Positions 1 to 64,000 of a DNA stretch of 64,000 bases are shown here, piece by piece; position 1 is the stretch's first letter, and each line of letters begins with the position of its first letter. The DNA lies in contig CAVYKI010000010.1 in the NCBI GenBank assembly GCA_963769025.1, positions 192,001 to 256,000 of the forward strand, given 5' to 3'. The translations under genes and the position numbers were made by a program. The notes below the pieces were generated by a model, which saw only the letters and a program-made list of their open reading frames with translations, made no database searches and was not told where the DNA came from. This stretch comes from an uncultured Verrucomicrobiae bacterium. GTDB lineage: Bacteria > Verrucomicrobiota > Verrucomicrobiia > Chthoniobacterales > Chthoniobacteraceae.

Positions 1-309
1 GGAGATGTTCTCCAAGTCGCCCATGCACCGAAACCCGGCAGCCTCCAGCCGGCGCTGCATGGCGCTGTAGTGGCGCGCGTCCAGCCAGCGGAAGTCCTCC
101 ACGCGGACGGGCGCGAACTCGTGCGGCTCGGAATAGACGGACCGCTGAAGCCCGGTGATTCGTTCAGCCTCACTGGCACTCCTCTGGATCGGAGAAAAGT
201 GAAGCAACGCCCAAAGGCTGAACCCGAGCCACAGCAGGCCCGACCATGGGATCATGCCCGAGGAGAGGGTCCGCTCGACCGCTGCGACGAGGTGCTGAAA
301 GATGTCCAT
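1..309 (-). CDS. Hypothetical membrane-anchored protein, 3' end truncated by the window edge
   Basis: Not in the ORF track because it has no stop in the window. Manual translation from ATG 309: MDIFQHLVAAVERTLSSGMIPWSGLLWLGFSLWALLHFSPIQRSASEAERITGLQRSVYSEPHEFAPVRVEDFRWLDARHYSAMQRRLEAAGFRCMGDLENIS. One hydrophobic segment; the + strand ORF 70..423 reads like its antisense shadow. Confidence 0.6.
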   Translation of the reverse strand, partial: MDIFQHLVAAVERTLSSGMIPWSGLLWLGFSLWALLHFSPIQRSASEAERITGLQRSVYSEPHEFAPVRVEDFRWLDARHYSAMQRRLEAAGFRCMGDLENIS

Positions 310-515
310 GCCCTTTGGAGAGCAGCAGCCGTTCCCGACACCGCCGGCGGGCGGAAACGCAGCCCCGGGATTCGCTTCCGAACCTCCCATTCCCGCAGCG
401 CGACGGGCAGGTTTTTTCGCTAAGAAGGAACGGGTGGGAATGCTTCACAAAGACGCCATCGTGCCACCCTCGCGGGCGGTCCATCGTCACCTCCGAAAAA
501 AGCAGCCATTTCGAA

Positions 516-1610
516 ATGAAGAAATTCCTGAGCATCGCAATCATCATCGCCCTCGCAGGCGGAGGTTACTTCGCGAAGACGCGGGAGTGGTTTGGCCTTT
601 TCCAGAGCTCGACCGAACCGGCGCACGAAGACGTGCCGACGGTGCTCGCCGAAAAGAAGGACATCGAGTTTTCCATCCAGGTCAGCGGCGACGTGATGCC
701 GGACACGCAGCTGGATGTGAAGACGCAGGTCGGCGGGCTCATCAAGGCGCTGCACGTGGAGCCGGGCGACCTCGTGAAGGCGGGCGACCTGCTCGTGGAA
801 ATCGACGACCGGGACATCCTCAGCGAGCAGGCTTCCGCGAAGACGGAGATCGACGGGGCGACGCTGTCGGTGACGAAGGCGGAGCGCAATTTCGAGCGGG
901 CCAAGGATCTCTTCGATGCGAAGCTCATCAGCCATGAGGCATTCGACAACCTGTCCTCGGAACTCGACATCGCGCGCAACACGCTCCTGAAGTCCGAGCG
1001 GAAGATGCAGCTCGTGGAGGACAAGCTTTCCAAGACCAAGGTGATCGCGCCGGCGGACGGCACAGTGCTGACGGTGCCGGTGGTCGAGGGGCAGGTGGCC
1101 ATCGCCGCGGCGAGCGTGAACAGCGGCACGACGCTGATGAGCATTGCGAATCTCGCGAAGCTCATCGTCGAGACGCACGTGAACCAGGTCGATGTCTCGA
1201 AGCTCGAGATGAAGCAGCGCGTGAAGCTGCTCGCCGAGTCGCTGCGGGACGCCGAGATGCAGGCGGAGATCATGTTCATCGCGCCCGTCGCGACGATCCG
1301 GAACGGCATCAAGGGATTCACCGTGCGCGCCGCGATCGAGCAGGTCACGGCGCGGATGCGCCCGGGCATGACCGTCCAGATGACCATCCCTGTCGCTCAT
1401 GCGGGCGATGCGGTGTCGGTGCCGATTTCGGCGGTGTTCAAGGGCTCCGGCAATTCCCGCGTGGTCTATGTCCGCAAGGGCGCGAAGACCGAAAAACGCC
1501 CGGTGAAGATCGGCGTCTCGAACACCGAGAGCGCACAGATTTTGCAAGGAGTGCTCGTGGGCGAGGAGATCCTGCTCGACGAACCGGATCGGGCACAAAA
1601 GCGCGGCTAG
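516..1610 (+). CDS. Efflux transporter periplasmic adaptor subunit (MacA/HlyD family)
   Basis: Start reassigned to MKKFLSIAIIIALAGGGYF (N-terminal anchor). Lipoyl-like halves (VEPGDLVKAGDLLVEID; IAPADGTVL), an alpha hairpin and an RPGMT motif. Confidence 0.92.
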   Translation: MKKFLSIAIIIALAGGGYFAKTREWFGLFQSSTEPAHEDVPTVLAEKKDIEFSIQVSGDVMPDTQLDVKTQVGGLIKALHVEPGDLVKAGDLLVEIDDRDILSEQASAKTEIDGATLSVTKAERNFERAKDLFDAKLISHEAFDNLSSELDIARNTLLKSERKMQLVEDKLSKTKVIAPADGTVLTVPVVEGQVAIAAASVNSGTTLMSIANLAKLIVETHVNQVDVSKLEMKQRVKLLAESLRDAEMQAEIMFIAPVATIRNGIKGFTVRAAIEQVTARMRPGMTVQMTIPVAHAGDAVSVPISAVFKGSGNSRVVYVRKGAKTEKRPVKIGVSNTESAQILQGVLVGEEILLDEPDRAQKRG

Positions 1611-2339
1611 ATGGCGCTGATAGAGCTTAGCGAGGTCACCAAACGCTACCGGGTGGGCGACCAGGAGATTCGCGCGCTCGACGGCATCACGCTGTCGATC
1701 GAACAGGGCGAATACGCGGCCATCATCGGCCCGAGCGGCAGCGGCAAGAGCACGCTCATGCACCTGCTCGGCTGCCTCGACATCCCGAGCACCGGGAAGG
1801 TCATCATCGACGGCACGGACGTCTCGCGCGCCTCCGACGGAAAGCTGGCGGAGATGCGCAATGCGAAGATCGGCTTCGTATTCCAGTCCTTCAATCTTCT
1901 CGCGAAGTTCACCGTCCTCGAAAACGTCGAGCTTCCGATGATCTATTCCGGCGTCTCGAAAAAGGAACGCCGTGAGAGGGCCGTGGCCGCCGTCGAGCGC
2001 GTCGGGCTCATGGAACGGGCAAAGAACACACCCCTCCAGCTTTCCGGTGGGCAGATGCAGCGCGTGGCCATCGCGCGCGCGCTGGTGAACGATCCGAAAA
2101 TCGTCTTCGCCGACGAGCCGACGGGCAACCTCGATTCCAACACCGGGGCGAGCATCCTCGAGCTTTTCCGCGAACTCAGCCAGCAAGGCCGCACCATCGT
2201 GCTGGTGACGCACGACAACGAAATCGCCGAGAACGCCCCCCGCCGCATCGAAATCCGCGACGGGAAGATCGTGAACCGCTCAGTGGCTCTGCAAAGCGGC
2301 ATCCACGCCGCGCCGCCGGCCCCGGAGCCTGCCGCATGA
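1611..2339 (+). CDS. ABC transporter ATP-binding protein (MacB/LolD family)
   Basis: Walker [10 protein letters not shown], signature [15 protein letters not shown], Walker B/D-loop [11 protein letters not shown]-loop VTHD. Confidence 0.95.
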
Positions 2340-3655
2340 ACTTCTGGAACAGCATCTTGGTCGGGCTCAGGGAAATCTGGTCCCACAAATTCCGGAGCTT
2401 CCTGACGATGCTCGGTGTCATCCTCGGCGTCGCGAGTCTGCTGTCCACGTTCGCGCTCACGGACGGGATGGCGAAAGCCTCGCGCGAGTACATGACGCAG
2501 ATGGGCGGCGTCGAACGCATCAACGTGATGGCGCAGGAAGTGCCGCAGGAGCAGTTGCTCCTCGCCGACACTTCGCCCGGCCGCACGGTCCAGGACGCGG
2601 AGCTCATCCAGCGCTCGGCGAAGCACGTCAGCCTCGTCACGCCCTGGTACACGCAGTTTGTCCCGCTCGTGAGGAAAAGCGAAAGACTCCGCGCCTACAT
2701 CTACGGCGTGTGGCCCGATTACGTGCCCATCAACCGCCACGTGGTCGAATACGGGCGGAACATCACCCAGCTCGATCTGGATGAAGGGCGCGCCGTCTGC
2801 GTCATCGGCACGCGCATCATCGAGCAGCTCTGGCCGGAAAAGCCGAACGCAAAGCCCTTGGGGGAGACCCTCCTCATCAACGGCAAGCCGTTCAAGATCG
2901 TCGGATTATTCCAGCACTACGAGAATGAGGACGCACGCGCCGCACGGCTGAAGGGAACGAAGTCGCCCGTCCTGATGCGCAAAGGGAAGTCGTACAATCC
3001 CTACAACGTCAAAAACAGCACGGTGATCATCCCCTTCGACACCTTTTACTATGAGTACCGGGCCGCGAATGTCGTGGGCCTGATCGATCAGGGACCCATT
3101 CAGAAGGTGGACGGCCTCACCATCCAGGCCACGGACGCGCAGCACGTGCAGGACGCCATTGACGAAGTCTCCAGCCTCATGCTGCAAAATCACCGCGGCG
3201 TGGAGGACTTCACCTTCGACACGCGGCAGGAGCTCGCCGAGAGCATCGAGAAAACCGCGCGCAACACCCGGCTCACCGGCGGGCTCATCGCCGGCATCAG
3301 CCTCATCGTCGGCGGAATCGGCATCACGAACATCATGCTCGCGAGCATCACCGAGCGCATCCGCGAGATCGGCGTGCGCCGCGCCATCGGTGCAAAGTCA
3401 CGGCATATCTTCACCCAGATCCTCGTCGAGAGCACCGTGATCGGGATCATCGGCGGTTTCCTCGGCCTCATCGCCGCGCTGGGGATGACGCACCTGATCC
3501 AATTCACCACCGACGGCGCGAGCCTGCCCGTCATCCAGATGTCCAGCGTCGTGCTCAGCTTCGGCTTCGCCGTCGCGATCGGCGTCTTCAGCGGGATCTA
3601 TCCCGCCTGGAGCGCAAGCCGCATCGCCCCGATCGAGGCCCTGCGCTACGGCTAG
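2336..3655 (+). CDS. ABC transporter permease (MacB/FtsX family)
   Basis: [18 protein letters not shown]-terminus, a large periplasmic domain, [28 protein letters not shown] and C-terminal PIEALRY. ATGA overlap with the ATPase. Confidence 0.93.
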
Positions 3656-3659
3656 CCGC

Positions 3660-4175
3660 TCAGGGCTTCACTTCGAAGACGACGATCAGCTGGCCGCGCG
3701 CATGCATCGGGCCGCGGATGAAGAGCGGGCTCTTCGGGCCGAGCATGGCCTCGGTCTGGAGGATGCGGCGGTTGTCGTGGAAGAATTCCATCTTTAGCCG
3801 GTACTTTTCGCCCTCGCGTGTCGTCTTCGCACAGACCCAGAAATTCCGGGTCGGCACCAGCCATCGCTCGGTCTGCCCGTCCATGTTCCTCGTGGCGGAA
3901 CCGAGCACCTCGAACTGATCGTAGCCGAAGAATTTGGAGAGCTTCGCGACGTAGGGAGCGAGCTCCGGCGCGACCTCCGCAGGACGCCCGCCCTTGCTCA
4001 CATTGCTCGCGAGGACCACGGCGCTCCATACCTTTTCCCGCACCTCGGCCCCACCGGGCCACGTGAATCCGAGCGGCTTTTTTGCTTCCATGTGCGCCGG
4101 AGGCTGCGCCACCGCACCGGCGGCTGCCATGAACGTGCCTGCGAGCGCAATGAATGGGGCCTTACTGCAGCACAT
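3660..4175 (-). CDS. Hypothetical exported protein, last gene of the ECF sigma module
   Basis: Likely start MCCSKAPFIALAGTFMAAAGAVAQ (signal-peptide-like), overlapping the anti-sigma stop by 14 nt; beta-rich mature region. Confidence 0.65.
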   Translation of the reverse strand: MCCSKAPFIALAGTFMAAAGAVAQPPAHMEAKKPLGFTWPGGAEVREKVWSAVVLASNVSKGGRPAEVAPELAPYVAKLSKFFGYDQFEVLGSATRNMDGQTERWLVPTRNFWVCAKTTREGEKYRLKMEFFHDNRRILQTEAMLGPKSPLFIRGPMHARGQLIVVFEVKP

Positions 4176-4659
4176 AGTCGTCGGGGAGCTGGTCGAGGCC
4201 GTCGATCCAGACGACTGCGAGGCCATCGGCATCGAGCACGGTCGCGGCGAGCAAATCGTCGCCCGCCTCCACCGAAACCACCTCGGCGACGTAACGGTTC
4301 GGCTTCGCGTCATGACCGCTCACAAACAGCGCATAAATCGCCCCGGCAATGACGAGGCACGTCGCGCTGGCAAAGGCGAGCCGCCAGAGCGGCCAGAGCG
4401 CGCGCGCCGGCTTCGGGGCCGCCGCGGGAGTCGGGGAGATTTCGCGCAGGATGCGTTCGTTGAAAAAGTCGGCGTTGCGCAGCTTCGGCGCCGGCGAGTG
4501 CAGCCGCACGGCACCCATGAGCCGCGTGTGCAATTCGCGCTCGGCGACGGCATCGGGTTGCTCGCGTTCGAATGCGGCGGCGTCCTCCGGGGAAAGCATC
4601 CCGTCGAGGTATGCCGTCCATTTCTCCTCGGGTGAAAGTGGTGGTTCAGAGCTGGTCAT
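4162..4659 (-). CDS. Putative transmembrane anti-sigma factor
   Basis: Directly follows the ECF sigma. N-terminal TAYLDGMLSPEDAAAFE resembles an anti-sigma domain, followed by one TM helix (LAFASATCLVIAGAIYALFV) and a short periplasmic tail. Confidence 0.8.
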   Translation of the reverse strand: MTSSEPPLSPEEKWTAYLDGMLSPEDAAAFEREQPDAVAERELHTRLMGAVRLHSPAPKLRNADFFNERILREISPTPAAAPKPARALWPLWRLAFASATCLVIAGAIYALFVSGHDAKPNRYVAEVVSVEAGDDLLAATVLDADGLAVVWIDGLDQLPDDYVLQ

Positions 4660-5284
4660 GGACGTCGCGGAGCAAGGTTTGAAGTTTGCGGCGGGCGTAG
4701 AACAGGCGGGACATCACGGTGCCGATCGAGCACCCGATGGCGTCGGCGATTTCCTGATATTCCATCCCGTCGAGTTCGCGCATGACGATGACCGCGCGGT
4801 GCTCGTCGCTGAGCTTTGCGATGGCGGCATCCACGCGCACCCGGATTTCCTGATCCGCGAGCCGCGTCGCGGGTTCCACGGTGGCCTGCGGGGCGGTAAC
4901 GGCACCCGGCGCGATGCCGGAGAGGCCAATCGTGTCGTCGAATTCCTGCCCGCCCGCGATCCGCTTTTTGCGCAGCCAGTCGAGCGTCACGTTGGTCATG
5001 ATGCGATACAGCCACGTGAAGAACGAGGACTGCCCGCGGAAGTTCGCCAGACTGCGCCACGCGCGCACGAAGCCGTCCTGGGCGAGGTCCCAGGCGTCGT
5101 CTTCGTTTCTGACCATCTGGTATATCATGGCAAAGCAGCGTTGGCGGTGGCGGGTGACAAGTTGATCGAATGCCTGAGTGTCTCCCTCCCGGCACCTTGC
5201 GACCAAATCAACGTCGCTTGGCCCTTCAGCGGGGACATCGGCTTCCAGTTTTGACGGAGAATCGTTCAATCTATTCACTTCCAC
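4646..5284 (-). CDS. RNA polymerase ECF sigma-70 factor (RpoE/SigW-like)
   Basis: Region 2 (DAWDLAQDGFVRAWRSLANFRGQSSFFTWLYRI) and region 4 (MEYQEIADAIGCSIGTVMSRLFYARRKL). Exact start uncertain. Confidence 0.93.
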   Translation of the reverse strand: MEVNRLNDSPSKLEADVPAEGPSDVDLVARCREGDTQAFDQLVTRHRQRCFAMIYQMVRNEDDAWDLAQDGFVRAWRSLANFRGQSSFFTWLYRIMTNVTLDWLRKKRIAGGQEFDDTIGLSGIAPGAVTAPQATVEPATRLADQEIRVRVDAAIAKLSDEHRAVIVMRELDGMEYQEIADAIGCSIGTVMSRLFYARRKLQTLLRDVHDQL

Positions 5285-5298
5285 CCGGTTTCCCGGAC

Positions 5299-5955
5299 CT
5301 ACCGCCTGCCGTGGCGACGGCGGAATTCGGAACGGTATTCGCCCATGGTGGTGACAATGCCGTCCCGGATCGAAAAGATCCGCGACCGGAGCACCTCGAA
5401 ACGCGCCGTCTTGATCAGCCCTTCCTTTTTCATCGCCACCGCGGAATCCAATGCGCTGGTGAGCGCACGGAGCCCGCGCTTGAGATACGCGATGCTCATC
5501 CCGAGTTCGTCGATGTCATCGTCATTCAGCGCCGCCGCGAGCTTGGCCGCCGCCAGGGTGGCCTGGCCGTGAAGTTCGCTCACCGCGGGATGCTCGCGCA
5601 CCGATTCCTCCACGCCTGCGAACATCTCATCCAGCTCCGCGGTAAACGCGATGGCCTGCCGGTAAAGCGGGTGGCGCTCAAAGGGAAACGTGGGCTGCCC
5701 CGTCTCGCCCGCTGGGTCGCCCGACTCCGATTCCTCGCCTTCAAAGGACGACTCGACCTCATCCTCCCACTCGCGGGAATCGCCGTCGATCAGATGTGTC
5801 CAGCCCATCTCACGGGCGATGATCGCGTCACGGTCCGGGTGGTCCATGTACTTCTCGATCAGGCCCATGTATTTTTCGGTGCGACGCTCCTGCTCCTGGA
5901 GGAAGCGCTCCCAGTCGTATTCGTCCCAACAATTGTCGGAGTGGTTGTCCGCCAT
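5299..5955 (-). CDS. Hypothetical protein: acidic N-terminus plus helical (four-helix-bundle-like) C-terminus
   Basis: Start MADNHSDNCWDEYDWERFL; normal codon usage; ends 14 bp before the sigma gene. Confidence 0.75.
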   Translation of the reverse strand: MADNHSDNCWDEYDWERFLQEQERRTEKYMGLIEKYMDHPDRDAIIAREMGWTHLIDGDSREWEDEVESSFEGEESESGDPAGETGQPTFPFERHPLYRQAIAFTAELDEMFAGVEESVREHPAVSELHGQATLAAAKLAAALNDDDIDELGMSIAYLKRGLRALTSALDSAVAMKKEGLIKTARFEVLRSRIFSIRDGIVTTMGEYRSEFRRRHGRR

Positions 5956-6011
5956 ACGACATTTACGTAGCCCGCCCCGCCCGTTTTCGCAAACGGGAAT
6001 CTTCACCCTCC

Positions 6012-6040
6012 TTGTCTTTCACTCCGCCGCCGTTTAGCGT
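6012..6040 (+). promoter_or_regulatory. Sigma70-type promoter for the DUF151 gene (probably leaderless)
   Basis: TTGTCT (6012-6017), 17 nt, TAGCGT (6035-6040), 7 nt, ATG (6048). Confidence 0.55.
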
Positions 6041-6047
6041 GATTCGC

Positions 6048-6498
6048 ATGAGCAAACAGGTCGTCCCCGTCCAGATCCGGGCCATCCTTCCGTACAACAA
6101 CGGGCGGGCGGTTTTCGTGGGCAATGAACACAAGGTCTTCGTCATCTACGTGGACGAATCCGTGGGCGCGGCCATCGGGATGTTCATGAACAAGACGCCC
6201 GAAGGAGCGCCCCCTCACGCACGACCTCATGGCGCACCTCCTCGCCGCGCTGGGCGCCAGGGTGGACCGCGTCATCATCAACGATCTGAAGAGCGAGACC
6301 TACTTTGCCCGCCTCATCATCAGCGCGGAAAATGAGCTGCATTCGCGGAAAATCATCGAACTCGACGGCCGGCCGAGCGACTGCATCGCGCTCGCCGTGC
6401 AGCAGGAGGCGCCGATCTACGTCGCCGGCGAAGTGTGGGATGAAGTCGAGGACCGCACCGAAATCCTCAAGAAGATGGAAGAGCAGGGCGAAGGCTGA
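6048..6498 (+). CDS. Bifunctional nuclease family protein (DUF151), one frameshift near 6200
   Basis: MSKQVVPVQIRAIL...IYVDESVGAAI in one frame, then ERPLTHDLM...YFARLII...LDGRPSDCIALA in the next. Removing one C in ACGCCCGAAG restores the frame. Confidence 0.88.
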
Positions 6499-6509
6499 CG
6501 GGGCCGGAA

Positions 6510-6965
6510 TCAGCGGACGGACAACTGGCGGACGGCCTCGTAGAGCACGATGCCAACGGAGGTCGCGAGGTTCAGCGAGCGCGTGCTGCCGGACATGGGA
6601 ATGGTGAGACAGTCGCCCGCCCTCGCGGCGAGCAGCGACTCGGGCAGCCCTTTCGTCTCCCGGCCGAAGACGAGGAAATCGCCATCCCGGAACTGCGCAT
6701 CCCAATACGAGCGCGTGGCCTTCGTGGTCAGAAAAAAGAAGCGCTGCCCAGGTTGCGATGCAGCGAAAATTTCCTCCAGCGAATCCCACAGCGTCACATC
6801 CACCTCCCGCCAGTAGTCCAGCCCCGCGCGGCGCACCGCGCGATCATCCAGCGAAAAGCCGAGCGGCTTCACGAGATGCAGCCGGCTGCCGGTGGCGAGG
6901 CACAGCCGGCCGACGTTGCCCGTGTTCGGCGGGATTTCAGGTTCGACGAGGACGATATTCAGCAT
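6510..6965 (-). CDS. trmL: tRNA (cytidine/uridine-34-2'-O)-methyltransferase
   Basis: MLNIVLVEPEIPPNTGNVGRLC, RRAGLDYW, FGRETKGLP and RSLNLATSVGI SPOUT motifs. Confidence 0.93.
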   Translation of the reverse strand: MLNIVLVEPEIPPNTGNVGRLCLATGSRLHLVKPLGFSLDDRAVRRAGLDYWREVDVTLWDSLEEIFAASQPGQRFFFLTTKATRSYWDAQFRDGDFLVFGRETKGLPESLLAARAGDCLTIPMSGSTRSLNLATSVGIVLYEAVRQLSVR

Positions 6966-7041
6966 CGCCGCATCGTCGGCGGGCCGCAGACGATTTGCGA
7001 GCGTGGCAACGCGCATGGCGGCTGCTATGTTTGATCCCCGG

Positions 7042-8601
7042 ATGAACGAACCCAAACTGCCAACGCCGGAGGAGCTCCGGCAAAAGCTGGCCGAATTCAT
7101 GAAGTCGAATTTCGGCGAAAAGGTCTCTGTGCACACGATGCCAGACGAGACCGGAAACGATCCCGTCCCGCCTCAGGACGGCGCGGCGGACATCTTCCGC
7201 TTCCGGCATCAGCCGCGGGAAATCAAGGCGCACCTCGACCGCTTCGTGATCCGGCAGGACGAGGCGAAGAAGGTTTTGGCGATCGCCGTTTGCGACCACT
7301 ACAACCACATCCGCTCCGTCTGCGAAGCGAACGCCGCTCCCGGCCGCGAACTGGAATACGTAAAGCAGAACGTCATCCTCATCGGCCCGACCGGCGTGGG
7401 GAAAACGTATCTCGTCAAACACATCGCGGAGCTCATCGGCGTGCCGTTCGTGAAGGCGGACGCGACCAAGTTCAGTGAGACCGGCTACGTCGGCGGCGAC
7501 GTCGAGGACCTCGTCCGCGAGCTGGTGAAAAAGGCGAACGGCAACGTCCAGCTCGCGCAACTCGGCATCGTGTACGTCGATGAAATCGACAAGATCGCGA
7601 CGACGCACGGCAACGGCGGCCGGGACGTGAGCGGGCGCGGCGTTCAGACGGCGCTGCTCAAGCTCATGGAAGAAACCGAGGTGCCCGTCCGCAGCCAGTC
7701 GGACCTCGCGGGCCAGCTCCGGGCCGTGATGGAAATGCAGCGCACCGGTCACTCGTCGCCCGAGACCATCAACACGAAGAGCATCCTTTTCATCGTGAGC
7801 GGCGCCTTTGACCGGCTGCCGAAGCTCACCGAACGGCGCATGAAAAAGAGCGAGGTCGGATTCAAGGCGCCCAACGCCGCACCGCTGGATGACGACGGCC
7901 TGCTCCGGATGTTTTCCACGGGCGACCTCATCGAGTTTGGCATGGAGCCCGAATTTGTCGGCCGCCTGCCCGTGCGGGTGAGCTGCGACAGCCTCAGCGC
8001 GACGGATCTCTTCGAGGTCATGAAGCGCTCCGAGGGCAGCATCATCCGGCAATACGAGCGCGCGTTCCGCGCCTACGGCGTCGAGGTGCTTTTTGAAGAC
8101 GGTGCCCTGCGCGAGATCGCGCGACTCGCCGCGGATGAAAAGACCGGCGCCCGCGGACTCCTGACGGTGTGCGAACGCATCCTGCGGGATTTCAAATTCG
8201 AGCTGCCGGGGAGCGGCATCGCGCGTTTCAACGTCACGCCGGAACTGATCGCAAACCCGCGCCAGACGCTCCAGCGCCTGCTCAGCGAAGGACACCGCGA
8301 AAAGGCCGAGGCGCTCGCGGCCGTCGCCCGGGAATTTGCGCAGCGCATCTCCGAGCACGTCGGTTTCGCGGTCGAGTTTTCCGAGGACGCCATCGCGCAG
8401 CTCGTCGAGCGCGCGGAAGCGGAAAATGGCCACATGCGCGATCTCTGCGAGCGCCTTTTCAAGGACTACGAATTCGGCCTGCGGCTCGCACGGACCAGCG
8501 CCCCGGGGGAGAGGTTTCTCATCACCGCGGACGCGCTCGTCGATCCGGATCGTTTCCTGAGCGACTGGCTCGTGAAGACCTACCGCAAAAGCCGCGAATA
8601 G
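7042..8601 (+). CDS. ClpX-like AAA+ ATPase lacking the N-terminal zinc-binding domain and carrying a C-terminal extension
   Basis: Walker A GPTGVGKT, pore loop ETGYVGGDVE, Walker B VYVDEIDKI, RDVSGRGVQ, VGF loop, PEFVGRLP and TGARGL. The start could also be 7027. Confidence 0.85.
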   Translation: MNEPKLPTPEELRQKLAEFMKSNFGEKVSVHTMPDETGNDPVPPQDGAADIFRFRHQPREIKAHLDRFVIRQDEAKKVLAIAVCDHYNHIRSVCEANAAPGRELEYVKQNVILIGPTGVGKTYLVKHIAELIGVPFVKADATKFSETGYVGGDVEDLVRELVKKANGNVQLAQLGIVYVDEIDKIATTHGNGGRDVSGRGVQTALLKLMEETEVPVRSQSDLAGQLRAVMEMQRTGHSSPETINTKSILFIVSGAFDRLPKLTERRMKKSEVGFKAPNAAPLDDDGLLRMFSTGDLIEFGMEPEFVGRLPVRVSCDSLSATDLFEVMKRSEGSIIRQYERAFRAYGVEVLFEDGALREIARLAADEKTGARGLLTVCERILRDFKFELPGSGIARFNVTPELIANPRQTLQRLLSEGHREKAEALAAVAREFAQRISEHVGFAVEFSEDAIAQLVERAEAENGHMRDLCERLFKDYEFGLRLARTSAPGERFLITADALVDPDRFLSDWLVKTYRKSRE

Positions 8602-8610
8602 GCGGCGGGC

Positions 8611-10062
8611 TCAGTTGCCGGCCCGCTCGTTCGTGACGATCGTGATCTGGCCGTTGCGGCCCCGGATCACATCGCGGATGACAAACCCGCGCCCGCCTTC
8701 GCGCGTAAACGTGGCGTTTTTCGCCGGAATCGCGGCGCCCTCCGGATACTCGACGACGATGAGCGCCGCACTGTTGCCGGGCTGCGTCGGATCGGCATCC
8801 CGATCGCGCAGCGATTCCTGCGTCCGCAGCGCCACACGCCTGCCAAGCACGCCCGTGACGACAAAATCGCCGCTGAGCACCGCCGGTTCTCCCGTCGTAA
8901 AGCGATCCACCAGGCCGCTGGCCTCGGCAGTCGAGAGCACCCGCGCCGCTCGCGCCGCAGTGGGCGCCGGAGCCGGCGGCGCGGGAGGCGGAACAGGCGG
9001 GGCCGCGGGAACCGGCAGCGCGCCGATGATCGGCCTGCTCTTCACGATGGGACGCGGAGGCAGCGGCACCGCCGGCGCAGGTGTCGGCTGCGGACGCGCG
9101 ATCTGCGCGCGCCTTGCATTCGTGGCCGGTGCCGGTTTGGAAGAGCCGGCCTCGCCGGGTTTCGGCTCGTCCCCGTCCGACGGCTCGGCCGGCGGCGGCT
9201 CATAGCGCACCAATTCCGGACCGGCTAGCGCCGCCTGATCATCGCCGGCGCGGGCGAGCGCCTTGCGGCGGAATTCCTTGAACTCCGCAAGCGCGGTCGT
9301 AAGGCGCGGGTCCCGGACAATCGGCAGTCCGGCGCCGAGATTGAGATCGAACCCGTGGTCGCGCAGCAACTCCTCCGGCGATCGGAGCGAAAAACTGCCG
9401 GTCCCGCCCTTCAGCTGCCAGCCGCTGTACGGCAGCGGCACGACGGTGAACTGCATCCGCCCGTCCGCGTGGCGCTCCACATGCAGCAGCGCCCACAAAT
9501 CATGCGCGCGTTGCAACGTGATGTCCGCGCCAGTCGCCACGGTCTCGCGGATCGTCTCCACATTTTTCGGCGCAGCCGGAAAGACGAACTCCACGAGCAC
9601 CTGGGGCAGCAGCTCCGACTGCGCCACCGCCACCGCCCCGCTCGGGAAGCTATCCTTCCGCCCGAGCGCGTAGCTCTGCACCACTTGGAAGCGCCCGGCG
9701 ACATACGGAACGCGCCGGCCCGATTCGCGGAAGTTCATCAGGTAATTGCGGAGCAGCAGCGCGTTTTCGCGATCGAGTTCCAACTGCCCGAGCTTGCCGA
9801 AGCGATCGAGCAGCTTCGGCGCAGTCAGGAATTCCCCTTTCGGCGCGTCGGTGACCGCGAATCGCTTCGGCGGCTCGACGCGCTTGAACTTTTTCAGGAT
9901 GCGATAGCACTTCGGATTCTCCGGATGCCCGACCACGTAGAAGCTGCCGATCCAGCTCGCGAAGCACGCGCCGGTCATCACCAGCAGCACGACGGACCAG
10001 ATGAAAAATCCGTTCCCCGTGCCGCGACGCACCGGCTTCTCGTCCTCGAGCAAATCCACCAT
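8611..10062 (-). CDS. Hypothetical membrane-anchored protein with two globular domains and a Pro/Ala-rich linker
   Basis: 483-aa ORF with one N-terminal TM segment (FFIWSVVLLVMTGACFASWIGSFYVV); begins 12 bp after the iscA-like gene. Confidence 0.8.
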   Translation of the reverse strand: MVDLLEDEKPVRRGTGNGFFIWSVVLLVMTGACFASWIGSFYVVGHPENPKCYRILKKFKRVEPPKRFAVTDAPKGEFLTAPKLLDRFGKLGQLELDRENALLLRNYLMNFRESGRRVPYVAGRFQVVQSYALGRKDSFPSGAVAVAQSELLPQVLVEFVFPAAPKNVETIRETVATGADITLQRAHDLWALLHVERHADGRMQFTVVPLPYSGWQLKGGTGSFSLRSPEELLRDHGFDLNLGAGLPIVRDPRLTTALAEFKEFRRKALARAGDDQAALAGPELVRYEPPPAEPSDGDEPKPGEAGSSKPAPATNARRAQIARPQPTPAPAVPLPPRPIVKSRPIIGALPVPAAPPVPPPAPPAPAPTAARAARVLSTAEASGLVDRFTTGEPAVLSGDFVVTGVLGRRVALRTQESLRDRDADPTQPGNSAALIVVEYPEGAAIPAKNATFTREGGRGFVIRDVIRGRNGQITIVTNERAGN

Positions 10063-10074
10063 GCGCCTGACGGC

Positions 10075-10422
10075 TTACTGCGCCTCCGCGGGGGTTTCCG
10101 GCGCGGGTTCAAAGGACGTGCCGCAGCCGCACGAACGCACCGCGCGCGGGTTCAGGATGCGGAATCCCGCGCCCGCGAGATCGTCGGTGTAGTCGATCGT
10201 CGAGCCGCTCACGTACGGCAGGCTCGCCGGGTCCACCACCACCTGCACGCCGTCTCGTCCCTCCGCAAAATCCCCGGCGCCCGGATCATCCAGCTTCATC
10301 TCGTAGCTCATGCCCGCACAGCCGCCTTTCTCGACGTAGATGCGCAGGGCCTTCCCGGGTTCGCCTTTTTCGGCGAGCAAATCCTGAAGATGTTTGACGG
10401 CTGAATCAGTGAGCGTGAGCAT
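10075..10422 (-). CDS. Iron-sulfur cluster assembly accessory protein (HesB/IscA/ErpA family)
   Basis: GGCAGMSY and C-terminal NPRAVRSCGCGTSF motifs. Confidence 0.95.
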   Translation of the reverse strand: MLTLTDSAVKHLQDLLAEKGEPGKALRIYVEKGGCAGMSYEMKLDDPGAGDFAEGRDGVQVVVDPASLPYVSGSTIDYTDDLAGAGFRILNPRAVRSCGCGTSFEPAPETPAEAQ

Positions 10423-10430
10423 CGCCGGCC

Positions 10431-10459
10431 AACGTAATGACCGCCGCCAACCAAGTCAA
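10431..10459 (-). promoter_or_regulatory. Sigma70-type promoter for the iscA-like gene (leaderless or near-leaderless)
   Basis: Minus strand TTGACT (10459-10454), 17 nt, TACGTT (10436-10431), 8 nt, ATG (10422). Confidence 0.6.
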
Positions 10460-12323
10460 ATGAGCCGAATCGCCCTGCTGCCCGAGGATGTGGCTTCGCA
10501 GGTGGCCGCGGGCGAGGTGGTCGAGCGTCCGGCGAGCGTGGTGAAGGAGCTGGTGGAAAATTCGCTCGATGCCGGAGCCACGCGCATCGAGGTGCTCATC
10601 CGCCGCGGCGGGAACTCCTCCATCCGCGTGATCGACAACGGCTGCGGCATGGATCGCGACGACGCGCTGCTCTGCCTCGAGCGCCACGCCACGAGCAAAA
10701 TCCGCACGGGCGCGGACCTCATGGCCATCCACACGCTCGGCTTCCGCGGCGAAGCGCTGCCGAGCATCGCGAGCGTCTCGCGCTTCCGCCTCACCACGCG
10801 CGAGCACGGCGCGCTCGCCGGGACCGAGGTGCTCGTGAATGGCGGCCGCATGGAGACCGTCCGCGATTGCGGCGAACCCGAGGGCACGCAGATCGAGGCC
10901 CGCTCGCTTTTCTACAATCTCCCCGCGCGCCGGAAATTTCTCCGCACGGAGAACACCGAGGCCAGCCACGTCGAGCACGTGCTCCAGCTCCAGGCGATCG
11001 GCCATCCGCACGTGGGATTCGTTTTTCTGCATGACGACCGCCTCGTGCATCAGCTCCCGCCGGGGCAGACGCTCCGCGAACGGCTGCGCGATCTTTTCGG
11101 CGCGACGCTCGTCGCGGAATTGCTCGACGTGCCCGACGCCGAAATCGCCGGCGTGCGCGTCTCCGGACTGCTCGGCCGCGCCGGGGTGAGCCGCTCCTCG
11201 CGCCAGCAGCAGATCGTCTTTCTGAATGGCAGGCCCATCGAGAACCCGACGATCTCGTTCGCGCTCCGCGAGGGCTACCACACGGCGCTGATGAAAGGGC
11301 AGCACCCCGTCACCTTCCTCTCGATCGAGATGGACCCCGCCGCCGTGGACGTGAACGTCCATCCCGCGAAACGCGAAGTGCGCTTCCGCGACCCGGCGCT
11401 CATCCGCGAAGTCATCGTCGAGATCACCCGCCGCGTGCTGGAAAGCGATCGCGCATCGTGGAGCCGCACCTTCACCGCGCCCGCAGCCGCGCCCTTCACG
11501 CCGGATGAAACGCTCCCGCTGATCCCGCCCTCGGAGCAATTCACGCTGCGCCGCGACTGGTCGCAAATCCCCTCTCCCGCCGCCGCGCCTTCGGAAAATG
11601 CCGCGCAGCAAATCCCCGCCGCTCCCGACGCCGCTCCGGTGCCGACTTTCGCCCCCGCGCCCTTCGCGCAGGCGGCGCCCGCATTTTCCCCGGAGCAACC
11701 GCAGGCCGCGCCCGACCTCGCAGCGGCGCACCCCCGGCCGGCGCAGGATTTCAAATTCATCGGCATCCTCGGGCGACTCTACATCCTCATGGAAAATGCC
11801 GGCGGTCTCGTGCTCGTCGATCAGCACGCCGCGCACGAGCGCATCCTTTTCGAGGAAATGCTCCGCCGCATGGAAGGCCAGGGCGTCCCCGCGCAGCGCC
11901 TCCTCCTCCCCATCACCCTGCAGGTCGCGCCGAAGGACGCCGACTGGCTGCGGGACAACCTCGACGCCCTCTCCCGCACCGGCATCGGCCTTGAGCCCTT
12001 CGGCCCGGGCACGTTCAAAATCGACGCGCTGCCGCAATTCCTCAGCGCCTCCGAGCCGTCGCAGCTCCTCCGCAACATCATCGACGAACTCCGCGAGACC
12101 TCGCAGCAGACCTCGCAAGCTCCGGCTCGGCGAAGACATGATCGCCAAGACCGTCTGCCGCCACGCCGTGAAGGCCAACGACATCCTCCGCGAACCCGAA
12201 TGCCTCCGCCTCGTGCAGGATCTCCTCGCCTGCGAACTCCCCTACTGCTGCCCGCATGGCCGCCCGACGATGATCCAGATGAGCTACGCGGAGCTGGAGA
12301 AAAAGTTCGGCCGCAAGGCCTGA
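10460..12323 (+). CDS. mutL: DNA mismatch repair endonuclease MutL, one frameshift near 12116
   Basis: AAGEVVERPASVVKELVENSLDA, GFRGEAL, DVNVHPAKREV and the endonuclease motif DQHAAHERILFE. The C-terminal CRHAVKAND...CPHGRPT lies in another frame ending at 12323. Confidence 0.95.
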
Positions 12324-12368
12324 CCGGGAGCGGCGCGTGGACGGATGAAATGGGCGGACGGGAAAAGC

Positions 12369-12869
12369 TCAGCCGCGGCGTCGCGGCTGGCGGGATTTTT
12401 CCAAGGCGGACTCGACGGCCATCGGCAGGGCGTGGGGGCCGTCGCCGCCGATGGAGGCGTCGATTTCCTCCAGCCTCCGCACGAGGTCCCGCACTTCATT
12501 GCGGGAATAGGGGCCGCCGGCGGCGGAGCAAAAATGGGTGCGGCATCCGAAGGGACGCGCGTCATAGACCAGACATTTGCCAGCGCGATCGAGCAGCGGG
12601 CAGCGGCCGGTCGCGGGGTCGGCGGTTTCCGGGAGTTCGCGCCGCCCGGTGCGCCGGAGTGCGGAGGCGACGACCAGCGCCTCGCCGGCGGTGAGCATGG
12701 GAGTCCTCCCGGTCAGCTTGAACTGGCAGCACTCGGTGCTCCGCACGCACGAACGCTCGACGGGCTGCCGGGCGAGGTCCGCGTAGATCGCGCGGGTCGC
12801 CGCGATGGCGGCGTCGTAGGCGGTGGTGAGGAGTGGCTGCATCGCGTGACCAGACACCACGCGCGCCAT
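12369..12869 (-). CDS. YkgJ-family (CxxCxxCC) cysteine-cluster protein
   Basis: SCVRSTECCQF...CPLL...CLVYDARPFGCRTHFC. The start may be 12842. Confidence 0.8.
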   Translation of the reverse strand: MARVVSGHAMQPLLTTAYDAAIAATRAIYADLARQPVERSCVRSTECCQFKLTGRTPMLTAGEALVVASALRRTGRRELPETADPATGRCPLLDRAGKCLVYDARPFGCRTHFCSAAGGPYSRNEVRDLVRRLEEIDASIGGDGPHALPMAVESALEKSRQPRRRG

Positions 12870-12903
12870 TTTTGCAAAGCTGCGCGGCGCCTGGCCGGCG
12901 GCC

Positions 12904-13419
12904 CTACTTCGCAGCGGGTCCGACCTTGATCATGAACTCGACCGGCTCGGCCTTTTGCTCGGAACGCTTGGCGCCGAGCTCGGGGCGCTTCATCGGGACG
13001 AAGATCTGGTGTCCCTCGTAGTCGAGGGTGACGCCGCCGTCGCGGATGGAGCGCAGCACGACGCGGAGGCGCTCGGTGCCGTAGACGACGGGAAGGAGTT
13101 CCCCTTCCTCGAATGACCGGCCGTTGATGGTGGCCAGCGCGGGATTGCCGGAGAGGATGCTCGTGACGCTGAAGTTGCCGGGCTCGAGCAGGATTTTCGG
13201 CGCCGCAAGCGCGGGGGTGGCAACGGTGCCGTCCGCCTTGATCTTCGGGCGTTCAAAGCCGATCGGCCAGAATGGGATCCTCGATTCCGTATCGACCGTG
13301 AACGAGGAGCGGTTCTTCAACTCGTAGCCCTTCGTCGCGTCGGACGACTCGGCCTGCGCAGTGACGGTGAGGACGGCGGCTGCGAGAGCGATGGTGAGAA
13401 TGAGCGGGGCTGGTTTCAT
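12904..13419 (-). CDS. Exported PilP/GspC-like protein
   Basis: Signal peptide MKPAPLILTIALAAAVLTVTAQA, RIPFWP motif and beta-sandwich-like FSVTSIL...ATING...SIRDGGVTL. ATGA-coupled to the pilO-like gene. Confidence 0.6.
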   Translation of the reverse strand: MKPAPLILTIALAAAVLTVTAQAESSDATKGYELKNRSSFTVDTESRIPFWPIGFERPKIKADGTVATPALAAPKILLEPGNFSVTSILSGNPALATINGRSFEEGELLPVVYGTERLRVVLRSIRDGGVTLDYEGHQIFVPMKRPELGAKRSEQKAEPVEFMIKVGPAAK

Positions 13420-13967
13420 AGATGGACAATGTTTTGCAGGGTGAGGGACACGCGCTGGAACTGGACGTCTTCCCGGCCCGCCTCGATCTCCAGGGTCTGG
13501 ACTTCGATGAGCGGCTCGCCGTTCTCGAGGGCCGCGAGGGCCGCGGCAAAGGTGATGAACTCGACGCGGGGAATCTCGACAGCCCACGCGCACCTGCCAA
13601 AGCCCGTGAGTTCCTTTTCCGAGAGTTCGCCGGTCATGCGGGCGGACGCCCTGTCCACGCCCTCGCGCTTGAAGAAATCCGCAAGCTTCGTGGGCACCCA
13701 GGCGATTGGCGCGCCCTCGGGGATCATCGCCTTCACCTGCTCGAGCACCTTCTGGGACGCGGGCGCCTTGGCTTCGATGGCCTTGGTCTTCGCAATCTGC
13801 GTCCGCGCTGCGGTGATCTTCGGCCCGAGCGCATCGGTGTCCTTGATTGCCTTCTCCCGGCCCGCGCTGAGCGGCCCGAGGAGAAACTCGAAATACGAGT
13901 AGATGACGCCGCAGAAGAGCATTCCTCCGAGCACGATTTTTTGAATCTGATCCTTGGTGAGTTTCAT
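13416..13967 (-). CDS. pilO: Type IV pilus PilO / T2SS GspM-like inner-membrane protein
   Basis: N-terminal TM helix, coiled coil and a ferredoxin-like C-terminus (FITFAAALAALENGEPLIEVQTLEI); follows pilN. Confidence 0.7.
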   Translation of the reverse strand: MKLTKDQIQKIVLGGMLFCGVIYSYFEFLLGPLSAGREKAIKDTDALGPKITAARTQIAKTKAIEAKAPASQKVLEQVKAMIPEGAPIAWVPTKLADFFKREGVDRASARMTGELSEKELTGFGRCAWAVEIPRVEFITFAAALAALENGEPLIEVQTLEIEAGREDVQFQRVSLTLQNIVHL

Positions 13968-13978
13968 GAAGTGATTGG

Positions 13979-14632
13979 CTAGTGTTTGGCGAGGCGCTTC
14001 TGCGGGACCGGAGCCGCGACGGGCTCGGCTTCCGGCTTGAAGGTGACGTTGATGGTGAAGACCACCGCTGCGACGCGCTTGCCGTTGACCGTCAGGCTCT
14101 CCGAGCTGTCGTCGAGGTTGCGGAATGTCGCCGTGGCGTTCGGATACCGGGTGCCGACCCGCTCCGCGACCGCCCTGCGCAGATCCTCGGCCACCGCACG
14201 CGGTTCCTGGTCGGCGGCGATTCCCTCGATGTTCATCTGGCAGTTTCCAGACTTCTCGCGGCCTGTGTCGCAGGTGAGCTTCGTGAGCTGCACATTCGGA
14301 GGCACTGCGCCGAGGACGCTTTCAAACAGGGGCGCCCAGTAGATGCGGCGTTCCATTCGCTTGGCGAGCTTGTCGCCCAGGTCGATCTCCTTGTTCAGTT
14401 CCGCCTCCTTCTTCTCCGCGGCCTTCGCCTGCGGATCGAGCCGCTCAAATTCGGCGTTCTGCGTGTTGAAGGCCGATCGGGCGTCGCTCGTCCGTTTCAA
14501 CTGGAGGAAGTAGTAGCCGGCCATGCCGACGGCGACGACGATCAGGCCGAGCAGCGAGAGCTTGAGCGGATCGTATTGCTCCTGCCGCTTTGCGCGGAGG
14601 ACTTCGTGGTAGAGGTTGATGCGTAGGGCCAT
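13979..14632 (-). CDS. pilN: Type IV pilus PilN-like protein
   Basis: N-terminal RINL PilM-binding motif, TM helix, coiled coil and W..LFESVLGAVPPNVQLTKL...IEGIA. Confidence 0.8.
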   Translation of the reverse strand: MALRINLYHEVLRAKRQEQYDPLKLSLLGLIVVAVGMAGYYFLQLKRTSDARSAFNTQNAEFERLDPQAKAAEKKEAELNKEIDLGDKLAKRMERRIYWAPLFESVLGAVPPNVQLTKLTCDTGREKSGNCQMNIEGIAADQEPRAVAEDLRRAVAERVGTRYPNATATFRNLDDSSESLTVNGKRVAAVVFTINVTFKPEAEPVAAPVPQKRLAKH

Positions 14633-14638
14633 GGTCGT

Positions 14639-15694
14639 TTAGGCGTTCAGGAGTTGGGCGGCGGCTCCGCAGGCGATGCTGTAATCCAGCATCTCCTCCG
14701 CAAGCTGCGCGCGTTTGGTTGAGGAAACATTGACTTCGCAGCGCTCGACCGCGAACCACGGCTGGCACGGCATGCGGAGCTCCTCGCCGAGCAGCCGGAG
14801 GAGCGTGGCGTTCCTGGCGAGGCCGCCGGAGACCCAGATCTGGGAAATCGCCTCCTCGCGGCGCCCTTCGTAGAAGCCGATGGAGCTGCCGATTTCGCGG
14901 GTCAGCGCCATGAGCGCCATGCGGGCGTATTCGACCATCACCTCGTCTTCCGCGGCCAGCGCGGAAAGGACCGTCTCGGGACTCTCGCCGCTCAGGCCGC
15001 AGAGGGCCTCGACCAGCGACTTGCCGCCGAAATCCACGGAGCGGATGAGCGCCAGTTCGCGACGCGCGCCGATCATCATCGTCGAGGACAGATGGCCGAA
15101 ATCGATGAGGAAGAACGCCTGGTTGTCGAAGACTTCCTTCTGCGCAAACTCGAAGGAGTTGAAGACCGTGACCGGTGCGAGTTGCACGGCCGCGACGTTG
15201 TTCAGCCCGCCGGCCTCGAAGACCTGCGAGAGCTGCGTGATCTCGGCGCGGGGCAGTCCCGCGACCAGGTAGCGCCGTTGCGGAACGGAAGCCGATGCCG
15301 ACTGTTCCTTCGCCGCGCCCGGCTCGGTCTTTTCGCAGTCCACGCAATCGAGGACGAAATTCTTGCAGTCCTGGTTCATCAGCGCCGTGCCATTCAGGCG
15401 GAGCGCGTCGCGCAAAATCTCCGGCGGCGTCTCGGGCTGCTCGATGATGCGCACCAGCGCATCCGGGCTGCTCACCGCGACGGCGCAACCCTTGGCGCTT
15501 CCGCCCATGTGTTTGACGAGCGCCTTGAGCTGCGCGCCAATCGCCTCCGGGGTTCGTTCCGTGGCATCGTTGATGGGCATCGATGCGAAGTGCGTGATGA
15601 CGTAGCGGTCGCTGCCCTTCTTTTGCAGAAGGACGGACTTGAGGGAGTAGCGTCCGAGGTCAACGCCGATTGCGGATGAGAGGGTCTTAGCCAT
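14639..15694 (-). CDS. pilM: Type IV pilus assembly protein PilM (actin-like fold)
   Basis: IGVDLGRYSLKSV, LIDFGHLSS, REIGSSIGFY, IWVSGGLA and C-terminal IACGAA. Confidence 0.85.
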   Translation of the reverse strand: MAKTLSSAIGVDLGRYSLKSVLLQKKGSDRYVITHFASMPINDATERTPEAIGAQLKALVKHMGGSAKGCAVAVSSPDALVRIIEQPETPPEILRDALRLNGTALMNQDCKNFVLDCVDCEKTEPGAAKEQSASASVPQRRYLVAGLPRAEITQLSQVFEAGGLNNVAAVQLAPVTVFNSFEFAQKEVFDNQAFFLIDFGHLSSTMMIGARRELALIRSVDFGGKSLVEALCGLSGESPETVLSALAAEDEVMVEYARMALMALTREIGSSIGFYEGRREEAISQIWVSGGLARNATLLRLLGEELRMPCQPWFAVERCEVNVSSTKRAQLAEEMLDYSIACGAAAQLLNA

Positions 15695-15739
15695 TTGCGT
15701 TATGAGAAAAGCAGGTGTTATGCCGCGTTGTGATTGTTC

Positions 15740-15997
15740 TTAGCGCACGCCCTCATTTGATGCGGCGCCCGCACTTTCCATCCGCTCACCGTGCTGCGGG
15801 CGCATCTGCTCGAGCATCGCCGACAGCACCCAGAGCGCAACCGCCGCGCCCGCCACGATGACGACAATCCCGAGGGTCCCCGCCTTTCCGCGCCCGGCAT
15901 CGCGGGCGAGGCGGCGCTCCCTCGCGGAGGCCAGTTGCAGCTCGAGCACTTTCAGGAGTTGCTCGGAATTTGGTTCCTGTGTCTTGTCGCGGCTCAT
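15740..15997 (-). CDS. Small single-TM hypothetical protein upstream of pilM
   Basis: MSRDKTQEPNSEQLLKVLELQLASARERR...GIVVIVAGAAVALWVLSAML. An alternative start is 16012. Confidence 0.6.
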   Translation of the reverse strand: MSRDKTQEPNSEQLLKVLELQLASARERRLARDAGRGKAGTLGIVVIVAGAAVALWVLSAMLEQMRPQHGERMESAGAASNEGVR

Positions 15998-16015
15998 GGA
16001 TGTTTCTGCCATAAA

Positions 16016-16704
16016 ATGATCGGTGAACGTTCCCAGCGGGTAGCTTATCTCGCGCCGTTCTTCGTTTTTCTTGCGTTCCTCTTCCTCGGGGAGGCCGTGG
16101 CGAAACTGGGCGAGGGCTATGCCTACTGGCCGCTCTCCCAGCCGCGGTATTGGATCTTCCCTTTGCAGACCGTCGTGTGCGCGCGTGCTGCTCTGGAAAA
16201 TGCGCGACCGCATCGAACTCCGCCCGCTGGCGGGTTTTGGTTTCGCGACACTGATCGGCCTCGTCGCCCTCGGGCTCTGGATCTCGCCGCAGGCCCTGTT
16301 CGGATTTCCGCCCCGCACGGACGGCTTCCGCCCGGATTTCTTCGGCGCCGACGGCAGACCCTACTGGGTCAACCTCACCTTCCGCCTCATCCGCATGGCC
16401 GTGATCGTCCCCTTCGTCGAGGAACTCTTCTGGCGCGGATTCCTGCTCCGCTACCTCGTGCGCGAAGACTTCGCCAGCGTCCCATTCGGCACGTTCACCT
16501 GGCGTTCGTTCCTCATCAGCAGCTTCGCCTTCTGCCTCGAGCATCAGCCGTCGGACTGGCCGGCAGCGGTGCTCACCGGCGCGCTTTTCAACCTCGTCGC
16601 CTATCGCACCCGCAGCCTCGCGGCCTGCGTCCTCACCCACGCCGTCACGAATCTGGCGCTCGCGTTCTACATCCTGCGGACCGGGCCAGTGGGGATTTTG
16701 GTGA
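16016..16704 (+). CDS. CPBP/CAAX prenyl protease-related intramembrane metalloprotease, frameshifts near 16185 and 16685
   Basis: YLAPFFVFLAFL N-terminus, VPFVEELFWRGFLLRYL, FCLEH and HAVTN motifs. The natural end QWGFW* is restored by removing one G. Confidence 0.85.
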
Positions 16705-16794
16705 GGCTGCAAAGTTCGGCGCCAGCAGCCTCTCAGCCCCTCGACTTTCAACTCCGAACCGCCCTTGGCCGGCGATCTGCTTTGGAAGACAGGC

Positions 16795-16983
16795 ATGATC
16801 CGGAATTCCTTCTTCCAAAAAGTCCTCCTCACCATGTTTTGGGGATTCTGCGCTGCTGGCTTGATCCAGTTTTACAAGCACATGATCTGGCAGGCCAATG
16901 AGGACATCAACGGCGCGGCCGCCACGAAGGAACTCTACAGCGACAGCCGCCAGGTGGTGCATCCCGTGCGCAAGGGACACTGA
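16795..16983 (+). CDS. Small hypothetical membrane protein (62 aa)
   Basis: MIRNSFFQKVLLTMFWGFCAAGLIQFYKHMIW...; one hydrophobic helix; fills the gap before nadE. Confidence 0.5.
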   Translation: MIRNSFFQKVLLTMFWGFCAAGLIQFYKHMIWQANEDINGAAATKELYSDSRQVVHPVRKGH

Positions 16984-17049
16984 CGCCAGAACGCACGCAA
17001 ACTCGCGGTAGCCATCGCGCGCCGTTCTGACTTAGAGTCCGCGCCGTCC

Positions 17050-18684
17050 ATGAGGGTCGGCTTCGCCCAAATCAATCCCACGGTCGGCGACTTCGCCGGC
17101 AACAGCGCGCAAATCCTTGCGGCCTACACGTCGCTCGTGAAAGCCGGCGCGCAGGTGGTCCTCACCCCCGAGCTCGCCCTGCCCGGCTATCCCCCGCTCG
17201 ACCTCCTCTTCAAAAGCCGCTTCGTCCCCGACAACCTCGCCGCGCTCGAAGCGCTCCACGCCAGCGTCGGCGAAGTCCCGCTGCTCGTCGGCCATGTCGA
17301 TGTGAACACCGGGCGCGGGCGTCCATTTCGCAATGCAGCCGCGATCCTCCAGCGGGGCGAACCGATTCGCGGCGTCTTCAAGTCGCTCCTGCCGACCTAC
17401 GACGTCTTCGACGAAGCGCGCTATTTTCAGCCTGCGGAAACCCACGAGCCCGTCCAGATCGCGGGGGTCGCCTGCGGCGTCACCATCTGCGAGGACATCT
17501 GGAGCCGCGACTACCTCCCGCGCGAACTCTACGACTGCGACCCCCTCGCCGCCCTCGTTGCGCAGGGCGCAAAGCTCATCCTCAATCTCAGCGCATCACC
17601 GTTCGAGGTCGGCAAGCCGCGCCGGCGTTTCGACATGCTCGGCGCCCGCGCACGCACGCACCGCATCCCCATCGCGTACTGCAATGCCGTCGGCGGCAAC
17701 GACCAGTTGATCTTCGACGGCAATTCCTTCGCCGTCAGCGATACCGGCGACTGCCTCGCCCAGCTCGCATCGTTCCGGACGGAAAATGCGGTCGTCGAAT
17801 TCCTCACCCCGCACTCCGCCCTCCGCACCCCGCATTTCCAATGTGAGGAGGAGGAGCTCTTCGACGCCCTCGTCCTCGGCACCCGCGACTATCTCGCCAA
17901 GTGCGGATTCAAGAGCGCCGTCCTCGGCCTCAGCGGCGGCATCGACAGCGCCATCACCGCCGTCATCGCCGCACACGCGCTCGGGCCGGAAAACGTCCTC
18001 GGCGTCACCATGCCCACGCGCTACTCCAGCGAAGGCAGCGTGTCCGACTCGCTCCGGCTCGCCACGGCCCTCGGCATCCGCTGCCTGACCATCCCGATCG
18101 AGAAATCCTTCGCCGCCTTCAAGGAGCAGATGACGCCGTTTTTCGACGGCAAACCCGAGGACGTGACCGAGGAAAACATGCAGCCCCGCCTGCGCGGCAT
18201 GACGCTCATGGCGCTCAGCAACAAGTTCGGCCACATCCTCCTCACGACCGGCAACAAGAGCGAACTCGCCGTCGGCTACTGCACCCTCTACGGCGACATG
18301 TGCGGCGGCCTCGCGGTCATCAGCGACGTCCCGAAAATGATGATCTACCGCCTCGCCCGCTGGCTGAACCGCGACCGCGAAATCATCCCTGCCGCCACGA
18401 TCGAGAAACCGCCCAGCGCCGAACTGCGCCCGAACCAGCGCGACCAGGACACCCTTCCGCCCTACGAAATCCTCGACCCGATCCTCGAACTGCTCATCGA
18501 GGATCACCTCGGCACGGAGGAAATCGTCGCTCGCGGCTTCGACGAGCAGACCGTCCGCTGGGTCGTGAAGCGTGTCGCGCAAAACGAATACAAGCGCGCC
18601 CAGTCCGTCCCCGGCCTCAAGGTCACGAGCAAGGCCTTCGGCGTCGGCCGCCGCATGCCCGTCGCGCAGCGCTTCGCGGAATAA
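17050..18684 (+). CDS. nadE: Glutamine-dependent NAD+ synthetase
   Basis: CN-hydrolase domain (TPELALPGYPP, KSLLPTYDVFDEARYF, ICEDIW) plus synthetase domain (GLSGGIDS, TTGNKSE, PPSAELRP). Confidence 0.96.
   Translation: MRVGFAQINPTVGDFAGNSAQILAAYTSLVKAGAQVVLTPELALPGYPPLDLLFKSRFVPDNLAALEALHASVGEVPLLVGHVDVNTGRGRPFRNAAAILQRGEPIRGVFKSLLPTYDVFDEARYFQPAETHEPVQIAGVACGVTICEDIWSRDYLPRELYDCDPLAALVAQGAKLILNLSASPFEVGKPRRRFDMLGARARTHRIPIAYCNAVGGNDQLIFDGNSFAVSDTGDCLAQLASFRTENAVVEFLTPHSALRTPHFQCEEEELFDALVLGTRDYLAKCGFKSAVLGLSGGIDSAITAVIAAHALGPENVLGVTMPTRYSSEGSVSDSLRLATALGIRCLTIPIEKSFAAFKEQMTPFFDGKPEDVTEENMQPRLRGMTLMALSNKFGHILLTTGNKSELAVGYCTLYGDMCGGLAVISDVPKMMIYRLARWLNRDREIIPAATIEKPPSAELRPNQRDQDTLPPYEILDPILELLIEDHLGTEEIVARGFDEQTVRWVVKRVAQNEYKRAQSVPGLKVTSKAFGVGRRMPVAQRFAE
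17806..17833 (+). repeat. Four-copy heptamer tandem repeat inside the nadE interdomain linker
   Basis: ACCCCGC ACTCCGC CCTCCGC ACCCCGC, translated as TPHSALRTPH. Confidence 0.65.
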
Positions 18685-18850
18685 GCACGTCTCACGGTGA
18701 GACGCGGAAGCGCTGCCTCACGGAGCGGAGCGAAACCCCGTCACCGCCCCCGAGTCTTCGCTCCTTCGCGTTCCCATCGCGGCGGCTTCTTTCGAGTTCG
18801 ATGACATTTTGTTGCTGAACATCCGCCGCGGAATGTTGCTTACTCCGCCG

Positions 18851-19732
18851 ATGGATTTGCCGAGTTACCTCACCACCCGCATCAAGATCGTCGATCGCGC
18901 ACTCGATCGCCACCTTCCCGCCGAGACCGTGAAGCCGCACACCATCCACAAGGCGATGCGCTACTCGATCTTCGCCGGCGGCAAACGCCTGCGCCCCGTG
19001 CTCACGCTCGCCGCCGCCGAGGCGTGCGGCGGGAAAGTCGCGGACGCGCTCCCCGCCGCATGCGCCGTCGAGTGCATCCACACCTACTCGCTCATCCACG
19101 ACGATCTCCCGTGCATGGACGACGACGACCTCCGCCGCGGCCGCCCGACGAATCACAAGGTCTTCGGCGACGGCATCGCCGTCCTCGCCGGCGACGCGCT
19201 GCTCACCGTGGCGTTCGAGATTCTCGCAAAATCAAAACCTTCGAAACGCCATCCCATCGCGGCGCAAATCGCCGACCTCGCAGTCGCATCCGGCAGCCGC
19301 TGGCTCGTCGGCGGACAGGTCGCCGACCTCGAAGGCGAGGGCCGCAAGCTCGGCGGCGAGGATCTGAAATACATCCACCGCTGCAAGACCGCCGCGCTGC
19401 TCACCGCGAGCATCCGCCTCGGCGCGATGAGCGCGAACGCCACGCCCGCGCAGCTCAAGGCGCTCACGACATTCGGCCAGAGCGTCGGCCTCGCCTTCCA
19501 GGTCATCGACGACATTCTCGACGTGACGCAGCCGACCGAGAAACTCGGCAAGAGCGCCGGCAAGGATGTCGCCGCGCAAAAGGCCACCTACCCCGCCGTC
19601 TTCGGCCTCGAAAAAAGCCGCGCCGAGGCACACCGCCTCACGCGCACCGCGCACGCGGCACTGAAGCCATTCGGCAAAAAGGCCGACACGCTCCGCGCCC
19701 TCGCCGACTACCTGCTCGCCCGCGAGTACTGA
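18851..19732 (+). CDS. ispA: Farnesyl/geranylgeranyl diphosphate synthase
   Basis: GGKRLRP, first Asp-rich motif IHDDLPCMDDDDLRRG, second motif FQVIDDILD, and GKSAGKD. Confidence 0.93.
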   Translation: MDLPSYLTTRIKIVDRALDRHLPAETVKPHTIHKAMRYSIFAGGKRLRPVLTLAAAEACGGKVADALPAACAVECIHTYSLIHDDLPCMDDDDLRRGRPTNHKVFGDGIAVLAGDALLTVAFEILAKSKPSKRHPIAAQIADLAVASGSRWLVGGQVADLEGEGRKLGGEDLKYIHRCKTAALLTASIRLGAMSANATPAQLKALTTFGQSVGLAFQVIDDILDVTQPTEKLGKSAGKDVAAQKATYPAVFGLEKSRAEAHRLTRTAHAALKPFGKKADTLRALADYLLAREY

Positions 19733-19751
19733 GGCACGCGCCCGGGCGCGC

Positions 19752-20749
19752 CTACGCGCGCGCGTCGAGCTGGAGATTCGGATCGATGTCCTCGCTCAGA
19801 TCGCTCGACTGCCCGGCCTCCGTCCTGAGCGCGGCGACGTAGGCGATCATCGCCGCGTTGTCCGTGCAGAGCGAAGGCTCGGCGAGCAGCAGTTCGATGC
19901 CGCGCGCCGAACACGCCGCCGCAAGCTTCTCGCGCAGCCGGGAATTGCAGCTCACCCCGCCGCTCACCGCGATCGTCTTCCGCCGCGTCTCGATCGCGGC
20001 GCGCACCGTCTTTTCCACGAGCACGTCCACGACCGCCTCCTGGAACGACGCGCACACATCGGCGACCGGCGATGCTCGTCCATTTTCTGAAGCAGATAGC
20101 GCACGCTCGTCTTCAGCCCGCTGAAGCTGAATGCAAAATCCCCGGACGACAGCATCGAGCGCGGAAAATCAAAGCGCGTCGGATCGCCCTCGCACGCGAG
20201 CCGGTTCACGTTCGGCCCGCCGGGATACGGCAGGCCGAGCAGCTTGCCCACCTTGTCAAACGCCTCGCCCGCCGCGTCGTCCTGCGTCTTCCCGAGCAGC
20301 CGGTATCGTCCGACCGCCTCAATCTCCACGAGCAACGTGTGCCCGCCGCTGACCACGAGCCCGATGGCCGGACGCACGCCGCCATGACCGAAAAACGGCG
20401 AGAGCAGGTGCGCCTCGATGTGATTCACCGCCACGAACGGCCGCCGGAAACCGAGCGCCAGCCCCTTCGCCGCGGAGAGCCCGATCATCAGCGACGTCGC
20501 CAGCCCCGGCCCGCGCGTCGCGGCGAAAATCTCGACCCCTTCGAGCGGGACACCGGCATTTTGCAGCGCGGCATCCATCACCGGACGCAGCATCCGCAGA
20601 TGATTGCGCGACGCCACCTCCGGCACCACGCCGCCAGTGAGCGCATGCAGCGCGATCTGCGACGACACTTCGCTCGACAGCAGCGCGCCATCGCGCAGCA
20701 CCGCCGCCGCCGTCTCGTCGCAGGAGGTCTCGATGGCGAGGACCGTCAC
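19752..20749 (-). CDS. tsaD: tRNA N6-threonylcarbamoyladenosine transferase TsaD, frameshift near 20075
   Basis: LAIETSCDETAAA, GGVVPEVASRNH, NHIEAH, VSGGHT, DDAAGEAFDK and FSFSGLKT. The C-terminal SFQEAV...GGVSCN...CTDNAAMI is in another frame. Confidence 0.95.
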
Positions 20750-20754
20750 TGCGC

Positions 20755-22030
20755 CTACTTGCCCCCCGCGCGCTGTGCGTACACGAGCACGCCCTTGAGC
20801 GCATCCACCGCGCGGTCGAGCTGCGTGTCGCGGAAATTCGCGAGGTCCTTCTTCCGCTGTTCATCCGGAAGATCCTCGCGGCGCTGGATAATGAGCGCCC
20901 TTTCCTGTTCGAGCGACATCGGCGCGAGGATCGTCGGCGCGACACCGTGCTCGTGGATCACCTGGTGACCCGGCGTGTAATACTTCGCCGTCGTCAGCCG
21001 CAGCGCGGAACCATCGGGCAGCTGCATGATGCTCTGCACGCTGCCTTTTCCAAAGGTCGTCTCGCCCACGAGAATCGCGCGGTTCGTGTCCTTGAGCGCG
21101 CCCGCGACGATCTCGCTGCCGCTCGCGCTGCCGTTGTTGATGAGCACGGCCACCGGATAATTCGCACGCCGGCGCAACGCGGGGTTCGCGGTGTATTTTC
21201 GCGACTGCGAAGGCGACGCGACCCTCGGTCGTCGCGACGACCGTCGCCGGCGGGAGAAACATGCCCGCGACATCCACCGCCGAACTGAGCAAGCCGCCGG
21301 GATTGAATCGCAAATCGAGCACCAGCGCCTGCATGCCCTTCTTCTCCAGTTCATCGAGCTTCTTCGCCAGTTCCTCCGCGGTCGGCGCGTTGAATTGCGT
21401 GATGCGCGCGTAGCCGATCTTCATCTGCCCGGTCATCTCCTGCGGGAGCAGCTTCGCGTCCTTCACGCTCCAGACCTTGATCGTCTCGCGCACCATCTCG
21501 AAATCTTTGATCTCCTTCGTGCCGGGCCGGAGAATCGTCAGCGTCACCTTCGTCCCCGGCGCGCCGCGGAGTTTTTCGATCGCGCCGTTGAGATCCAGCC
21601 GCTCGGCGCTCTGGCCGTCGATCTTGATGATCTTGTCCCCCGGCAGCAGCCCGGCGCGAAAGCCCGGCGAATCCTCCATCGGCGACACGACGATGAGGTC
21701 GCCATTCCGCTCCGTCACATGCACGCCGAGCCCGCCGAAACGGCTCTCCGTGTCCTCCTTCATGTCCTCGAAATTCGCCGGCTCCATGAATTGCGAATGC
21801 GGATCGAGGCTCTGGAGCATCCCCTTCAGCGCCGCGCGCATGAGCTGCTCGTAGCCGATCTTTTTCCCGTCCACGTAGTCCTGCCGGATCAATTCCATCG
21901 CGCGCGTGAGCGTCTTGATCTGCTCGTAGGGCGAATCCTTGTCCCCCGCAGGCGCCGCGTCTTCCGCGCGCAATCCCGCCACCGGAAGACAGAGCCAGAT
22001 GAGTACGGGCAGGAAACGGGGAAGCTTCAT
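20755..22030 (-). CDS. ctpA: Carboxy-terminal processing protease (S41A), frameshift near 21212
   Basis: Signal peptide, LDPHS, PDZ domain (FGGLGV), [31 protein letters not shown] and LTTAKYYTP. Confidence 0.93.
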
Positions 22031-22036
22031 GGCGCG

Positions 22037-22045
22037 ACCGTAGCA
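22037..22045 (-). promoter_or_regulatory. Extended -10 element for ctpA (leaderless)
   Basis: Minus strand TGC-TACGGT, 6 nt, ATG (22030). Confidence 0.5.
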
Positions 22046-22070
22046 CCCGGCGGCACTTTGAAAAGCGCCA

Positions 22071-22105
22071 GGTAGGGCGCTTTCGCCGAAAGCGCCCACG
22101 CATCC
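22071..22105 (+). repeat. GTAG-type REP-like palindrome, intergenic copy
   Basis: GGTAG-GGCGCTTTC-GCC-GAAAGCGCC-CACGCATCC; 34 of 35 nt identical to 35087..35121. Confidence 0.8.
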
Positions 22106-22175
22106 TCCGCTCGGGCCACGCCCCACGCGGCCAATTTCACTCGTCACGCGCCCCCCGCCCGGGAAAACTCCCGCC

Positions 22176-23165
22176 ATGTCCTCGCCTTCCTCATCCGAAC
22201 ACCTCGCCCGCGCGCGCCGTGTGTTCGAACTCGAACTCGCCGAGGTCCGGCGCGTCGGCGAGCGCCTCGACGAATCGTTCGTGCAGGCCATCGAGACCAT
22301 CCGCGACGCCACCGGCAGGCGCGCCAAGGTCGTCCTCGTCGGCGTGGGAAAGTCCGGACACATCGGCGAGAAGATCTCGGCGACGCTCACCAGCACCGGT
22401 ACGCCGGCGGTGATGCTGAACGCCCTCAACGCGCTGCACGGCGACCTCGGCATCGTGTGCGACGGCGACGTCGTCCTCATCCTCAGCAACAGCGGCGAGA
22501 CCGACGAACTTGTGAACATCTTCCCGGCGCTGGCGCGGCTCGATGTGCGCATCATCGCCATCACCGGAAAGCGCGACTCATTCCTCGCAAAGAACGCGCA
22601 CATCCACCTCGACGCATCCGTGGAGCGCGAAGCCTGCCCGCTCGAACTCGCACCGACATCGAGCACCACCGCGATGCTGGTCCTCGGCGATGCGCTCGCG
22701 ATGACATTGCTGGAAGCCCGCGGCTTCACGCGCGAGGACTTCGCGAAATTTCACCCGAACGGCAAACTCGGCCGCACCCTTCTCCTCACCGTCGATCAAA
22801 TCATGCGCAGCCCGGACCAGATGGCGCGCATCATGCCCGCCACCGTCGTGCGCGAGGTCCTCTTCGAGATGGCGCGCCGGCGCGCCGGATGCGCCGTGGC
22901 CGTGGATGACGGCGGCACGCTCGCCGGGATTTTCACCCAGGGCGACTTTGCCAGGCACCTGGAAAAGAACCCCAACCTCCTCGAGCTCGCTGTCACGCCC
23001 TTCCTCACACGGAAGCCAATCACCATCCGCGCGGGGGCCCTCGCGTTCGAAGTCCTCCACATCCTCGAACACCACCGCATCGACGATCTCGTGGTCGTGG
23101 ACGCCGCCAACCGTCCCGTCGGCATCGTGGACACGCAGGACCTCGCGCGCTTCCGCCTCGTGTAA
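22176..23165 (+). CDS. kdsD: Arabinose-5-phosphate isomerase (KpsF/GutQ family, SIS + CBS)
   Basis: GVGKSGHIG, HGDLG, SNSGET, EACPLELAPTSST, FHPNGKLG and a CBS pair. Confidence 0.93.
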   Translation: MSSPSSSEHLARARRVFELELAEVRRVGERLDESFVQAIETIRDATGRRAKVVLVGVGKSGHIGEKISATLTSTGTPAVMLNALNALHGDLGIVCDGDVVLILSNSGETDELVNIFPALARLDVRIIAITGKRDSFLAKNAHIHLDASVEREACPLELAPTSSTTAMLVLGDALAMTLLEARGFTREDFAKFHPNGKLGRTLLLTVDQIMRSPDQMARIMPATVVREVLFEMARRRAGCAVAVDDGGTLAGIFTQGDFARHLEKNPNLLELAVTPFLTRKPITIRAGALAFEVLHILEHHRIDDLVVVDAANRPVGIVDTQDLARFRLV

Positions 23166-23169
23166 GAAC

Positions 23170-23251
23170 AATCCGCAGATTGCGCAGATGAGCGCAGATT
23201 TGAAGAGAACCGCTCGGCTTCATCCGCGGGAATCTGCGCAATCTGCGGATT
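23170..23251. repeat. Intergenic inverted-repeat element built from CGCAGAT units
   Basis: Perfect 20-bp inverted arms AATCCGCAGATTGCGCAGAT (23170-23189) and ATCTGCGCAATCTGCGGATT (23232-23251), with a third CGCAGAT unit on the left side. Confidence 0.8.
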
Positions 23252-23268
23252 CAACCTCCCCACTCTTT

Positions 23269-24294
23269 ATGAACCACCTGCTCGAAGAACCCCTCGCCGA
23301 TCCTCTTTCGCTCTACCGGTACCGCGACGGCATCAGCGCGGTCGATCTCCTCACCGTCGGCATCGCGCACCTCGATTTCTTCACGTGGCTCGCCGACCAT
23401 CCGAGCACGCTCGGGGCGATCTGCGCGCATTTTGAGATCCACACCCGGCCTGCGGACGTGATGCTCACGCTCTTCCGCGCACAGGATCTCGTGACGCAGA
23501 GCGGCGGCGTATTTCTCCTCACGCTGCGCGGCCGCGAGCACCTCACCGCAAGCTCGCGCTGGAATCTCGCGCCGTACTTCGCCTCGACGAAGGACCGCCA
23601 GCCGACGCTCGACATGCTGAAGGTTCTCAAGACCGGCAAGCCCGCGAACTTCGGCAGCTTCGACCCGCAGGCCTGGGCGCAGGCGATGCAGCGGCCCGAT
23701 TTCGCCGCGCACTTCACCGCCGCGATGGACTGCCGCGGCGTGCTGCTCGGGCCCGCGATGGCGAAGCTCCTCGACCTCTCGCAGCACCATGCGCTGCTCG
23801 ATCTCGCCGGCGGCAGCGGCATCTACGCCTGCGCGCTCGCCGCGAAGAATCCCCACCTCCGCGCGACGGTGCTCGAACGGGCGCCAGTGGATCGCATCGC
23901 CACCGAGTGCATCGCGAAGCAGGGCTGCTCGGAGCGTGTGAATGTCATCACTGGCGACATCTTCGCCGCGCCGCTGCCGACGGGCTTCGACGTGCATCTG
24001 TGGTCGAACGTCCTCCACGACTGGGACGAGCCGGACGTGCGCAAGCTGCTCGCGAAATCGCGCGACACGCTGCCCTCCGGCGGCCTCGTCGTCATTCACG
24101 ACGCATTCATCAACGCCGAGAAGACCGGCCCGCTGCACATCGCCGAGTACTCCGCGCTGCTGATGAACATCACCGAGGGAAAATGCTACTCCATCGGCGA
24201 AATGCGGAGCTATCTCGGCGAACTCGATTTCGAGTGGCTGGAACACAAGTCCACCGCCGTCGGCCGCGGATTCATCGTCGCGCGCAAACCGTAG
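23269..24294 (+). CDS. SAM-dependent O-methyltransferase (Methyltransf_2 with dimerisation domain)
   Basis: LLDLAGGSG, GDIF and SNVLHDWDE motifs, plus an N-terminal winged-helix-like region. Confidence 0.88.
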   Translation: MNHLLEEPLADPLSLYRYRDGISAVDLLTVGIAHLDFFTWLADHPSTLGAICAHFEIHTRPADVMLTLFRAQDLVTQSGGVFLLTLRGREHLTASSRWNLAPYFASTKDRQPTLDMLKVLKTGKPANFGSFDPQAWAQAMQRPDFAAHFTAAMDCRGVLLGPAMAKLLDLSQHHALLDLAGGSGIYACALAAKNPHLRATVLERAPVDRIATECIAKQGCSERVNVITGDIFAAPLPTGFDVHLWSNVLHDWDEPDVRKLLAKSRDTLPSGGLVVIHDAFINAEKTGPLHIAEYSALLMNITEGKCYSIGEMRSYLGELDFEWLEHKSTAVGRGFIVARKP

Positions 24295-24314
24295 CCGCGA
24301 GTCTGACACCGCAG

Positions 24315-27300
24315 CTATTTTTTCGTGAAGTAGCTGAAGAGATCGCGCACCTGCTGATCGCTGAGCGCGTCGAGCAGGCCCTCGGGCATGAGCGACATCG
24401 GTGATGCGGTCAGCGACTTCAAATCCGCACGGCTGAGCACCAGCTTCTGGCCGTTCAGATCGCGGATCGTCACCGACTGCGGCGTCTGCGCGTCCATGAA
24501 ACCCATGAGCGTCTGCCCGTCACGCGTCTCGACCGAAAATGCCGTGAACTCCTCCCGGATCGCCAGGCTCGGATCGATGATTGCCGGCAGCATGAAATCC
24601 AAATTGTCGCGCTCATAACCCGTGAGGTCCGGGCCGATTTTCCCGCCCTCGCGCCCGAACGTGTGGCACACCGCGCACGACGTCTTGAAAATCGCGTGCC
24701 CTGCTTCAGCGTCGCCTTTGCCGGTGGCGAGGAGCTTCCGCACCTGCGCGATGCGCGCCTCCTTCGCGGCGGTGCCCTGTTTCAGTGTGCTCCAGTGTTT
24801 CGCGAGAAGCGCGTCGCAAGCCGAGTCGTGCAGGCCTTGGATCGTGAGCAGGTTCGCCGCTGTGAGATGCTCCTTCTTCACGCCGCCGGCGTCCACGGCC
24901 GTGAGCAGCAGTCGCGCCCATGGCGGCCGGCTCGCGAGCGCGGCAAACACGGTGGAGCGGACCTTTGCCGACATGGTCGGCGCGAGTTCGAGGAAGGTGC
25001 GCGCGACTTCCTCTCCGCTGAAGCGCTGAAGCGCGTTTGCCACCGCTAGCTGCATGGGTTCCGCCTTCTCGGCTTTCAACAGTTCGAGAAAGACTGGCAC
25101 GGCCTTCTCCTCCCGCTGCTCCGCAAGCAACGCGATCAGGGCGGTGCGCTCGGCGGCTTTTCCTTTGACGTCGCGGACGCGCTCCATCGCGACGCCCATC
25201 GCTGTCGCATCGCCGAGCCGGACGCCGAGTCTCACCAAAGCGGGAACGGCACCGGCCTCCTTCCAGAGGGACGCAAATACGCTCCGCAATTCCGCGGGGA
25301 TCGCGCCCGCCGCGCCGCCCTGCAGGCCTGCGTCCATGCCTTCCGCGAGCCTCAGCCGGTTCTCGGGATCCGGTGCGAGCGCGAGCAGCCGCGCACAAAT
25401 CTTCAGCCCCGACTCGCCGCGCTCCGCGGTGAAACGCTGCCCGAGCCGCGTCGCGATGGTCTGCTGGAAAATCGGTGCGGCCCACAGCGATTCGTCGCCG
25501 AGCATCGCCATCACCGCCTCGCGGTCCGCGTCGCATTTGCTCTCCAACGCCCACCACAGGAGCAGCGCCTGGTGCCTGTCCGTCGCGTCCTCGCTGCGCA
25601 CGAGCAGTTCGCGGATGATTGGCACCGCATCTCCCGCGGGCAGGCGGCGCGCGGTGCTCGCGAGTTGCGTGCGCACTTCCACGTCCGCCTCGGAGCGCGC
25701 GAGCTGCACGAACGCATCACGCGCGGCGGTGCCCACGTGCTTCGCGTCGCCGAGCAGGCGCGCGGTCCAGTAGCGCAACATCGGATGCGAATGCCCGAGC
25801 GTCTTCAGCGCGTAGCCCTCGTCGAAGCCACCGCACGCATTCACCGCCCAGAAAGCCTCCAGCCCGAGCTGGCCGCGCTCCTTTTCCACCATCTCGCGCA
25901 GTTTCGGCACGAGCGTCGCATCGCGCCGGTCCCACAACACGCGGAGCGCGGTCTGCCGGTGCCACTTGTTCGGATGCGAGAGCTTCGCGATCAATTCGTC
26001 GCCGCTCATCTTTGCAAAATCAAAACTCTCCTGCTTTGCGCCCGCTCCCGCTGCGCGCAGGCGCCAGATGCGGCCCGACTCCTTGTCCCAAGTGTCACGC
26101 GGATCGAGATGGCTGAGCCGGCTGTCCGACCAGTCGGCGAAAAACAGCGATCCATCCGGACCCGTCTTCGTGTCCACGGGGCGGAACCAATTGCTGGCCG
26201 ACTCGAAAAGCGCCGGCCCGTCCTCAGTGCGGAATGTCGAGGTGTCGCGATACAGCGCCGTGCCGAGCACGCGATTCGTGAGCGCCATCGAGGCGATGAA
26301 CTTTCCCTCCAGCGACGGGATCGCGCCGCCCTCGTAGATCACCATGCTCTGCGAAAAACGCCGCGTCTCGCCCTTGTGCGCCATGTGCGTGAACCAGCCG
26401 AACGAGTAGGGATTCATCAGCGGCCCGTGCTTGCCCCAGTTCTTCTCGAATGCGCCGCCCTGCGGATAATGCAGCCCGCGCTGGCTTCCGTTCGTGCCGG
26501 AAAAAACGCGGCCCTCGCGATCGAAATCGAGGCTGTAAGTATTGCCGCCGCCCTCGGCGAAGACCTCGAATTCATCCGTCCGCGGATTGTAGCGCCAGAT
26601 CGCCTGGCCGAGAAATTTGATCCCCCGGACATCAGCCGTGCATGTGCTGCCGTGCGCGCCGTAGAGCCAGCCGTCCGGCCCCCATTCGAGCGAGTTTGCG
26701 CCGCTGTGCGTGTCCTCGAGACCGAAGCCGCTCAGCACCACGCGCGGCACGGCAGCGCCGTTTTCCATCACGTCTGGAATGTCGTCGCGATTCTTGTCCG
26801 GGTAAAAAAGGAGGTAGGGCGGATTCAGGATCCATACGCCGCCGCGGCCGGTGACGACGCTGCGCGCGATGTTCAGGTCGGAGACGAAATCCTTCGCCTT
26901 GTCGTAAACGCCGTCGCCCTTGCTGCTCTCGAGGATCGTGATGCGATCCGCGCCCTTGAAATGGTTCGGCGGCGGCGGCGGCACCTTGTCGAAGACAGCG
27001 CGCAGGTATTCGTCGTAGCGCACGATCTTCAGGCCCGCGGGAAACGGGTATTGCAGGTACTGCACGACCCAGAGCCGCCCGCGCTCGTCGAAGTGCATGT
27101 CGAGCGGCTGCCGGACCATCGGCTCGCTCGCCACGATGTCGAGTGCAAGACCGTCCGCGACCTTGCACGCCGCGAGCGCGTCGGCGGTAGTGGGCTTTGG
27201 CGCCGTGTCGCCCAGTGCACCGCGGCCGGTGAAGCGCTTCACGAATTCCGCCATCTCCGGTGAAAATTTTTCATCGGCGTGAACGGTGACCGGCAGCGCG

Positions 27301-27338
27301 CAGAGGGCGGCGAGGACGGGGAAGGTTGCGATTTTCAT
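24315..27338 (-). CDS. PVC-type beta-propeller dehydrogenase / HEAT-repeat / c-type heme protein
   Basis: Signal peptide; ASEPMVRQPLDMHFDERGRLWV, WGPDGWLY and FRPVD..GPDGSL propeller motifs; HEAT-like repeats; C-terminal CAVCH...GPDLT...SLMPEGL. Confidence 0.9.
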   Translation of the reverse strand: MKIATFPVLAALCALPVTVHADEKFSPEMAEFVKRFTGRGALGDTAPKPTTADALAACKVADGLALDIVASEPMVRQPLDMHFDERGRLWVVQYLQYPFPAGLKIVRYDEYLRAVFDKVPPPPPNHFKGADRITILESSKGDGVYDKAKDFVSDLNIARSVVTGRGGVWILNPPYLLFYPDKNRDDIPDVMENGAAVPRVVLSGFGLEDTHSGANSLEWGPDGWLYGAHGSTCTADVRGIKFLGQAIWRYNPRTDEFEVFAEGGGNTYSLDFDREGRVFSGTNGSQRGLHYPQGGAFEKNWGKHGPLMNPYSFGWFTHMAHKGETRRFSQSMVIYEGGAIPSLEGKFIASMALTNRVLGTALYRDTSTFRTEDGPALFESASNWFRPVDTKTGPDGSLFFADWSDSRLSHLDPRDTWDKESGRIWRLRAAGAGAKQESFDFAKMSGDELIAKLSHPNKWHRQTALRVLWDRRDATLVPKLREMVEKERGQLGLEAFWAVNACGGFDEGYALKTLGHSHPMLRYWTARLLGDAKHVGTAARDAFVQLARSEADVEVRTQLASTARRLPAGDAVPIIRELLVRSEDATDRHQALLLWWALESKCDADREAVMAMLGDESLWAAPIFQQTIATRLGQRFTAERGESGLKICARLLALAPDPENRLRLAEGMDAGLQGGAAGAIPAELRSVFASLWKEAGAVPALVRLGVRLGDATAMGVAMERVRDVKGKAAERTALIALLAEQREEKAVPVFLELLKAEKAEPMQLAVANALQRFSGEEVARTFLELAPTMSAKVRSTVFAALASRPPWARLLLTAVDAGGVKKEHLTAANLLTIQGLHDSACDALLAKHWSTLKQGTAAKEARIAQVRKLLATGKGDAEAGHAIFKTSCAVCHTFGREGGKIGPDLTGYERDNLDFMLPAIIDPSLAIREEFTAFSVETRDGQTLMGFMDAQTPQSVTIRDLNGQKLVLSRADLKSLTASPMSLMPEGLLDALSDQQVRDLFSYFTKK

Positions 27339-27474
27339 GGGGGAGGAATGGGACCGTGCTGGAAGGGAAAAGCGGTGAATGCCGCACGCCTTAGCTTCGA
27401 CCCGTTCATCGCGGGGCGCGGCAGTGCGTTGCATTCGGCCGTTCTTTGGCGAAAGTCCGCGGCATTCCAAGAAG

Positions 27475-28176
27475 ATGATGCTCCGCGTTTCAGTTTTCCT
27501 TTTCGCCCTCGCCACCGTCACGCGTGCGGCAAATGCCGCTCCGCCGAGCAAGGTGAGCCGTGCCGAGGCGATGGCGACGGCGGAGGTTTACCGGACTTTC
27601 AAGTGGGTGCCGGCAGCGGCAAACGTGCTCCACGGACCCGATGCCGGACGCATCCGCGTGGATACACCGGACGCGGGATACAGGCCGGCGGAGCGGTTTG
27701 GCGGCTGGTGGGTGCCAGGCCTGCTCAACACCGGCATGCCCTACAAGTGGGGCGGCTTCGACACGCCGGAAACATTCCTTTCCGGCCTCGCGGAAGGGAA
27801 AGCCGCGGGCGATGTCTGCACGCCGGAAAAGCGACGAATGCTCGAGGCGGCGGTGAGCGCACACGCGGTGGGGATTGATTGCTCCGGCTTCGTCTCGCGC
27901 TGCTGGAATCTCCCGCGCGCGTACTCCACCCGCACGCTCACCAGCCTGTGCGACCCCATCGCCGATTTTAAAAAGCTCCAGCCCGGCGACATCCTCAACG
28001 CACCGAACTCGCACGTCTTCCTTTTCAAACAATGGACCGCGCTGGATCGCTCGCGGATGCAAGTTTACACCACCGGCTCGCCGCCGGTCTGGGCGGTGCA
28101 GGTCGGCCCGTTGCGGACAAAGCAGATGGCGCCGCTCGGCTACACCGCGTGGCGTTATCGCGGGATGAGGGATTGA
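27475..28176 (+). CDS. Exported NlpC/P60-like cysteine hydrolase
   Basis: Signal peptide; PYKWGG, GIDCSGFVSRCW and LQPGDIL...SHVFLF (Cys/His dyad). Confidence 0.72.
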   Translation: MMLRVSVFLFALATVTRAANAAPPSKVSRAEAMATAEVYRTFKWVPAAANVLHGPDAGRIRVDTPDAGYRPAERFGGWWVPGLLNTGMPYKWGGFDTPETFLSGLAEGKAAGDVCTPEKRRMLEAAVSAHAVGIDCSGFVSRCWNLPRAYSTRTLTSLCDPIADFKKLQPGDILNAPNSHVFLFKQWTALDRSRMQVYTTGSPPVWAVQVGPLRTKQMAPLGYTAWRYRGMRD

Positions 28177-28206
28177 AAGGCGCGCAGCCTGCGCGAAGGT
28201 GATCGG

Positions 28207-30420
28207 ATGCCGGCATTCCAACTTTCCTCGAAATACACACCGCAAGGCGATCAGGCGCAGGCCATCGCGAAGCTGACGAAGTCCATCTCGGCCGGCAACC
28301 GGCACCAGACGCTGCTCGGCGTGACGGGCTCGGGCAAGACGTTCACCGCGGCGAATGTCATCCGCGAAATCGAACGGCCGACGCTCGTCATCTCGCACAA
28401 CAAGACGCTCGCCGCGCAGCTCTACTCGGAGTTCAAGCAGTTCTTCCCGGACAACGCGGTCGAGTATTTCGTCAGCTACTTCGATTACTACCAGCCCGAG
28501 GCCTACATCCCGCGCACGGACACCTACATCGAGAAGGATTCGTCCATCAACGAGGAGATCGAGCGCCTGCGCCTCTCCACGACTTCGTCGCTGCTCTCGC
28601 GGCGCGACGTGATCGTGGTCGCGAGCGTGTCGTGCATCTACGGCCTCGCGCTCGCCGGAGGATTTTCTCTGAACATGCTGCTCACGCTGAAAGTCGGCCA
28701 GAAAATCGACGCGCGAGATGGTGCTCAGCGAAGCTCGTGGACATGCTCTACGAGCGGAACGACATCGCCTTCGAGCGCGGCCACTTCCGCGTGCGCGGCG
28801 ACGTGGTCGAGGTGCATCCGGCGAACGAGGACGAGAGGCGATCCGCATCGAGTTCTTCGGCGACGAGGTCGATCGCATCACGCGCTTCGATCCGCTCACC
28901 GGGCATGTGAACGAGCAGCTCACGATGATCGACGCTCTATCCCGGCGAAGCAATTCGTGACGCCGCAGCGACAAGCTGCGCACCGCGCTGGTGACGATCC
29001 GCGAGGAGATGCGAGGAGCGCATCATCTTTTTCGAAAAGCACGGGCAGCTGCTCGAGGCGCAGCGCATCAAGAATGCGCACGGAATACGATCTGGAGATG
29101 ATGCAGGAGATGGGCTTTTGCAGCGGCATCGAAAACTACTCGCGCCATCTGAGCGGCCGCCCGCCGGGCTCGCGGCCCTACACGCTGCTCGACTTTTTCC
29201 CGCGCGATTTCCTGCTCGTGGTCGATGAAAGCCACGCGACCATCCCGCAGATCGGCGGCATGTATGAGGGCGACGCGTCGCGCAAAAACGACGCTCGTCG
29301 AATACGGCTTCCGCCTGCCGAGCGCGCTGGACAACCGGCCGCTGAAATTCCCCGAGTTCATGGAGATGACCGGCCAGACGATCTACATCAGCGCGACGCC
29401 GGCGGAGTTCGAGATCCGGAACAGCGTCGTCGGCAACACGAAGTATCTGCCCGCGAGCCGCACGCAGTTTGGCGGCGCGATTGAAGTGCCTGATTTCGTC
29501 GTGAGCGCGAACACCGACGTGCGGCCGAGCGGTCGCCATCGAGCCGATCGACAAGTTCGACGTCCACACGCCGGGCGCGCCGCTCGTCGTCGAGCAGATC
29601 ATCCGCCCGACCGGCCTGCTCGATCCGCAGATCACCATCCGCCCGCTCAAGGCGCAGATCGACGAGACGCTCGAACTCTGCCGCCAGCGCATCGAGAAGA
29701 GCGAGCGCGTCCTCATCACCACGCTCACGAAACGCACCGCCGAGGATCTCAGCGATTACCTCGGACGTCGGCCTGCAAGGTGCGCTACCTGCACAGCGAC
29801 ATCGATACGATCGAGCGCGTGGAAATCCTGCGCGCGCTGCGCGCCGCGGAGTTCGACATCCTCGTCGGCATCAATCTGCTCCGCGAAGGCCTCGACCTGC
29901 CCGAGGTCTCGCTCGTCTGCATCCTCGACGCCGACAAGGAAGGCTACCTCCGCTCGCAGACTTCGCTCATCCAGACCGCCGGCCGCGCCGCGCGCCACGT
30001 GAACGGCGCAGGTCTATCTCTTCGCCGACATGGTGACGAAGAGCATGCAGGCGCTGCTCGACATCACCGAATACCGCCGCGCGCGGCAGATGGAATACAA
30101 CGAGAAGCACGGCATCACGCCCACGCAGCGTGCAGCGCGCCGTGCAGGAAAGCCTGCACACGATTTTGAAAGGCCGCGAAATCGAATCCTCGGTCGTGAA
30201 CGAAGCCGGCGGCAATTTCTCCCTCAGCGAAACGCTGCGCGAACTGGAGGAGGAAATGATGCACGCCGCCGCGAATCTCGAATACGAAAAGGCCGCGCTC
30301 CTCCGCGACCAGATCGGCGAACTCAAGGCCGGCACCGGCCTCTCAAAGATCGAACCGAAGAAGCGCCCGGTCTCCTACGGAAAGCCGAAACGCGGCGCAG
30401 GCTCAAAGGCGCGGGCGTAG
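28207..30420 (+). CDS. uvrB: Excinuclease ABC subunit UvrB, many frameshifts (probably sequencing errors)
   Basis: [83 protein letters not shown] and the C-terminal UVR domain ([11 protein letters not shown]), spread over all three frames. Confidence 0.95.
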
Positions 30421-30491
30421 CGCGCCGCGCCCGTCTCCGCGCCCGTCCGCGTTTGTAACGCGGTCCGAGCAGGCCCGGGAGTGCTCGTACC

Positions 30492-30531
30492 AAAAGCAAA
30501 ACGCGCGAGGGCTTTCGCACCTCGCGCGTTT
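30492..30531 (-). terminator. Rho-independent terminator after rplL
   Basis: Minus strand AAACGCGCGAGG-TGCGAAAGC-CCTCGCGCGTTT followed by TGCTTTT. Confidence 0.8.
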
Positions 30532-30582
30532 GTGAAAGGAATCGTTCCGGCTCGAAAACCGGGTGGTTCCAGAGTGAGGAGA

Positions 30583-30969
30583 CTACTTGATCTCGACCTT
30601 GGCGCCTGCGGCCTCGAGCTTCTTCTTGATGTCTTCGGCTTCGGCCTTGGTCGCGCCTTCCTTGACGGTCTTCGGGGCGCCCTCGACGAGAGCCTTGGCA
30701 TCGGCGAGGCCGAGGCCGGGCACTGCGGCGCGGACTTCCTTGATGACGTTGATCTTGTTCGGGCCGGCTTCCTTGAGGACGACGTCGAATGCGGTCTTCT
30801 CTTCTGCGGGTGCGGCGGCTGCGCCTCCGCCACCGGCGGCGGGTGCTGCAGCGGCCACGGGGGCCGCGGCGCTCACGCCCCACTTGGTTTCGAGCTGTTT
30901 GACGAGATCAGCGACTTCCAGGACGGTGAGTCCGCTGAGCTGATCAACGATGGTGTTGATGTCTGCCAT
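30583..30969 (-). CDS. rplL: 50S ribosomal protein L7/L12, stand-alone
   Basis: [24 protein letters not shown], Ala/Gly hinge, [29 protein letters not shown] and GAKVEIK. Confidence 0.97.
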
Positions 30970-30992
30970 GATGTGTTTGTTTTCTTGCGGTG

Positions 30993-31132
30993 TCGTCGCC
31001 ACCCGAGGCTTCGGGCGAATTAAGGCCGGCTGCCACCAGCCCGACGAGGAACCATGTTTGGTTGTTTCCCTTTTGGACGGCCACCTTGCGGCGACCGTTT
31101 CCCACCGGATATGGCAGCGGTAGAAAAAGGGA
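30993..31132 (-). ncRNA. Candidate structured cis-regulatory 5' leader of rplL (two three-way junctions)
   Basis: Six helices can be paired by eye (see findings), including a GCAA-tetraloop hairpin. The structure starts at the predicted transcription start. Confidence 0.5.
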
Positions 31133-31137
31133 CGCGG

Positions 31138-31165
31138 AAACTAGTGGACTGCCCCGGGGTGTCAA
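31138..31165 (-). promoter_or_regulatory. Sigma70-type promoter for rplL
   Basis: Minus strand TTGACA (31165-31160), 16 nt, TAGTTT (31143-31138). Confidence 0.65.
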
Positions 31166-31278
31166 GCGGGCTTTTCCAGCGCGGGAAAGGCAGGACTCTC
31201 CGAAACGGTCCGCCAAGCGCATTCAGGGCGATTGACACCGGGATGACGGAGTTGTCTATTTCGCCAAAAGCTACTCCC

Positions 31279-32763
31279 ATGCACGACGACCTCCAGACCG
31301 AACATCACGCGGGACAAGAGCCGCAGCTCACGTGGTTTCAGAAATTCCAGCAGAAGCTCGCCGAGTCGCGATACTTCATGCTTTCCTGCGTCATTCACGC
31401 GGTGATCGTGATCCTCGCGGGATCGATCGTGCTTTATAAGGCAATTGTCGAGCCGCCGGATTTTGTCGCCGAGGGTGGTGACGGGCTGATTTCCGCGACG
31501 GACGATCTGACGCCGCCGCCGGAGACTCCCGCGGACGCAGTGCCCACCGAGCAGGTCGCACCGCAGGCACCGAACATTAACAGCCCGAACATCGACGTCA
31601 TCAGCACGACGGCGCAGACGAGCAGTTTCAAGGTCGCCCCGGCGCAGGTGCAGGTGAAAATCAATACCAACGCCTCCGATCTCGCGAAGGCGACTGGGAA
31701 TATCTCAAAGGCGATGGCCGGCGGGATGGGCGGTCTGCCTGGCACGATGCGCGGTCGCATGGGCACCGGCAGGGCAAAGGCGATGGATCAGAACAAGATG
31801 AAGTCGAAGACCGAGATGGCGGTAGTCAAGGGACTCAACTGGCTTCAGCAGAATCAGAATTCCGACGGTTCCTGGGGCGACGCCACCAAGGGCGCAATGA
31901 CCGGCCTCGCGCTGCTTTGCTTCCTCGGCCACGGCGAGACACCCGAGTCCCAGCAATATGGGCTGACGGTGAACCGGGCCGTCCAGTGGATCCTGGACAA
32001 CGGGACGAAGAACGAAGGCCGCCTGCACATGGCCAAGGCATTCAGCCAGTCCGGGGTCTATGAACACGGCATCTGCACCTACGCCCTCGGCGAGTATTAC
32101 ACGATGACCAAGGACGAACGCGTCGCGGAGCTGTTCAAGCAGGCCATCACTTACATCGTACAGGGGCAGGGCCCCGGCGGTGGCTGGATGTATTCCTACG
32201 ACAAGACGGCGGATGACCTCTCGGTGGGCGGGTGGCAGATCCAGGCGCTCAAGGCCGCGCACCTCAGCCAACTCAACATCTCCGGAGTCGATCAGGCACT
32301 CGACAAGGCCATCGCCTACATCGAACGCGTGAAAGGCCCGAAAGGCGGCTATGGATACCGCGAAGCCGCTGACAAGTACAGCCTCACCGGCGTCGGCATC
32401 CTCTGCCAGCTCTTCTGGAAAGGCGACCGCGGCGCGCTTCGCAAAGGCATGGAGTGGCTGCTCGACGAAACCGAGAAAAGCAAGCCCGTGAAGTACAAGG
32501 GCGAAGATGCGGACCTTTACGCCTGGTACTATCACACACAGGCGTGCCTCATGTTCGGCGGAAGCGCGTGGACCAAATGGAACCGCTGGTTCCAGGACGA
32601 GATCTGCGACGCTCAGAAAGAAGACGGAAGCTGGCCGGTCCCCGGCGGCAAAGCTCACGGCCCGCAGGCTGGTGAAAACATGACCGGCGCCGTGTACCGC
32701 ACCACGCTCTGCGTCCTGATGCTCGAGGTCTTCTACCGCTACATGCCGACGACACAGGGCTAG
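31279..32763 (+). CDS. Membrane-anchored prenyltransferase/squalene-oxidase-repeat (terpene cyclase-like alpha-barrel) protein, paralog 1
   Basis: N-terminal TM (YFMLSCVIHAVIVILAGSIVLY), low-complexity linker, QW-like repeats QNSDGSW, QGPGGGW and QKEDGSW, and terminal LEVFYRY. Confidence 0.82.
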   Translation: MHDDLQTEHHAGQEPQLTWFQKFQQKLAESRYFMLSCVIHAVIVILAGSIVLYKAIVEPPDFVAEGGDGLISATDDLTPPPETPADAVPTEQVAPQAPNINSPNIDVISTTAQTSSFKVAPAQVQVKINTNASDLAKATGNISKAMAGGMGGLPGTMRGRMGTGRAKAMDQNKMKSKTEMAVVKGLNWLQQNQNSDGSWGDATKGAMTGLALLCFLGHGETPESQQYGLTVNRAVQWILDNGTKNEGRLHMAKAFSQSGVYEHGICTYALGEYYTMTKDERVAELFKQAITYIVQGQGPGGGWMYSYDKTADDLSVGGWQIQALKAAHLSQLNISGVDQALDKAIAYIERVKGPKGGYGYREAADKYSLTGVGILCQLFWKGDRGALRKGMEWLLDETEKSKPVKYKGEDADLYAWYYHTQACLMFGGSAWTKWNRWFQDEICDAQKEDGSWPVPGGKAHGPQAGENMTGAVYRTTLCVLMLEVFYRYMPTTQG

Positions 32764-32788
32764 GACTCCACGACTTCGCACCCCAAGC

Positions 32789-32825
32789 AAGGCCGCGCCT
32801 CACATCAGGCGTGGCCTTTTGCTTT
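32789..32825 (+). terminator. Rho-independent terminator between the paralogs
   Basis: AAGGCCGCGCCT-CACATC-AGGCGTGGCCTT followed by TTGCTTT. Confidence 0.75.
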
Positions 32826-32927
32826 CCCGTCCGCTGTCCCCATGGGCGGCATCGATTACAAAGAGGTTAGCATGCCCTTCGCCGATTGACTGTCCGCACG
32901 GGCGCGCTCTGCTCTGCAGCAACTCCC

Positions 32928-34397
32928 ATGGCTACCTCCCTCCAGAACGGCCCGGAAAACGGGCTCCCCGATCACGAATCCCCCATCACGCGGTTGCGTC
33001 GAAGAATCGCCGAGTCGCGCTACTTCATGATGTCCCTGCTCGTTCACACGATTCTCGTGATCATCGCGGGTTCCATCGTGCTCTTCCAGACGGTGATGCC
33101 GGTGGAGGATTTCGTCTCCGCAGGCGCGGTCCCGGGAGTCGAGAATTTCCCCGCTCCCATCGAGCAGCCTCCCGAACATCCCCGCACGCAGGAAGAGTTT
33201 CGTGCGCAGCTCCCGGAGACCGGCGTCCCCGGCGTCAATCCCATCACCACGCAGGCACCTGTGCCGTTCGTCTGGAAACCCGGCACGCACGCGGGTCCGA
33301 TCGTCAGGCCGCCCAGCGTGCCGGGTTCCGACCTTCCGCGTGGGCTCGCCTCCGCCACGCCCGCGGGGATTCACTCGACTTTCATGCCACGTTTTGGCGA
33401 CGCCAAAACCACCATCGGCAAACAGAAAGGAATGACCGATAGGTCGCAACTCGCCGTGCAGCGGAGCCTGAAGTGGCTCCGCGACAATCAGAACGCCGAC
33501 GGCTCGTGGGGCGACGGCAACAAAGGCGCGATGACCGGCCTCGCCCTGCTTTGCTACCTCGGCTACGGCGAACTGCCCGACTCGAAGGACTACGGATACA
33601 CGATCAACGCCGCGATTCAGTGGCTCGTCGAAACCGGAACGAAATTCGAGGGCCGCCTCGGCATGGAAAACGCCTTCACGCAAAGCGGCGTGTATGAGCA
33701 CGGCATCGCCACCTACGCGCTCGGCGAGTACTACGCCCTCACGCACGACAAACGCGTACTGGAACTCCTCACGCAGGCCGTCGCGCACATCGTGCGAGGC
33801 CAGGGCCCCGGCGGCGGCTGGATGTATGGCTTCGACAAGACCGCCAACGATCTTTCCGTGGGCGGCTGGCAGATTCAGGCGCTCAAGGCCGCACATCTCA
33901 CCGGGCTCAAGCTCCCCGGCGTGGACCAGGCGCTCGACAAGGCCATGAGCTACCTCGAAAGTGTGAAAGGTCCGAAAGGCGGCTACGGCTACCGCGCTGC
34001 CGAGGATCGCTACAGCCTCAGCGGCATTGGCATCCTCAGCCGGCGCTTTTGGAAAGGCGAACGCGGCGAACTCCGCAAAGGCATGGATTGGATCCTCGAC
34101 GAAACCGCGAAAGCGCACCCCGTGAAGTACGCGAGCCAAAATGCGGATCTCTACGCGTGGTATTATCACACCCAGGCCAGCCTCATGTTTGGCGGCGCGG
34201 CGTGGACGAAATGGAACCGCTGGTTCCAGGATGAACTTTGCAACGCGCAAAACACCGACGGCAGTTGGCCCATCCCCGGCGCAAAAGGCCACGGTCCGCA
34301 GGCCGACGCCGGGCGGACCGGGCAGGTGTACCGCACCACGCTCTGCACGCTGATGCTCGAAGTCTTCTACCGCTACATGCCCACCAACCAGGGCTGA
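32928..34397 (+). CDS. Membrane-anchored prenyltransferase/squalene-oxidase-repeat protein, paralog 2
   Basis: Same architecture as paralog 1; shares long exact blocks (DLSVGGWQIQALKAAHL, DLYAWYYHTQA, WTKWNRWFQDE, MLEVFYRYMPT). Confidence 0.82.
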   Translation: MATSLQNGPENGLPDHESPITRLRRRIAESRYFMMSLLVHTILVIIAGSIVLFQTVMPVEDFVSAGAVPGVENFPAPIEQPPEHPRTQEEFRAQLPETGVPGVNPITTQAPVPFVWKPGTHAGPIVRPPSVPGSDLPRGLASATPAGIHSTFMPRFGDAKTTIGKQKGMTDRSQLAVQRSLKWLRDNQNADGSWGDGNKGAMTGLALLCYLGYGELPDSKDYGYTINAAIQWLVETGTKFEGRLGMENAFTQSGVYEHGIATYALGEYYALTHDKRVLELLTQAVAHIVRGQGPGGGWMYGFDKTANDLSVGGWQIQALKAAHLTGLKLPGVDQALDKAMSYLESVKGPKGGYGYRAAEDRYSLSGIGILSRRFWKGERGELRKGMDWILDETAKAHPVKYASQNADLYAWYYHTQASLMFGGAAWTKWNRWFQDELCNAQNTDGSWPIPGAKGHGPQADAGRTGQVYRTTLCTLMLEVFYRYMPTNQG

Positions 34398-34409
34398 GCG
34401 CAGGCCGGC

Positions 34410-36521
<2,112 letters not shown>

Positions 36522-36657
36522 CGTTATCCGCAATACGCGCACCCCCGCGGCGATTCATCAAGCACTTCATCCGCCGGATGCCCAACGGATGTTTACGCAA
36601 TGCTCCGTGAACAGCACGCGCCCCAGATACCCGGACAGCGCACCGAACTGAACGATG

Positions 36658-38034
36658 CTACGGCAATTCCTTGATGAAAATGTTCCGGAACTGCACGAGC
36701 GCCGGCGGGCTGGTCCAAACACCGTCCTTTTCCGCGCCGTGATGCTGCAGGCCGATGCGACCGCTCGCGGGAAAGCCCGGGATTTTCACGCTGGGAACCA
36801 CGGCCTTGCCGTTCAGCACGGTGCGGATGGTGCCGTTGTTCACGGTGATTTCGTAGCGGTTCCATTTGCCGATGGGATTGTCCGCACGCTCGCGCGGCGT
36901 CACGCCTGCGCGCACCTCGGGCGGCATCGCCTGGTCGCGGCGGACGCCGTACATTTCGCCGGAGCCGACGGGCCAGCACCAGATGTTCACCTGGTACTTC
37001 TGGTCGCCCGCGAGCAGGATGCCGGAGTCGGAATCCTTCACGGGATACAGGACGGGCTTGCCGTCCGGGCCGAGTTCCTCCGAGCCGTCGGGGAGCACCT
37101 TCACGGCGCGGGGATTCAGGTACGGAGTCTCCTTGATCCGCCAGTCCACGATCAGCGTGTAGTTCTTGTATTCCTTTTCCGTCCACAGGTGCTTGTCGCC
37201 CTTTGCTTCGCTTTTTGCGTCGTAGTCAATGACTCCGCCTGCGACCTTCCAGTGGCCGTTGTCGCCCTCCGGCACTTTCCATCCGGTGAAATCCACCCCG
37301 TTGAAAAGGGACACGAAGCCCTCGTACGGATTCGCCGTCTGCTCCGGCGGCGTGTTCGAGGGCGGCAGTTCCTTGATGTAGATGTTCTTGAAATGGCACT
37401 CGGCACCTTCGCTCTCCAGCGCGAGGAATCCCTTCCGCGGCACGCAGTCCTTCGCAGTGGTGACCTCCTTGCCGTTCACTTCGAGGCGGATCTCGCCCTT
37501 GTCGCAAGTCACGCGGTAGTGGTTCCACTCGGGCGAGCTCTTGCTGCGCTCCTCGATGGGGAAACTGCGGTTGCCCTTGCCGTCATTGGAGATTTTTCCC
37601 AGCGGCGTCATCGTCGCGCCCCAGATGGGAAAAAGATCTCCGTGCGTGGTGAAGCCCACGTTCTTGCCCTTCGCGCCGTAGCCATTGTCGAGCACCTGCA
37701 CCTCGATGCTGCGCGTGTAGCCCGTGCCCATCGCGGGGATGCCGTCGCCCCACACAAACATGCCGCTGTTGCCGCCGCTCTTCATGTGCCGCCATTCGCA
37801 CTCCACGATGAAATTTTCCAGCATCCGCTCCGTGCGCATGTAGCCGGTCGGCACGCCGCTGATGATGATCATTCCGTCGCGCACCGTGTAGGTGTCCGGC
37901 GCGACATTCACCGGCACCCAGCCGGAGAGATCCTTTCCGTTGAAGAGCGCCTTGAAACCCGCGGGCGGTTCATTGTCGGCGGCGTGGAGCGCAAGGCTGG
38001 TGACGAGGAGGCAGAGACAGGGGGGCAGTTTCAT
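36658..38034 (-). CDS. Exported protein with two DUF1080 (3-keto-disaccharide hydrolase-like) domains
   Basis: Signal peptide; two repeats starting GFKALFNGKDLSGW and GFVSLFNGVDFTGW and ending FKNIYIKELP and FRNIFIKELP. Confidence 0.88.
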   Translation of the reverse strand: MKLPPCLCLLVTSLALHAADNEPPAGFKALFNGKDLSGWVPVNVAPDTYTVRDGMIIISGVPTGYMRTERMLENFIVECEWRHMKSGGNSGMFVWGDGIPAMGTGYTRSIEVQVLDNGYGAKGKNVGFTTHGDLFPIWGATMTPLGKISNDGKGNRSFPIEERSKSSPEWNHYRVTCDKGEIRLEVNGKEVTTAKDCVPRKGFLALESEGAECHFKNIYIKELPPSNTPPEQTANPYEGFVSLFNGVDFTGWKVPEGDNGHWKVAGGVIDYDAKSEAKGDKHLWTEKEYKNYTLIVDWRIKETPYLNPRAVKVLPDGSEELGPDGKPVLYPVKDSDSGILLAGDQKYQVNIWCWPVGSGEMYGVRRDQAMPPEVRAGVTPRERADNPIGKWNRYEITVNNGTIRTVLNGKAVVPSVKIPGFPASGRIGLQHHGAEKDGVWTSPPALVQFRNIFIKELP

Positions 38035-38229
38035 GGGGTTCAATGTTGGCATTTCACCCACCACCGACGAACACGTTTCCGAGGATATTTCGCGTTTGCC
38101 CCTGTGCATTTTCGCTGCGCCGCTGCGAAATGCTGAGCGCTGCGCGGGAAGCCGCATTCCATCAGGCGTAATTTCACCGTCGCCATCCGCGCAGATTCAA
38201 CCTTCAAGTCGTATGACTTCCACCCTCCC

Positions 38230-40407
<2,178 letters not shown>

Positions 40408-40434
40408 CCGTTGACGGTGGGCGGCAGACTCAGA

Positions 40435-41202
40435 TTAACGCGGCGCCACGCGCGCAAAGTCGGCCTTGCGTATCCAGCCCGTGCGATCGCCATCGGCGCG
40501 CACGTAGAGGTAGTCGCCGCGCTCACGCTCCACGCGGGCCATTTCCCCGGCGGGCAGCTTTACGAGCGTCTCCGCCTCGCGTGTCGGCGTCAGTCGGAGG
40601 GGGGTCTCATCTTCGAGCACCACACCGAGGCGCGAACGTTTCCACGCTCCAAACAATGCCGGCCCGGACAAGATGAAAACCGCGAGCAGCGCGGCGGCAA
40701 CGCCTTGATGCCAGTCCGCACGTCTCCACCCGAGCAGCCGCGGCAGGAAGAGCAGCGCCACCCCGCCCCATAGGGCCGCCGAGGCGATCACAAGCCACCA
40801 AGCGCCGGGGAGCGCGGCCGAGTAGCGTTCGTGCCACTCGAGCGAAGGCGCATCCACGCGGGCATTGTGCCGGGCAAAGCGAAGGTTGGCCGCGGTGTTG
40901 CGGCTGAAGGGATCCATCAGCAGCGCGCGCTCCCATGCGAGGATGGCGTGGCCGTGGCGGCCGACCTTCCACTCCGCGTCGCCGAGATTGTGCAGCGCGC
41001 CGCTGGCGAAATGGCCGTCGTTCACCAGCTCGCGCAGTTCGTACACCGCGTCACCGAATTCCCCGGCGGCGTACGCTGCGGATGCCTTGCGGAAACGCTC
41101 ATCCGGCGTCGCCGCTGCAAGACCCTGCGCCGTGATCGCCGCGAGGAAAAGCGCGAGGAGCGCTGCGAACCGGAACCCTTGTGGCGGAAGGGTCGTCTTC
41201 AT
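40435..41202 (-). CDS. batE: BatE-like TPR + SH3 membrane protein
   Basis: Signal peptide, TPR (HNLGDAEWK...AILAWERALLMDP...ANLRFA), two TM helices and an SH3-like C-terminus (GDRTGWI). Confidence 0.78.
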   Translation of the reverse strand: MKTTLPPQGFRFAALLALFLAAITAQGLAAATPDERFRKASAAYAAGEFGDAVYELRELVNDGHFASGALHNLGDAEWKVGRHGHAILAWERALLMDPFSRNTAANLRFARHNARVDAPSLEWHERYSAALPGAWWLVIASAALWGGVALLFLPRLLGWRRADWHQGVAAALLAVFILSGPALFGAWKRSRLGVVLEDETPLRLTPTREAETLVKLPAGEMARVERERGDYLYVRADGDRTGWIRKADFARVAPR

Positions 41203-42992
41203 GCGCGGCGTGCGAGCGTGCTCACCGCCCGCTCCAGTTCGGGCAGCAGCGCGCGCGGCTCCATCTCACCGGCATCGGCGGGCGAGTAATTCACGGCGTC
41301 GGCGGAATCGAAAACCTTGCGCGCCGCGGCGGACGCACCGGCGTCATTCCCCAAAAGACGCAACACATCCTCCCGCGTGAGACTGTCCGCGGAGGCGGTG
41401 TCGAGCGGCGACGCAGCCTCACGCAGCGCACCCGCACTGGCGCGAAGGAACTCCCCACGGTCGCCCTTTCGCGCTGCGGCCCTCGCCCGGCCAAGCGCGC
41501 GACGCGCCGCGGCATGCGCACGGCGGCGCCGGAGGATTTGCGGATTTGCCGCGAGGTAATCGCGACGGCGACGCCATGCCCAGAGCACGAGCAGGAGCAC
41601 CGGCGGCGCGAGTCCGATAACCAGCACCCAACGTTCGCGAAATGGCGGGCCGGGTGAATGCGTCCAGCGGCCCGGTTTTTCCTCGAGGCCCGTCATCGCG
41701 GGCTCGACCGTCCGCGGAGGCTCCTCCGCACGAGACACCTCGTTATTCATCGGCGCAGCCGGAGCGGCCTCGGGCGCCACGCTCGACGGCTTCACATGGA
41801 TCGGCAGCGGCGGGATGGTGATATCCACGAAGGCGCGGCGCTCGGGGTCAAAGTAGCTGAATGGCAGCACCGGCGTGGACTTCAGCCCGGCGCGGCCCGG
41901 GATGAGCGTGTAGGTGAAAGTCTTCGAGCCCCGCGCGGTGTTGTGGTCCTCAGGGTCCGCCTGGTATTCGCTCGTCGGCTTGTAAATCTGCCAGCCGTCG
42001 GCGCTCTCCAGCTCCGGCGCGACGACACCCTCGAGATTCCCCTCCCCTGCCATCGCCAACGTCAGCGTCACCGGCTCGCCGACCTCGACCTCTGTGGCCG
42101 AGAGCTTCGGTTGTGCGACGGTGAATTTTCCGATCGCTCCGGTGAATCCCGGCAGCCGTCCGGTGCGCGGCAGCGCGAGCACGCGGACCCGTGCCGGCTT
42201 TGAATCAATCGTGCTCTGCACCCCGCCCAGCCCGCGCTGGCCCGGAAGTTCGAATTTCTGCACGCGCACCACGATCTGGCATCCCAGCTCCACCTCGCCT
42301 TCCAGGATCGGCGTGATGCGGATCGGCATCACCAGCCCCTCCATTTGCTTTCCGCGGAAAATGAACTGCTCGCGTGTCGTCCGCATCGAGGGACGGAACA
42401 CGGCCGCGCCGGTCGTCTTCGCCACGTGCGAGACGAATTGCGGCGACTCGTCCTGCGTCTCGATCACGAGCAGCCGTCCGCCGATGGATTCGCCGACAAA
42501 AAAGTCACGCTGCGGCAGATCCATTTCCACGCGCACCGGCTGGTAGCGCGCCTCCCCGGGCTCGGGTTCCACGACGGTCAGCACCGCGGGCGGCACTCGG
42601 ACACGCCTGCCGGCGACGGCGACTTCAAACGCCGGCATCGTGAGTCTCCCGGCCCGCTGACCGACGACGCTGTACGTGAACGTCGAGGTGATCGCCGGCG
42701 CACCATTCAGAATCACGGTGCTGATCGTGCCTCCGGCAAATGCCACGTCGAGGCCCGCCGGCGCCGGCGGCTCCGGTGCCTCAAGCGGCTTCTGCGAAGC
42801 GGTGATCGTCACACGATAAACCGCCGGCCGGCCGACATGCGCCGATTCCGGCTCGAATCGCGCACTCGCAGCCGGCTCCACGTTCCCTTCACCCGGCAAA
42901 TCCCCGGGGAAGGGTGCCTGGGAAAATGCCGGCGGCACCCCGCCGCACAATGCGAGCACGATTGCAACCGCCGCGAAAAGTCGGGATCGCAT
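41199..42992 (-). CDS. batD: BatD family protein
   Basis: Signal peptide, Ig-like repeats, FTGAIGKF, GEGNL, FSYFDP and a C-terminal TM. Confidence 0.85.
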   Translation of the reverse strand: MRSRLFAAVAIVLALCGGVPPAFSQAPFPGDLPGEGNVEPAASARFEPESAHVGRPAVYRVTITASQKPLEAPEPPAPAGLDVAFAGGTISTVILNGAPAITSTFTYSVVGQRAGRLTMPAFEVAVAGRRVRVPPAVLTVVEPEPGEARYQPVRVEMDLPQRDFFVGESIGGRLLVIETQDESPQFVSHVAKTTGAAVFRPSMRTTREQFIFRGKQMEGLVMPIRITPILEGEVELGCQIVVRVQKFELPGQRGLGGVQSTIDSKPARVRVLALPRTGRLPGFTGAIGKFTVAQPKLSATEVEVGEPVTLTLAMAGEGNLEGVVAPELESADGWQIYKPTSEYQADPEDHNTARGSKTFTYTLIPGRAGLKSTPVLPFSYFDPERRAFVDITIPPLPIHVKPSSVAPEAAPAAPMNNEVSRAEEPPRTVEPAMTGLEEKPGRWTHSPGPPFRERWVLVIGLAPPVLLLVLWAWRRRRDYLAANPQILRRRRAHAAARRALGRARAAARKGDRGEFLRASAGALREAASPLDTASADSLTREDVLRLLGNDAGASAAARKVFDSADAVNYSPADAGEMEPRALLPELERAVSTLARRA

Positions 42993-42994
42993 GC

Positions 42995-43897
42995 TCACCA
43001 GTCCCTGCCCTTCCGCTGCATCGGCTTGCGCTGCTCCTCGGTCGGCTGAAAGCCCTCGCCCTCCTGCTTCGTGCCGAGGGACATCGTACGCCGTTTCATC
43101 GTCTCCTTCAGCCACCGCGCCATGTCGGGCGAGACCTCGCGGTCGCTGCCGATCCGCTGCTGCTGCTTCTCCCCCACTTGCGGCTCCTTTTCCTCCTCCT
43201 CGTCATCGTCCTCCTCATCGTCGCTCTCGCGCTGCATCTCCTTCGGAATCTTCCCGCGCATCTTTTTCATCAGCTCCTTAATCCTCTCCCGTTCCTGCGC
43301 GACATCCTCGCTCTGCTGCTCGACCTGCTTCTTGAATTTCAGCAGCTCCTCGATCTTCCTCTCCACGAAATCCGCATTCACCTTCGCGTCGCTGTTCGAG
43401 GTGTCCATCTCCAGCGCACTTTGAAAGTCGCCGACGGACCTCCTCCAACGCTCCAGCGCTGCGCCGATGAGACCGAGCGTGCGGCTCGTCTCATCCCGGG
43501 AAAAACGCAGATCCTTCCGCGCAGCGCGCGCATCCATGTAGGCAGCGATGATCTCCTTGAGCTCGTCGCTCTCCAGCGCACGGCTGCCATTCCGGATCGC
43601 CTCCTCCGCGACCGCGACGGCCGCCGCGGATGAATCGAGCAGCTGCTCCCGCTTGCCCTCGCCCTTCAGCGTCTCCTCGCCCTGCCGAAAGCGCACATGG
43701 CCGAGGTTGTAGAGCGCGAGCGGCTGCACGCTTTCCACATTCGACCCGGCGGATCTGCGCAGCGCCATCTCCGCCTCCCGAAGTTCGCCCTGGGCGAGCT
43801 TGCCGACGCCCTCGTTATAAAGCTCCCGCGCGCCCGGCTGGGAGGCCAATGCCGGGGCGGCGAAGAGCAGCAGCGTGGCGAAATGTCGGAGGTTCAT
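42995..43897 (-). CDS. batC: BatC-like TPR protein with an acidic C-terminal region
   Basis: YNEG...ALYNLGHVRF TPR, DAKVN, an acidic/Gln tract and terminal KGRDW. Confidence 0.7.
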   Translation of the reverse strand: MNLRHFATLLLFAAPALASQPGARELYNEGVGKLAQGELREAEMALRRSAGSNVESVQPLALYNLGHVRFRQGEETLKGEGKREQLLDSSAAAVAVAEEAIRNGSRALESDELKEIIAAYMDARAARKDLRFSRDETSRTLGLIGAALERWRRSVGDFQSALEMDTSNSDAKVNADFVERKIEELLKFKKQVEQQSEDVAQERERIKELMKKMRGKIPKEMQRESDDEEDDDEEEEKEPQVGEKQQQRIGSDREVSPDMARWLKETMKRRTMSLGTKQEGEGFQPTEEQRKPMQRKGRDW

Positions 43898-44949
43898 GCG
43901 GTTTGCGCCGCCGGGCGGCGGCTATCGGCAAGCGTCGCCTTTCGGCGGCGCGTGCGGAGCAGAGATTCGCCGACGAGCAGGAAAATGGCAACTGCAAGCG
44001 GCCAGCGATAGCGATCGATTCCGAGCCGCTTTCGGAAAACCGCCGCCGGCTTCGACTGCGGATCCTTCAGCGCGCTGGCGACGTCGGCGAGACCGCCCGC
44101 GATTGTTTCGAGCCGCCGGTAGGTGCCGCCGGTCGTCTCGGCGATGGTCTTGAGCGTCGTCTCGTCGAGCCGGCTGGTGACCTGCTGCCCTTTCTCATCG
44201 CGCAGCGGCTCGAGTTCGCCGCCTTTGCCCTGCACTTGGATGATGCCGCCATTCGGCGTCCCGACGCCCGTGGCGAACACCACCACGCCGTCCTTCGCGA
44301 GCTTCTTCGCAGCGTCGATGCCCGAGCGCTCCAGGTCTTCGCCGTCGGTCACGAGCACGAGGATTTTCCTCCGCTCGGCTTTGTCGAATGCGCGGCTCCC
44401 GGCGAAAAGCGCGCTCGCGATGTCCGTGCCCGGCACGAGCACCGACTCGGTATCGAGATCCCGGATTGCCTCCTCGAATGCGTCGTAGTCGAGCGTGAGC
44501 GGGCACTGGAGAAAGGCGTCGCCCGCAAATGCCACGAGCCCGACGCGCCCACCCGCATGCCGGCGAAGGAAATCGAGCACGGTCATCTTCGCGCGATCAA
44601 GGCGGCTGGGCGTGACATCGTTGGCGAGCATGGATTTCGAACAATCGATCAGGAACACCACATCGTCGCCCTTCCGATCCACGCGTTCCTCCATCTCGCC
44701 CCACTGCGGGCGCGCGAGAGCGACCCCGAGGAGCAGCAGCGCGAGGAAAAGCATCGTGTTCTTCACCACGCGCATCGCCGGGCTGTGGGAAGCCAGCAGT
44801 GCCGCGCGACGCTCAGGGTCCGCAAACTCGGCGAGCTGGCGCCTGCGCGCCTTTGCCGAAATCCAGAACAGCGCGGCCGTGAGCCCCAGCGCGGCCGCAG
44901 TGAACCACAGCCAATGCGGCGCGGCAAATTGGAGCGTGTGCGTCGTCAT
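43894..44949 (-). CDS. batB: BatB-like VWA domain protein
   Basis: LARPQWG, MIDAS DCSKSM, PSRLDRAK, CPLTLDY, VTDGED and SRLDETTL. Confidence 0.85.
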   Translation of the reverse strand: MTTHTLQFAAPHWLWFTAAALGLTAALFWISAKARRRQLAEFADPERRAALLASHSPAMRVVKNTMLFLALLLLGVALARPQWGEMEERVDRKGDDVVFLIDCSKSMLANDVTPSRLDRAKMTVLDFLRRHAGGRVGLVAFAGDAFLQCPLTLDYDAFEEAIRDLDTESVLVPGTDIASALFAGSRAFDKAERRKILVLVTDGEDLERSGIDAAKKLAKDGVVVFATGVGTPNGGIIQVQGKGGELEPLRDEKGQQVTSRLDETTLKTIAETTGGTYRRLETIAGGLADVASALKDPQSKPAAVFRKRLGIDRYRWPLAVAIFLLVGESLLRTRRRKATLADSRRPAAQTA

Positions 44950-45992
44950 GGGATTCGCCGGAAACGGGTGTTCGCGAGGAACAGCTCCAGCAGGAGCATC
45001 GCGAGCGCGCCGAGCAGCGGGATGTAAAACAACGGCGTGAACGTGCGGTGGCGTTTCAGCTTCACATCGGTCTTTTCCACCCGGTCGATGTCGGCGTACA
45101 CCGTGTCGAGCTCCTGCCGGTTCGTCGCGGTGTAGCTCTTGCCACCGGTCATCTTGGACATCTTTTCGAGCACCACGTAGTTCGCCGGCTGCAGCATCGT
45201 GATCGTTCCCGTCGGCTGCCCATCAAAGCCGAGTCGCAGCTTGCCGGTTTCGCGATCGAAGTCATGCAGCACGCAGCTCTCGTTCTTTCCGATGCCGATC
45301 GTGTAGACCCGCACGCCCTCGCCCGCGGCCAGGCTCGCGGAGGCGATGGGCTCGAGCGTCTCCCACTTGTTGTTGTCGCCATCGGTCAGCAGCACGACGA
45401 GTTTGCCGCGGCTCTGCTTTTGCGCGGCGAGGCGCTTCACCGCGAGGCCGGTGGCGTCGCCGATGGCCGTGCCGAGCTGATTGATCACGCCGATGTAAAG
45501 CCGGTCGAGGTTTCGCTGGAGCCACTCGTGATTCAGCGTCGGCGGACTCACGAGATACGGCACGCCGCTGAACACGATGAGCCCGATGCGATCCGACGGA
45601 CGCCGCGCGACAAAATCCTTCAGCACGCTCTGCGCGATGTCGAACCGCGTCGTCAGCTTCCCCGGCGGCGCCATGTCGAGCGCCATCATGCTCCACGACA
45701 GGTCGAACACGAGCATGATGTCCACGCCGCTCGCCTGCGTCTCGGTCTCCTCGTTCACCCAGCGCGGCCCGGCCATCGCCACGATCGCGAGCGCCACCGT
45801 GAGCAGCCGGAGAAAGACGAACAGCCGGCCCGCCATCGAACGCACGCGGCCGCCGATTTTCCGCACGAGCTCCGCGCTCGAAAATCCGAGCGCGCCATCC
45901 GTCCCGGTCCGTCCGCGGACGAACGCGTAGAGCGGCAGCAGCGCGAGGAAAAACAGCACCCACGGATGCTGGAACTCGAACCCCTCGCTCAT
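44946..45992 (-). CDS. batA: BatA-like VWA domain protein
   Basis: FQHPWVL N-terminus, MIDAS DLSWSM, DRIGLIVF, GTAIGD, LLTDGDNN and VYTIGIG. Confidence 0.85.
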   Translation of the reverse strand: MSEGFEFQHPWVLFFLALLPLYAFVRGRTGTDGALGFSSAELVRKIGGRVRSMAGRLFVFLRLLTVALAIVAMAGPRWVNEETETQASGVDIMLVFDLSWSMMALDMAPPGKLTTRFDIAQSVLKDFVARRPSDRIGLIVFSGVPYLVSPPTLNHEWLQRNLDRLYIGVINQLGTAIGDATGLAVKRLAAQKQSRGKLVVLLTDGDNNKWETLEPIASASLAAGEGVRVYTIGIGKNESCVLHDFDRETGKLRLGFDGQPTGTITMLQPANYVVLEKMSKMTGGKSYTATNRQELDTVYADIDRVEKTDVKLKRHRTFTPLFYIPLLGALAMLLLELFLANTRFRRIP

Positions 45993-46552
45993 ACCGTGCG
46001 CGCCACCGAAGCACGGGCGCCCTCCAGTTGATCAAGCAGCGATGTGGCGGCGCCGAGCAGCGCGTGACCCTCCATGGGTTCCGCGGTCGGCGCGAATTTC
46101 GCGCGATCGCAGTCCGAGAGAAAATGCCACGCGGCGTTGACGAGGTCGGAGGGACACGATCGGCGCGTCGCGAGCCCGCTCACGACTTCCTCGGAAGTCA
46201 GCCCGTTTCCATCGAGCCCGAACGCATCCACCGCATAGCGCCGCACGATCGCCGACACGGCCAGCGGAGTTGCCTTCGAAGGCTCGGCGCCCAGCGCATC
46301 GAGTTCCCGCTGAGCGATCGCGTGCGCGTCCGGCGGAGGCGCAGGCGGTTTGCGGCGCGGCCAGCACAGCCACGCGAGGACCAGCCCGGCAGCCACGCCG
46401 GCCAGCATCCATTTTTGGCGGTTGCGCTCAATGGTCGGAGCCGGGAGTTCCGGGCGCGGCGGGCGAAGGTCCGACATCGGCTCGGCCTTGATCGCACCCA
46501 GCGCCGTGAGCGGCGCAAGTGAGAGGGCGGCTGCGAGGACGGCGCGTTTCAT
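45989..46552 (-). CDS. Hypothetical membrane protein of MoxR/Bat operons (DUF4381-like)
   Basis: TM helix, P..IA..EL, LTSEE and CDRAKFA motifs; sits between DUF58 and batA with 4-nt overlaps. Confidence 0.7.
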   Translation of the reverse strand: MKRAVLAAALSLAPLTALGAIKAEPMSDLRPPRPELPAPTIERNRQKWMLAGVAAGLVLAWLCWPRRKPPAPPPDAHAIAQRELDALGAEPSKATPLAVSAIVRRYAVDAFGLDGNGLTSEEVVSGLATRRSCPSDLVNAAWHFLSDCDRAKFAPTAEPMEGHALLGAATSLLDQLEGARASVARTV

Positions 46553-47448
46553 CGGCGGCGGCGGTGTTCGAAGAAGCGCTGCAGCATCGCCGCGTGGTCA
46601 TCCCCCGCGCCGAGCCGGATGATGTCCACGCCGGACTGCATCAGCGCGCGGTCGAGCTTCTCCTGCATCTCCACCGCACCCGCGGCGAAGGCATCGCGCA
46701 CCGACTCGCGCGTCGAATCCACCTCGAGCACCTCGCCCGTCTCCAAGTCCTCGACCATGAGCAGACCGGATTCCGGAAGCGCGCGCTCCCGCGCATCCTG
46801 CAACTGGAGGCATACGAGATCGTGCCGCGCATTCGTGCGCCCGACTTCCTGGAAGATGTCGCGGTGTCCTTCGCCCTCGCCGAAGCTGTGGAGGAAATCA
46901 GTGATCAGAAACACGATCGAGCGCCGGTGGACGACGTGGTTGAGGAACGAGAGCGCCGCCTGGATGCTCGTGCCCCTGCGCCGCGGACGATGCACCAGCG
47001 CCTCGCGGATCACGCGCAGCAGATGCCGCCGCCCTTTCCGCGGCGGGAGAAAAAGCTCCACCTCGTCGCTGAACAGCAGCAGCCCGACCTTGTCGCCATT
47101 CCGCATCGCGGAAAATGCGAGCGTCCCCGCGACTTCGGTCGCAAATTCGCGCTTCGTCCGTTCCGAAGATCCGAAATCGCCCGACGCCGAAATATCCAGC
47201 ACGAGCACGACGGACAGCTCCCGTTCCTCGCGGTGCAGCTTCACGAATGGCCGGCGCATGCGCGCCGTCACGTTCCAGTCGATCGCCCGCACATCATCGC
47301 CGGGCACGTATTCGCGCAGCTCCTCGAAATCCATCCCGCGCCCTTTGAACTGCGAGTGATACGCGCCAACCATCAGGTCGTTCGCGAGCTTGCTCGTCCG
47401 AAGTTCGACACGGCGGACGCGTGCGAGGATGTCGCTGGAGGTGATCAT
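46549..47448 (-). CDS. DUF58 domain protein
   Basis: GAYHSQFKGRGMDFEELREYVPGDDVRAIDWNVTAR and EEREL. Confidence 0.92.
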   Translation of the reverse strand: MITSSDILARVRRVELRTSKLANDLMVGAYHSQFKGRGMDFEELREYVPGDDVRAIDWNVTARMRRPFVKLHREERELSVVLVLDISASGDFGSSERTKREFATEVAGTLAFSAMRNGDKVGLLLFSDEVELFLPPRKGRRHLLRVIREALVHRPRRRGTSIQAALSFLNHVVHRRSIVFLITDFLHSFGEGEGHRDIFQEVGRTNARHDLVCLQLQDARERALPESGLLMVEDLETGEVLEVDSTRESVRDAFAAGAVEMQEKLDRALMQSGVDIIRLGAGDDHAAMLQRFFEHRRRR

Positions 47449-47514
47449 TTCTCAGCTGCCGCGCCAATGGGGTTTGCCGAGGTGCAACGGTGCCCACCAA
47501 CCCGGCTGCGGGCG

Positions 47515-48507
47515 CTACGGCACGGGGACATTGTCGAAGATCCGCTTCACGATTCCGTCGCCGGTCATGCCCTGCGCCTCGGCTTCGTAGGTGAGGATGA
47601 TGCGGTGGCGGAGCACGTCGGCGCCGATGGCCTTCACGTCGCCGGGCGTCACGTAGCTGCGGCCCTGCAGGAGCGCCCATGCCTTTGCGGCGAGGGTGAG
47701 ATTGATCGTCGCGCGCGGGCTCGCGCCGAACTGGATCAGCGGGCGCAGGTCGGCGAGCTGGTATTTCTGCGGGTCGCGCGAGGAAAAGACGACATGCACG
47801 ATGTAGTCGCGCACCTTTTCGTCCACGTGGATGCTGTCCACGACTTTGCGCGTGGCGAGGATGTCGCTGAGTTCGATGACCCGCTCCACGTCGAGATTCG
47901 GCTTCGTGAATGCCATCGTGTCGAGGATGCGCCGCTCCTCCTCGAAAGTCGGGTAGCCCACGAGCACCTTCAACATGAAGCGGTCCACCTGCGCCTCGGG
48001 CAGCGGGTAGGTGCCTTCCTGGTCGATCGGATTTTCCGTCGCGAGCACGAGGAAGGGCACGGGCAGCGCGTCCGCCTTTCCGCCGAGCGTGACCTGCCGC
48101 TCCTGCATCGCCTCGAGCAGCGCGCTCTGCACTTTCGCGGGCGCGCGGTTGATTTCGTCGGCGAGGACGATGTTGGCAAAAACGGGGCCGCGCGTGACGT
48201 GATACTGCCCGTCGCCGGGATTGTAGATGAGCGTGCCGATGATGTCCGCCGGCAGCAGATCGGGCGTGAACTGCACCCGGCTGAACGTGGCGTGAATCGC
48301 CGACGCGAGCGTGCGCACCGCGAGCGTCTTGGCGAGGCCGGGAACGCCTTCGAGCAGCACGTGGCCGTTCGCGAGCAGGCCGACGAGGAGGCGGTCGATC
48401 AGGTATTGCTGGCCGACGACGACCTTGCCGACGACTTCGCGCAGGCGGTTGACCCATGCCGTGGCGTTGCGGACGCTGGCGTTCAGTTCATCGAGGGATT
48501 CGCTCAT
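47515..48507 (-). CDS. moxR: MoxR family AAA+ ATPase
   Basis: EGVPGLAKT, QFTPDLLPADI, DEINRAPAKVQSALLEAMQE, EGTYPLPEAQVDRF and GASPRA. Confidence 0.95.
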   Translation of the reverse strand: MSESLDELNASVRNATAWVNRLREVVGKVVVGQQYLIDRLLVGLLANGHVLLEGVPGLAKTLAVRTLASAIHATFSRVQFTPDLLPADIIGTLIYNPGDGQYHVTRGPVFANIVLADEINRAPAKVQSALLEAMQERQVTLGGKADALPVPFLVLATENPIDQEGTYPLPEAQVDRFMLKVLVGYPTFEEERRILDTMAFTKPNLDVERVIELSDILATRKVVDSIHVDEKVRDYIVHVVFSSRDPQKYQLADLRPLIQFGASPRATINLTLAAKAWALLQGRSYVTPGDVKAIGADVLRHRIILTYEAEAQGMTGDGIVKRIFDNVPVP

Positions 48508-48607
48508 AGTGGGAAAAGTCGCGCCCGTGCGATGGGCGGCGTAAAGACAGCGGAAAGCGCACTTTCGGCAAGAAGAGAAACGTCAGTGCCGCCGCGAGCG
48601 CGCACCT

Positions 48608-49306
48608 TCACGAGCGCTTGTAGTGCAGGCTCAGGGTGTGGAACGCCTGCCCGCTGTCGTCCACCGCGAGGCGGAAATAGATCAGCTCCACGGCGGTGTT
48701 GTTGCGGTTCCATTTGTAGCCCACGAGCGTCTGCGTCGCCTTGCCGTCCGGCGTGGGCGTGCTGGAACGCACGAGCTGGTGGCCGGGTCCGTAGAGACGC
48801 TCGAGCATCTGGCGTTTTTCCGAAAGGCACGCGCCGTATTTCTCCTCATCCCAGCCGTCCTGCTCGTATTGCAACTCCACCTCCACGAGCTGCCCGCCCG
48901 TGAGCATGTCGCGCACCTTGCCGTTCGCGCCCTTTTCCTTGGAAATCGTGCCGCCCTCGAAATGGAAGAGCACGCGGCGAAGCTCGGGCGGCTTCGGGGC
49001 GGCCGGGTCGGAAGGATTCGGCTTTTTGAATCCGCCCGCCGTCACGATCCACTGCCGGTCCAGCCTCCGACGCTCGTTGATGGAAAGCTTCGCCGTCTCG
49101 ATCTTCACCTCGAGCCGCTCCGAAGGCTCATGCCACATGAGGCTGAATGGCGGGTGAATCTCCCGCTCCTGCGGGGCCACCGCCGGGGCTGGCGTGGGCG
49201 TGGGCGTCGGTGTCGCCTTTTTCGGCTTTTGCGCCGACGCAGGCATCGCCACGGCCAGCATCAGGCCGGCAAGCATCCAGCGGTGAAGGTCGGTGGCAGT
49301 TCGCAT
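48608..49306 (-). CDS. Hypothetical exported protein
   Basis: Signal peptide (MLAGLMLAVAMPASAQ), PT-repeat linker and an alpha/beta mature domain. Confidence 0.7.
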   Translation of the reverse strand: MRTATDLHRWMLAGLMLAVAMPASAQKPKKATPTPTPTPAPAVAPQEREIHPPFSLMWHEPSERLEVKIETAKLSINERRRLDRQWIVTAGGFKKPNPSDPAAPKPPELRRVLFHFEGGTISKEKGANGKVRDMLTGGQLVEVELQYEQDGWDEEKYGACLSEKRQMLERLYGPGHQLVRSSTPTPDGKATQTLVGYKWNRNNTAVELIYFRLAVDDSGQAFHTLSLHYKRS

Positions 49307-49425
49307 CGTAATCAAGGTCGCCCGGCGCGCCGTCCCACTGCAATCCCAAACCCGTCCCCCGCAGGGCGAGAAGCAGCCGGCATGGCCCACTGCGCTTCAC
49401 CGGAGCCTCCCGGCACGCTGCGTCC

Positions 49426-51238
49426 CTATTTTCCGGCCCCGTACAGCGGCCAGAAAAGCGGGACCAGCACGAGCACCAGGATGGCCAGCGTCACCGTGAG
49501 CAGCGCGCCGACCTTTGCGAAGTCCCGGAACTTATATTTTCCCGGTCCGTACACGAGGATGCACGACGGCTCGAAGGGGGTGATGAAGGAGACCGACGCG
49601 GCGAGCATGATGGCGATGGCGAAGGTGCGCTCGTTTGCACCGAGGACGCGCGCCGTCTCCATCGCCACCGGCAGCACCACGAGTGCGGCGGCGGCGTTGG
49701 ACATCGGTTGCGTGAGGAGGATGGTCAGCACGAAGAAGCCGGCGAGGATCGCCATCACGCCCCATGGTTTGAGGACTGCGACGATCCATTGTGCGAGCAT
49801 GGTGTCGGCGCCGGTCTGGTCGATCGCCACGCCGAAGGCGGTCATGCCGCCGATCAGGATCAGCAGCCGCCAGTCGATGAACTGGTAGGCGCGCTCGATG
49901 GGGATGCAGCGGCAGAGGACCGCGAGGACCGCCGCCGCGAGGAGGCTCATTGAGACCGGGACGAGGCCCAGTCCGCCGAGCACCAGTGCGATGATGAAAA
50001 AACCGGCGGTGTAAATGCCCCTGCGCTTGGTCACGACGGCCGGAGGCAGCTCCGCCAGGACGGCCAGTTCGCGCTGGCGCTGCAGGGCTTCCAGGCGCGC
50101 CTTCGGTCCCTGCACCAGCAGGAGATCGCCGACCCGCAGCCGGACCGCCCCGATTCTCTTGCGAAGATTCTGCCCGCGCCGATGCACCGCGAGCACGGTC
50201 AGCCCGTGTTCCTGCCGGAAGTCGGCCTCGATGAGCGTGCGGCCGATCAGACTTCGACTGCGGCGATACGAGGACCTCGACGATGATTGCGTCCTCATCC
50301 ACCAACCCTGTGTCGCCGAGCTTCCAGTCCGGCTTGATCTCGATGCCTTCCGTGGCTTTCACCTTCAACAGTGTTTCGAGGTCCCCGGTGACAAGGAGCG
50401 TGTCGCCGTCCTCGATGGTCGAGCGGGCATCGGGCGAGAAGCTCTCCGCACCGCGCAGCACCTTGAGGATCCGGAAATCCATGGTCGCGAGATCCGAGCG
50501 GAAGAACTTTTGCCCGATGAGCGGAGAACCGGGGAGAATGACGATTTCGCTCAGGTATTCCCGGATCGCGTCGCCCTCCGCGAGGCTCTCGACCGGATGC
50601 GAAGGCAGGAGGCGTTTGCCGATGAGCATGATGTAGGCGATGCCCACGGCGAGGATGATGAGGCCGATGGGCGTGATTTCGAACATGCCGAGCGGCTTCA
50701 TCCCCGATCGCGCGATAAACCCGCTCACAGCCACATTCGTGGACGTGCCGATGAGCGTGCAAGTCCCTCCGAGGATCGAGGCAAAGGCCATCGGCAGGAG
50801 AAGTCTCGATGCGCTGACCTTGGCCTTCCTCGCCAGGCCCATGACCGGGCCGACGAGCATGGCGGTCACCGTGGTGTTGTTCATGAAAGCTGAGGTGCCG
50901 CCGACCCCGCCCATCAGCAGCAAAAGCAGACGGTTCTCCCCTCCCTTGGCCAGCTTCACGAGCCGGGCCCCGATGGCATCCACGACGCCCGTGTCCTGCA
51001 GTGCGCCGCTGAGCACGAAGATCGATGCGAGGATGATGATGATCTCGTCGCTGAATCCTTGGAACGCATCCGAGACCGAAAGCACGCCGGAACCCACCAG
51101 CGCGAGCAGCAGGATCAGCGTGATGATGTCCACCGAGATGATCTCGATGGCAAACAGCACGACCGCGACCACGAGCAGTCCGAGCACGAAGGGGATTTTC
51201 CAGTTATCAGGAAGGGCGAGAGCCAGCACAGCAGTCAT
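49426..51238 (-). CDS. SLC13/CitMHS-family permease with two TrkA-C domains, frameshift near 50255
   Basis: SAFMNNT, GGTCTLIGTSTNV, TrkA-C segments (GSPLIG; LIGRTL...GLTVLAVHR), MSNAAAA, SFITPFEP and GPGKYKFRDF. Confidence 0.9.
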
Positions 51239-51335
51239 TCGAAGCAGTCTTTCGTAGGCGGCATGCCGCCCGGATGGGCGGCATTAAAAAGGACGTCGTT
51301 GGAAATTCTCAGTCCCCCGAACCTGCGAGGGGGAG

Positions 51336-51418
51336 TGGGCAGAGATGGATTCGAACCATCGAAGGCGTAAGCCAGCGGATTTACAGTCCGCCCCGTTTGG
51401 CCACTTCGGTATCTACCC
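51336..51418 (-). tRNA. tRNA-Tyr (GTA), CCA not encoded
   Basis: GGGTAGA acceptor pairs with TCTGCCC-A; anticodon arm GCGGA-CTGTAAA-TCCGC; long variable arm; GGTTCGAATCC T-loop. Confidence 0.97.
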
Positions 51419-51503
51419 GTTTTCGGTGAGGGGTGCCGTGCTTATACGCGCGGCGCGTGCGGCGCAAGGGTTTCGCGGGGAAAATTCTCCGCGCACCGCG
51501 GCA

Positions 51504-52148
51504 TCAGAAAGGCCACAGGTGACGCAGGAGCGACTTTTTCTCCGGCGCGGCACCGGGCTTCGGAGCCGCAGGCGGCGCGGGAAGTTTTTCGCGGGGGATG
51601 ATGCTCACCTTCTTCAGGATGATGCGTTCGATCGGATAGTCGTTCGTGTCGGCGGAACGGTTCGAGATGGATTCGAGGACATTGAGGCCGCTGATCACGT
51701 TGCCGAAGACCGTGTATTTTCCGTCGAGCTGCGACTGCGGGGAAATGCAGACGTAGAACTGGCTGCCGTTCGAGCGGCGCTGCGGGTTCACCTTGTCGCC
51801 GATGCGCGCGGCGGCGACCGCGCCTTTCGTGTGCTTGCGGCGAATCTCCGGCGCCAGCGTGTAGCCGGGCCCGCTGGTGCCGACGGCGGTGCGGTCCTTC
51901 TTTTTGCTCAGCGGATCGCCGGTCTGCACGATGGCTCCCGGGATGGCGCGGTGAAAGGCGCAGCCGTTGTAGAATCCCTTCTTCGCGAGCTTCTTGAAAT
52001 TCGCGACCGTCGCGGGCGCGTCCGCTTCGTAAAACTCGATGGCCGCCTGCCGGGTCGTGCCGTCTTCGAAGCGGATATCGAGCAAGGCGACATCGTCGGC
52101 GCGCACGACGGCGCAGAGCGCGAGGAGGAGTAGGAGCGTTTTTTTCAT
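51504..52148 (-). CDS. Exported cyclophilin-type peptidyl-prolyl isomerase
   Basis: [28 protein letters not shown] and LDGKYTVFG. Confidence 0.93.
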
Positions 52149-53108
52149 GGGATAAATGGGAGCGGATGGACAGCGATGCGCACCGGTGCGCCGTCTGAGT
52201 CAGGCGCTTCCGGCGCGGCGGCGAGGAATTCCCCGCCCGCGGCATCCCTGCGCAGGTAGCCGAGCGCGATATGGCGGTCGAGCGCGAAACTGAACGCGGC
52301 ACTCGTGAGCCGTCCGAGATCGCGCGACGGCTCCGCCGCGGAGAAAATGCGCGCGCCCGCCGCGAGCGGCACGCCATCCGTCGAGACGAACCCGCGCAGT
52401 TCGCGGTTCACGTGGCCGACGCTCTTCAGCCGCGAGATGACCTCCTGGCCGATGTAGCAGCCCTTGTGAAAATCGATGTGCGTGCGGTCGAGCCCCGCCT
52501 CCGGCGGGCAGCGTGCTCTCGTCGAGCTCGAAGCCCCAGCGCGGCACGCCGTGCTCGATGCGGATGAGTTCCAGCAGCGCCTCGGAAAGGACAGGCAGAT
52601 TCGCGGTGATTTTCTCCCACACGGGCGGCAGATCTTTTCGGAATGGCGGGAAGAAATCGAACCCGGCGACACCGAACCGGTTCGACGGCACGAGGCCGGC
52701 GCGGATTTCCTCCGGCACTGCGTCCGGCTTCATTCCGGCGAAATGGACAATCGCGATGCTCTCCCTCACGTCCTCCATCGTCACATCGTCCGCGATGATG
52801 TAGCGCTCCAGTCGCCCGGGGAGCACCTCGGCGACCGCAGGATCGGCGTCCACGAGCACGCCCGACGGGCCGATGCTCACGAAGACATCCGCGCACAGCC
52901 GTCCCTTCGCGGTGGTCACGCAGGCGGGAATGACGGAGGGGCATTTTGCCCCGGCGATGTTCGCCGTCACCTGGCCGTTGATGTAGCGGATGCGGTCGCC
53001 GCCCGTGAAAAGCAGCTTCACGCGCGAGGCCAAATCCACGACACCGCCGCGTTCGCGGAATGCGCGGTATTCCGCGGCTCCCGCGCCATTCTCCGGCGTC
53101 ACGCTCAT
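52145..53108 (-). CDS. ygfZ: Folate-binding Fe-S/tRNA modification protein YgfZ, frameshift near 52508
   Basis: GcvT-like N-terminus ([20 protein letters not shown]). The signature [12 protein letters not shown] is in the second frame. Confidence 0.9.
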
Positions 53109-53995
53109 TCGGCGGCTGGTGCCTTCGGCGGGGCCGCGTGGTGGTGGTTGTCGTAGAGCTTCGCGACGGCGGCGTAATCGAGATCGCCCCAGCCCTTCAT
53201 CACCGCGCCGTACATCACGCCGCCGACCGTGCTGGTCGCGGGCACGTCGAGCTCCAGCTTATTCGCCAGCTCGATGCCGAGCTGCACGTCCTTGAACATG
53301 TGCTTCAGCGAAAAATGCGGCGCGTAGTCGCCGTTGAGCATCAGCGGCAGCTTCAGATCCGTCACGCCGCTGCGCATCGCGTTGTTTTCGATGGCCTCGG
53401 CGAGCGCCTCCGGGCGGATGCCCGAGCGCTTCACGATGGCGAGCGCCTCGGCAAGCGTCTGCGCGGTCACGGCGCTGATGAGATTGGTGACGACCTTCAC
53501 CACCGCCGCCTGGCCGATTTCGCCGATCCGGATGATTGCCTTGCTCGTCGCCTCGAGGACCGGTTTCGCCCGCAGGAAATCCTGGTCCTCGCCCCCGATG
53601 TAATACACGAGCTGACGCTTGTCCGCCGCGCCCTTGCTCCCCGTGAAAGGCGCATCGAGAAACCGCGCGCCGAGCTGCCGCACGCGCTCCGCCGCGGCCT
53701 TCGTGCCTTCGAGGCCGATGGTCCCGTTGCACACGATGAGGTGCTGCGCCGTGAGTGCCGGGGCGAGCGCCTCGATCGTCTCCATCACCGCCCGTGCATC
53801 GGCGACGAAAAGCTGGATGATCTCGCACTCCTGCGCGACCTCGGCCGGAGAGCCGAGGAAATTGGGCGCGGGCTTCGGCGTGCGGTTCCACACGCTGGTG
53901 TTGAACCCCGCATGCCGCAGGCCCGCCGCCACGCGCGCGCCGATGATCCCGAGTCCGATGACGCCGACGTTCTTCTTCTTGTTCGATTGGCTCAT
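53105..53995 (-). CDS. NAD(P)-dependent oxidoreductase (3-hydroxyisobutyrate dehydrogenase family)
   Basis: GVIGLGIIG, WNRT, FLDAPFTGS and FSLKHMFKD. Confidence 0.9.
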   Translation of the reverse strand: MSQSNKKKNVGVIGLGIIGARVAAGLRHAGFNTSVWNRTPKPAPNFLGSPAEVAQECEIIQLFVADARAVMETIEALAPALTAQHLIVCNGTIGLEGTKAAAERVRQLGARFLDAPFTGSKGAADKRQLVYYIGGEDQDFLRAKPVLEATSKAIIRIGEIGQAAVVKVVTNLISAVTAQTLAEALAIVKRSGIRPEALAEAIENNAMRSGVTDLKLPLMLNGDYAPHFSLKHMFKDVQLGIELANKLELDVPATSTVGGVMYGAVMKGWGDLDYAAVAKLYDNHHHAAPPKAPAAE

Positions 53996-54058
53996 GAGCT
54001 GAAAATTTCCGACCTCAATCCAGCAGGAACGCCGCCGCCCCGCAACAGGGGGAAAGTG

Positions 54059-55099
54059 CTACTTCTTCGCGGGGGCCGGCGCCGGGGCATCGCCAGCGGC
54101 GATGTTCAGCTTCACGTCCGCCTTTTGGCGCATCACCGCGATCAGCTCGTCGATCGCCAGCCGCTTCCGCTCGCGCGAGAGGTAGGAGACAATCTGCGGC
54201 TTCGCCTCCTCGAACGGCTGCTTACCGACGGCCTTCCGATCCGTCACCTTGATGATGTGGTAGCCAAATTCCGAGCGGACAGGCTCCGGCGAGACCTCGT
54301 CCTTTTGCAGCTTGAACGCCGCCGCAGCGAACGGCTCGACCATCGCACCCTGGCGCGGGAAAAAGCTCAGGTCACCGCCGCGCTCCGCCGCGCCGGGCTC
54401 CTCGCTCAGCTCGCCCGCGAGCTTCGCAAAGTCCTCCTTCTTCGCACGCACCACCGCCGCCTCGGCCTTTTTCAACGTCTCGGTAACCTTCTCAGGCGTC
54501 GCGTCGGGCGTGAGCCGGAACAGGATGTGGCTCGCGCGCACCTGCTCGGGCTGCTCGAAATGCTGCGGGTTCTTGTCGTAAAATTCCTTCGCCTCCGCGT
54601 CCGTCGCGTCCGCAGCCTTGCCCTTGAGCTGGTCGTCCACCCACTGCCGCTGCTGCATGCGCTTCGCGATGTCCGCTTTCAGCGACTCGATCGTCATGCC
54701 CATCTGCGCGAGTTCCTTCTTCACATCCTCGACGCTCGCCTTGCGCGCCTCGCGGATTTTTTCAAATTCCGCATCCACGGTCGCCGGTTCGACCTTCACC
54801 GACGCAGCGGCCTTCGTCACCAGCCGCTCGTTGATCATGTCGTCCAGAATCATCTTCAGCACGCCCGGCTTCTGGTCCGGCGGCACCGAATCCACCTGCA
54901 TCCCGCGGCTCGCCGCAGCGCGCGCGAACGCCTGCTCCACCTCCGCATTCGTGATCGGCTCGCCATTCACCGTCGCCGCCAGTTCAGCCGGCAATCCGCC
55001 CGGCCCCTTCGCCGAGACGGGCTTGCTTTCAGCCACCGCAAAGGCGGCGGCGGCGATGGAGACGGCGATTGCGAGGCATTGCGAACGGTGGGTTTTCAT
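54059..55099 (-). CDS. Exported parvulin-type foldase (SurA/PrsA-like)
   Basis: Signal peptide, AATVNGEPIT SurA-N domain, and a PpiC domain (VRASHIL, GGDLSFF, SEFGYHIIKV). Confidence 0.92.
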   Translation of the reverse strand: MKTHRSQCLAIAVSIAAAAFAVAESKPVSAKGPGGLPAELAATVNGEPITNAEVEQAFARAAASRGMQVDSVPPDQKPGVLKMILDDMINERLVTKAAASVKVEPATVDAEFEKIREARKASVEDVKKELAQMGMTIESLKADIAKRMQQRQWVDDQLKGKAADATDAEAKEFYDKNPQHFEQPEQVRASHILFRLTPDATPEKVTETLKKAEAAVVRAKKEDFAKLAGELSEEPGAAERGGDLSFFPRQGAMVEPFAAAAFKLQKDEVSPEPVRSEFGYHIIKVTDRKAVGKQPFEEAKPQIVSYLSRERKRLAIDELIAVMRQKADVKLNIAAGDAPAPAPAKK

Positions 55100-55336
55100 A
55101 ATGAGGCGCGGACGCTTGCACGGCTCCCCGCCCGTGGCGAGGGGTTTTGCGCAAAAATTCCGGTGCGCGCCCCGGATAGTTTGAGCGTCGGGAAACTGCA
55201 TGGCGACCGTGCTCAAATGCAGGGTCAACTGCGTGCGAGAATTCTTCGGGGCACTGCTCAACTGCGCGGCGTTGATCGCACCGCGCAGAGCAGGACGACC
55301 TCCCCCACTCCTCACGCCCGTGCGCAAAAAGCGGAA

Positions 55337-55501
55337 CTAGTGACCGGTCGCCCGCTCGAGATGCTGGCCCGTGTGCTCCACATCGCGGCCTACGCCACGA
55401 ATCGTGTTGCAGCCCGTGCTCGCGATGCTGACCAGTGCTGCAGCCAGAAAAAGAAGGGCGAACCGGACATGGGCTTTGGTTTTCGGTGTCTTTGTTTTCA
55501 T
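55337..55501 (-). CDS. Entericidin EcnA/B family lipoprotein (54 aa)
   Basis: Absent from the ORF track. MKTKTPKTKAHVRFALLFLAAALVSIASTG-CNTIRGVGRDVEHTGQHLERATGH has a lipobox followed by the CNTxxGxGxD signature. Confidence 0.88.
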   Translation of the reverse strand: MKTKTPKTKAHVRFALLFLAAALVSIASTGCNTIRGVGRDVEHTGQHLERATGH

Positions 55502-55615
55502 ACCTCCTTATTCGCAAGCTCACCGCGAAGTGGTCGTAAGAAACCGTCCCGGAAATGCTGCGCGCCACAGTCCTACTCGCCTCCGGCTGTCCGGTGGCGA
55601 TGCGGTCTGAAGACC

Positions 55616-56563
55616 CTACGCGACCGATCGGGACGCGCGTGCTCCCGCGCTTCGGGTCGTCCGCGCCGGCGGTCTGGCAGCTCCATTCGAATCAGCGGCG
55701 GCGATGAATTTTTCCACGACCGTGGAAGCCGCTCCGACCCGGCACGCGGCACCGACGACGATCGGCGCGGAGTCGGGTGTCAGTGAAAGAATTTTCAGGC
55801 GCGGCCCGACCATGCACGCCATGCAACCGGCGACCAGGGCGACGCCTCGGCCGGATTCCACCGCGGCGATGAGGCTCGTCACGCTGTCGTGCTCCTCGAC
55901 GATCATGCGGTCCGGCGCCGAGCGGCGCGAAGAGCGCGGCGAGGGCATGCGTGGTATTCGGGATAGTCGGCGCGGCTGTAGGCGATGAGTGGCTCGGCTG
56001 CGATCCGGGCGAGGCTGACCGACTTCTGCGCGCGAGGCGTATCGCCGGGCGGGAAGGCGACGCACATCGGGTAGCGAGCGATTTCGTGAAAGCGCAGGCC
56101 GCGGAGTTGAGCGCCTTGGGGTTGCACCATCAGCGCGAGTTGCAGCCGGCCCTCGCGCAGCCCGGCGAGCATTTCCTCCGTCGAGAGATCATGCAGGGCG
56201 ACGCGCACCTTGGGGAACTCGGCCTGGAAGCGGCGCAACGCGCGCGGAAGAATTGCGACGGTGAGCGACGGAGCGTAGCCGACATGAATTCGCCCGCCGT
56301 TCCATCCGCCGCGGCCGCACCGTGGCAACGGCTTCCTCGGCGCGCTGGAGCACGGCGCGAGCCTCCGCGAGGAAGACGCGGCCCGGCTCGGTGAGGCGCA
56401 CGGCCTTCGCGCTGCGCTCGAGAAGCGTGACACCGAGCTCGTCTTCGAGATCGCGGATCTGCCGGCTCACTGCGGGCTGCGCGACGCGCAGTTTCGCGGC
56501 GGCGCGCGTGACATTTTCCGCCTCAGCCACGGCGACGAAGTAACGCAGATGACGGAGTTCCAT
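55616..56563 (-). CDS. LysR family transcriptional regulator, several frameshifts, 3' end uncertain
   Basis: MELRHLRYFVAVAE...QPAVSRQIRDLEDELG HTH. The substrate-binding domain (IHVGYAPSL, AAVESGRGVALV) lies in other frames. Confidence 0.9.
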
Positions 56564-56573
56564 GCACGGCGAG

Positions 56574-56590
56574 CATGCCTTTCGCGCATG
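56574..56590. promoter_or_regulatory. Predicted LysR recognition site (T-N11-A dyad)
   Basis: CATGC-CTTTCGC-GCATG (ATGC-N7-GCAT) between the divergent lysR and pirin genes. The pirin -10 TAAGGT (56636-56641) lies 6 nt before its ATG. Confidence 0.65.
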
Positions 56591-56647
56591 GTAAGGCAAG
56601 GAACATGGTATTTCCGCAGCGCGGCGCTCGCGGGCTAAGGTCGGCCC

Positions 56648-57350
56648 ATGATCACTCTTCGAAAAAGCCAACGAACGGGGCCATGCCGACCACGGCTGGC
56701 TCGACTCGTATCACACCTTCAGCTTCGCGGATTACCACGATCCGAAGTGGATGGGTTTCCGCAGCCTGCGCGTCATCAACGACGACCTCGTGATGCCGCG
56801 CATGGGTTTCGGCAAACATCCGCATCGCGACATGGAGATCATCACCTACATCCTCAGCGGCTCGCTGGCGCATCAGGATTCGATGGGCAACGGACGCGTC
56901 ATCACCGCGGGTGAGTTTCAATACATGGCCGCCGGCACCGGCGTGCAGCACAGCGAACAGAATCCCTCGCGGCACGGAGGCGGTGCATCTGCTCCAGGTC
57001 TGGATCAGGCCCGACGAGAAAGGCGTGAAGCCGCGCTACGCCGAGAAGTCGATGAAGGACGGCCGCCACCGGGCAGCTTCATCTCGTCACCAGCAAGACG
57101 GGCCGCGATGACTCGATCGCCATCCATCAGGATGCCGATCTCTGGCTGGCCAAGCTCGACGCCTGGACAAAGCGTCACGCACTCCCTTCGCCTCCGATCG
57201 CCATGCCTGGGTCCACGTGGCCGAAGGCGACATCACCCTCAATGGCCAGACCCTGACCGGCGGCGATGCCGTCGCCATCACAGGTGAATCCGCGCTGGAA
57301 CTGCAACGGCGCCAAAGCCGCGCAAGTCCTCGCTCTTTGATCTCAACTAA
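56648..57350 (+). CDS. Pirin family protein (YhhW-like), many frameshifts
   Basis: [58 protein letters not shown] and terminal LFDLN*. Confidence 0.9.
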
Positions 57351-57380
57351 TCCAACCAACCAAACCAAACCAGACATCCC

Positions 57381-57981
57381 ATGACCAAGCTACTCGTTCT
57401 CTATTACTCCATGTACGGCCACGTCGAAACCATGGCCAACGCCGATCGCCGAAGGCGCACGCAGCGTGGAGGGCATCGAGGTGACGCTCAAGCGCGTGCC
57501 GGAGACCATGCCCCCCGAGGTGGCCAAGCAATACGGCGCCAAGCTCGACCAAAGCGCACCCGTCGCTTCACCCAAGGAACTCGGCGATTACGACGCGATC
57601 ATCTTCGGCAGCCCGACACGCTTCGGCAACATGACCGCGCAGATGCGCAACTTCCTCGACCAGACGGGCAGCCTCTGGATGAGCGGCGCGCTCGTCGGCA
57701 AAGTCGGCAGCGTCTTCACCAGCACCGGCACGGGCGGCGGCAATGAGAGCACGATCATCAGCTTCGTCACCACACTCATGCATCACGGCATGGTCTATGT
57801 CGGCCTGCCCTACTCCTGCCCGGAACTCGCCGACATCAGCGAGGTGAAAGGCGGCTCGCCCTGGGGCGCCGCGTGCATCGCCGGTGCGGACGGTTCGCGC
57901 CAGCCTCGCGCCAAGGAACTCGCCATGGCGCGCTTTCAGGGCGGTCACGTCGCGAAGCTCGCGACCAAACTCAAAAGCTGA
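57381..57981 (+). CDS. wrbA: NAD(P)H:quinone oxidoreductase WrbA, frameshift near 57443
   Basis: [39 protein letters not shown] and GGSPWGA. Confidence 0.93.
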
Positions 57982-57998
57982 ACCTCACGCGATCATCC

Positions 57999-58372
57999 AT
58001 GAAATACGCCACACTCATCGCGCGCCTCTTGCTCGGCGCCATCTTCGTCGTCTTCAGCCTGAATTTCTGGCTGCGCTTCATCCCCATGCCCCCGCCTCCG
58101 CGGGCAATGCGGGCGCCTTCACGGGCGCGCTCTTCGCCAGCGGCTATCTCGGTGCGGTGAAGGTGTGCGAACTCACCGGCGGCTTGCTCATGCTCAGCGG
58201 GCGCTTCACTCCCGTGGGGCTGCTCTTCCTCGGTCCGATCATCCTGAACATTCTCTTCTTCGATGTGTTCATGGCGAAGGCTTTCAACCCCGTGAGTTCC
58301 CTCGCCGCCGTACTCGCGCTCTTCCTCCTCTGGGCAAATCGCGAACGCTTCGCGCCGCTCGCGAAGGGGTGA
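57999..58372 (+). CDS. DoxX family membrane protein, frameshift near 58098
   Basis: IARLLLGAIFVVFSLN...SGYL..VK..ELTGGLLML...PIILNILFF. Confidence 0.82.
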
Positions 58373-58439
58373 GCGAAGCCGTCGGCATCGTGGTTTTCGT
58401 GGCGTGCAAACAGCTTGAGCGCCGCACGCCTGCCAAAAG

Positions 58440-58524
58440 TGCCGGCAGCGGGACTCGAACCCGCACGGGAGTTGCCTCCCAAGGGATTTTAAGTCCCTTG
58501 CGTCTGCCATTTCGCCATGCCGGC
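58440..58524 (-). tRNA. tRNA-Leu (TAA), CCA not encoded
   Basis: GCCGGCA acceptor pairs with TGCCGGC-A; anticodon arm AGGGA-CTTAAAA-TCCCT; variable arm GGGAG-GCAA-CTCCC; GGTTCGAGTCC T-loop. Confidence 0.97.
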
Positions 58525-58620
58525 AGATGCCGAAAATGCATTACTTGCGAAGGAACGAAGAAGGCGAGCTTGCATTTGGGCAGCCGCTGCACGCGGGACC
58601 GACGCCTCCCTGCAGCCCGG

Positions 58621-61001
58621 TCATTTCGCCGCGGTGACAGACGTCGGGACCATCTCGATTTTCGCGGCCGCGGCATGGGGCGGCTCGGCATTGTCGGCGG
58701 TCTCCGCGAGGACGGTGAGCGGGATGTTGAACGGGCCCGGCTTTGCACCGAACTCGATCGTCAGCGTGCCCTGTGTCTCGCCGCCGGCGAGGAGCACGGG
58801 TTTCGCGCTCACGCCGGTGATGTGGGGCGGCAGCGTCAGCGCGACGCGCATCGGGCGCTTCGCCACGGCGGGATCGCGGCGGAGCGTGAAAGCGCACCTC
58901 GACCCGGCCACCGGGCACGACGGGATACGAGGTGTTTGCAGTCGTGAGGCGCAGCATCCCCTCCGAGACTACGGAGATGATCTGCTCGTTCTGCTCGAAC
59001 GACGTGTGGCTGATGGTGTGCTTCGTGCCGTCGAAGTCGGTGAGTTCGCCGACGAGCATGAGCTGCACGCGGTTCGTTCGGCCGAGTTCCAGATCCGGCG
59101 GGAAAAGCACGTGGTAGGTGAAGTCGGTGGCGCCGGGCGGGATGAGCATCGGCTTCGCCGTCAGGCCTTGCAGGCAGCGGCCCTGACGGTCGGCAAGGCT
59201 GACGGTGATGGGGCCGTCGAATCCGCCGCGCTGCAGCTCGAAGTGCTTGCTCATCGTGGTGCCGGAGGGCTGGTCGTTGGTCACCCAGTATTCGCCGATG
59301 TGCGTGAACGGCACGGCGGGCGCGATGCCGAGGCGGACGTGATCGGCGCGCGGTTCGCCGAAGGCGGAGGGAAATGTGGCGTCATGCGTCAGCGTCTTGC
59401 CATCGAACTCGGCGGTCCCGCGGATGGTGATGTTCGCGACTTGGATCTTCGTGCGCGGCGGTGCGGTGAAGCGGAGATCGGCGAACTTCTGCTTCGCGCT
59501 GATCACCGGCTTGTCGAGCGTGACACCCTCGGGCAGGCCGCGCACTTCGAGCGTCACGTCCTTTGCGAAAGTGCCCAGCGGGGCGACCGTCACGCGCAAG
59601 GTGCTTCCTTTCGGCGCGGGTTTCTTTTTCGCAGTCGGATCAGCTGCATCGGCTTCCGTTTGGCGCGTGATGTTCACGACGTCGCTGGAGAGGGTGAGTT
59701 CAAAGTCGGCGGTCTCGGCGAGTGTGGCGCGCAGGCGGTAGCCAAATGCCGGGCCTCCGCGGGCGGCGAAGCGGTCCGAAATCCCGACGCGGTAGCTGCC
59801 ATCCGCGGGCGCAGTGAATTGCAGCCGCGAGTCCGGCAGGCCCTCGGGGCGATCGTCATTGCGCGCGAGTTCCTTTCCGGCGGCGTCGGTGATGGCGATG
59901 ACGGAGTCGAGCTTGCTGCCGATTTGCGCAGCGATGGCATCCAGGACGAGCGCCTGCCCCTTTTTCAGATCCACGCTCCAAACATCGGTTTCGCCCGGCC
60001 GGGCGATGCAGCCGTTCAACATCGCGGGCAGGGTGAAGACACTCGGAGCGCCCTCGCCGTCGCGCTCGCGAAACTCAGGAAGATCGTCCACATGCAGGAT
60101 GGCGATGCCCATGTCCCCGATGCGCTGCGTCAGCGCGCTGCCGGTGGCGGGACTCAGCGGCACCGCGACGCTCCGGGTGCCGTTGATCAGGAATTTCACC
60201 GTCTCCCCGCGGCGTCCGCCGAGCGGGTAGATGGACTCGACGCGCGGGCCCGCTTGCAGCGTGAGCCGATAGACAAAATTCGGCCCGCCGGCGAAGCCAG
60301 AGTCGCACACCTTCACCGTGTATTCGCCCGCGGCACGGGCGGTGAAGACGACGGCGGGATCGCCGGAGATATCGGTCTGCCGGCGTCTGTCGCGGACGGT
60401 GCTGCCATCCGGCGCGATGATTTCGAGCGCGGCCTCCAGCGGATAGCCGAGGCTGTGCGACGCAAGCGAGCAGGAGATCGTCTGACCCTTGTCCGCGTGG
60501 AAGGTCCACAGGTCCACATCCTCGCGGGGAAAGATGCGGCCATTGATCGTGACCGGCATCGCCACGTGCGCGGGAAGCGGAGCGCCTTCGATCTCACGCT
60601 CGATGATCTCCGGCAGGTCGCCGACGACGAATTTCATCGTGGCCGTGGTGCCCTGCGAAGTGCGGCAGTGCCAGTGCCGCACGCCGGGCATCGCATCGGC
60701 CGCGATGGTGACGCTTCCCGCGTGGTCCTTCGGGTAGTCTTCGCGCCTTCTGCGATTCGGGCTTCAAAATCATCGGGCCTTCGATCCAGAAGTTCTCGAC
60801 GGCCTTCACCTCCGGCGACGCCTGCACGCCGGCGCCCGTCATCTCGAAACCGGCGCGACCGTGCAGATAGAAACCGCCGACGCGGACATCGACCTTCGTG
60901 CCGCGCTGTCCGCCCGCTGGGAAAATGTGCGAGACGCCGGGCGGTTCGGCCTTGGCAACCGCCGCGAGCAGGCACGCGCTGAGGACGAAGGCGCGCATCA
61001 T
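58621..61001 (-). CDS. Exported PPC (pre-peptidase C-terminal) domain protein, frameshifts near 60745 and 58890
   Basis: Signal peptide and IFPAGGQRGT N-terminus; repeated INGRI...DVDLWTF...GQ and LNGCI...ETDVWSV...ARNDD...DSRLQFTAPADGSY...YRLR modules. Confidence 0.82.
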
Positions 61002-61005
61002 CGGA

Positions 61006-62352
61006 TCAGATCAGCTCTTTGATGATGCGGCCGTTGTTCGTCAGCATCACGGGCCGGCCCTCGGGCGTGTGCATCTCGTCGTGCGGATTGATGCCGAGCA
61101 GTGAATAGACCGTGGCGCAGAGGTCCTCCGGGCCGTACGGATTGTCGGCGGGATCGGACGCGCTGGCATCGCTCCTGCCCACGACGCGCCCGCCCTCGAT
61201 GCCGCCACCGCCGAGCGCGACGGTGAAGCAGCGGCTCCAGTGATCGCGGCCGGCGTCCTTGTTGATCTTCGGCGTGCGGCCGAACTCCCCGGTCACCACG
61301 ACGAGCGTCTTTTTCAACATGCCCCGGTCCGCGAGATCGGCGAAGAGCGCGGACATCGCCATGTCGAGCTTGGGCAGCAGATCGTCCTTCAGCGTGCCGA
61401 ACTGATGGTAGTGCGTGTCCCAGTTCTGATGCTCGACGGTCACGCAGCGCACGCCGGACTCGACGAGCCGCCGCGCCATGAGGCACGACTGCCCGAGCGT
61501 GGTGCGGCCATACGCGGCGCGAAGTTTTTCCGGCTCCGCGTGGATGTTGAAAGCCGTCTTCGCCTCGCCGGAGGTCATGAGCGCCGTCGCGCGCTGGCTG
61601 AAGACGCTCAGGTCGCTCGCACCCGCGTTCGCACTTTTCTCGACGCTGCGCTGGAAACGATCCACGTGCGCGAGCAGGCCGCGGCGATCCTCGAGGCGCG
61701 CGGCATCCACCTGGAGCGGTGGCATGAGATCGGGCACCTCGAAGCCGGGCGAGTTCGGATCCGCCTCGATGGTGAAAGGCATCGCGGTCGGGCCGAGGTA
61801 GGCGGAGCCGGCGCTCGGGTGCATCGTCGGCAGGCACATGTAAGGCGGGATGCTGCCGCGCGCACCGAGCTTGTGCGCGATCACCGAGCCGATGGACGGC
61901 TGCTGGTTGTTCGGCGTGAGCCCGGCGTTGAAGCCGGCGTTCGGGTGGTAGCCCGTGAGCATGTAGTGGTCGGCGGGACCGTGCCCGGCATTGCTGTGCG
62001 TGAAGGAACGGATGAGCGAAAACTTGTCCATCACGCCCGCGATGCGCGGCAGCTGATCGCAGATGTGGATGCCGGGCACTTTCGTCGGCATCGGCTGAAA
62101 GACGCCGCGGATCGTGTCGGGCGCGTCGGGCTTCATGTCAAACGTGTCAATCGTGCTCAGCCCGCCGCGGAGAAAGACGAAGATCAGCGACGTGTCGCCG
62201 CGCGTGCCGTCCAGTTTGCCGGAAGCCTTGCCCAGCGATTCTGCGCGCATCAGGCCATCGAGCGAAAAGCTCGCGCCGAGTGCGCTGGCGGCGCCGACGC
62301 GGAGGAAGCTGCGACGGGAGATGCGGTCGCAAAAGGCAGGGGTGTGTTTCAT
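61006..62352 (-). CDS. DUF1501 domain protein with a Tat signal
   Basis: SRRSFLR, GGLSTIDTFDMKP, GQSCLMARRLVESGV, WDTH and GEFGRTPKIN...GRDHW. Confidence 0.92.
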   Translation of the reverse strand: MKHTPAFCDRISRRSFLRVGAASALGASFSLDGLMRAESLGKASGKLDGTRGDTSLIFVFLRGGLSTIDTFDMKPDAPDTIRGVFQPMPTKVPGIHICDQLPRIAGVMDKFSLIRSFTHSNAGHGPADHYMLTGYHPNAGFNAGLTPNNQQPSIGSVIAHKLGARGSIPPYMCLPTMHPSAGSAYLGPTAMPFTIEADPNSPGFEVPDLMPPLQVDAARLEDRRGLLAHVDRFQRSVEKSANAGASDLSVFSQRATALMTSGEAKTAFNIHAEPEKLRAAYGRTTLGQSCLMARRLVESGVRCVTVEHQNWDTHYHQFGTLKDDLLPKLDMAMSALFADLADRGMLKKTLVVVTGEFGRTPKINKDAGRDHWSRCFTVALGGGGIEGGRVVGRSDASASDPADNPYGPEDLCATVYSLLGINPHDEMHTPEGRPVMLTNNGRIIKELI

Positions 62353-62361
62353 GGCGTGCGA

Positions 62362-64000
62362 TCAGTGGTTGAACGTGAATTCGAGGCTGTTCATCAGCGA
62401 CCAAGCGAGGTCCTCGATGGCCTTGCGGCGCTGAGCGGAGCGGCTCGCGAGATGTTTTACCGCGCGCTCTTTTTCCCCCGCATCCGGGAGGCGGCTGTAG
62501 CATGCGAGCCAGAGCTCCTCCACCACGCGGCTGTCGTCGCTGAGCGTGGCGAGGTGCGCGATGCGTCCGCCTTCGTGCGAGAGTTTGTTTTGCAGGTTGG
62601 GCGAGTTCATCAGGTGCAGCGCCTGTGAAATGCTCGCGCCGGTGGAGCGCTCGCACACGCACGGCGTGGCGCGCGCAGGGCGGCCGAACAGTTTCAGGAA
62701 GTAGTGCTGCTGGTTGCTGTCCCACAGCTCAACGGCGCGCGTGCCCAACGGGACGCCGGCGAACTTTTCCGGCACGCCCGTCACATCGCACACGGCGTCG
62801 AGCAGCGCCTCGGCGGGCAGGCGGCGGAAAAGCGCGCGGGAGAAATTTTGCGAGTCGGCTTCGTTCGTCGCGTTCGGCTTTGAGGAAAGCTGGTATGTCC
62901 TCGACGTGGTGATGAGCCGGATGAGCGCCTTCGCGTCGAACTGGTAATTCACGAGGTGCTTCGTGAGCGCGTCGAGCAGCGCCGGATTGCTCGGCGGATT
63001 CGTGGCGCGCACGTCGTCCACGGGCTCGACGATGCCGCGGCCGAGGAAGTGCGCCCAGAGCCGGTTCGCCATGTTGCGCGCGAACCACGGATTCTCCGGC
63101 GCGGTCATCCACTTCGCCAGCGCGACGCGGCGGTCGCCCTCCGGCGTGGCCTCCGGCATCTCTGTCCCGAGCGGGTAGGCGAAGACGGCTTCCTTCGTGC
63201 GCGGGTGCTGGCCCTTGGGATTTCCCTGGATGACCAGCGCTTCCTCGCCGTTCGGCTTCTTGTGGCTGACCTGCTCGAAGAACGCGCGCATCCCGTGGTA
63301 GTCGCGCTGCGTCCAGCGATCGTACGGATGCTGATGGCACTCCGCACATGTGATGCGGATGCCCGAGAAACACCTGCGAGATTTCCGCCGCCATCTCGCC
63401 CGACTTTTTTGCCACTTTGTAAAAGTGACCTGCCGGCTGCTCCGCGAGCGGCCCTTCGGCGGTGAGCAATTCGCCGGCGAAAGCATCGAGCGGCTTGTTC
63501 GAGCCCACCGATTCGCGAATCCATTCGTAATACTCGTGCGCATCGCGGGCCCCGAGCGCCAGACGATCCACGCGCAGCAGATCGGACCACTTCAGCGCCC
63601 AGAATTCCGCATACTCGGGAAGCTCCAGCAGTGCATCCACGAGGCGCGCACGCTTGTCTGGCGCCGTGCCCGCGAGGAAGCGCCGCGCCTCATCCGGCGA
63701 CGGTAGCCGCCCGATCACATCGAGCGTCACGCGGCGGAGAAAGGTCGCGTCGTCGGCGAGGTCGGAAGCCTGCAGGTTCATCTTCCTCAGATTCGCCGCG
63801 ACGAGATCGTCGATGACATTGAACCGCTGGTCGGCCACCGGCGCACCATGCGGACCCGGACGCGGCACGACGGCCTGGAAAATCGCGATGCTCCCGAGGT
63901 AGCGCGCCATGATCGCCGCCTGTCCCACGGAATTCCCCGTTCGCACCGCGCCAGTTTCATCCACCTCGGCGAGCGCGGCGTTGTTGGAATGAAACACCGA
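62362..64000 (-). CDS. DUF1549/DUF1553 domain protein, 5' end outside the window, frameshift near 63363
   Basis: FLRRVTLDVIGRLP, WSDLLR, CAECHQHPYDRW, NRLWAHFLGRGIVEPVDD, CERS and EDLAWSLMNSLEF; an Ig-like segment at the window edge. Confidence 0.9.

Follow-up and report, generated by a model that had tools for sequence, protein, structure and literature searches.

We are highly confident that the rplL gene of an uncultured Verrucomicrobiae bacterium (order Chthoniobacterales) is preceded by a real, conserved, cis-acting leader RNA, which came to light in a 64,000-nucleotide stretch of contig CAVYKI010000010.1 (hereafter, the window). The core of this leader, domain 2 (30989..31053 on the minus strand), is a structured, single-copy RNA element of ~65 nt that forms a part of the rplL transcript and follows a simple design, a stem with a conserved UCC bulge opening into two 7-bp hairpins. 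Domain 2 is conserved with compensatory changes throughout the order, and diverged forms of it are found in other families of the class. It probably represents a new family among ribosomal-protein leaders, unusual in its position inside an operon, where it would serve L12 alone. As a leader candidate it is well supported by structure and conservation, and its mechanism of action is inferred.

The gene served by the leader encodes ribosomal protein bL12 (128 aa; 30583..30969 on the minus strand, from the ORF list), and its product contains the Pfam domains Ribosomal_L12_N (72.2 bits) and Ribosomal_L12 (99.4 bits). It is the sole copy of rplL found in the genome (a 5.3-Mb, 13-contig assembly). 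The description of this gene as an orphan in the first-pass annotation is correct for this genome, since rplJ sits on another contig, 15 nt after rplA and (as read by eye) upstream of genes for S15 and polynucleotide phosphorylase, and rpoB occupies yet another location apart from both rplL and rplJ. A scan identified a terminator-like hairpin with a T-run after rplL (30493..30520, minus strand; stem 30520-30503, then GTTTTGCTTT), which is the only such site in 30400-31400 and is weak evidence taken alone, as one site was found vs. a shuffle mean of 1.3.

The leader itself (30970-31132, minus strand throughout) is non-coding. In the direction of transcription it begins with domain 1 (31067..31132; fold z = -3.36), in which an enclosing helix UCCCUUUU/AAAAGGGA (31132-31125 / 31074-31067) surrounds hairpin 1a (31123-31102, with the 10-nt loop CUGCCAUAUC) and hairpin 1b (31098-31077, with a GCAA loop). 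It continues through an A/C-rich linker (31054..31066) that is unpaired or weakly paired in the fold and that, in relatives, keeps its composition and not its sequence. The P1 stem of domain 2, as seen in the minimum free energy (MFE) fold, consists of an outer part, GGU/ACC (31053-31051 / 30991-30989), and an inner part, UCGUCG/CGACGA (31047-31042 / 30998-30993), separated by the 3-nt UCC bulge (31050-31048, opposite C30992). P1 opens into hairpin P2a (31041-31024, loop GGCA) and hairpin P2b (31017-31000, loop AGCC), which are joined by the linker UUAAUU (31023-31018), and G30999 remains unpaired. An A-rich spacer of 19 nt (30970..30988) leads from the P1 stem to the AUG; it contains no Shine-Dalgarno sequence, just as had been proposed. 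On the opposite strand, an overlapping reading frame extends from 31054, and a paralogue comparison places its true start most likely at 31243 or later.

The helices had originally been paired by eye, and all of them were recovered on the minus strand by computation: the unconstrained MFE fold of 30967-31140 consists of exactly the two junctions, plus the outer GGU/ACC extension of the domain 2 stem. The energy of this fold is -68.9 kcal/mol, compared with -55.2 ± 3.8 kcal/mol for 200 dinucleotide shuffles (z = -3.61), and none of the 200 shuffles reached as low a value. The choice of strand was likewise borne out by a covariance model, which scored 98.6 bits on the minus strand vs. 9.0 bits at the same place on the opposite strand. 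Of the two tandem three-way junctions that had been claimed, the one in domain 2 proved to be widely conserved, and the one in domain 1 did not, as its enclosing helix is present in 10 of the 18 relatives folded.

The first-pass annotation had named covariation and conservation in relatives as a check on the structure, and both turned out to be strong for domain 2. The rplL loci of 30 relatives were fetched and their upstream regions read, and a plain MAFFT alignment of 30 loci, unfitted to the structure (A1), was used for pair counts on its 26 distinct rows. RNAalifold applied to this alignment independently found the same junction, with 21 pairs, 14 of them with compensatory changes. Under the 23-pair structure, 96.2% of cells in A1 are paired and 15 of the 23 pairs show changes on both sides, and none of 500 shuffles reached any of the five measures used; when the partners were slid by 1–3 columns as a control, pairing fell to 33–52%. 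A wider alignment of 29 sequences, which leans towards the structure because it was fitted to the model, gives changes on both sides in 21 of 23 pairs with 94.0% of cells paired. The two pairs that never vary in this wider set are the G-C pairs closing the junction (19-83 and 20-47).

Alongside these covarying stems, a set of nucleotides is fixed in sequence. The linker between the hairpins reads U-N-A-A-W-U, its first U and both A being invariant in all 30 sequences, and the GC in the middle of both tetraloops (N-G-C-N) is invariant in A1. Distant families, too, retain the UCC bulge (it is present in two of the three f18-family matches), and the pairs on either side of it change with pairing retained (13-91: UA 21, CG 2, GC 2, AU 1; 15-89: CG 14, UA 5, GC 3, UG 2). 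A combination of covarying stems with a fixed junction and fixed unpaired nucleotides is, at the level of sequence, the kind of signature that suggests a specifically recognised RNA. A kissing contact between the two NGCN tetraloops was considered and rejected: the outer loop positions covary no more than shuffles do (19 of 21 and 10 of 21 combinations can pair, values matched by shuffles in 600 and 947 of 2000 trials), and the central GC is uninformative in this respect because it is invariant.

Among 151 genomes sampled from the order, covariance model R1, built from A1, matched 140, with a single copy in 139 of these and two copies in the remaining one; the misses include the two f9-family genomes, each of 0.9 Mb, and the two from genus g19. 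Domain 2 was recognisable in all 30 rplL loci that were read, covering 11 families of the order. In a draw from the whole phylum, R1 matched 12 of 151 genomes at E ≤ 0.01, two weak matches in this draw, with both rplJ and rplL missing from their surroundings, being taken as false. Scanning one genome of each prokaryote species for the exact pattern returned at least 120 loci; the 80 titles listed all belong to Verrucomicrobiota, and among the matches listed are Chthoniobacter, Chthoniobacterales, Terrimicrobiaceae, 'Spartobacteria', Akkermansiaceae, Luteolibacter, Haloferula, Rubritalea tangerina and Verrucomicrobiaceae.

To look for more distant forms, the rplJ-rplL spacers from another 20 genomes were searched with unfiltered R1 and also read by eye. 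A shorter version of the domain 2 design, YUAGG-hairpin-CUUAAAY-hairpin-GCUAR, is present in families f17, f18, f19, f21 and f23 (the f18-family versions having no GC loops), and a junction with a different linker was seen in one of two spacers from family f22. Families f28 and f39 have strong hairpins unrelated to domain 2, and the sole spacer read from family f25 is 38 nt long. A second covariance model, R2, which includes f18 and f20, matched 79 of 151 genomes of the class and left 72 of 151 without a match, with a marked dependence on family (f20, 18/18; f59, 16/17; f18, 6/11; f22, 0/11).

The position of the element relative to rplL is nearly constant. Among 59 model matches in 59 genomes, 57 have rplL 4–88 nt downstream of the end of the match, and in 25 of the 26 genomes scored for both context and R2 the match lies directly upstream of rplL. 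For 50 of the 57 loci the rplL start follows the match by 4–15 nt, i.e., by about 10–21 nt past the P1 stem, and in the other seven the element ends 46–88 nt before rplL with an extra hairpin in between. The members of the order have no Shine-Dalgarno sequence between stem and rplL; families f17, f19 and f21 have AAGGAG or AGGAGG within 0–3 nt after the stem, and family f18 has GAAAGG a few bases further on.

Upstream of the element, rplJ is present in 43 of the 57 loci and absent in 14, all of them in this genus. Among the 29 loci from other genomes that were read, the element lies between rplJ and rplL in 13, comprising four of this genus (L019–L022) and all nine from other families, and the end of an L10-like reading frame is readable just upstream in most rplJ-linked loci. 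Such placement points to the rplJ-rplL spacer as the ancestral home of the element. Of the 21 genomes sampled from the genus, 17 have a stand-alone rplL, and this orphan rplL is a derived state, rplL having relocated together with its leader in one subclade of the genus. The designation of the element as a cis-regulatory RNA for rplL in the first-pass annotation was upheld as to its cis relationship: the element accompanies rplL both with and without an adjoining rplJ, just as a cis-acting leader of rplL should; the regulation itself is something that we infer.

The relocation appears to have been accompanied by the gain of a promoter. All 17 orphan loci carry a promoter-like pair (TTG[AC]C[AT], 16–17 nt, [TC]AnnnT) at a fixed distance of 19–20 nt from the loop of hairpin 1a, and the genus's four rplJ-linked loci all lack it, hence the proposal of a gain at relocation. 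Here the pair, identified by conservation, consists of TTGACA (31165-31160), 16 nt and TAGTTT (31143-31138), together spanning 31138..31165 on the minus strand, and the transcript start predicted from it falls near 31131-31135, at the foot of domain 1. The earlier placement of domain 1 at a predicted transcript start is thus supported by the promoter-like pair just upstream of it in 17 of 17 orphan loci, and the new promoter would be so placed that the primary transcript begins where the post-rplJ leader begins. A standard sigma-70 consensus scan called no promoter in 30400-31400, its silence being explained by the -10 element TAGTTT, and the proposal rests on conservation. Contigs of relatives from four metatranscriptomes extend out of rplL across the leader and end at about 31119 and 31143, with none reaching beyond, which is a weak hint at most. 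Such contigs can show neither RNA ends nor levels, and the stretches that they leave uncovered carry no meaning. None of the public RNA runs had more than 27% of the words sampled from the sequence.

Domain 1 is a more local feature. Its two hairpins are present in 15 of 18 folded relatives from the genus and its enclosing helix in 10 of 18, and the hairpin stems vary within the genus with pairing kept (ACCG/CGGU, GCUG/CGGC, GCUG/CAGC). CUGCCA is found in the loop of hairpin 1a in all 21 genus sequences, and a CG-NRA-G apex caps hairpin 1b in 15 of the 21; in the rplJ-linked members of the genus a U-run pairs into hairpin 1a instead. No counterpart of domain 1 with the same sequence was seen outside the genus among the loci of relatives read, in which a different single hairpin precedes the A/C-rich linker. 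The three-way junction of domain 1 is thus a feature of a subclade and not of the family. Most likely domain 1 protects the 5' end of the transcript. It may also touch hairpin P2a via CUGCCA/UGGCAG, as the loop sequence GCUGCCA of hairpin 1a is complementary to the P2a apex UGGCAGC throughout the genus. Both sides are invariant there, however, seven-base matches are common by chance (16–41 of 200 shuffles), and other genera show no consistent equivalent.

The leader had not been recognised as a member of a known family, and searches bear this out, with no Rfam 15 family reaching its gathering score at the leader and nothing convincing at E ≤ 10. At gathering scores, Rfam 15 identified just two tRNAs in the whole window. 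Two matches in the 1-kb region at E ≤ 10, Pseudomon-groES (16.9 bits, cut-off 50) and a frameshift-site model (16.8 bits, cut-off 40), were dismissed as chance-level, and the loci of 15 relatives gave a single sub-threshold match, to PhotoRC-I, at E ≤ 1. The L10_leader model (RF00557) gives no match in window positions 30500-31500 at E ≤ 10, in the whole genome at E ≤ 1 or in 41 class genomes at E ≤ 0.01, a silence that says little, as the model is narrow and detected 9/14 and 4/14 control genomes. Full-text searches of the literature, covering the articles proper, turned up no account of a leader for rplL or of any ribosomal leader from Verrucomicrobia, and the main text of the ribosomal-leader survey by Eckert & Weinberg 2020 (PMC7247131) has no entry for L10, L12, rplJ or Verrucomicrobia.

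The closest relevant comparison is with the known targets of L10(L12)4, which, according to the accessible portions of the corresponding papers (PMC4538822, PMC3616713, PMC10931766), are located before rplJ and combine a kink-turn (a 3-nt bulge followed by tandem sheared G-A pairs) with an unpaired UAA or two unpaired adenosines, and mimic the 23S stalk base; in some of these targets the bulge is opened into a second hairpin (PMC3616713, as far as accessible). Domain 2 shares with L10 leaders so described the same operon and the same protein pair, and a helix interrupted by a 3-nt bulge; its unpaired U(N)AA may correspond to the UAA of those targets, and those leaders whose bulge is opened into a second hairpin form a junction, as domain 2 does. 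Nevertheless, domain 2 differs from them in several respects: it is located after rplJ and before rplL and would control rplL alone, it has no terminator or antiterminator downstream and no RF00557 match, and it lacks a kink-turn, the pairs flanking its bulge being covarying Watson-Crick pairs rather than tandem G-A pairs. Domain 2 is accordingly, by its sequence, to be filed outside the L10_leader family.

In all 43 rplJ-linked loci the gap between rplA and rplJ is 2–45 nt, which leaves no room for an L10-type leader before rplJ in this group. The idea of a displaced L10 leader, by which the element would be anticorrelated with a long rplA-rplJ gap, was rejected for want of contrast, as the families without the element mostly have short gaps too. 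No other stalk-protein operator was seen in the group, where the rplA-rplJ gaps are short and the (narrow) L10_leader model is silent.

An outline of the ribosomal stalk base can also be discerned in the element. Helices 42–44 of the genome's own 23S rRNA likewise form a three-way junction, with a 3-nt bulge in the 5' strand 4–6 bp below it, GG leading into the first hairpin and a UUAAA-type strand joining the two hairpins (23S: ...GA-CAA-UGAGG[hairpin]UUUAAAC[hairpin]CUCA-UC...; element: GGU-UCC-UCGUCGG[hairpin]CUUAAUU[hairpin]GCGACGA-C-ACC). Helix 43 shares GGCAGCC with the element in this genus, whereas other families have the loops GGCU, AGCU and AGCG, and whereas helices 43 and 44 carry large interacting loops, the hairpins of the element are short and end in simple tetraloops. 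In unfiltered searches of the organism's own rRNA locus with R1 and R2, the stalk base went unmatched (the best scores, 8–9 bits, fell elsewhere), so the likeness is one of outline only. A precedent for an rRNA-imitating three-helix operator is provided by the S15 leaders of Geobacillus and Thermus, which, in the accessible part of the source (PMC10931766), are three-way junctions that mimic the rRNA site of S15 and are thought to block ribosome entry; as the protein, the gene and the sequence are all different, this is an analogy of design and not homology.

The interpretation that we currently prefer, at about even odds, is that the element is a protein-binding feedback operator on L12 synthesis. 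Under this model, a shortage of 23S rRNA would leave a protein of the ribosomal stalk or GTPase centre free; the free stalk protein complex would bind the junction of domain 2, and the bound junction would keep the 30S subunit off the adjacent rplL start site. The fixed closing G-C pairs, linker U..AA, loop GC and UCC bulge amid varying stems suggest specific recognition, and a stem located 10–21 nt before the AUG, or abutting the Shine-Dalgarno sequence, fits an occlusion of this start. Further points in its favour are that no other stalk-protein operator was seen in the group and that the element resembles the stalk base in outline. In 7 of the 57 loci the element ends 46–88 nt before rplL, so that a simple steric block cannot apply everywhere. 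The first candidate for the protein concerned is L10(L12)n, at clearly less than even odds, and L11 or L1 would be less likely than it. The kink-turn defining the known L10 targets is absent from domain 2, an observation that speaks against an operator of the L10 type. The conserved NGCN loops are left unexplained by the feedback-operator model, against which also count the roughly half of the class genomes that R2 leaves unmatched, the silence of both covariance models at the 23S stalk base and that of the standard scan at the proposed promoter.

The fixed nucleotides also bear on the main competing explanation, which is possible and has a clearly smaller chance of being right, that the element is constitutive and sets the L12:L10 ratio by its structure (via processing, stability or enhancement of translation) without any protein sensor. 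Cleavage of the rplKAJL transcript would occur in the U/A-rich stretch that follows rplJ directly; domain 1 and the junction would then provide a stable 5' end and a longer life for the rplL message, and would keep the A-rich, Shine-Dalgarno-less start unpaired from upstream RNA, such that L12 is made 4–6 times as fast as L10. A precedent exists in a methanogen, in which, as given in the accessible part of the report (PMC5499594), cleavage in the rplJ-rplL spacer yields a longer-lived and ~2-fold better translated rplL message and is proposed as the driver of a 1:4 ratio. That organism, Methanolobus psychrophilus, similarly has a long structured rplJ-rplL spacer whose handling raises translation of rplL vs. 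rplJ, and differs in being an archaeon, in the endonucleolytic removal of the structure and in that the accessible part of the paper reports no conserved junction motif (PMC5499594). In line with such processing, a conserved AUUUUC stretch followed by a hairpin comes right after the rplJ stop in several families, A/C-rich unpaired tracts lie on both sides of the junction, and the promoter of the orphan clade starts its transcript where the post-rplJ leader begins, as if copying the processed RNA. However, a mere insulator or stabiliser should keep pairing only, and here the junction, the bulge and the loops are fixed in sequence across families.

The invariance of the junction nucleotides and closing pairs would equally suit a riboswitch-like sensor, i.e., a purine-type three-way junction binding a small molecule or trans factor that reports the growth state and tunes L12, with two 7-bp hairpins whose NGCN loops could touch via G-C pairs, next to the start site. 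We nevertheless consider such a sensor improbable: association with rplL only is the pattern of protein-sensing ribosomal leaders, just seven unpaired junction nucleotides are available for a pocket, no Rfam riboswitch matches and the element is not linked to genes of metabolism or transport, covariation at the outer loop positions is no more than chance would give, and the f18-family versions have no GC loops. Positive support for such a sensor goes no further than its architecture. Likewise quite improbable, and marginally the more so, is a junction acting, rather than as a passive protein operator, as a switch that reads a growth signal (a small molecule such as a nucleotide or alarmone, or the stalk complex's own state) and sets L12 independently of L10; if true, the cell could adjust how many L12 dimers its ribosomes carry, and the relocation of rplL with its element would be a natural experiment showing control of L12 dosage to be autonomous. 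Finally, GC-rich DNA folds readily and the element lies between two genes, so that readings not tied to rplL expression had to be considered too: a small RNA in its own right, a transcription terminator or attenuator separating rplJ from rplL, or a GC-rich fold arising by chance. This is extremely improbable, as the covariation is far above that of shuffles, the element is single-copy with constant orientation and place, it moved with rplL away from rplJ, and no U-run follows any stem, A-rich sequence being found there instead. Domains 1 and 2 are accordingly not terminators, since they have no stem with a U-run and are followed by A/C-rich sequence.

Overall, the significance of this leader lies in the particular demands of the gene that it precedes. 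L12 is the one ribosomal protein needed in 4–6 copies per ribosome, and its excess over the other products of a shared operon is still largely ascribed to unexplained differences in translation initiation. Domain 2 is a covariation-supported RNA located exactly where the difference between L12 and L10 must arise, and it is conserved across a large and poorly studied group that includes cultured Akkermansia, Chthoniobacter, Rubritalea and Luteolibacter. Under either reading, operator or constitutive element, domain 2 merits an Rfam entry, for which the seed alignment and model provide a starting point. If the element binds the stalk complex, it would constitute a second, independently evolved stalk-protein feedback, acting within the operon on L12 alone and without the kink-turn used everywhere else, and would add a ribosomal leader for a phylum for which our searches found no such description; a role in processing or enhancement would make it a bacterial counterpart to the archaeal model of rplJ-rplL processing.

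The usual rplKAJL-rpoBC cluster is present in the window's genome as three separate pieces: an rplA-rplJ piece (L001, G000:C3:936878-940153), followed by S15 and polynucleotide phosphorylase genes (both recognized by eye); a solitary rplL, lying within the window; and rpoB, located ~810 kb away from rplJ on a common contig. This rpoB gene (G000:C3:126485-128054, outside the window) is matched across several frames, as is a uvrB-like gene, assigned by eye, within the window (28207-30420, plus strand; three overlapping frames, 28207-29484, 29225-30169, and 30130-30420). The spread of both genes over several frames suggests assembly indel errors rather than genuine pseudogenes, and such errors may also be reflected in the 83% completeness figure of this genome. 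Divergently from rplL, two tandem paralogous genes of ~500 aa each are encoded on the plus strand (31243-32763 and 32886-34397), whose products each carry a hydrophobic segment at the N-terminus and match Pfam DUF6288 weakly or at a borderline level (20.5 and 29.3 bits).

Within the leader of rplL, the CUGCCA loop (31112-31117, minus strand) of hairpin 1a, the first hairpin of domain 1, is complementary to the UGGCAG apex (31031-31036, minus strand) of P2a, the first hairpin of domain 2, and both are present in all 21 compared sequences of the genus. Judged from sequence complementarity, the two could form an inter-domain contact or an alternative pairing, on which covariation is uninformative because neither side varies. 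Among the 57 loci where a domain 2 match is followed by rplL, seven (L025, L027, L041, L043, L045, L052, and L057) have the junction separated from the start of rplL by an additional hairpin-forming stretch of 46–88 nt.

In G138, a single genome of the order, the element occurs twice, with similar scores and on separate contigs (G138:C56:45711-45788 and G138:C35:23068-23145), which could reflect either a duplication of the rplL locus or a mixed bin. Neither covariance model of the element matches in the two reduced genomes of the order, both of which possess rplL (G032 and G047; 0.9-Mb single-contig genomes of family f9, loci L205 and L206); in one of them, an AT-rich rplJ-rplL spacer of 314 nt may represent a decayed leader. 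Long rplJ-rplL spacers (111–268 nt) that lack the motif and differ in shape are also found at L211 (family f28), L212 (f39), and L203 (f22), all with strong predicted folding (MFE -45 to -69 kcal/mol). In motif-less families of Verrucomicrobiota, the same rplJ-rplL site may be taken by other leader classes.
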